Positions 1-32,000 of a stretch of DNA of 32,000 nt are shown piece after piece; the stretch's first letter is position 1, and each line of letters opens with the position of its first letter. Position numbers and translations under genes: made by a program. Under the pieces are notes generated by a model that made no database searches, was not told the origin of the DNA, and was given only the letters and a program-made list of their open reading frames with translations. This DNA is from Synechocystis sp. PCC 6803 substr. PCC-P (GTDB lineage Bacteria; Cyanobacteriota; Cyanobacteriia; Cyanobacteriales; Microcystaceae): NCBI RefSeq assembly GCF_000284455.1, contig NC_017039.1, positions 1,230,001-1,262,000 of the forward strand, read 5' to 3'.

Positions 1-239
1 CACAGACTAAAGTTGCTAGTGGTAAAAGGGCTAGCAAAAATCGCCTGCATAATTGGTTCCAACAAATCCAGGGGCAGATGATTTTTTAAATGGCGATCGG
101 GTAAGTAACAATAATCACAATCTAAATTGCAATAGGAAGTGGGTTGAATAATAATTAAATTGGTGGGGCCAAAATTAGTTATGTCCACATCCCTTATACT
201 TTCATTAATGGGTTGGGTTTGGTTGACTAAAGCTTGCAT
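1..239 (-). CDS. Radical SAM enzyme, N-terminal fragment (gene continues beyond the window start). Candidate GRRM-type rSAM/SPASM peptide maturase.
   Basis: My reverse-complement translation from the ATG at 239-237 gives MQALVNQTQPINESIRDVDITNFGPTNLIIIQPTSYCNLDCDYCYLPDRHLKNHLPLDLLEPIMQAIFASPFTTSNFSL... The canonical CxxxCxxC [4Fe-4S]/SAM motif (CNLDCDYC) is encoded at nt 108-131. The IIQPTxxCNLxCxYCY context is typical of SPASM/AnSME-like maturases. The gene is absent from the ORF track because it is truncated by the window edge. It starts 39 bp downstream of the co-directional 172-aa ORF. Confidence 0.75.
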   Translation of the reverse strand, partial: MQALVNQTQPINESIRDVDITNFGPTNLIIIQPTSYCNLDCDYCYLPDRHLKNHLPLDLLEPIMQAIFASPFTTSNFSL

Positions 240-278
240 AAGTGATCACCAATTGAGGCAAATGATTTGTTATTACAA

Positions 279-797
279 TTAAAGGGGAGAAGTACATACC
301 CAGATTGACTTTTGTTCATTAACTGGATCCATAATCAGTTGTGGCGCTAACCCTAAATTAGATTCCCTTGTTTCTTCAAAGTTAGAACCAAATACTGCTT
401 GAAGTGGTTCACGGGCAATCTCCACAGGAACCTCAAAGGTGACAGCATAAACTCCCCAGGTGCCCGCCGGAATCATAACTGCTGAAACAGGAAGACCGTA
501 ATAACTTTCCTTAATTTGATAGTAAGCAAAGTCATCCTCGATTTTATCTGGCACAAGACGCTGAAAAAATCGATGTTTTGGCCGATCAATCCCTTCCCAG
601 GGAGCAAGATAAACTCCTTCAAATTTACATTCAGGAAAGCTCCGCATCATGTCCTCAAAATCACTGGCAAAGTTATCGGTAATGACTTTCGCCGGCTCGG
701 CAAGAAGGGGTTGGGATGGTAATAGTTGGTAACCAACAATTGCCAGGGAGACTATCACTACCCGATAAGCAGAAACAGATGAGAAAGAAAACAGCAA
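279..797 (-). CDS. Hypothetical protein with an N-terminal hydrophobic signal/anchor segment. Function unknown. Located between the Gly-rich repeat genes and the radical SAM gene.
   Basis: 172-aa ORF. The N-terminus MLFSFSSVSAYRVVIVSLAIVGYQLL is hydrophobic. I recognise no catalytic motif. It is co-directional and tightly spaced with its neighbours: 44 bp after the upstream gene stop and 39 bp before the rSAM ATG. Confidence 0.55.
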   Translation of the reverse strand: MLFSFSSVSAYRVVIVSLAIVGYQLLPSQPLLAEPAKVITDNFASDFEDMMRSFPECKFEGVYLAPWEGIDRPKHRFFQRLVPDKIEDDFAYYQIKESYYGLPVSAVMIPAGTWGVYAVTFEVPVEIAREPLQAVFGSNFEETRESNLGLAPQLIMDPVNEQKSIWVCTSPL

Positions 798-841
798 TTT
801 TGTTCCCTAGGTTTCAGTGTTGGCTGTGAAATGTTAGTAAA

Positions 842-1276
842 CTACCAACGATTAACAAAACCACCGCCGCCGCCCCGGTTAACAAAGCCTCCCCCGTCTC
901 CCCAACCATTGCCCCAGGGATTATTAACATTGGCAAAGCCGCCGCCCCCACTGCCATCGGCCCAGCCGCCGCGCCCGACATTAGCAAAGCCACCGCCCCC
1001 GGCACCATCACCCCATCCTCCCCGCCGGGCATTACCAAAACCACCACCACCGCCACCATTGGCAAAACCAGCTTGTAGATTAGCTCGATTGATGGGAGTT
1101 TCCTCTGGGGACATTTGATTAGCCCTTTGCTGTAGAGCTGAGCTGATATTGTTTAACCGAGTGGAAAGGGCATTCTGAGAATTAGTTGCCAGGGCATTGC
1201 CCGGTTCTGCCACTGTTCCGATCGCCGTTAGGGCAATTACAAATGCTGTCCAGCTAGAGCGGTTATTGATAGCCAT
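842..1276 (-). CDS. rSAM-associated Gly-rich repeat protein (GrrA-like putative RiPP precursor), paralog 1.
   Basis: The ORF track gives 842..1333. The internal ATG at 1276 (MAINNRSSWTAFVIALTAIG...) aligns with the start of the paralog (MNSNQLSWTAFLVAIAG...), so I prefer it (144 aa). The C-terminal half is (G)nF(A/V/G)N and GGW(G/A)D repeats. I count 10 aromatic-X-N/D triplets, and the protein ends in FVNRW. Confidence 0.8.
   Translation of the reverse strand: MAINNRSSWTAFVIALTAIGTVAEPGNALATNSQNALSTRLNNISSALQQRANQMSPEETPINRANLQAGFANGGGGGGFGNARRGGWGDGAGGGGFANVGRGGWADGSGGGGFANVNNPWGNGWGDGGGFVNRGGGGGFVNRW
845..1069 (-). repeat. Gly-rich degenerate tandem repeat core of paralog 1 (GGGGF-x-N / RGGW-x-D units).
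   Basis: The peptide core is GFANGGGGGGFGNARRGGWGDGAGGGGFANVGRGGWADGSGGGGFANVNNPWGNGWGDGGGFVNRGGGGGFVNRW. The DNA is GGN/CCN rich, which produces spurious Pro-rich ORFs on the opposite strand. Confidence 0.85.
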
Positions 1277-1342
1277 GGATATTGCTCCCAGATTAATGAG
1301 GTGATGGGGAAAGAACAGATGGATGGATCTCAATGATAAGCC

Positions 1343-1747
1343 TTACCAACGGTTGATGAAGCCGCCCCCATCAGGCCAACGACGGTTATAGAAACCGCCC
1401 CGATCGCCCCAGCCGTTACGCCAAGGATTGATATTGCCGAAGCCACCGCCCCCTCGGCCATTGCCCCAGCCACCTCTACCTAGGTTAACAAATGTACCGC
1501 CACCTCGCCCATTACCCCAACCGATCGCCACCTGCATAGGGGTTTCTGGAGATTGGGAAGCATTTTCTGGGGAATTAGCTTTATCAGCAGTGTTTTTAAG
1601 GCTGGAATTAATGCGAGCAATGCGGGATTCAATGGTGGTGCCTTGATCTGGGCCATGATGGTCAACAGTGGCAGCCTGAGCTGAAGCGGACGTTACCCCG
1701 GCGATCGCCACCAGGAAAGCGGTCCAGCTAAGTTGGTTAGAGTTCAT
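1343..1747 (-). CDS. rSAM-associated Gly-rich repeat protein (GrrA-like putative RiPP precursor), paralog 2.
   Basis: 134 aa. It has an N-terminal Sec-like segment (SWTAFLVAIAGVTSASAQAA) and a polar middle region ending in SPETP. The core is WGNGRGGGTFVNLGRGGWGNGRGGGGFGNINPWRNGWGDRGGFYNRRWPDGGGFINRW, with 9 aromatic-X-N/D triplets. It ends in FINRW, like the paralog. Confidence 0.85.
   Translation of the reverse strand: MNSNQLSWTAFLVAIAGVTSASAQAATVDHHGPDQGTTIESRIARINSSLKNTADKANSPENASQSPETPMQVAIGWGNGRGGGTFVNLGRGGWGNGRGGGGFGNINPWRNGWGDRGGFYNRRWPDGGGFINRW
1346..1519 (-). repeat. Gly-rich degenerate tandem repeat core of paralog 2.
   Basis: Repeating GRGG(G)(W/F)-x-N units are read directly from the translation. 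Confidence 0.85.
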
Positions 1748-1855
1748 GACAAATACCTAAAAATGGACAACAACAATGGGGGTAGGGATTAGCCAAGGTT
1801 GGAACAGTCCCCAAAACGTGCCAACCAAATTACTACCAATTAAAGTCAACTTCGT

Positions 1856-2755
1856 TTACTGGCCATTTTTGGGTTCCATCACCTGCTCATGGGTAATTAC
1901 TAGGTAATTAAAAAATTGACGGAGATTGTCATTGTCCACGGGCACAATACCTTCGGTGCCGATCCATTTGTCAACGATGGCCACATCTTCCGGATCCCCT
2001 TGGACATAACCCTCCGCTAGCCGTACCAGGGCCCGATTTGCCAAACGCAAAAAGCCGGGATTGTCCTCCCGCACCATACAACCGACCCCATACCTAGTTT
2101 CTGCTGGTTGGGGAATAACTTTTGTGTCAGGCATATCCAATACTTGTCGTAGACCTGCCAATTGAATACCATCTCCGGCCACTGCGTCTACAGTTCCTTT
2201 TTTCAAAGCTTCCATCCCCGCCCGCACACTGGTAACAGGCACCACTTCGATCTCATTTTGAACAATTTTCACCGCATCTTCCACAATAGTGTTGGGTACC
2301 ATGGCTACCCGGCGTCCCATTAACGTTTCGCGGGAATTGATGGGAGTATCATTGGGCACCAATAATTGAATGCCAGCCACCGCATAGCTAACTGTGAAGT
2401 CCACGTAACGGTCCCGCTCCCAGGTAAAAGCAGTATCACAAACAATGTCTAGCTCCCCGGTTTTCAGTTTGGGCAAGGCATCACTCATATCCTGCACTTC
2501 AACAATCTGCAAAACCACATCCCGGCCCAGTTCTTTACCCACTTCCTCGCGGATACGGTCGGCAATGTCGATGGAGTAGCCCACCACCTCATTGTTATCG
2601 TTGATATAGGAAAAAGGCACATTGTCCAGGTTGGCCCCGATGGTTAAATTACCGGTGCGAATAATTTTCTCCATTACGGTTTCGGCGATCGCCGCTTGGG
2701 CTCCCACCGTAGCGAGTAACAGCCCAATGAAAGTGGCGGAGAACTGCTTCAACAT
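1856..2755 (-). CDS. Periplasmic amino-acid ABC transporter substrate-binding protein (family 3 SBP, GlnH-like).
   Basis: The track ORF (382 aa) has an implausible N-terminal extension. The ATG at 2755 gives MLKQFSATFIGLLLATVGAQAAIAE, a clean signal peptide. It is followed by RTGNLTIGANLDNVPFSY...GYSIDIA...D, which is typical of polar amino-acid binding proteins. Confidence 0.85.
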   Translation of the reverse strand: MLKQFSATFIGLLLATVGAQAAIAETVMEKIIRTGNLTIGANLDNVPFSYINDNNEVVGYSIDIADRIREEVGKELGRDVVLQIVEVQDMSDALPKLKTGELDIVCDTAFTWERDRYVDFTVSYAVAGIQLLVPNDTPINSRETLMGRRVAMVPNTIVEDAVKIVQNEIEVVPVTSVRAGMEALKKGTVDAVAGDGIQLAGLRQVLDMPDTKVIPQPAETRYGVGCMVREDNPGFLRLANRALVRLAEGYVQGDPEDVAIVDKWIGTEGIVPVDNDNLRQFFNYLVITHEQVMEPKNGQ

Positions 2756-2855
2756 GGCATTAATTAACCAAAAAGTTTGCGTCCAGTCTAATATAGACCG
2801 GCTTTTGCCCCGGTAAAGTAAAGAACTATTACAAACATTGTCGCAATCACTTTCT

Positions 2856-3584
2856 ATGACCTTTGGCATTCTCCACGGTGTTAGTGTGGGCCCCGGTGAC
2901 CCGGAGTTGATCACCCTCAAGGGGTTAAAGATTTTGCAATCCTGCCCCGTGGTAGCTTTTCCCGCTGGTTTACAAGGGCGATCGGGGGTAGCAGAACAAA
3001 TCATTAATTCCTATCTGAAACCAGAACAAATTCGTCTGTCCCTCAAATTTCCCTATGTGCAAAAGGAAGAAATTCTAGAGCAGGCCTGGCAGGAAGCGGC
3101 CGCAGAAGTTTGGCCCTACCTAGAAAAAGGAATGGATGTGGCCTTTGCCTGTGAAGGGGATATTAGTTTTTACAGCACCTTCACCTACCTTGCCCAAACC
3201 TTAAAAAGTAACCATCCCCAGTTAGGGATCAACTACATTGCTGGGGTAAGTTCTCCCTTTGCTGGAGCTTCAACCCTGGGTTTACCCCTAACTTGTCAGG
3301 AAGAAAAGCTCGCAATTTTACCAGCATTATATTGCCCGGAAGAATTGGAAAAAGCGTTGGATTGGGCGGAGGTAGTAGTGTTGATGAAAGTTCGTTTAGT
3401 GTATGGACAAGTGTGGAAAATTTTAGCTAAAAGAGGACTATTAGACCAGGCTTGGCTGTTGGAAAAAATTTCTACCGCCGAGGAAAAAATTTACCATCCC
3501 CTCAGCCATTATCCCCAGCTGTCCCTCTCCTATTTTTCCCTAATGTTAATCAAGCAAAATCAAAATAAGATTGGCAGAATTTAA
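2856..3584 (+). CDS. cobI: Precorrin-2 C20-methyltransferase (CobI/CbiL).
   Basis: The N-terminal GILHGVSVGPGDPELITLKGLKILQSCPVVAFP is the tetrapyrrole methylase signature. The ATG at 2856 is preferred over the TTG at 2838 used in the track. Confidence 0.85.
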   Translation: MTFGILHGVSVGPGDPELITLKGLKILQSCPVVAFPAGLQGRSGVAEQIINSYLKPEQIRLSLKFPYVQKEEILEQAWQEAAAEVWPYLEKGMDVAFACEGDISFYSTFTYLAQTLKSNHPQLGINYIAGVSSPFAGASTLGLPLTCQEEKLAILPALYCPEELEKALDWAEVVVLMKVRLVYGQVWKILAKRGLLDQAWLLEKISTAEEKIYHPLSHYPQLSLSYFSLMLIKQNQNKIGRI

Positions 3585-4195
3585 CGGAGAAAATTTTCGA
3601 GCATAATGCCTTCTTTGCGGCCGTGATCAGTTTGGCGATCGTAGTCCAGATCCCTTTGGCGGTAAAGCTGGATAATCTGTTGAGCAGTGCTTTCAGCTTT
3701 GGTTTGTAGACTCTGACAGTTGGGAAATGGGCCGAGATTTAGTAAGGCTTTTTCAATGGCCCTAGCCCCATACAGACCGGAATTTTTATGGTTTTCCTCA
3801 TGCTTAAATAAAGCGGCCAAGTAGTGATTAAAAACCCTGCGAGCTTCCGGATCACTGCCGTGGTTAGGGGGAATGCGGGGTAGGGTGTAGATAACATCAA
3901 GGTTGGTGGTAACTTTAGTGATTTGACATTGTTGGGCTGTGGACCACCATTGATACTGCCAGCGCACTAGCCATTGAGTATAGCCACGGTAACGTTTACC
4001 TTGAAAAATAATCGGGCTACGTTGATTTAATTCATTATTTAAATCCCATTTAGTTTTGGGATAAATAGAATAGTATTTATACTCGATTTTAACAATTGGT
4101 TCTGCCTCTACCCTAGCCGCCCCAAGCAGTCCCAAAACTATTGTTAATGGGGCAAGCAATGCTGACTTAACATACATTTTGCTCAGCCTGTTCAC
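3581..4195 (-). CDS. Secreted DUF922-like putative Zn-metallopeptidase (HExxH).
   Basis: 204 aa. It has a signal peptide (ALLAPLTIVLGLLGAARVEA) and an HEENH (HExxH) motif in LFKHEENHKNSG. The overall pattern Y..Y.I.G.T...L ... GYTQW...W ... LP matches my memory of Pfam DUF922. This has not been verified by search. Confidence 0.6.
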   Translation of the reverse strand: MNRLSKMYVKSALLAPLTIVLGLLGAARVEAEPIVKIEYKYYSIYPKTKWDLNNELNQRSPIIFQGKRYRGYTQWLVRWQYQWWSTAQQCQITKVTTNLDVIYTLPRIPPNHGSDPEARRVFNHYLAALFKHEENHKNSGLYGARAIEKALLNLGPFPNCQSLQTKAESTAQQIIQLYRQRDLDYDRQTDHGRKEGIMLENFLR

Positions 4196-4207
4196 TGTTG
4201 GTAGTGA

Positions 4208-5128
4208 TTACCTCAATTTGGTAATGGTTGCGCCCTTAGTATCAATGGGCAAACAATGACTTTCCGCTTCAATGCCTGCATCATGCCAGGTTTCCACTAG
4301 GGTGGAGGCGATCTGGGGAGCCCGGACTTCATCGGCGATCGCCAATAGGGTAGGGCCAGCACCGCTAATTACTAGGTTATAGGCCCCGGCGGCGAGGGCG
4401 GCCTGGTGGAGTTGGTCATAGGCAGGAATCAAACTCTGGCGATAGGGTTGATGGATTTGATCCTGGAGGGCCAGGGCTAACCAATCTCCCCGCCCTTGGC
4501 TAAAAGCTTGTACCAACAGCGCTAGGTGAGAAGCGTTAAAAATGGCGGCACTACGGTCATATTGATGGGGAAGAACAGCCCGGGCCGCTTCGGTGGATAA
4601 CTCGAAATTGGGAATGGCCAAAACCGGGACAAATTTGCTCGGCCAATCCAAAGCAACCAATTGCCAATGGTCACCATTTTTGACAGCCAGTTGACAGCCC
4701 CCCAATAGGGCCGGAGCCACATTATCGGGATGTCCTTCCATGGCGATCGCCATCTGCAAAATTTCCGAGGTTGTGCAGGGATTACCCGCCGCTTGATTGG
4801 CCGCCAATAACCCCCCCACAATGGCCGTAGCTGAACTACCCAAACCCCGGGCCAAAGGAATTTCCAAGTCAATTTCCAGCTTTAGGGGTGGTATAGCCTG
4901 CCCAGTTTGTTGATAAAAGTAGGCGATGGCTTGGTAGAGTAAATTGTCCTTGGTGGTGCTGATTTTTTCCCCGTCCCTGCCCCTGGCTTCAATCAATAGA
5001 TCAACTTCCGGGTCCGTCGGATCAGTCACCGTCACATGGTTATATAACCCCAGGGCCGCCCCCAAACAATCAAAGCCTGGGCCAATATTGGCGGTGGTGG
5101 CGGGCACAGAAACGGTAAAGCTGACCAT
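4208..5128 (-). CDS. thrB: Homoserine kinase (GHMP family).
   Basis: VPATTANIGPGFDCLGAAL is at the N-terminus. The GHMP motif PLARGLGSSATAIV is present. Length is 306 aa. Confidence 0.92.
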   Translation of the reverse strand: MVSFTVSVPATTANIGPGFDCLGAALGLYNHVTVTDPTDPEVDLLIEARGRDGEKISTTKDNLLYQAIAYFYQQTGQAIPPLKLEIDLEIPLARGLGSSATAIVGGLLAANQAAGNPCTTSEILQMAIAMEGHPDNVAPALLGGCQLAVKNGDHWQLVALDWPSKFVPVLAIPNFELSTEAARAVLPHQYDRSAAIFNASHLALLVQAFSQGRGDWLALALQDQIHQPYRQSLIPAYDQLHQAALAAGAYNLVISGAGPTLLAIADEVRAPQIASTLVETWHDAGIEAESHCLPIDTKGATITKLR

Positions 5129-5387
5129 GGCAAATAGCAGGGAAAATGGGGATTAATGCTCTGGCATTATCGGGCTTGGTCTGGGCCAGAGGCAATAGTG
5201 GCTTGACCCAGAGGCGATCGCTTGGCGGATACGATTGATTTTTGCCAAGGCGAAAATAGTTTACTTAGACCATGGCTACCTGAATGAATGATTGGGCAGT
5301 AATGGAATTAATGGGAGTAAAATATCCATCTATTCATCTGGTTTATTAACATTTACCTATATTTATTTGGGAGTTAAAGCCTAGCCA

Positions 5388-6521
5388 ATGAAATCCACTG
5401 GAGAAACACTGAACATAGAAGAAAAAGTTTTTGCGATTGCGGATCAATTTGATCACCAAGGAAAAATTGTCCAGATCAAACCCTTTGGCAACGGCAATAT
5501 TAATGACACTTTTTTGGTGGATCTAGACGGTCAAACGCAAACTAGTTTTATTTTGCAAAGGATTAACCATCAAGTATTTAAAAATCCAGCGGCAGTGATG
5601 GGCAATATGGTCAGGGTAACTACCCATATTAAGCAAAAATTACAACGGCAACCCCTGGAACGCCCTTGGTTAATGCCAGAAGTAATTTTGACTAAAAATA
5701 ATCAAGATCATTGGGATTCGGGCACTGGAGAATTTTGGCGGGCGATTAGCTTCATTGCCGGTTCGGAATCCTTTGATATTCTGACAGACCCAGCCCAGGC
5801 CAAGGAAGTGGGCACAGCCCTAGGCATTTTCCATCAACTGTTGAGCGACCTTTCCCCCAGCCAATTAGTCGATACTCTGCCTGGATTTCACCATACTCCC
5901 ATTTATCTCCAGCAGTATCAGCGGGCCCTGGCCCAGAATCCGAAGCTAACAGGATCATTAGGCCCAGAAATTAACCATTGCCAAAGGGTCATTAAAACTT
6001 GGCTTGATCAGTGTGGAGTATTGGAAACAGCTAAAGCGCAGGGACAATTACCCCTCCGGTTAATGCATGGTGATCCCAAAGTGAATAATATTTTGTTTGA
6101 TCGCCAATCGGGAAAAGCAGTCAGCGTGATTGATTTGGATACCACTAAACCAGGTTTAATCCATTACGATTTGGGGGATTGTTTGCGTTCCGGTTGCAAT
6201 CTGTTGGGAGAAGAAACGGAAAACTGGTCAGCAGTGGAATTTGATCTAGATCTTTGCCGGGCTATTCTTGAGGGCTATTTACCCCAATGTCAGCATTTTC
6301 TCACCGCCGCTGATTATGATTATTTGTGCCCCGCCATTGTCCTGATTAGCTTTGAATTGGGACTACGGTTTTTTACCGATTACCTTAACGGCGATCGTTA
6401 TTTCAAAGTTAAATACCCGGAGCACAATCTAATCAGAGCTTTGGTGCAATTCCAGTTAGCTAGCCATATCCAAAGCCAAGAAGATGCCATTCGTCGGATG
6501 ATCGAGGATATCAGAGGTTAA
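5388..6521 (+). CDS. Aminoglycoside-phosphotransferase/choline-kinase-fold small-molecule kinase (NahK/ThrB2-like). Substrate unknown.
   Basis: The Brenner-type catalytic loop LMHGDPKVNNILFD is followed by VIDLDT (a DxD metal-binding motif). The N-terminal GNGNINDTF nucleotide loop is present. Length is 377 aa. Confidence 0.75.
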   Translation: MKSTGETLNIEEKVFAIADQFDHQGKIVQIKPFGNGNINDTFLVDLDGQTQTSFILQRINHQVFKNPAAVMGNMVRVTTHIKQKLQRQPLERPWLMPEVILTKNNQDHWDSGTGEFWRAISFIAGSESFDILTDPAQAKEVGTALGIFHQLLSDLSPSQLVDTLPGFHHTPIYLQQYQRALAQNPKLTGSLGPEINHCQRVIKTWLDQCGVLETAKAQGQLPLRLMHGDPKVNNILFDRQSGKAVSVIDLDTTKPGLIHYDLGDCLRSGCNLLGEETENWSAVEFDLDLCRAILEGYLPQCQHFLTAADYDYLCPAIVLISFELGLRFFTDYLNGDRYFKVKYPEHNLIRALVQFQLASHIQSQEDAIRRMIEDIRG

Positions 6522-6614
6522 AGCCTTTTTGGATAAGGAATTATCCTCGCCGCTTACTATAGTCAAGGGTAGTAAACATTGGTTTTGCAGACTCTTTTTG
6601 CCAACTGATAACTG

Positions 6615-8060
6615 TTAACTATCCCCCAAATGGCATTGCACAGTGCTGGTGAGTTGGTCCGACCAATGGGCCGCCGTCTCCGCACAGGCCGCCTCCACCA
6701 TGACCCGAATTAATGGTTCTGTGCCCGAAGCCCGCACTAAAATTCTTCCGGTGGTGCCCATGGACTTTTCCGCCGTGGCGATCGCCTGTTGCAAAGGGGC
6801 GCATTCTTGCCAATGTAAGCGGCGCTCCCGGTCTAGTACCCTGACGTTGCGGAGAATTTGGGGATAGGGTTGGAAACTTTCCGACAGCAGTTCGCTCAAA
6901 GATAAACCGGACTTTTGCACTAGGGTGGCTAAATGCAAGGCCGCCTGCAGGCCATCCCCGGAATAACTGTGGTGGTGGCAAATAATGTGTCCTGACTGTT
7001 CTCCCCCTAGCATGGCTCCGGTTTCCCACATTTGGGCTTGGACGTTTTGGTCCCCCACCGCAGTGCGAATTAATTTACCCCCCAGTTTTTCCCAAGCTCG
7101 CTCAAAGGCTAAGTTGGCCATGACAGTGCCGACAATTAGGTTATCGGGCAGATGGTTGCTCTCCTGGAGAGTTTTGCCCCATAAAAAGAGAATGTAATCT
7201 CCGTCCACCGGGCGGCCCTGGGCATCCACCGCCATCACCCGGTCTGCATCGCCGTCAAAGGCAAAACCTAAATCCGCCCCGGTTTCCCGCACAGCCCTTT
7301 GCAAACGATGTAAATGGGTGGAGCCGCAATCAACGTTAATTTGACTGCCATCGGCCAAATCGTGCAGAGCTATGACCTCCGCTCCCAAACTGCGAAAAAT
7401 ATGGGGTGCCAAATTGACCGAAGCTCCCCAGGCTAGATCCAACACCACTTTTAGCCCTTGAAAATTCAAGGGTTGGGGCAAACTACCTAGCAAAAAATCT
7501 TGGTAATATTGGACACGATGGGGCTGGCCATAACTCCTTCCCCATTGACTGGCATTCAGCCCGGAGGTTTGATTTTGTCCCCGCAGTCCTGCTTCGATCG
7601 CCGTGGCTAGGGATTTGGGTAATTTTAGCCCTTGGTGATCAAAAAACTTGATGCCATTGTCTTCCGGCGGATTATGGCTAGCGGAAATCATAATGCCCCC
7701 GATTGCCGCTGTTTTTCTGGTGAGATAGGCCACACAGGGAGTCGGACAAAGTCCGAGTTGCCACACCTCTACCCCGGCACTGTTCAAACCGGCGGCCATG
7801 GCGTTGGCTAGCATGTCACTGGAAAGTCGGGAATCCTGGCCGATAATCACTGGTCCAGCAGTATCAGTTTGTTCCCGTAATACCTGCCCCGCCCAAAAGC
7901 CCAAGGATAAAGCCAAAGGAGCCGTCAACAATTCCCCAGCCTTACCCCGGATACCGTCCGTGCCAAACAATGGCGATCGGGGCAAGCTCAAGCCGAATTC
8001 TCCCATCGTTGACGGCAAAGGCAGATCTAAACCACGACTGTGGATGGGGGAAGCAACCAT
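6615..8060 (-). CDS. glmM: Phosphoglucosamine mutase.
   Basis: [12 protein letters not shown] is at the N-terminus. The active-site Ser loop [16 protein letters not shown] is present, as are the metal loop FDGDADR and GEQSGH. The track start at 8081 is a TTG. The ATG at 8060 (MVASPIH...) gives 481 aa. Confidence 0.92.
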
Positions 8061-8227
8061 CTGAAAATTTTCCTCACACAATTCTTCCTCTCAGGATAAC
8101 TGCTCCGGGAAATTTCAGGTAAATCACGCCCCACTGGATTGCCTCAGGGGTTGAACGTCCGCTACCCTTAGAACTGTGACGATTTGTAAAAATCCGCCCA
8201 ATTTTTAAATTCTGATTCCGGCGAAAT

Positions 8228-8455
8228 ATGCCCCATACCATTGTTACGGAAACCTGCGAAGGCGTGGCCGACTGCGTTGAAGCCTGCCCCGTAGCCTGCA
8301 TTCACCCCGGAGACGGGAAAAACACCATTGGCACCGATTGGTACTGGATTGACTTTGCCACCTGCATCGATTGCGGCATCTGCCTCCAAGTTTGCCCGGT
8401 GGAAGGGGCCATTCTGCCGGAGGAACGGCCTGATTTACAGAAAAGCCCTGCCTAG
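8228..8455 (+). CDS. Small bacterial-type ferredoxin, probably 7Fe ([3Fe-4S][4Fe-4S]).
   Basis: 75 aa. The first motif is CEGVADCVEACP (Cx5Cx3CP, lacking the second Cys of a 4Fe site). The second motif is the canonical CIDCGICLQVCP (CxxCxxCxxxCP). Confidence 0.85.
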   Translation: MPHTIVTETCEGVADCVEACPVACIHPGDGKNTIGTDWYWIDFATCIDCGICLQVCPVEGAILPEERPDLQKSPA

Positions 8456-8561
8456 GGTTGGGAGGGGTCTAACTGCCCTCGACTAGCTTAAATTTTGCTG
8501 GTTGACTGATATTCACTAAGTTCCGTGGCCTGGGTCGATCAAACTTTTCCACCCTTTATCT

Positions 8562-9284
8562 ATGTCTGACCTCCTCGTTGTTAAGGACGTATTCGCTGGC
8601 TATGTGGCTGATGTGCCCATTTTGCAGGGTATTAATTTCTCCATTGCGCCGGGGGAGTTGGTCACAGTTATCGGCCCCAACGGAGCGGGAAAGTCCACCC
8701 TAGCCAAAACTATTTTTGGCCTACTCACTCCAAGCCAGGGGGAGATTATTTTTAAAGGGGAAAATATTACCGGCCTTGGTTCTGACCAAATTGTGCGTCG
8801 GGGAATGTGCTATGTGCCCCAGGTTTGTAATGTGTTTGGCAGCCTAACAGTGGCAGAGAATTTGGATATGGGGGCCTTTCTACACCAGGGTCCTACCCAA
8901 ACCCTAAAGGACCGCATCTATACCATGTTTCCCAAATTAGCCCAACGCCGCAACCAGAGGGCTGGGACTTTATCGGGGGGAGAACGGCAAATGTTGGCCA
9001 TGGGTCGGGCTTTGATGTTAGACCCGGATTTGTTGTTGCTAGATGAACCGTCGGCGGCCCTATCCCCCATTTTGGTCAAGGATGTGTTCGCCCAAATTAA
9101 GGCCATTAATGCAACTGGTAAGGCAATTATTCTAGTGGAGCAAAATGCCAAACAGGCCTTGATGATGGCTGATCGGGGTTACGTGCTAGAAAATGGCCGG
9201 GATAAGTTGGAAGGATCGGGGCAAAGTCTACTCAATGATCCTTTGGTGGGAGAACTTTATTTGGGGGCAGCGTATCACAACTAA
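8562..9284 (+). CDS. natE: Branched-chain/neutral amino-acid ABC transporter ATP-binding subunit (LivF/NatE type).
   Basis: Walker A is GPNGAGKST. The ABC signature is LSGGERQML. Walker B is LLLLDEPS. The C-terminal NDPLVGELYLG is typical of LivF. It is encoded alone, without permease genes, as I recall for the dispersed Nat system of Synechocystis. Confidence 0.85.
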   Translation: MSDLLVVKDVFAGYVADVPILQGINFSIAPGELVTVIGPNGAGKSTLAKTIFGLLTPSQGEIIFKGENITGLGSDQIVRRGMCYVPQVCNVFGSLTVAENLDMGAFLHQGPTQTLKDRIYTMFPKLAQRRNQRAGTLSGGERQMLAMGRALMLDPDLLLLDEPSAALSPILVKDVFAQIKAINATGKAIILVEQNAKQALMMADRGYVLENGRDKLEGSGQSLLNDPLVGELYLGAAYHN

Positions 9285-9420
9285 ATTTTTCGAGGGCGGC
9301 GGGTTTAAGACCGGATTTTTGAATGATTGCTCAGTATCCACAAAATCTCCAAAATTTCTCAACCCCCCCTTCTAGGAATAACGATTTTTTTGCCCTGACC
9401 GATTAGTTTTTATTAATTAA

Positions 9421-10374
9421 TTGCCAATTACCTTGCGTATTCTTTCCACCACCAACGTTCTGCAGACCCCCACGGCGATCGCCTTGGGAAACTTTGATGG
9501 AGTCCATCGGGGCCATGGGGTGGTGTTGCGTCAGGTGATGGATTTTGCCCAAGCGGTGGAACATCTCTTACATCCAGCGGTGGTTAGTTTTAATCCCCAT
9601 CCCCGCAGTTTTTTCAGTGGCCGCACCCAACCTTTATTGACTCCCTTGCCAGAGAAAGCAGCGCAATTGACGGCGATCGGCATTGAACAGTTGGTCTTAT
9701 TACCCTTTACGGAAAAATTGGCCAACCTTAGCCCCAAGCAATTTGTCCAATCCATTTTAGTGGAGCAATTGCAAGCCAAATTTATCAGCGTTGGCCAGGA
9801 TTTTTGCTTTGGTCATCAACGGCGGGGCAATGTGCAGGATTTACAAAACCTTGGGCAAGAATTTGGCATCACCGTGGCGATCGCCCAATTGGAGCAAACG
9901 GACACGGAACGGATTAGTAGTTCCCGTATTCGCCGAGCCTTAAAAGAAGGCAAGTTGGCAATGGCCAATCATTTGTTGGGACGGCCCTATGCCCTCAGGG
10001 GGACGGTGGTGCAGGGACAGCAATTGGGGCGTAAATTGGGCTTTCCCACTGCTAACCTTTGTTTGCCAGCGGATAAACTCTGGCCGAAGTATGGAGTGTA
10101 TGCGGGTTGGGTCAATCTAAATGCCTTGGACGTACCCATACCAGCGGTGATTAACCTTGGCGATCGCCCCACAGTCAACGGCCAGGAACCTTCGGCGGAA
10201 GTGCATTTACTGCAGTGGTCAGGGGATTTGTATGGCCAAGGTTTAGAGGTGGCCTTGACCCACTATCTGCGCCCCGAAACAAAATTTGCCGGCTTGGACC
10301 AATTAAAAAATCAGATCGCCCAGGACTGCCAGCAGGCAGAAAAGTTACTCAATCTGGATGGGGCGATTCCTTAA
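9421..10374 (+). CDS. ribF: Bifunctional riboflavin kinase / FMN adenylyltransferase.
   Basis: [12 protein letters not shown] is the FAD synthetase motif. The C-terminal riboflavin kinase motifs [11 protein letters not shown] and E.HLL are present. The start is a TTG at 9421, and there is no in-frame ATG upstream of the [10 protein letters not shown] motif. Confidence 0.85.
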
Positions 10375-10384
10375 TGGCTTCAAT

Positions 10385-11203
10385 CTAGGCGAGGGGATCG
10401 GCACTGGGGGGAGTCGGGGGAGCAGAAAGCAAATTTCTCAGGCCCAAAGAACCAAAGGCGGCGAAGCCGATGGAAAGCATCAAACTGCTCAGTCCCACCC
10501 GTAAGCCTTGTTTAAGAGCTTGGTTAGAGGCTTGGCTTTCTACTTTTTGCCGTTGCTCCGTCACCTGGTTTTCTAAATTAGTTTTAATTTCTTCCATTTT
10601 TGACTTCAGGGCGGCAGGATCTTTAGACATTTCCCGTAAACCTTTGAGTTCGTTCACTTGGCGTTCAATATTAGCCAGCTGCTCTTGGTTGAGGGGATTA
10701 CCATTCGCTTGACCGGAGGCCAAAAGTTGCTCCCCTTCTTGGATTTGTTGTTCCAACGCCTCTGGATTTTGGGACAGGGCATCAAATTGTCTCAGGGCCC
10801 CTTCCACCTGTTCTTGCCCCTGGCCAATCTGGGTTTCCAGTCGGGCCAACTCCGCTGTCTTAATTTGGTTCACATTGGTCAAATGTATGGGGATCAACAA
10901 TAAAAAGACCAACCCCAAGGCGATCGCCAAAATATAAATCGGCATCCGCAAATCAAAGCCATTTTTAGGGGAAGCTCCGGCGGTTTTTGCCATGGTATCC
11001 ACCAAGTAACCAAGGGAAATCAACCCCATGCCCAACATCGGCACTATACCCCGGTCAACAATGCCCGTGATCGTTGTCAACTGCCACTGGGGATCAGCCA
11101 TTTGCAGAGGGAAGATGAGGCTAAAAAAATCCAGCAGGGCAATGAGGACGAAAATAACGCCAAACAACTTTAATGTCAGGGCGGTAAAGGCAGGGATGTT
11201 CAT
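10385..11203 (-). CDS. Membrane protein with an N-terminal 4-TM-like domain, a long coiled coil and a C-terminal TM segment. Possibly HpsJ-like.
   Basis: The ATG at 11203 (MNIPAFTALTLKLFGVIFVLIALLDFF...) is preferred to the longer track ORF. QLTTITGIVDRGIVPMLGMGLISLGY resembles what I remember of the cyanobacterial HpsJ family. A Q/E-rich heptad region follows. Function is not established. Confidence 0.55.
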   Translation of the reverse strand: MNIPAFTALTLKLFGVIFVLIALLDFFSLIFPLQMADPQWQLTTITGIVDRGIVPMLGMGLISLGYLVDTMAKTAGASPKNGFDLRMPIYILAIALGLVFLLLIPIHLTNVNQIKTAELARLETQIGQGQEQVEGALRQFDALSQNPEALEQQIQEGEQLLASGQANGNPLNQEQLANIERQVNELKGLREMSKDPAALKSKMEEIKTNLENQVTEQRQKVESQASNQALKQGLRVGLSSLMLSIGFAAFGSLGLRNLLSAPPTPPSADPLA

Positions 11204-11407
11204 AAATTCCAGAGAGCAACGCAATATACTATACGCCATCTTAGCTAAGCACTTTCCCCCCATGAGGCGCAATTTCAGCTTTGGGGGTGCCTCCTATCGA
11301 AAGTGCAAACAAGATCCAAGATCAAAGTTAGATGGTCTAGATTAGATTAGGCGAATTAAGCCAACGTCTGTCAAATTATCTAAATTATTTCCATTTTGCC
11401 ATTGCCC

Positions 11408-11677
11408 ATGAGCCTCCCCGCACCGGAAACTCCCCTCTATAACCATCCCCTGCCCCAATTAGAACGCTGGCTCATGGCCCTGGGTTGTCAGCAAGACCGT
11501 GGCGATCGCCATTGTTGGCTACTCCATCAAGGGGACTGGGATGCGGAACTGAGTTTGGACACAGAAGAACTTGTGATCTGCTACTTCCCCCACCAACCCC
11601 AACGCAAAGTGGTGCGGAGCTTTAAATATTCCCTCAGTCGCCAAGACGTGGAAGCTGCGGTCCTGGAAGGTCCCTAG
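11408..11677 (+). CDS. Conserved cyanobacterial/plastid-lineage small protein (DUF3143-like).
   Basis: PLYNHPLPQLERWLMALGC...W...LSLD.EEL resembles DUF3143 from memory. The ATG is at 11408, and the track uses the TTG at 11396. Confidence 0.6.
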   Translation: MSLPAPETPLYNHPLPQLERWLMALGCQQDRGDRHCWLLHQGDWDAELSLDTEELVICYFPHQPQRKVVRSFKYSLSRQDVEAAVLEGP

Positions 11678-11713
11678 GTTAACCCCAGGGAAGATATCCT
11701 TTACCACCATCCC

Positions 11714-11830
11714 TTAAACAAAACCAGCAAAGAGCAGTAACAACCCCCAGGTAATTGTCACTGCTTCAACCAAAAACATCGTTTTGGAAATCCTGGCGAT
11801 CGCCAGTTGCGGCCATTGGGTTTGCCCCAT
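11714..11830 (-). CDS. Candidate 38-aa small membrane peptide immediately downstream of cp12 (speculative).
   Basis: My own translation gives MGQTQWPQLAIARISKTMFLVEAVTITWGLLLLFAGFV*. The ATG lies 6 nt after the cp12 stop codon. The C-terminal 21 residues are hydrophobic and could form a TM helix. The ORF is below the ORF-track length cutoff, and I saw no clear SD sequence. Confidence 0.2.
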   Translation of the reverse strand: MGQTQWPQLAIARISKTMFLVEAVTITWGLLLLFAGFV

Positions 11831-11836
11831 CAGCCC

Positions 11837-12061
11837 CTAGTCGTCGTAAATGCGGCACTCAGCAGCGTCGGGGTTTTCGTCACAGAACTTTTCCAGGGTA
11901 GTTTGGGTGGGATGTTGTTGACGTTGGTGGGCGGCTTCCGCTTCTAGCTCTTCCACCGCATCCCAGGCCGCAGCGCACTCCGCCGGAGAGGCTTCATCGG
12001 TACTGCAAACTTGTCTAGCGTTGGCTAGCTCCTGTTCGATTTTTTCTTGAATATTGCTCAT
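11837..12061 (-). CDS. cp12: CP12, the redox-regulated scaffold of the GAPDH/PRK complex.
   Basis: 74 aa. The core AWDAVEELEAEAAHQR is diagnostic. Two Cys pairs are present (C19/C29 and C60/C69), and the C-terminus is CRIYDD. Confidence 0.93.
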   Translation of the reverse strand: MSNIQEKIEQELANARQVCSTDEASPAECAAAWDAVEELEAEAAHQRQQHPTQTTLEKFCDENPDAAECRIYDD

Positions 12062-12345
12062 AAAGTTTAACCGCCTACGATTGTCTACAGAGAGTAAGGC
12101 TCATTCATGTTAGCGAATTTGGTTGGCTTTGGGTAGAAGGAACCACAACGGGAATATGCGGTTTTCCTCACTTTGCTGACCTCAACTTGCCCCATACGGC
12201 CCTGGGGGCCACCACCGGGGATAGTATGAAGAATTGTGAAAATGATCACAGGTTCACAACAGTTTCCTCCGGGAAAGCATGGGGTCAACTACACCGATTC
12301 CCAAGTTTAATTAAGTTTAATTTCGCTCATAGGTCAACCACTGCT

Positions 12346-13359
12346 ATGGACAAGCCACGTATCCTTTCTGGAGTTCAGCCCACCGGAAATCTGCACCTAG
12401 GCAACTATTTAGGAGCTATCCGGAGCTGGGTTGAGCAACAGCAACATTACGATAACTTTTTTTGCGTGGTGGACCTCCATGCCATCACGGTGCCCCACAA
12501 CCCCCAGACCCTAGCCCAGGACACCCTCACCATTGCGGCCTTGTACCTCGCCTGTGGCATTGACCTGCAATATTCCACCATTTTTGTCCAGTCCCATGTG
12601 GCGGCCCACAGTGAATTGGCCTGGTTGCTCAACTGCGTCACCCCCCTCAATTGGCTAGAACGGATGATTCAGTTTAAAGAAAAGGCCGTTAAACAGGGGG
12701 AAAACGTCAGCGTGGGGCTATTGGACTATCCTGTGCTCATGGCGGCGGATATTTTGCTCTACGATGCGGACAAAGTGCCCGTGGGGGAAGACCAAAAGCA
12801 ACATTTAGAGTTGACTCGCGACATTGTGATCCGCATTAACGATAAATTTGGCCGGGAAGATGCGCCGGTGTTGAAGTTGCCAGAACCCCTAATCCGGAAA
12901 GAGGGAGCAAGGGTGATGAGCTTGGCGGATGGCACAAAAAAAATGTCCAAATCCGATGAGTCGGAACTGAGTCGCATTAACCTGTTGGACCCACCGGAGA
13001 TGATTAAGAAAAAAGTTAAAAAATGTAAGACTGACCCCCAGCGAGGTTTATGGTTCGATGATCCGGAACGCCCTGAATGTCACAATTTATTGACTTTGTA
13101 CACTCTCTTGAGCAATCAAACTAAGGAAGCCGTGGCTCAGGAATGTGCCGAGATGGGTTGGGGTCAATTCAAGCCCCTGTTAACGGAAACGGCGATCGCC
13201 GCCTTGGAACCAATTCAAGCAAAATATGCAGAAATTTTGGCGGATCGGGGGGAGTTGGACCGCATCATCCAAGCGGGTAACGCAAAAGCCAGTCAAACTG
13301 CCCAACAAACCTTAGCTAGGGTGCGAGATGCCCTCGGATTTTTAGCACCGCCCTATTAG
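12346..13359 (+). CDS. trpS: Tryptophan--tRNA ligase.
   Basis: The ATG at 12346 gives MDKPRILSGVQPTGNLHLGNYLGA (HIGH-type motif). The KMSKS motif is present literally. The resulting protein is 337 aa. The 53 upstream codons in the track ORF have no homologous look. Confidence 0.93.
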   Translation: MDKPRILSGVQPTGNLHLGNYLGAIRSWVEQQQHYDNFFCVVDLHAITVPHNPQTLAQDTLTIAALYLACGIDLQYSTIFVQSHVAAHSELAWLLNCVTPLNWLERMIQFKEKAVKQGENVSVGLLDYPVLMAADILLYDADKVPVGEDQKQHLELTRDIVIRINDKFGREDAPVLKLPEPLIRKEGARVMSLADGTKKMSKSDESELSRINLLDPPEMIKKKVKKCKTDPQRGLWFDDPERPECHNLLTLYTLLSNQTKEAVAQECAEMGWGQFKPLLTETAIAALEPIQAKYAEILADRGELDRIIQAGNAKASQTAQQTLARVRDALGFLAPPY

Positions 13360-13509
13360 GGCCCGTCATCGGGGCACCAGGAGCCGTGTTAGGATGAAGT
13401 TTGGGATGCGCCTCCACGGCCGAATATTTCCTGTGCAAACTTCCCTTAGCACGACGACCGCAAACGGACTCAGCAGTGGTCTGTAAACTATATTTATGAG
13501 GAACAAACA

Positions 13510-13677
13510 ATGGCAAAACGTCGTAATTTAAAGAAGGAAAAAGCTGAACGTAATCGTGCTTATGCCCGTCAGTTTCGCTCCGCCAGTCGCACCCAAAACC
13601 GCCGCTATTCCGGTGGCCAAAGACAACAAGGTGACTCCAATGGCTCCAGCAATAACGGTGCCGCCAGCGACGTTTAA
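13510..13677 (+). CDS. Candidate 55-aa highly basic small protein (speculative).
   Basis: My own translation gives MAKRRNLKKEKAERNRAYARQFRSASRTQNRRYSGGQRQQGDSNGSSNNGAASDV*. It starts at an ATG with an upstream purine-rich GAGGAACAAACA. It lies between trpS and yqeK on the same strand. The overlapping 134-aa minus-strand ORF looks less protein-like. Confidence 0.35.
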   Translation: MAKRRNLKKEKAERNRAYARQFRSASRTQNRRYSGGQRQQGDSNGSSNNGAASDV

Positions 13678-13721
13678 TCTATTTTTAGCGCTCCTAAGGG
13701 TGGCTAAAACTTTGCATAAAA

Positions 13722-13760
13722 AACGGCGATCGGTGGGTTTCGGCCCGCCGTTTGTTGTCT
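13722..13760 (+). terminator. Possible intrinsic terminator hairpin.
   Basis: AACGGCG (13722-13728) pairs with CGCCGTT (13746-13752). It is preceded by an A-run and followed by the T-rich TGTTGTCT. The loop is long (17 nt), so this is only a weak call. Confidence 0.3.
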
Positions 13761-13802
13761 GGGGTTTTTGGAGACTGGGGCTAGTAGTAAATTTTCCTTG
13801 CC

Positions 13803-14381
13803 ATGGTTGAGTTAGACCGGAGTCGGGTAATCCATTGGCTCCAAGAAAATGTTTCCCCCCAACGGTTAGACCATATTTTGGGAGTCGAACAGACGGCGGT
13901 GCAATGGGCTCCCCTCCATAAAGTTGACCCAATCAAAGCGGGACAGGCAGGACTACTGCACGATTTAGCTAAATTTTTCCCGCCGACTAAACTATTGGTG
14001 ATCGCCAAGGAACATAATTTACCCCTCGACCCGATTTTGCAAGCCACTCCCCATTTAATCCATGCCGATGTGAGTGCGATTATTGCCGCTGAGGAATTTG
14101 GAGTTGATGATCCGGACGTTTTAAAAGCTATCCGTTGCCATACTCTGGGGGCAGTGCCCATGGACCTTTTATCCTGTTTAATTTTTGTCGCTGATGCTCT
14201 GGAACCCACTAGGGGCAATGGTTTGGAGATAGAAAAATTACGCCAGGTAGCCCAACACAATCTTTACCAAGCCGTGCGCCTTACCTGTGAGCAAACCCTG
14301 ACTTATTTAATCAAGCATCACAAAGTTATCCATCCCCAGGTGATTTTGACCCGCAATTGGGCGTTACAAATGGAAAAGTAA
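13803..14381 (+). CDS. yqeK: HD-domain protein YqeK (bis(5'-nucleosyl)-tetraphosphatase family).
   Basis: H..GV ... GLLHDLAK gives the HD motif. Length is 192 aa. It lies immediately upstream of rsfS, which is the conserved yqeK-rsfS arrangement. Confidence 0.8.
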   Translation: MVELDRSRVIHWLQENVSPQRLDHILGVEQTAVQWAPLHKVDPIKAGQAGLLHDLAKFFPPTKLLVIAKEHNLPLDPILQATPHLIHADVSAIIAAEEFGVDDPDVLKAIRCHTLGAVPMDLLSCLIFVADALEPTRGNGLEIEKLRQVAQHNLYQAVRLTCEQTLTYLIKHHKVIHPQVILTRNWALQMEK

Positions 14382-14466
14382 GCACAATATTCCCAGGGGT
14401 TCTAGCTACACTAGAAAAGTAACCCTTAACCTGTCCATCGTTTTTTGGAGTTGACCGAATCCTAAT

Positions 14467-14931
14467 ATGACTGAAATTTCCCGCTTCGATGCATACCCCC
14501 CCACTTTGACCGTTAATCCCATCGTTCCCGCCGATGCCCCCGCCACTGAACATCTGGTGTGGACCATTGCCCAAGCCGCGGAAGAACGTAAAGCAGGGGA
14601 TTTAGTCATTCTCAAGGTGACGGATGTGTCCTATCTGGCGGATTATTTTGTCATCTGTACCGGATTTTCCCGCACCCAGGTCCGGGCGATCGCCGACAAC
14701 ATTGAAAAACAAGTGGAACTGGTGCACGGTCAACTGCCTACCCATACGGAAGGGAACAGTGAAAGCATTTGGGTGTTACAGGATTTTGGTGATGTTCTCG
14801 TCCATACCTTTATGCCAGAGGAACGGGAATTTTATAAGCTGGAAGCTTTTTGGGGCCATGCCCAGGAACAAACTTTAGCTGATATTGCCACTGCGATCGG
14901 TGTTGCCTACAATGCTCCTACTTCTCCTTAG
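14467..14931 (+). CDS. rsfS: Ribosome silencing factor RsfS (iojap family).
   Basis: [38 protein letters not shown] and [28 protein letters not shown] are hallmark RsfS blocks. Confidence 0.9.
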
Positions 14932-14963
14932 GGTGTTTAGATCCCACACTGATCCCTGCCTAG

Positions 14964-16187
14964 TCAGGATTTGAGCAATAAGAAAGTCACCGTACCCAGG
15001 CCGGAGATCGCCAAGTAGGGCCAACGGATCAACTTCGAGGTTGGGGCCATGGCCAGGATCGTGAGTAGAAAAAGGTCGAGAAAAACTCGGCTGTAATTGA
15101 GGTAGTAATTGAGAATATAAAAGCTGGCCACCAGTAACAAACCGCCATAGAGCCAGCCGCCGTAGGCTAAGGTTCTGTTGCTTTGACGCCGGGGCAGGGT
15201 AAGCCAAATGAGTAATGCCAGACTTAGCAAGAATAACAGCCAGAGATAGGCCTCGTAGATGTTGTTACCCGTCAGTCCTGCTTGAATCAAACTCTGAAAT
15301 TTTTCCCCTATCCCCACCAATGGCCAACCGAAATTGCCGGTGCCACTGCCCCCTGGCAACTGTCGCCAACGGATATAGCCTAACCAAAGGGTCAAGGGAA
15401 TAAGGCTGAGTAATAACGCGACCATCGATCGCCATTGTTGATTTTGCACCAACGTTAGAGCAATGGCCAGCCAGATAATTAACGATGTTTCCCTGGTTAA
15501 TAACGCTAGGGCCAAGAGGATAGGCACCAGCCACCATTTTTTACTTTGATGGGGGGGAAATATTTGCTGACAGACCACTGCCCCCATACTGAAAGCACTG
15601 GCCAGTAAGTCCGCTGTGGAGAGAAATAGCACCATCCAAATCCCTGGAATGGCCAGCACTATTAAGACTCCAATGGTTTTCTGTTTTTGAGATTGAAAAT
15701 AAACAGCAGTTAAGCCTGTACAAACGGCGATCGCCAAAATATTAATCAACACCAAAGCCCAGGGAATTAACACCGGATTGCCTAAACCAAGCAGATAGCC
15801 CAGCAGAGGATAAAGAATACGGCGATAACGATAGCTGGGATGATCAAGGGCCGCAATGGAGCCGTCATTTTGTAACCCCGGATCCAGGGCAATGGTTAAA
15901 AATTGTTGGCCGTCGTAACCCAATTCCCCTTGGTAAATTAACGTTTCCGCCGGATTCAACAATGGGGACAGGGGCAGCACCGAACCAATGCGGAAAAATC
16001 CCGTGATCTGCCCGTCAAATTTTGCCCAGTAGAAATACCCCGCCACTGCGATCGCCAGCCCCAAGGCCACCAACATCGCTTTATAAATGTCTTGACAATC
16101 AGTGTTTTGAGCAATCTTTTCCACGGCGATCGGGTTGGGATGATAACAATAGAAGCCAAGATTAGGGAGTTTCCTCCATTGCTTCAC
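14964..16187 (-). CDS. Polytopic integral membrane protein, function unknown (GT-C/glycopolymer-assembly-like topology).
   Basis: 407-aa ORF (GTG start at 16187, alternative ATG at 16076). It has roughly 10 hydrophobic segments, and an extracytoplasmic-looking loop follows the first TM. I recognise no catalytic motif. Confidence 0.55.
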   Translation of the reverse strand: MKQWRKLPNLGFYCYHPNPIAVEKIAQNTDCQDIYKAMLVALGLAIAVAGYFYWAKFDGQITGFFRIGSVLPLSPLLNPAETLIYQGELGYDGQQFLTIALDPGLQNDGSIAALDHPSYRYRRILYPLLGYLLGLGNPVLIPWALVLINILAIAVCTGLTAVYFQSQKQKTIGVLIVLAIPGIWMVLFLSTADLLASAFSMGAVVCQQIFPPHQSKKWWLVPILLALALLTRETSLIIWLAIALTLVQNQQWRSMVALLLSLIPLTLWLGYIRWRQLPGGSGTGNFGWPLVGIGEKFQSLIQAGLTGNNIYEAYLWLLFLLSLALLIWLTLPRRQSNRTLAYGGWLYGGLLLVASFYILNYYLNYSRVFLDLFLLTILAMAPTSKLIRWPYLAISGLGTVTFLLLKS

Positions 16188-16263
16188 AGAAGGAAAACCA
16201 AGGCCGATAGCCTCTGATGCTATGCTAGATCGAGTCTATTTTTAACAATATTTTTTAAGTTTC

Positions 16264-17226
16264 ATGACTGTTTCGACCTCTGCTCCCACAGTTCGGATAG
16301 GCTCACGGAAAAGCCAACTAGCCCTCGTGCAAACCTATTGGGTGCAGGAAGAATTGCAAAAACACTTCCCCGATCGCCAATTCGATGTCGAAACCATGGA
16401 AACCCAGGGGGATAAAATCCTCGATGTGGCCCTAGCAAAAATTGGGGATAAGGGACTATTCACCCAAGAACTTGAAGACGGCATGTTGGGAAAAAGAACC
16501 GACTTAGCTGTTCACTCCCTCAAAGATTTGCCCACTAATTTGCCAGCGGGCTTGATGCTGGGCTGCGTGACCAAACGGGTTAATCCCGCCGACGCTTTGG
16601 TTTTAAATGCTAAACACCAAGGCAAAGATTTGGCTTCCTTGCCGGAAGGGGCGGTGATTGGCACCTCTTCCCTCCGTCGTTTGGCCCAACTGCGCTACCA
16701 CTTTCCCCATTTAACCTTTAAGGATGTGCGGGGCAACGTTAATACCCGTTTGGCCAAATTGGATAGTAATGAGTACGATGCCATCATTCTGGCCGCCGCT
16801 GGTTTGGAACGGTTAGACATGGCCAATCGCATTGACCAACTAATTCCCCCGGAAATTTCTCTCCATGCTGTGGGTCAAGGGGCTTTGGGCATCGAGTGTC
16901 GTGAAGGCGATCAAGAAATTCTCAGCCTGTTGAAAGTGTTGGAAGACGAAAATAGCCGGGATCGTTGCTTAGCGGAACGGGCCTTTTTGCGCCAACTAGA
17001 AGGGGGGTGCCAAGTGCCTATCGGTGTTAATACCCATTTAGATGGCGACAATTTAACCCTTACCGGCATGGTGGCCAGTTTGGATGGCCAAAGGTTAATT
17101 AAAGATACCCTCAGCGCTCCCCGGAAAGAAGCGGAAAAATTGGGTCAGGATCTTGCCCTCAAACTCCGGGAACAGGGAGCAGGGGAAATCCTAGCGGAAA
17201 TCTTAGCGGAAGCTGGCCGGGGATAA
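16264..17226 (+). CDS. hemC: Hydroxymethylbilane synthase (porphobilinogen deaminase).
   Basis: [37 protein letters not shown] and [10 protein letters not shown] (cofactor Cys) are all present. Confidence 0.93.
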
Positions 17227-17355
17227 ACTGTCCGGTTCTAAGCGGAGGCTGGATTTGGCATCCGGACGTGCAAAGTTGCCTGTTTCGAGTTGAAAGAGAT
17301 AATCTGGCCTTGATGGGGGAAACAGCTTCACTCATATCTTCCCCGGTCAAGAACT

Positions 17356-19248
17356 ATGCCCAACTCTGATCGCCAGGAACAGTTAGCCCAACTACGGAGC
17401 CAATATCCCGAAAAGTTTGCGTCCTACAGTGAAATTTTTAGCCATATCCACCGGGGCGATCGCCTGTTTATCAGCACGGCCTGTGGGGAACCGCAGTACT
17501 TAGTGCAGGAGTTGGTCAACTATGTGCAAGCCCATCCTAAATCCCTATTTGATGCGGAAGTGCTCCAGGTTTGGACTCTAGGTTTAGCACCCTACACCGA
17601 CAGTAAATTTGCCAAAAACTTTCGCCATAATTCCTTTTTCATTGGCCACCACACCCGTAGCGCCGTTAACGAAGGTTTAGCAGACTACACCCCCATTTTT
17701 CTTTCCCAGGTACCAGGGCTATTTGAGCAGGGATTTGTCCCTATCGATGTGGCTTTAATTCAAACTTCTTATCCCGATGACCATGGTTACGTCAACCTAG
17801 GGGTGAGTGTGGATATTGTTAAAGCGGCGGTGGAGCAGGCCTGTTTGGTAATCGCCCAAATGAATAGCCAGGTGCCCAGAATCCACGGGGATGGCTTTAT
17901 TGCCTTGGAAAAATTGGACTATATCATTGCCCACGATGAACCGCTGTTGGAATATCAAATGGAGCGGGACAATATTCTCGCCAGCCGTATTGGAAAATAT
18001 GTTGCTAGCTTGATCCAAGATGGGGACACGATTCAAGTGGGTTACGGTAGTATTCCCGATGCAGTATTGAGTTATTTAGGCAATAAGAAAAATTTGGGAG
18101 TGCATACGGAATTAATTTCCGATGGGCTGGTGCAATTGCTCAAAAGTGGGGCAGTGAATAACAGCCAAAAAACAAGAAATCGGGGCAAAGTAGTGGCAAC
18201 TTTTTGCATGGGCAGTCGGAGTACTTATGATTATTTAAACGATAATCCCGCTGTGGAATTTCGCACCGTTGATTACACCAACAATCCCATTATCATTGCC
18301 CATCACGACAATATGGTGGCCATTAATAGTGCCTTGGAAATTGATTTGACGGGGCAGTCCACCGCCGAATCCCTGGGCAGTAATTTTTACAGTGGCATTG
18401 GCGGCCAAGCGGATTTTATGCGGGGAGCAGTGATGGCCAATGGGGGACGTACTATTTTGGCTTTGGAGTCCACCGCCGAAAATGAAACCATTTCTCGCAT
18501 TGTGCCCTTTTTGCGGGAAGGGGTAGGCATTACCCTCAATCGAGGCGATATTCATTATGTAGTAACAGAGTATGGCATTGCCTATCTCCACGGTAAAAAT
18601 ATTCGGGAACGGGCCATGCAGTTAACGGCGATCGCCCATCCCAAATTCCGTCCCTGGTTAATTGAGCAGGCGAAAAAAAATCATTTAATTTACGCTGACC
18701 AAGCTTTCATTGCCGGGCAACATGGGGAATATCCGGAAAAGCTGGAAACCTATCGCACCACCCGCACCGGACTAGAATTGTTATTGAGACCAGTGAAATT
18801 TAACGATGAACCTAACCTAAAAAATTTTTTTTACTCCCTCTCCGATGAAAGTTTGGTAAGGCGTTTTATGTCAGTGCGTACTGATATGTCTCACCAGAGA
18901 TTACAACAGTTTTCTGTGATTAACTACAACGAAGAAATAATTATTCTGGCGATCATCAAACAGCAACATCAAGAAGCCATTGTGGGGGTGGGTCAGTATG
19001 CCCTCAACGAAGATAGTCACACAGCCGATGTCGCTTTTGTGGTGCGGGATGATTACCATAACCAAGGCATTGGTGCTCTGCTGTTGAATTATTTAACCCA
19101 ATTGGCCAAAAAACAAGGTTTACTGGGTTTTACCGCTGATGTTTTACTGGAAAATCGAGCCATGTTGCATCTATTTGAGAAGATGAACTTTCGCATGGAA
19201 CGACGTATGAGCGAAGGGGTTTACGAATTAAAAATGTTTTTTAGTTGA
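17356..19248 (+). CDS. Fusion protein: acetyl-CoA hydrolase/transferase (4-hydroxybutyrate CoA-transferase-like) domain plus a C-terminal Pat-like GNAT acetyltransferase domain.
   Basis: The N-terminal ~430 aa carry ALEIDLTGQSTAES and GIGGQADFMRGA, which are signatures of the CoA-transferase family. The C-terminal ~170 aa read LRPVKFNDEPNLKNFFYSLSDESLVRRF...VVRDDYHNQGIGALLLNYL. This has the GNAT Q/RxxGxG/A acetyl-CoA loop and resembles the GNAT domain of bacterial protein acetyltransferases. Confidence 0.8.
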   Translation: MPNSDRQEQLAQLRSQYPEKFASYSEIFSHIHRGDRLFISTACGEPQYLVQELVNYVQAHPKSLFDAEVLQVWTLGLAPYTDSKFAKNFRHNSFFIGHHTRSAVNEGLADYTPIFLSQVPGLFEQGFVPIDVALIQTSYPDDHGYVNLGVSVDIVKAAVEQACLVIAQMNSQVPRIHGDGFIALEKLDYIIAHDEPLLEYQMERDNILASRIGKYVASLIQDGDTIQVGYGSIPDAVLSYLGNKKNLGVHTELISDGLVQLLKSGAVNNSQKTRNRGKVVATFCMGSRSTYDYLNDNPAVEFRTVDYTNNPIIIAHHDNMVAINSALEIDLTGQSTAESLGSNFYSGIGGQADFMRGAVMANGGRTILALESTAENETISRIVPFLREGVGITLNRGDIHYVVTEYGIAYLHGKNIRERAMQLTAIAHPKFRPWLIEQAKKNHLIYADQAFIAGQHGEYPEKLETYRTTRTGLELLLRPVKFNDEPNLKNFFYSLSDESLVRRFMSVRTDMSHQRLQQFSVINYNEEIIILAIIKQQHQEAIVGVGQYALNEDSHTADVAFVVRDDYHNQGIGALLLNYLTQLAKKQGLLGFTADVLLENRAMLHLFEKMNFRMERRMSEGVYELKMFFS

Positions 19249-19513
19249 GCCGTCTTCTTTCTGCTAATTTATTGAAGGAATTTTTGATGCTGGCGTTAGT
19301 AATTTTACCGCTTCTTAGATTTATTAAAATCTCGTCATAAAACTTTACTGACTAGCGGTTTATTTTCTGGCTAAAAGCGCTATCACTTAAGTAGGTGGAA
19401 TTGGCAGATTTGTAGTAGTTGATACTTAACTTTTTAGGGAATATCGCTGTGGGAAAAATCGAGATCATTTTCCCAGAAAAATCATTGCTGGATACGTTGA
19501 GGTTATTTAAATT

Positions 19514-21607
19514 ATGACGAGTTCCCTTTATTTAAGCACCACCGAAGCCCGCAGCGGTAAATCTCTAGTAGTATTGGGCATTTTAGACTTAATTCTCAAA
19601 AAAACCACCCGTATTGCCTATTTTCGTCCCATTATTCAAGACCCAGTTAATGGCAAACATGATAACAACATTATTCTGGTGCTGGAAAATTTTCGTCTCC
19701 AACAAACCTATACCGATTCCTTTGGTTTGTATTTCCATGAAGCGGTGAGTTTAGCCTCCGATGGAGCTATTGATCAGGTATTAGACCGAATTTTGGCTAA
19801 ATATCGCCATTTGGCAGATCAAGTAGATTTTATTCTCTGTGAAGGCTCAGACTATTTGGGGGAGGAATCGGCTTTTGAATTTGATCTCAACACCACGATC
19901 GCCAAGATGTTGAACTGCCCCATTTTGCTGTTGGGCAATGCCATGGGCAACACCATTGCCGATAGTTTGCAACCCATCGATATGGCCCTGAATAGCTATG
20001 ACCAAGAGTCTTGTCAGGTGGTGGGGGTAATCATTAACCGAGTGCAGCCCGAATTAGCCACAGAAATTCAAGCCCAACTGGAACAGCGTTATGGCGATCG
20101 CCCGATGGTGTTGGGCACTATTCCCCAGGACATTATGCTCAAAAGTCTGCGCCTGAGGGAAATTGTCAGCGGGCTCAATGCCCAAGTACTCAGCGGTGCG
20201 GATTTGCTCGATAACTTGGTCTATCACCATTTAGTGGTGGCGATGCACATTGCCCACGCCCTCCATTGGTTGCACGAAAAAAATACCCTAATTATTACCC
20301 CTGGCGATCGGGGCGACATCATTCTGGGGGTGATGCAGGCCCACCGCTCCCTCAACTATCCCAGCATTGCCGGTATTTTGCTCACTGCAGATTACCATCC
20401 CGAACCGGCCATTATGAAACTAATTGAAGGGCTACCCGACGCCCCTCCCCTGTTGCTGACTAGCACCCACACCCATGAAACTTCCGCCCGTTTGGAAACT
20501 CTCCACCCTGCCCTGAGCCCTACGGATAATTATAAAATTCGCCACAGTATTGCGCTGTTTCAACAACAAATTGATGGGGAGAAATTACTCAATTACCTTA
20601 AAACCATCCGCAGTAAAGGTATTACCCCCAAACTGTTTCTCTACAATTTAGTTCAAGCCGCCACCGCCGCCCAACGACATATTGTCCTACCGGAAGGGGA
20701 AGAAATTCGTATTCTCAAGGCGGCCGCTAGCTTAATTAACCACGGCATTGTCCGTTTGACTTTACTCGGTAACATTGAGGCGATCGAGCAAACGGTAAAA
20801 ATTAATCACATTGACTTAGATTTGAGCAAAGTTCGCCTCATTAATCCTAAAACTAGCCCAGACCGAGAGCGCTACGCCGAAACCTATTACCAGCTACGTA
20901 AACATAAGGGGGTAACCCTGGCCATGGCTCGGGATATCCTCACCGATATTTCCTATTTTGGAACGATGATGGTGCATTTGGGAGAGGCCGATGGCATGGT
21001 TTCTGGCTCCGTCAATACCACCCAACATACCGTGCGTCCTGCTTTACAAATTATTAAAACCCAGCCAGGTTTTTCCTTGGTTTCTTCAGTCTTTTTTATG
21101 TGTTTAGAAGACCGAGTTTTGGTCTATGGAGATTGTGCTGTTAATCCCGATCCCAATGCAGAACAGTTAGCAGAAATTGCCCTTACTTCTGCGGCTACGG
21201 CCAAGAATTTTGGCATTGAGCCCAGGGTAGCTCTATTGTCCTATTCTTCCGGTTCTTCTGGGCAAGGGGCCGATGTGGAAAAAGTGCGGCAAGCCACGGC
21301 GATCGCCAAGGAAAGAGAGCCAGATTTAGCATTGGAAGGGCCGATCCAGTATGATGCGGCGGTGGATTCCACAGTGGCGGCCCAAAAAATGCCTGGGTCA
21401 GCGGTGGCGGGTAAAGCAACGGTGTTTATTTTTCCCGATTTAAATACCGGTAACAATACTTACAAGGCAGTGCAAAGAGAAACAAAGGCGATCGCCATTG
21501 GCCCCATTTTACAAGGATTAAATAAACCAGTTAATGATCTAAGTCGGGGTTGTTTAGTGGAGGATATTATTAATACGGTGGTAATTACAGCTTTGCAAGT
21601 TAAATAA
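19514..21607 (+). CDS. pta: Phosphate acetyltransferase, long form (N-terminal P-loop-like/DRTGG regulatory region plus PTA_PTB catalytic domain).
   Basis: 697 aa. The C-terminal half has IVLPEGEE.RILKAA, GMVSGSVNTTQHTVRPALQIIKT, FIFPDLNTGNNTYKAVQR and PVNDLSRG. Confidence 0.93.
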   Translation: MTSSLYLSTTEARSGKSLVVLGILDLILKKTTRIAYFRPIIQDPVNGKHDNNIILVLENFRLQQTYTDSFGLYFHEAVSLASDGAIDQVLDRILAKYRHLADQVDFILCEGSDYLGEESAFEFDLNTTIAKMLNCPILLLGNAMGNTIADSLQPIDMALNSYDQESCQVVGVIINRVQPELATEIQAQLEQRYGDRPMVLGTIPQDIMLKSLRLREIVSGLNAQVLSGADLLDNLVYHHLVVAMHIAHALHWLHEKNTLIITPGDRGDIILGVMQAHRSLNYPSIAGILLTADYHPEPAIMKLIEGLPDAPPLLLTSTHTHETSARLETLHPALSPTDNYKIRHSIALFQQQIDGEKLLNYLKTIRSKGITPKLFLYNLVQAATAAQRHIVLPEGEEIRILKAAASLINHGIVRLTLLGNIEAIEQTVKINHIDLDLSKVRLINPKTSPDRERYAETYYQLRKHKGVTLAMARDILTDISYFGTMMVHLGEADGMVSGSVNTTQHTVRPALQIIKTQPGFSLVSSVFFMCLEDRVLVYGDCAVNPDPNAEQLAEIALTSAATAKNFGIEPRVALLSYSSGSSGQGADVEKVRQATAIAKEREPDLALEGPIQYDAAVDSTVAAQKMPGSAVAGKATVFIFPDLNTGNNTYKAVQRETKAIAIGPILQGLNKPVNDLSRGCLVEDIINTVVITALQVK

Positions 21608-21664
21608 TTTTACTCTTAATTAGTTAAAATGATCCCTTGAATTACCTTGATTTTGCCCTCCAAA

Positions 21665-22279
21665 CTACCAATAGCTGGGCCGAAAATTGGCATCATTTAA
21701 AATCACCAACGTGTCCCCGGACGGAGCTAGCACAAACAGACCCTTACCATAGGCATAGCTGACCACTTCTTGGCTTAACACCATGGCTGCCACTGCACCT
21801 AAAGCTTTAACATCCCGGTAGCGGGGCATAAACTGTTTGAATTTACCCAACCGTTCCAGATGCTCATCCACATCCTTTTCCGTTAACTTACTTTTTACTT
21901 CAATTAAAATAGCTTGGGTTTCATTGACTACTAACAGGTCAATTTCTAATCCCCCATCTTCCCGTTGTACCGATACGCCAGGATGAAACTCATGGACGTC
22001 AATGCCTCTATCCTGAAACAGTCCCACCACAGCGGGTCTAACTTGCCATTCCACAAATTCCCCCAACCGATTACTGAGTTTACCCACATCCCTACTAACT
22101 CGTTTGATGTAACGCTCTGTCTCTTGGAAGCGGCGATCAGTTTCTTGAAAACGGCGATCAAGCTCTTGTCCCTGTTCCTTAAAGAGGCGCTCGGTCTCAC
22201 GCAAATTTTGCTGGGTCTGTTTTTGGGAGGCGGCAAGTTCGGCTAATATTTGCCAGACGTCATCGGCGGTGGTGGCCAT
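21665..22279 (-). CDS. Coiled-coil / PD-(D/E)xK nuclease-fold protein of unknown function (DUF3782-like).
   Basis: The N-terminal heptad-like repeat is ELDRRFQETDRRFQETERYIK. The C-terminal half has LEIDLLVVNETQAILIEVKSKL, i.e. a D...E-x-K restriction-endonuclease-like motif (D114, E127, K129, nt 21893-21940). Confidence 0.6.
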   Translation of the reverse strand: MATTADDVWQILAELAASQKQTQQNLRETERLFKEQGQELDRRFQETDRRFQETERYIKRVSRDVGKLSNRLGEFVEWQVRPAVVGLFQDRGIDVHEFHPGVSVQREDGGLEIDLLVVNETQAILIEVKSKLTEKDVDEHLERLGKFKQFMPRYRDVKALGAVAAMVLSQEVVSYAYGKGLFVLAPSGDTLVILNDANFRPSYW

Positions 22280-22340
22280 GGTAGTAGTAGCAGGGACTGA
22301 AACTAGGGAGATAGTCTATTTTAACTCTCCGAATAAATTG

Positions 22341-23054
22341 TCAAACCACTAACTCTGCCATGCCAAGGAATTTAACCCCCTCCGGATTAACCATAAATCG
22401 ACAGGGCATTACCTCCACCCCAGCGGCGATCGCCTGACGGAATAGTTCTCCATAACGGCGATCGTAGGCATCTCCGGGGGAAAAATGGGTACAATCACCC
22501 CGATTGATGAAGTAAAGCATCACTGCCCGGGCTGTAGGGAGAATATCTATTAACTCCTGGAGATGTTTTTGCCCTCTGGTGGTTTCCGTATCGGGAAATA
22601 AAGCCAATTTTTCTTGGGACAAGGTAGTATTTTTTACTTCTACATAAATTGACTTTTCTTCTGGCTTAGTGAGCAAAAAGTCAATACGACTTTTTTTATC
22701 TTTACCATAGGGAACTTCGGGCTTAAAAGTATCGTAGCTGTTCGTTAAGTTAGGAAAAATCCTATCAGCCAAAGCCTGCTTGATGACCCGATTGGGCAAG
22801 GCAGTGTTTACCCCAACCCACGTACCATCAATTTGGATCATTTCCCAGGTATAGGCTAATTTACGCTGGGGATTATCACTCTTAGACAGGTAGACCTGCG
22901 CCCCAACTTGGCACACCCCTGTCATGGGGCCAGTGTTAGGACAATGAGCTGTGACTATCTCACCATTATCTAACTCCACATCAGCTAAAAAGCGTTTGTA
23001 GCGTTTTACCAAAATGCCACTAATTAGAGGCGGATAGGGATAGAGAAAGTCCAT
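22341..23054 (-). CDS. sfsA: SfsA (sugar fermentation stimulation protein, OB-fold plus nuclease-fold DNA-binding protein).
   Basis: LVKRYKRFLADVELDNGEIVTAHCPNTGPM ... IDFLL ... YVEVKN ... RGQKHL are characteristic SfsA blocks. Length is 237 aa. Confidence 0.9.
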   Translation of the reverse strand: MDFLYPYPPLISGILVKRYKRFLADVELDNGEIVTAHCPNTGPMTGVCQVGAQVYLSKSDNPQRKLAYTWEMIQIDGTWVGVNTALPNRVIKQALADRIFPNLTNSYDTFKPEVPYGKDKKSRIDFLLTKPEEKSIYVEVKNTTLSQEKLALFPDTETTRGQKHLQELIDILPTARAVMLYFINRGDCTHFSPGDAYDRRYGELFRQAIAAGVEVMPCRFMVNPEGVKFLGMAELVV

Positions 23055-23107
23055 TAATTTTGTTTAACTGGGCCCACCGAGGAAATCGTCTTTAAATAGT
23101 TGAGTAA

Positions 23108-23695
23108 CTAAATTGCTTCCAAAGCTTCAGCAGTGGGAGAAGCCTGGGTTACTAGATTATCATTCTGCTGGGCCAACCACTGTTGATAATCTGCCAATAG
23201 TTGTCCTTGGAGTCGTTGTTTGATGCGGGCCAAAACTCCCCGCAATAGACCATTGGCCGCCATTTCTAACAACGGCTTTGGAGTTAACCAAAGGGCCTGG
23301 GGCAAATCTACTCCCACTTGCAAATCTGCTTTGCCCTGGAGGAGGGTATGGCCATCTTGGCAATAGGGAGCCAAACGACCTTTTAATTGCAAACTAAAGC
23401 GATGGTTAATATAGTCGATGCCCCGGATTTCACAGCTTTCCGATTCTAAAAATACAGTGCCAGTGGCGTTGGCCCACACTTTCAGTACCACTGTGGGTTG
23501 AAAATGATAAATATCTAAAAAATTGAGCGGTCGCATTTTCAATCTAAACTGATCGCCTGGTAGCACTTCCATCAATTTAGGGTCGGCGATCGCCTGGACT
23601 AGGCGCTGGGGTTGGCGTAAATAGTGCTGCAAACTAGGCAGAGGTTCAGACTGCCGCAGTTGTAATTGTTCGGTGGCGGAAAAGGTAACTCGCAT
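23108..23695 (-). CDS. DUF1997-like conserved cyanobacterial/plastid-lineage protein.
   Basis: 195 aa. The N-terminal F.A.......LQHYLRQPQRLVQAI.DP..ME.L and the overall size resemble DUF1997 from memory. No catalytic motif is apparent. Confidence 0.6.
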   Translation of the reverse strand: MRVTFSATEQLQLRQSEPLPSLQHYLRQPQRLVQAIADPKLMEVLPGDQFRLKMRPLNFLDIYHFQPTVVLKVWANATGTVFLESESCEIRGIDYINHRFSLQLKGRLAPYCQDGHTLLQGKADLQVGVDLPQALWLTPKPLLEMAANGLLRGVLARIKQRLQGQLLADYQQWLAQQNDNLVTQASPTAEALEAI

Positions 23696-23854
23696 AATTT
23701 ATTGTTGTTCCTTTTATTCCAGGGGTGAGGTTTGCTGAAAAGGAGAATTGTTAAATTTATTTACATTTCTTAAAAATGCTGGTAGGGATTATACGGTTTT
23801 TAGGCCATTGATCCCGTCAAAACCAGGGGTAACGTAATGAAAGTTAGCTTTTCT

Positions 23855-24811
23855 TTAGCTAGCTAAATATTCCTGGATCATGGACTTGCGTTTGCGTAAT
23901 TTATTTAGGGCTTCCCGCTCAATCTGCCGCACCCGTTCCCGACTGATGCTGAGCATGGAGCCAATGCTCGCCAAGGTTAGGGGTTGGCCATCATTGAGGC
24001 CAAAGCGGAGAATGAGAACTTCCCGTTGTTGGGGCGTTAATTCCGCCATCAGGCTATCGAGATCCAACTGTAGGGAGGCATAGGTGGCAAAATCCTCTGG
24101 TAAAGGACCGTCGTCTTCCAACAAATCCCCTAACTCAGTATCTTGGTTGTCCCCCACCCGTAAATCCAAGGAAAGGGGATGGCGAGAGCGCTCCAAATAT
24201 TCCCGCACTTGCTTGGGAGTTAATTCTAGATGTTCCGCCAATTCCGCAATGGAAGCGGCCCGACCCTTTTCCTGGGAAAGTTGTCTTTGGGCTTTTTTAA
24301 TTTTGTTTAACTTTTCCGTAATGTGGATTGGTAAACGGATGGTGCGGCTCTTTTCGGCGATCGCCCTGGTGATGGCCTGGCGGATCCACCAATAGGCATA
24401 GGTGGAAAACCGATAACCCTTGGTGGGGTCAAACTTCTCTACCCCCCGTTGCATACCAATGGTGCCCTCTTGGATGAGGTCAAGTAGGTCTAGATTACGC
24501 TTGAGATATTTTTTGGCGACAGATACCACCAGCCGGAGGTTAGCCTCCACCATTTTGCGCTTGGCCCGTTCCCCTTCCTTGATGGCTTTTTCTAATTCTC
24601 GAATGGACAAATCGGCCGCCTTAGCCCACTCGCTGGGGGAAACCGGCTCGCCATCCTTGCCTTCGGCCAAAGACTTCTTGATTTCGTTGAGGCTAACAAC
24701 CTGTTGGATTTGCTTAGCATAAACAATCTCTTCCTCATGGGTGAGCAGGGGCACACGACCAATTTCTCTGAGATAGGCACGGACGGAATCGGGGCTGGTT
24801 CTGGCAGTCAT
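23855..24811 (-). CDS. sigD: Group 2 sigma-70 family RNA polymerase sigma factor.
   Basis: Region 1.2 is [21 protein letters not shown]. Region 2 is [41 protein letters not shown]. Region 4.2 is [28 protein letters not shown]. At 318 aa it has no long region 1.1, which indicates group 2. The sigD assignment rests on the gene neighbourhood I recall for Synechocystis (sfsA...sigD-queE-murD). Confidence 0.85.
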
Positions 24812-24996
24812 CTTGGATTAGGGATTTCAGTGGAAGAATCACAGTGGTAGACCAATAAACCCAGGGAACGCCATGTTAGTAATATTCGAGACGGACTGGG
24901 CTAGGTAAATGACGGATAATGCCTGTCCGATGGGGGCGTTTGGGACAACTGGAAACGGACGATTGATGGGGAATGACTGGGATCAATCCACTAATA

Positions 24997-25025
24997 ATAC
25001 TAAACAATTCTTTAAGTTTTGTAAA
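24997..25025 (-). promoter_or_regulatory. Candidate sigma-70-type promoter for sigD (TTTACA-17 nt-TAGTAT on the minus strand).
   Basis: On the minus strand, the -35 TTTACA is the complement of 25020-25025 and the -10 TAGTAT is the complement of 24997-25002, with a 17-nt spacer. This would give a 5' UTR of about 180 nt. It is a pattern match only. Confidence 0.2.
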
Positions 25026-25196
25026 GTTTTTTGTGAAGCACATACTCCTCCAGAGGCTATCGTCTGGGTTAAGAAGGCAATAAAAAACGCAAAAATCCCC
25101 CATAAAGCTTGATTTCTCTAGGGTTAGGAGTTTTTAAGTTTGATTATGAGAAAACTTTACAATTCCTGAAAATAGCTCCCCAGCACTGACCGGAGA

Positions 25197-25823
25197 CTAG
25201 CGCACGCCCAAATATTTATGAGTTTGCAGGCTCAAGCGCCATTGGGAATGGGTGAGGATATAGGCAAAGATTTTTTCATTCATTGCTTCCGTTTCCCATT
25301 CAGCTTGTAAATAGAGCGGAGTACCGGGGCTAATTTTCCTAGCTTCCATTTCCGCCCAGTCAAAATCCTCATCCTGACTGATAATCACTTTCAATTCGTT
25401 GGCCAGGGGATAAATTGCTGCCTGGGGAAGCTTATAGGGTTTGGGGGACAGGGTAATCCAGTCAAATTGACCTGTCAGTGGGTAAGCGCCGGACGTTTCC
25501 AAATGCAGACGTAAACCCTGGTTTTTCAGGGTTTTACAGAGGGGTTGTAGGTCGTGCATGAGGGGTTCTCCCCCCGTAATCACCACAAAGCTCGGTTTAG
25601 CCGTAACTGCCTGTTGCACAAGTTCTGTCACTGTTTGTCGGGGATGGTGTTGGGTAGGCCAGGTTTCCTTTTGGTCACACCAAGGGCAATGAACATCACA
25701 ACCCCCAAGGCGAATAAAAAAGGCATTGCCGCCAGCCCAAGCTCCCTCCCCCTGTAGGGAATGGAAAGTTTCCGCAATGGGATAGGACACAGTTAACAAT
25801 TCAGAAATGGGGCCCATACTCAT
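25197..25823 (-). CDS. queE: 7-carboxy-7-deazaguanine synthase (radical SAM, queuosine pathway).
   Basis: E.F.SLQGEG...G....FIRL.GCDVHCPWCD gives the CxxxCxxC motif. ITGGEPL follows. The size of 208 aa is typical of QueE. Confidence 0.85.
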   Translation of the reverse strand: MSMGPISELLTVSYPIAETFHSLQGEGAWAGGNAFFIRLGGCDVHCPWCDQKETWPTQHHPRQTVTELVQQAVTAKPSFVVITGGEPLMHDLQPLCKTLKNQGLRLHLETSGAYPLTGQFDWITLSPKPYKLPQAAIYPLANELKVIISQDEDFDWAEMEARKISPGTPLYLQAEWETEAMNEKIFAYILTHSQWRLSLQTHKYLGVR

Positions 25824-25976
25824 ACTTCACTCAAACACTAGCTGTTCACCAAACTTCCCCAAATTCCCCATGGTCGGGAATATCGCCATAACATTAGTTC
25901 GGCCGTTCCTCTAGGTAGGGTAAAGAGATTTAAAAACAAGGCCGGGTAAGCTCATCATTAACCAAATACAACTAAG

Positions 25977-27335
25977 CTAAACCAATCCTAAACAACAGGC
26001 ACGGAAATCTTCTCCCCGTTCCTCAAAGCTATTATATTGGTCGAAACTGGCACAGGCCGGGGAAAGCAAGACTGCACTGGCATTGTTTTTACTTGCTAAC
26101 TCTAATCCTCGCTGAACGGCATTGGCCATGGTTTCCACTATTTCGTAATTCTCATAACCCACTGCCTTTAACCTGGTTGCAAAGTTGGGGGCTGCATCAC
26201 CAATCAGTAAAACCGCCACCGCTTTTTGCCTAATTTGGGCTAACCAAGCTTGATCATCCCCTTCTTTCGCTTCTCCCCCTGCGATCAGAATGGTGGGGCC
26301 TTTCATGGAAGATAGCCCTACTTCCGCCGCATCATAGTTGGTGGCCTTACTATCATTGATAAATTGCACTCCATTGATGGTGCAAATGGGTTCCAAACGA
26401 TGGGGTACCCCGGTGAAAGTTAACAAGGTCTCTGTGATCGCTTTTTTGTCTATGCCCGCTAAACGGGCGGCGGCGATCGCCATTAGTAAATTTTGTTGGT
26501 TATGTTGCCCAGGCATTTTGAACAGGTTAATGGGGGCAATTAATTCCCCAAAGGCATTAACCCAATTATCCTGGAGGTAAACCCCCTGTTTGGGATCACA
26601 AAGACCAGCCAGATGATTAGCTCCCTGGGTACTAGTCCAATGGGCTTGGGGGTAAAGGTTGGGGCCGTGGCTGTGGAGATGGGGATCATCGCCGTTGAGC
26701 ACCTGGATGGCGGAGCGGGAAAGCAAACTAGCTTTAATGTTGAAATAATTCTCTAGGGTTTTGTGACGACTGAGGTGATCCGGCGTAAAGGTTGTCCAGA
26801 GACCAATTTGGGGTGCAAGGGTGGGGGAAGACTCAATTTGATAACTGCTAATTTCCGCCACAATCCAATCGTAGTTTTGGTTTTGCAAGACCAGTTCACA
26901 GGCCGCATAGCCAATGTTGCCGCAGGCCGGAGCATTCAGCCCAGCTTTTTGAAAAATTGCTTGTACTAAAGAGGTGGTGGTGGTTTTTCCGTTGGTGCCC
27001 GTAATGCCCACCCAAGGCACCGCATGGAGGTACTGCCAAGCTAATTCCAATTCCCCTGTCACTTCCACTCCCTTTTCCCGGGCCGCCACCAACAGAGGAA
27101 TATCCCAGGGCACTCCTGGGCTCACTACAATGCGTTCGGGCCAAGCTTCCTTAACTGGGTCCAGGCGATCGCCTAGTTTGAGGCTGATTCCTTCCTGGAC
27201 CAAGGGTTGTCCCATATGCCGGAGTTGGTCGTTATCCGCCTGATCAAATACCGTCACCTGCCAGCCATCCCGATGCAACACTCGAGCGGCGGCAATACCG
27301 GAACGTCCTAACCCAATTACACAAGCCTGGGGCAT
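25977..27335 (-). CDS. murD: UDP-N-acetylmuramoyl-L-alanine--D-glutamate ligase.
   Basis: VIGLGRSGIAAARVL is the Rossmann motif. GITGTNGKTTTT is the Mur ligase P-loop. HR.E and DSKATN follow downstream. Length is 452 aa. Confidence 0.93.
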   Translation of the reverse strand: MPQACVIGLGRSGIAAARVLHRDGWQVTVFDQADNDQLRHMGQPLVQEGISLKLGDRLDPVKEAWPERIVVSPGVPWDIPLLVAAREKGVEVTGELELAWQYLHAVPWVGITGTNGKTTTTSLVQAIFQKAGLNAPACGNIGYAACELVLQNQNYDWIVAEISSYQIESSPTLAPQIGLWTTFTPDHLSRHKTLENYFNIKASLLSRSAIQVLNGDDPHLHSHGPNLYPQAHWTSTQGANHLAGLCDPKQGVYLQDNWVNAFGELIAPINLFKMPGQHNQQNLLMAIAAARLAGIDKKAITETLLTFTGVPHRLEPICTINGVQFINDSKATNYDAAEVGLSSMKGPTILIAGGEAKEGDDQAWLAQIRQKAVAVLLIGDAAPNFATRLKAVGYENYEIVETMANAVQRGLELASKNNASAVLLSPACASFDQYNSFEERGEDFRACCLGLV

Positions 27336-27515
27336 ATGGTTTGACTTTACTGTTAAAAACTATTGAAAGTTGGGGGCAAAAAGGGAACGCCCCTGGCATC
27401 GATGTCGCACCATTTTAGCTTTGAGGGGGATCACCGCCAACTAACCAAAACCCCCCCAGGGATAAAGCCGGGATATTTCGGCTCAATTTAAGATTTTTTG
27501 CCGCTTGATTGGGCA

Positions 27516-28823
27516 TTACACCAAAGCAGAAGACACTTGGCTTTGTCCTTCCGCCACTAGGTCAAAATATTTCGCCAAACCTTCCTCTGGCCCCACCACG
27601 GAGAGATAGGGTTCGGCTAAATAGGTTTGGGCCACCCGTTGGGCATCGACCTCCGTTACCTTCTGCACCTGTTCCTGGAATTCGCTGTCAAAGGCTATAC
27701 CCAAACCCAAGGTTTCGTACCAGCCAAATAAATGGGCGATTTCCCCATTGGTTTGTTTGCCCAAAGCATATTGCCCCAATAGTTTGTTCTGCGCCGCTTT
27801 AATTTCCCCTTCCTCCAATCTTTCTTCACATAATCGGTCCGTTTCTGCCCTTAATCCCGCAATGGCGATCGCCGTATTTTCTGGAGCAGTGCCCATGTAG
27901 GTGACAAATTGGGAAGAACCTAAGCGGGTGGGATAAAAAGCCGACACGTCGTAGGCTAAACCCCGTTTTTCCCTTAATTCCACAAATAAACGACTAGAGA
28001 GGCCGTTACCAAGGTAGGTACTGAGCAATTTCAAAGGCGCATAATCTTCGTGTTTAACTCCGACTCCTAAATAACCCAAAAGCACCACCGACTGCTGGGT
28101 CGCCTGGGGAGTGAGCTGTTCTTGGGGGCAGGCATTTAACGGCGTTAGGATCGGACAAACAATCGATTGTTCCGGAATAACCCAATCCCCAAAACTAGTT
28201 TCGACCCAATCCTGGGCCTGGGCTAGGGTCAACCGTCCCGCCAAGCTGATTACCAAATTATCGGGGCGAAAATAGGCCTGGTGATATTCCCACAGATCCT
28301 GGGCAGTAAAGTGGGGCACCACCTCTTCGCTACCCAAAATGGAGTAACCGTAGGGATGGTTGGGATACATGGATTGGCGCAGTTGGTGGAAGGCCACGTT
28401 AAAGGGCTGTTCCCGCTGGGACTGAATTGCCTGGACAATTAAGCGTTTTTCCAGTTCAATTTCCCCCACGTCAAACCTGGGGTAACGCAGAATTTCTGCC
28501 GCTAAATCGAGGATGACAGGAAAATCGGCGGTGACGGTCTTTAAACTCAAAGCCCAGTAATCACTGGCCGCATCTGCCCCTAAATTAGCCCCTAAGGATT
28601 CGACAAATTCGGCAATGTCCAAGGCCGATCGCCGTTTAGTGCCCTTGGTGATCACTGTGGCCATGAGATTGGAAAGCCCCACTTTTTGGGGAGAGTCCCA
28701 ACAAGCCCCTGCTTGCTTTAAAAAAATCCGCCCCGCCACCAGATCCGCCGCTGGATTTTCTGCACAGATGAGGGTAATGCCGTTATCGAGAACAAGACGA
28801 TGGATGGACTGATGATTACGCAT
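27516..28823 (-). CDS. M16-family peptidase-like protein, non-catalytic subunit (no HxxEH).
   Basis: The ATG at 28823 (MRNHQSIHRLVLDNGITLI...) lies 8 bp after the stop of the upstream M16 gene. The position that normally holds HxxEH reads SNLMATVITKGT. The rest has the M16 two-domain look. Confidence 0.8.
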   Translation of the reverse strand: MRNHQSIHRLVLDNGITLICAENPAADLVAGRIFLKQAGACWDSPQKVGLSNLMATVITKGTKRRSALDIAEFVESLGANLGADAASDYWALSLKTVTADFPVILDLAAEILRYPRFDVGEIELEKRLIVQAIQSQREQPFNVAFHQLRQSMYPNHPYGYSILGSEEVVPHFTAQDLWEYHQAYFRPDNLVISLAGRLTLAQAQDWVETSFGDWVIPEQSIVCPILTPLNACPQEQLTPQATQQSVVLLGYLGVGVKHEDYAPLKLLSTYLGNGLSSRLFVELREKRGLAYDVSAFYPTRLGSSQFVTYMGTAPENTAIAIAGLRAETDRLCEERLEEGEIKAAQNKLLGQYALGKQTNGEIAHLFGWYETLGLGIAFDSEFQEQVQKVTEVDAQRVAQTYLAEPYLSVVGPEEGLAKYFDLVAEGQSQVSSALV

Positions 28824-28831
28824 AGATAGGG

Positions 28832-30124
28832 CTAGGATTCGGCTGCTTCTAGAAGTACCAGGGCATAGGCACCGGTGGACAGGTATCGCTGGGCTAGGGT
28901 TTGTAGGGCCTCGGGCCAATATTGTCTGACAATCTGGGGATAAGCGATCGCCAACTCAGCGGTGGCCAAGGTTTGATAGTAACCGTACAGACCCGCCAGT
29001 TGGGCCGGGGTTTCGGTGGAAAAAATAAAGTCATTACAGAGTAGCCGTTGGGCCCGGGCCAGCTCTGCTGTGCTGATGGGAGTAGTTTGCAAAGTTTGAA
29101 TGGCGGCGCAAATTTCCGCTTCTACCCTTTCCGCTTGGGCTGAAGTTAGGTAGGCATTGATTGTGAACAGACTGGCTTCTTTTTGCAGGGAAAAACAACT
29201 CTGGATGTCAAACACTAGCCCCAATTCTTCCCGCAGGCGTTGCACTAACCGGGCACAATGGCTCCCTGCCAGCACCACAGCCAGTAAATCTAAACCAATA
29301 TTATCTTGGAGGCGGTCAATGCCGGGGCCATTCCAACCCATGGTTAAACGACTGGGACCCAGTTCCGGTATCCGCAGGGTTTCCCGTTTAATGGTTTGGA
29401 TAGGATGATTGGGCAGTCTGGTGGTAGGAGGGCATTCGGACCGCACACCAAAATGGTCAAAAATTTCTTCCATATAGGCGATCGCTGCCTTTTCCCGGAT
29501 ATCCCCCACCATCACCACGGTCATATTTTCTGGCTGGTAATGGGTACGGTGGAAGCAACGTAACTGGTTGGCAGTGTAGTTTTGCACCGATGGTGCATCC
29601 CCCAATACGGAGCGGCCATAGGCGTGCTGGGGATGGAGTAACTGACAAAGAGCTTGAAATCCCAACCAATCGGGGTCATCTTCACTGCCCCGGATTTCCT
29701 CCAGCACCACCTCTCGCTCGTAGAAAAGACATTCTTCGGGGACTTCTGCTTGTAAAAGAATTTCCGCTAGGTAGGGTAATGTGCGGGGTAAATAGTCCGC
29801 CGCTGTGGTGAGGTAAAAATGGGCGTAATCATGGCTGGTGGCGGCGTTGGCCATGCCTCCGTTGTATTCAATTACCTGGTCAAACGCCCCCGGGGGCACC
29901 CGCTTTGTGCCCTTAAAAATCATGTGTTCCAGCAGATGGGCCACCCCCGGCCAAGCATCCGGTTCGGCGATCGCTCCGGCCCGCACCCACACATCTACCA
30001 CCGCCACAGGAACCGTGGGCACATCCTGGTGGATCAGGGTTAACCCCTGGTCAAAGGTAAAAATTTTGGCCGGAAAATCCGGTTTGGTCGGGCACAGTTG
30101 CACAGACACAAGGCGTATATCCAT
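28832..30124 (-). CDS. M16-family zinc peptidase, catalytic subunit (pitrilysin/processing-protease type).
   Basis: The inverted zinc motif HLLEHMIFKGT (HxxEH) is present, with the downstream EREVVLEEI glutamate region. Length is 430 aa. Confidence 0.88.
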   Translation of the reverse strand: MDIRLVSVQLCPTKPDFPAKIFTFDQGLTLIHQDVPTVPVAVVDVWVRAGAIAEPDAWPGVAHLLEHMIFKGTKRVPPGAFDQVIEYNGGMANAATSHDYAHFYLTTAADYLPRTLPYLAEILLQAEVPEECLFYEREVVLEEIRGSEDDPDWLGFQALCQLLHPQHAYGRSVLGDAPSVQNYTANQLRCFHRTHYQPENMTVVMVGDIREKAAIAYMEEIFDHFGVRSECPPTTRLPNHPIQTIKRETLRIPELGPSRLTMGWNGPGIDRLQDNIGLDLLAVVLAGSHCARLVQRLREELGLVFDIQSCFSLQKEASLFTINAYLTSAQAERVEAEICAAIQTLQTTPISTAELARAQRLLCNDFIFSTETPAQLAGLYGYYQTLATAELAIAYPQIVRQYWPEALQTLAQRYLSTGAYALVLLEAAES

Positions 30125-30289
30125 TGGGGTCTATGCCTTCTATCCTAGGCGATCGCCGTCTTAACCGTCGGTTAACCCCCCATCATTTTGTCTGCCTTTC
30201 GTGACAAGGTTGCCGGGAGTAAAATTTTTTGTCCCCCTACAGCTAAGGCTACCTGCACAGGCCCCTGTGGAAAAAGGGAGGAAAATCCA

Positions 30290-30425
30290 TGCTAGGGTTG
30301 GGGACTAAGTTTAGTTGGTTCCATTGGGTAACAGCCAGTGGAGGTAACGGGGAAAAGCTGGTGCAAAGCCAATACTGTCCCGCAACTGTGATGGGCCCAG
30401 GCCCTAAGTCAGGATGCCCGCCAAC
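30290..30425 (+). promoter_or_regulatory. Cobalamin (B12) riboswitch in the hupE leader.
   Basis: The core ACGGGGAAAAGCTGGTGCAAAGCCAATACTGTCCCGCAACTGTGA matches the conserved GGGAA-n-GGUG-nAA-nCC-n-CnG-nCCCGC-nACUGU pattern of cobalamin riboswitches. The B12 box AAGTCAGGATGCCCGCC (30406-30422) ends 4 nt before the hupE ATG. The 5' boundary is approximate. Confidence 0.75.
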
Positions 30426-30426
30426 G

Positions 30427-31065
30427 ATGGCCGATTCCGTTAATCAAATCTGCGAGGTACAGGTTGTGAATGTTACAGGTTTATCTAATTTACTGACTTT
30501 CCCCCGGCTCCTAGCCCACCATCCCTTTGGGGGCCATACCCCCAGTAATTTCCTGGAAGGTTTCCTCTCCGGCCTGGGGCACCCCGTCATTGGCCTAGAC
30601 CACCTTGCTTTTGTCATTGCCATTGGCCTGATTGCCGCTGGGTTACGCTACGGTTGGCTAATGCCCCTCATTTTTGTCGCCACGGCGATCACCGGCACAG
30701 GGTTGCATTTAATTGGGGCTAATCTGCCCCAGCCAGAATTGGTCATCGCCGGTTCCGTACTTTTATTCGGCATCTTCCTTGCTTTGGGTCGTCCTCTGCC
30801 ATCTCCCCTAGTAATGGGATTAGCCGCTGTGGCCGGTATGTTCCATGGCTACGCCTATGGAGAAGCCATTGTCGGGGCGCAAATGAATCCCGTTGCCGCC
30901 TATTTGCTCGGTTTTTCCTTCATTCAACTAGCGATCGCCATGGGAGTCTATGCCTTAGCCAAGGGCTGGTACGAAACCAAAGAAACCTTGCTCAATCTAA
31001 GATTTATTGGCTTTCTGCTAACAGGAGTAGGACTAGCCTTCACCTCCGGCGCCTTGTTGGGGTAA
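30427..31065 (+). CDS. hupE: HupE/UreJ-family metal (Ni/Co) transporter.
   Basis: AHHPFGGH...GFLSGLGHPVIGLDHLAFVIAIGL is the HupE/UreJ signature (HP..G.DH). It has about 6 TM segments. I place the start at the ATG at 30427 (212 aa), because the first 46 codons of the track ORF overlap the riboswitch. Confidence 0.85.
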   Translation: MADSVNQICEVQVVNVTGLSNLLTFPRLLAHHPFGGHTPSNFLEGFLSGLGHPVIGLDHLAFVIAIGLIAAGLRYGWLMPLIFVATAITGTGLHLIGANLPQPELVIAGSVLLFGIFLALGRPLPSPLVMGLAAVAGMFHGYAYGEAIVGAQMNPVAAYLLGFSFIQLAIAMGVYALAKGWYETKETLLNLRFIGFLLTGVGLAFTSGALLG

Positions 31066-31120
31066 TTGCTTATGGGATAATAGGTTGCCTACAGTTTTTG
31101 ATTAAAAACTAAACCTTCCC

Positions 31121-32000
31121 ATGGTAACCGCTTCCCTGCCGACCCCTGTCCAGCCCGAGTTCGACACTACTATCCATCGCCGCAAAACCCGCCCTGTACC
31201 AGTAGGCGCTGTCACCGTTGGCGGTGGCCATCCTGTGGTGGTGCAATCCATGATTAATGAAGACACCCTCGATGTGGATGGTTCCGTCGCTGGCATTCGT
31301 CGCCTCCACGAAATTGGTTGTGAAATTGTCCGGGTAACGGTGCCCAGCATGGCCCACGCCAAAGCCCTAGCGGATATCAAGCAGAAATTACAAGCTACTT
31401 ACCAAGCCGTGCCCCTGGTGGCAGACGTACATCACAACGGCATGAAAATTGCTCTGGAAGTAGCCAAACACGTCGATAAAGTCAGGATTAACCCAGGGCT
31501 ATACGTTTTTGAAAAGCCCGATGCCCAACGGGAAGGCTACAGCGACCAGGAATTTGCTGAAATTGGCGAAAAAATTCGTGAAACCCTGGAACCATTGGTA
31601 ATTTCCCTACGAGATCAAGGGAAATCGATGCGGATCGGCGTTAACCATGGTTCTCTCTCCGAAAGAATGCTTTTTACCTACGGGGATACCCCCGAGGGCA
31701 TGGTGCAATCGGCCCTGGAATTCATCAAAATTTGTGAGTCCTTAGATTTCCGCAACCTAGTCGTTTCCATGAAAGCGTCCCGGGTACCGGTAATGTTGGC
31801 CGCCTATCGCCTCATGGTGAAACGTATGGACGAGTTGGGCATGGATTATCCCCTCCATCTAGGGGTTACCGAAGCCGGGGATGGGGAATATGGCCGCATT
31901 AAATCCACCGCTGGCATTGCCACCCTTTTAGCTGATGGCATTGGCGATACTATCCGGGTATCCCTCACCGAAGCCCCCGAAAAAGAAATTCCCGTTTGCT
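31121..32000 (+). CDS. ispG: 4-hydroxy-3-methylbut-2-en-1-yl diphosphate synthase (IspG/GcpE), 5' part. The gene runs off the window end.
   Basis: My own translation from the ATG at 31121 gives [76 protein letters not shown]...[10 protein letters not shown]...KVRINPG... This is the classic IspG TIM-barrel N-domain. It is absent from the ORF track because there is no stop codon inside the window. Confidence 0.92.

Follow-up and report, generated by a model that had tools for sequence, protein, structure and literature searches.

The left edge of the 32,000-nucleotide stretch of Synechocystis DNA analysed here (the window) carries, as judged from the protein families encoded, the GRRM system of Synechocystis sp. 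PCC 6803. The unit is comprised of five co-directional genes, grrP (sll1762), grrA1 (sll1763), grrA2 (sll1764), sll1765 and grrM (sll1766), which are probably co-transcribed. We consider it likely that the precursor proteins of this unit undergo cytoplasmic stapling and are then exported by Sec, with GrrP as their likely partner. Predicted products match sll1763-sll1766 of PCC 6803 exactly, and RefSeq names these GrrA/OscA1 and GrrM/OscB. It is important to emphasize that both the locus and the system are already known; since enzyme class and chemistry had been established before and RefSeq labels the locus, spotting it is no discovery. Some of the additions made here (GrrP in the cluster, the export signals, the non-core standing of sll1765 and the SPASM cysteines) may already be in Nguyen et al. 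2020. An earlier note on this DNA had described four minus-strand open reading frames, all of which are confirmed at their coordinates. Its outline of the cluster holds for those four genes and fails at the start, where sll1762 (GrrP, 1856-2755), one gene further upstream, had been omitted. Nothing in the literature searched contradicts its view that the mature product, where it resides and what it does in Synechocystis have yet to be established; no mention of sll1763-sll1766 was found in the full texts covered by that search, nor did any experiment directed at these genes come to light.

The intergenic gaps along grrP-grrA1-grrA2-sll1765-grrM are 108, 66, 44 and 39 nt. A candidate sigma-70-like promoter, TTTACC-16-TATATT (2790-2817, minus strand), precedes the start codon of grrP by about 35 nt and is the sole promoter-like site on the minus strand upstream of the five genes. 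It is a candidate only, because the number of promoter-like sites in the region (3 observed, 4.0 expected from shuffled sequence) does not exceed expectation. Scanning of positions 1-3100 for promoters and terminators likewise gave counts at or under the shuffled expectation, with this single weak promoter candidate at grrP. The four intergenic gaps have no terminator-like hairpins, and their RNA folds are no stabler than those of shuffled sequences (z-scores -0.5 to +1.6), nor does the folding of these gaps reveal an attenuator after the precursor genes. The transcriptome supplements of Kopf 2015 and Jackson 2022 do not mention these genes. Two Pro-rich ORFs on the plus strand (831-1118 and 1428-1646) were rejected as genes; they mirror the GGN-rich coding strand.

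Both precursors belong to TIGR04260, the "GrrA/OscA1 family cyclophane-containing rSAM-modified RiPP" (curated cut-off 31 bits). GrrA precursor 1, sll1763 (1343-1747, minus strand; 134 aa), scores 75.7 bits, and GrrA precursor 2, sll1764 (842-1276, minus strand; 144 aa from the ATG), scores 60.0 bits. The mechanical ORF of sll1764 extends beyond the ATG at 1276, to position 1333. The two proteins are 35% identical by BLASTP and 44% in the family alignment, in agreement with the paralogy proposed for them earlier. In sll1763 the signal peptide covers aa 1-25 (nt 1673-1747), the conserved helix TIESRIARINSSLK lies at aa 38-51, and the Gly-rich core occupies aa 77-134 (nt 1346-1519); in sll1764 the signal peptide spans aa 1-30 (nt 1187-1276) and the core aa 71-144 (nt 845-1066). 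The core DNA of sll1764 includes tandem repeats of 51 bp (2.7 copies, 927-1063) and 27 bp (1.9 copies, 852-903). This architecture and an NPWRNGWxDGGGFxN block are common to 61 of 61 precursors, in which the amphipathic helix has the consensus tIEsRLsRItaAlqqRexQL.

The cores are rich in aromatic-x-Asn/Asp motifs. Counts of [FWY]-x-[ND] triplets had been given as 10 and 9 and are exact, with 10 in sll1764 and 9 in sll1763. When the residues of each protein are shuffled, the mean is about 1.9 triplets and the observed number is reached in 0 of 20,000 trials, whether the whole protein or the core is shuffled, so the enrichment exceeds an effect of composition. Across 61 GrrA cores, the residue two positions after Phe is Asn in 265 of 279 cases (95%) and Asp in none; after Trp it is Asn in 164 and Asp in 87 of 276 (91% together); Tyr essentially never serves as the motif aromatic (1 of 78). 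According to a review (PMC11002830), OscB (IPR026357) links Trp-C7 to the Cβ of Asn or Asp, and Phe-C4 to the Cβ of Asn, from residue i to i+2, and this published specificity is, at the level of sequence, matched by the motif grammar of the GrrA cores. From family membership we infer that Sll1763 and Sll1764 carry the cyclophane modification.

Only the 5' end of grrM (sll1766; 79 codons, 1-239, minus strand) lies in the window, the gene running off its edge. The full-length sequence (398 aa) was taken from a public contig, L002, that is identical to window positions 1-2000 and 8001-10000; window 1-2000 corresponds to its positions 9748-11747. The fragment alone covers positions 1-49 of TIGR04261 ("GrrM/OscB") at 73.8 bits; after leftward extension the complete protein aligns with positions 1-363 of 363 at 638.3 bits, against a curated cut-off of 310. 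With both TIGR04260 and TIGR04261 above their cut-offs, the pairing of Gly-rich repeat protein and radical SAM enzyme proposed in the earlier note is borne out, and the literature agrees with its assignment to the Xye/Grr/Fxs class of three-residue cyclophane-forming enzymes. The CNLDCDYC motif placed at nt 108-131 is exactly there, encoded at 131-108; it is the radical SAM CX3CX2C (C37, C41, C44), invariant in 117 sequences. The best 80 of 436 species-level matches to GrrM are at least 57% identical to it, and all are cyanobacterial, including a Gloeobacterales genome.

One expectation of the earlier note, a 7-Cys SPASM motif, did not hold. The canonical set is absent, and the match to Pfam SPASM (18.6 bits) falls short of the 21.5-bit threshold. 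In 115 of 117 GrrM sequences Ala takes the place of the fourth cysteine of CX2CX5CX3C. Essentially invariant cysteines in the C-terminal part are limited to C343, C347, C353 and C376 in these sequences, C263 (85%) and C324 (93%) being partially conserved. Four such cysteines would be enough for one auxiliary cluster, and the alignments indicate that the GrrM family is not textbook SPASM. The missing cysteines do not count against membership, because the deviation is family-wide and, by alignment, ChlB shows it as well.

ChlB, a triceptide multiple cyclophane synthase (PDB 9gm3, 9gmc), is, by sequence, the nearest solved structure to GrrM (E 5.6e-21, residues 29-377). The two share a C-terminal C-x2-3-C-x5-C-G-G-G ... 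C arrangement that lacks the canonical fourth SPASM cysteine. They differ in that ChlB is only distantly related, is fused to an αKG-HExxH domain, targets Tyr-containing motifs such as YDR, and aligns no cysteine with the GrrM-invariant Cys80 and Cys131. The cyclophane-forming radical SAM peptide maturase AmcB (NF041718) provides the second-best NCBIfam match of GrrM, 296.5 bits over nearly the full length; the score is under the cut-off of 425, as for a sister family rather than a shared one. XyeA/XyeB (XncB) and FxsA/FxsB (MscB) have in common with the present system the radical SAM class and the joining of an aromatic ring at i to the Cβ at i+2. Their enzymes form separate curated families, on which Sll1766 scores 65.9 bits (XyeB, cut-off 450) and 121 bits (FxsB, cut-off 370), and the Xye and Fxs systems use Trp/Phe-x-Arg/Asn and Phe-x-Ser motifs and occur in other phyla. 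The XyeA and FxsA precursors are short and are not known to have Sec signals. The characterised counterpart is OscA/OscB, the "Grr" family system of an Oscillatoriales cyanobacterium (Nguyen et al., Nat Chem 2020, as relayed in PMC11002830), which shares the TIGR04260 and TIGR04261 families, the Gly-rich repeat cores, and the Trp-x-Asn/Asp and Phe-x-Asn grammar. It comes from another species, and Synechocystis differs in having two old paralogous precursors and the extra gene sll1765 in the operon.

The additional gene at the upstream end, sll1762 (1856-2755, minus strand), encodes a 299-aa form that matches TIGR04262 at 244.7 bits (cut-off 190) and also Pfam SBP_bac_3. On these matches, it is GrrP, the orphan, predicted periplasmic substrate-binding-like protein that is the third known component of the system. 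Its N-terminus from the 299-aa start, MLKQFSATFIGLLLATVGAQAA/IAE, resembles a signal peptide; the mechanical ORF, which reaches 3004, is too long, as is the GenBank model of 382 aa. In published tables Sll1762 appears in periplasm and exoproteome fractions. The gene stands 108 nt upstream of grrA1 with no permease or ATPase gene adjacent to it, the closest ABC ATPase on the extended contig being about 5.8 kb off. A GrrP homologue adjoins the first GrrA gene in 44 of 49 informative cyanobacterial loci and is found in 0 of 14 loci that lack GrrA; grrP tracks grrA, not grrM. This gene linkage suggests that GrrP and GrrA interact.

Among 77 GrrM loci, 57 have one to three GrrA genes directly upstream on the same strand (median gap 45 nt), and the GrrP-GrrA-GrrM module is present in a Gloeobacterales MAG (L043). 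No other recurring gene family is found near GrrM in the 77 loci, nor does any of the most recurrent neighbour clusters listed for them have the look of a protease or exporter. About ten Microcystis loci have GrrM with neither GrrA nor GrrP nearby, and GrrM can therefore persist without a linked substrate gene.

Published SignalP values assign Sec/SPI signals to sll1763 (0.99; cleavage 25-26, AQA-AT) and sll1764 (0.82-0.86; cleavage 30-31), and a tripartite N-terminus is kept in 61 of 61 GrrA sequences. Export by the Tat route was rejected, as neither Sll1763 nor Sll1764 has a twin-arginine motif in its n-region. In published proteomics tables Sll1764 appears in plasma-membrane, outer-membrane and exoproteome fractions; its exoproteome value is low (3.0-6.2, on a scale where the top proteins reach 14-18), it sits there among cytoplasmic contaminants, and the authors of that study class it as not secreted. 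Sll1763 is never detected in the proteomics compilations. Alternatively, the hydrophobic N-terminal segment of GrrA might belong to a leader, or might stay uncleaved and anchor the protein in the membrane. Since the Sec signals are conserved and no protease or exporter gene recurs near GrrM, the GrrA products are probably exported proteins and not classical small RiPPs.

The process envisaged begins with GrrM which, by homology to a characterised enzyme, would act in the cytoplasm as one of the radical SAM enzymes that form three-residue cyclophanes. Using SAM and the [4Fe-4S] cluster held by its CX3CX2C motif, GrrM would abstract a Cβ hydrogen at the third position of an aromatic-x-Asn/Asp motif, and that carbon would then be bonded to the aromatic ring, at C7 of Trp or C4 of Phe. 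Each motif would thus become one strained three-residue cyclophane with a loss of 2 Da, so that GrrA1 could carry as many as 9 rings and GrrA2 as many as 10. Sequence and the published proteomics tables together divide GrrA into a putative cleavable Sec signal peptide, a conserved amphipathic helix and a core of Arg, Gly, Asn and aromatic residues, of which the helix is the proposed recognition element for GrrM. Published tables place GrrM in soluble fractions and predict no signal peptide for it. Because it lacks such a signal and needs SAM and reduced Fe-S clusters, modification would have to take place in the cytoplasm, before GrrA is exported post-translationally by Sec. Following the signal-peptidase cut, a multiply stapled, basic GrrA may remain in the periplasm or cell envelope, where the orphan binding protein GrrP is its likely partner. 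The proposed scheme treats sll1765 as a Synechocystis-specific passenger or accessory gene.

The earlier note had counted the 172-aa product of sll1765 (279-797, minus strand) as part of the system, and this is where conservation fails it: about 74 of the 77 GrrM loci lack the gene, the 3 that have a homologue beside GrrM are all Synechocystis-type, and a role as conserved accessory was rejected. Its start may be the TTG at 797 (172 aa) or the GTG at 758 (159 aa); the latter is the choice of the Kazusa annotation. The protein has no Pfam or NCBIfam match; its hydrophobic N-terminal segment precedes an uncharacterised alpha/beta domain in which Cys57, Pro110 and Cys168 are invariant. A word-based search finds homologues in Synechocystis only, and an exhaustive profile search extends the family to 96 representative relatives, among them small proteins of secreted or lipoprotein-like type. 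The AlphaFold model reaches pLDDT 86 from a 54-sequence alignment (46 with 7 close sequences); Foldseek returned nothing significant for it from the PDB (best E 0.079, TM 0.18), and Pfam scans of longer proteins bearing the domain gave no useful clue. By its distribution, sll1765 is a Synechocystis-specific, non-core operon insert from a putative secreted-domain family that is itself uncharacterised. That it is a working member, e.g., a periplasmic chaperone, a processing factor or an immunity protein for the GrrA products, is a suggestion prompted by its place inside the operon between grrA2 and grrM (gaps of 44 and 39 nt), a position kept in those Synechocystis-type loci with enough sequence (L002, L004, L005). 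The hydrophobic N-terminus and two invariant cysteines would suit a periplasmic disulfide protein, and in Snowella (L010) another small secreted protein, DUF2541, fills the same slot. With the gene missing from the other ~74 GrrM loci, no GrrM linkage of its wider family (96 representative clusters) in the loci examined, and Sll1765 never detected in the proteomics compilations, we think a working role quite unlikely.

Two further readings concern GrrA and GrrM themselves. GrrA might be processed as a classical RiPP, its N-terminal region of ~70 residues serving as the GrrM leader, an unlinked protease freeing one or more small cyclophane peptides and an unlinked transporter exporting them as diffusible antibiotics or signals. 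RiPPs in general work in this way, as do other triceptide clusters, and genes for proteases or tailoring enzymes are present in several of the latter; the conserved helix between hydrophobic segment and core resembles a leader recognition element, and GrrP could be the receptor for the freed peptide. We nevertheless judge it improbable, because the surroundings of GrrM in 77 loci lack a recurring gene for a protease or transporter, inspection of the GrrA core shows no conserved sites for internal cleavage, and all 61 precursors have the n/h/c layout and AxA site of Sec substrates (published SignalP 0.82-0.99). The identity of at least 57% among the best 80 of 436 GrrM matches, and the architecture shared by 61 of 61 GrrA proteins, are also unlike fast-evolving antibiotic RiPPs. 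The legacy annotation would have sll1766 ("putative arylsulfatase regulatory protein" in GenBank) be an AslB-like anaerobic sulfatase maturase, or act on some other substrate, beside ordinary, unmodified Gly-rich secreted proteins. Retention of GrrM without adjacent GrrA in Microcystis fits this, as does homology to anSME, the archetype SPASM enzyme (PDB 4k36-4k39; E 6.8e-21 to 4k37). Sll1766 and anSME belong to one fold family, their second-auxiliary-cluster motifs align, and neither has an N-terminal RiPP recognition domain, the CX3CX2C of Sll1766 beginning at residue 37. They differ in that anSME makes formylglycine from Cys or Ser, its fourth motif cysteine (Cys330) is Ala357 in Sll1766, and pairwise alignment places no Sll1766 cysteine opposite the Cys-rich stretch before CX2CX5CX3C, where Cys255, Cys261 and Cys276 are presumably ligands of the first auxiliary cluster. 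The maturase family TIGR03942 gives GrrM 161.1 bits against a cut-off of 349, while TIGR04261 gives 638 against 310. Pfam scans of neighbouring window ORFs and extended-contig gene calls find no sulfatase domain, GrrA has no Cys at all and no C/S-x-P-x-R motif was seen in it. With GrrA tightly linked upstream of GrrM (57 of 77 loci) and a motif grammar that matches OscB's published specificity, the legacy reading is scarcely tenable.

Returning to stapling followed by Sec export, three observations bear on the product: the Sec signals, the association of grrP with grrA and not with grrM, and the lack of a recurring protease or exporter. Together they suggest that the product to look for is a basic protein of ~11 kDa, stapled and intact, in the envelope and not a small secreted peptide. 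The GrrP-GrrA-GrrM module is strongly conserved in cyanobacteria, yet no reported phenotype, mature product or location was found for it. The purpose of cyanobacterial triceptides is directly testable in PCC 6803, because its genetics are easy and proteomics tables list Sll1762, Sll1764 and Sll1766. A broader idea, which we put forward tentatively and would not yet back over its negation, is that GRRM is no secondary-metabolite pathway and instead matures a cell-envelope protein by a route that is ancient and shared across the phylum, with about ten staples placed in the cytoplasm on an Arg/Gly/aromatic-rich polypeptide, Sec export, and a dedicated GrrP holding or sensing the product in the periplasm. 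If so, RiPP-type C-C cross-linking would here, unusually, serve a Sec-exported structural or signalling protein, and the Synechocystis operon sll1762-sll1766 would be a tractable place to find its role.

All four minus-strand ORFs that the earlier note described at the left edge of the window are present, and an exact-sequence look-up identifies their products as Sll1763, Sll1764, Sll1765 and Sll1766 of PCC 6803. The GrrA precursor genes sll1763 (134 aa) and sll1764 (144 aa) occupy 1747-1343 and 1276-842, sll1765 lies at 797-279 (172 aa from a TTG, or 159 aa from a GTG at 758), and the radical SAM ORF sll1766 starts at 239, encodes CNLDCDYC at 131-108 and continues off the window. Because the first 2 kb of the window and positions 8001-10000 each have an exact match in public chromosome records, the remainder of sll1766 could be read from the public locus L002, in which the full gene (398 aa) spans 11509-12705; window positions 1-239 are its 5' end. 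Against the NCBIfam model TIGR04260 ("GrrA/OscA1 family cyclophane-containing rSAM-modified RiPP"; cut-off 31), Sll1763 and Sll1764 score 75.7 and 60.0 bits, and complete Sll1766 covers the whole of TIGR04261 ([quoted passage not shown]) with 638 bits (cut-off 310). These scores, the RefSeq names and the chemistry reported for OscB bear out the earlier interpretation of the genes as a GRRM-type, three-residue cyclophane system. The GrrA and GrrM names already stand on exactly these sequences in RefSeq; the GRRM system at sll1762-sll1766 is already known and already annotated. The legacy name of Sll1766 derives from anaerobic sulfatase maturases, a family whose model it matches with only 161 bits against a cut-off of 349, which makes that assignment very unlikely. 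Two proline-rich ORFs of 95 and 72 aa, at 831-1118 (+) and 1428-1646 (+), lie opposite the glycine-rich cores and are mirror-image artefacts of GGN codons read from the other strand.

Left out of the cluster as previously drawn was its third component, GrrP, encoded just upstream by sll1762: the protein scores 244.7 bits (cut-off 190) against TIGR04262, "extracellular substrate binding-like orphan protein GrrP". The mechanical ORF spans 1856-3004 (-), and translation almost certainly begins at the ATG at 2755, giving 299 aa with the N-terminus MLKQFSATFIGLLLATVGAQAA|IAE; this form agrees in length with homologues and exposes a typical signal-peptide-like N-terminus. In GenBank AGF51376.1 the start is over-extended upstream to the 382 aa of the mechanical ORF, hiding the signal-like N-terminus, and published tables score Sll1762 as "no signal peptide / cytoplasm", yet it has been detected in periplasmic and extracellular fractions. 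The gene unit is sll1762-sll1763-sll1764-sll1765-sll1766, from 2755 to beyond position 1, with gaps of 108, 66, 44 and 39 nt; no terminator-like hairpins were seen in these four gaps, and a weak promoter-like site lies at 2817-2790. The five genes are probably co-transcribed.

The constancy of this arrangement was assessed by clustering all ORFs within 5 kb of GrrM at 77 non-redundant cyanobacterial loci, collected with the GrrM alignment. Exactly three families recur: GrrM, GrrA and the relatives of sll1762. Of the 49 loci with GrrA and sufficient sequence ahead of it, 44 have a GrrP gene next to the first GrrA (36 in the same direction, at a median gap of 54 nt, and 12 divergent), and none of the 14 loci with GrrM but without GrrA has an adjacent GrrP; GrrP thus tracks the precursor and not the enzyme. 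Two GrrA genes are found at 28 of the 77 loci, one at 25, three at 4 and none at 20. Among the last group, 6 are cut by contig ends and about 10 are Microcystis loci with a lone GrrM (L027, L028, L032-L037, L039 and L075), adjacent to neither GrrA nor GrrP. In the two of these whose ORFs were inspected, L028 and L036, GrrM sits just downstream of an MltA-type gene; that of L028 encodes MltA and 3D domains of the lytic transglycosylase type, and its relatives recur upstream of GrrM in 10 loci. A pattern scan with one genome per species found a GrrM relative encoded in 436 genomes; the best 80 of the 436 hits, at 57-93% identity, all come from cyanobacteria, among them a Gloeobacterales MAG in which the GrrP-GrrA-GrrM order is complete.

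The remaining gene, sll1765, adjoins GrrM as a homologue in only three of the 77 loci, all Synechocystis-type, and our reading is that it is a lineage-specific insert. Sll1765 has no Pfam or NCBIfam match, and its close homologues are confined to Synechocystis. An exhaustive profile search collected 96 representative relatives (P0170-P0264), and among those inspected are small proteins whose N-termini resemble signal peptides or those of lipoproteins; the domain is sometimes C-terminal in larger proteins of 300-570 aa. Sll1765 belongs to a family of secreted domains, about 125 aa long, that is uncharacterised and lacks a Pfam model, in which Cys57, Pro110 and Cys168 are invariant; an AlphaFold model from a deep alignment is confident (pLDDT 86), and no fold relative of it was found in the PDB. 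In other lineages, in parallel to sll1765, the space that separates grrM from the last grrA has been entered by unrelated small genes whose products have signal- or lipoprotein-like N-termini: a DUF2541 small secreted protein gene in the same slot in Snowella (L010, 2007-2450, +) and, in a Synechococcus-like MAG, a lipoprotein-like ORF on the opposite strand (L054, 6965-7480, -).

When 61 distinct GrrA proteins sampled across the phylum are aligned, the same three-part plan is seen throughout. The N-terminus comprises an n-region that is short and has a net positive charge in 51 of the 61 sequences, a hydrophobic h-region (mean peak hydropathy 2.25) and a c-region of small residues with AxA at its end. 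A conserved helix-like segment follows, the IESRIARINSSLK helix, with consensus tIEsRLsRItaAlqqRexQL. The core is rich in Gly (36%), Asn (14%), Arg (12%), Phe (8%) and Trp (8%), nearly devoid of acidic and aliphatic residues, and carries a near-universal NPWRNGWxDGGGFxN block. The counts of aromatic-x-Asn/Asp triplets made earlier were exact, the 10 belonging to Sll1764 and the 9 to Sll1763; residue shuffles gave a mean of about 1.9 such [FWY]-x-[ND] triplets, and none of 20,000 reached the observed count. The core DNA of sll1764 is composed of 51-bp and 27-bp tandem repeats. The two precursors form separate orthologous groups: each shares 57-81% identity with its counterparts from related genomes, compared with 44% between the two, so the duplication is old and both copies have been retained.

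Across the aligned cores, the residue two positions after a Phe (+2) is Asn in 265 of 279 cases and Asp in none; after a Trp it is Asn (164) or Asp (87) in 251 of 276, the exceptions being mostly C-terminal Trp, and Tyr does not serve as a motif aromatic. This grammar is the specificity reported for OscB (IPR026357), for which co-expression and NMR established linkage of Trp-C7 to Cβ of an Asn or Asp, and of Phe-C4 to Cβ of an Asn, two residues downstream; the three-residue cyclophane-forming enzymes, as the class is named, yield products called triceptides (PMC11002830, review). The earlier note had proposed checking sll1766 for a C-terminal SPASM domain with a seven-cysteine motif, which GrrM does not have in canonical form: Pfam SPASM scores 18.6 bits, below the 21.5 threshold. 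Among 117 GrrM sequences, only C343, C347, C353 and C376 of the C-terminal domain are essentially invariant, C263 is conserved in 85% and C324 in 93%, and the fourth Cys position of CX2CX5CX3C is Ala in 115 (CGGGAG). Invariant in all 117 are two cysteines of the radical SAM barrel, C80 (CWHAGEPL) and C131 (WCD). In pairwise alignment no Sll1766 cysteine falls on the Cys-rich stretch of anSME, which we take to be the source of its first-auxiliary-cluster ligands. ChlB, a solved triceptide synthase, shows the same reduced pattern as GrrM; by alignment it has no Cys at the positions of C80 and C131. The reduced cysteine set is a trait of the GrrM family and no argument against membership.

Elsewhere in the window, a full-length cobalamin riboswitch (RF00174; 56.8 bits, gathering score 31.5) occupies 30299-30439 (+), just upstream of a gene for a membrane protein of the HupE/UreJ family (ORF 30289-31065, +). 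The Pfam match begins only at residue 68 of this mechanical ORF, so its true start lies after the riboswitch; the arrangement fits the putative cobalt transporters known to be regulated by B12. At 27516-30124 (-) there is a tandem pair of adjacent genes for M16-family (insulinase-like) peptidases, their mechanical ORFs overlapping by about 90 nt, probably through an over-extended TTG start of the downstream gene; as far as can be told they are unrelated to the GRRM module.

Published data bear on where the products reside. SignalP predictions for the whole PCC 6803 proteome assign Sll1763 a Sec/SPI signal (0.99; AQA-AT, positions 25-26), Sll1764 likewise (0.82-0.86; ALA-TN, positions 30-31) and Sll1766 none (PMC12341915 Table S1). 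In a compilation of earlier proteomics, Sll1766 appears in soluble fractions, Sll1762 in two periplasmic studies as well as in extracellular and outer-membrane data, and Sll1764 in a single data set each for plasma membrane (Baers), outer membrane, soluble fraction and membranes (PMC12341915); in a deep exoproteome the level of Sll1762 is moderate and that of Sll1764 low (PMC11424642, Supplementary Data 8), weak support in the case of Sll1764. Sll1763 and Sll1765 were never detected in the published proteomics tables examined, which show three of the five genes to be expressed. These tables, from other groups and not designed as tests of the matter, fit an envelope location.

By homology, GrrM would use its C37/C41/C44 cluster and SAM to form one three-residue cyclophane per motif. 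Since GrrM is cytoplasmic and GrrA bears a Sec signal, modification would precede post-translational Sec export; rings of three residues should be small enough for passage through the translocon. The GrrM cluster motif begins at residue 37, too close to the N-terminus for a RiPP recognition domain to precede it, and the conserved GrrA helix is a candidate recognition element for the enzyme. After signal-peptidase cleavage the stapled, strongly basic GrrA would be retained in the periplasm or envelope, and its likely binding partner is GrrP. Release of small diffusible peptides is argued against by the lack of any recurring protease or exporter gene within 5 kb of GrrM at the 77 loci. The analysis as a whole points to GrrA as a stapled protein that is exported to the envelope and has a binding partner of its own in the periplasm, a picture of which parts may already be in print. 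The module is very widespread in cyanobacteria, and the value that remains in its study lies in its biological role.
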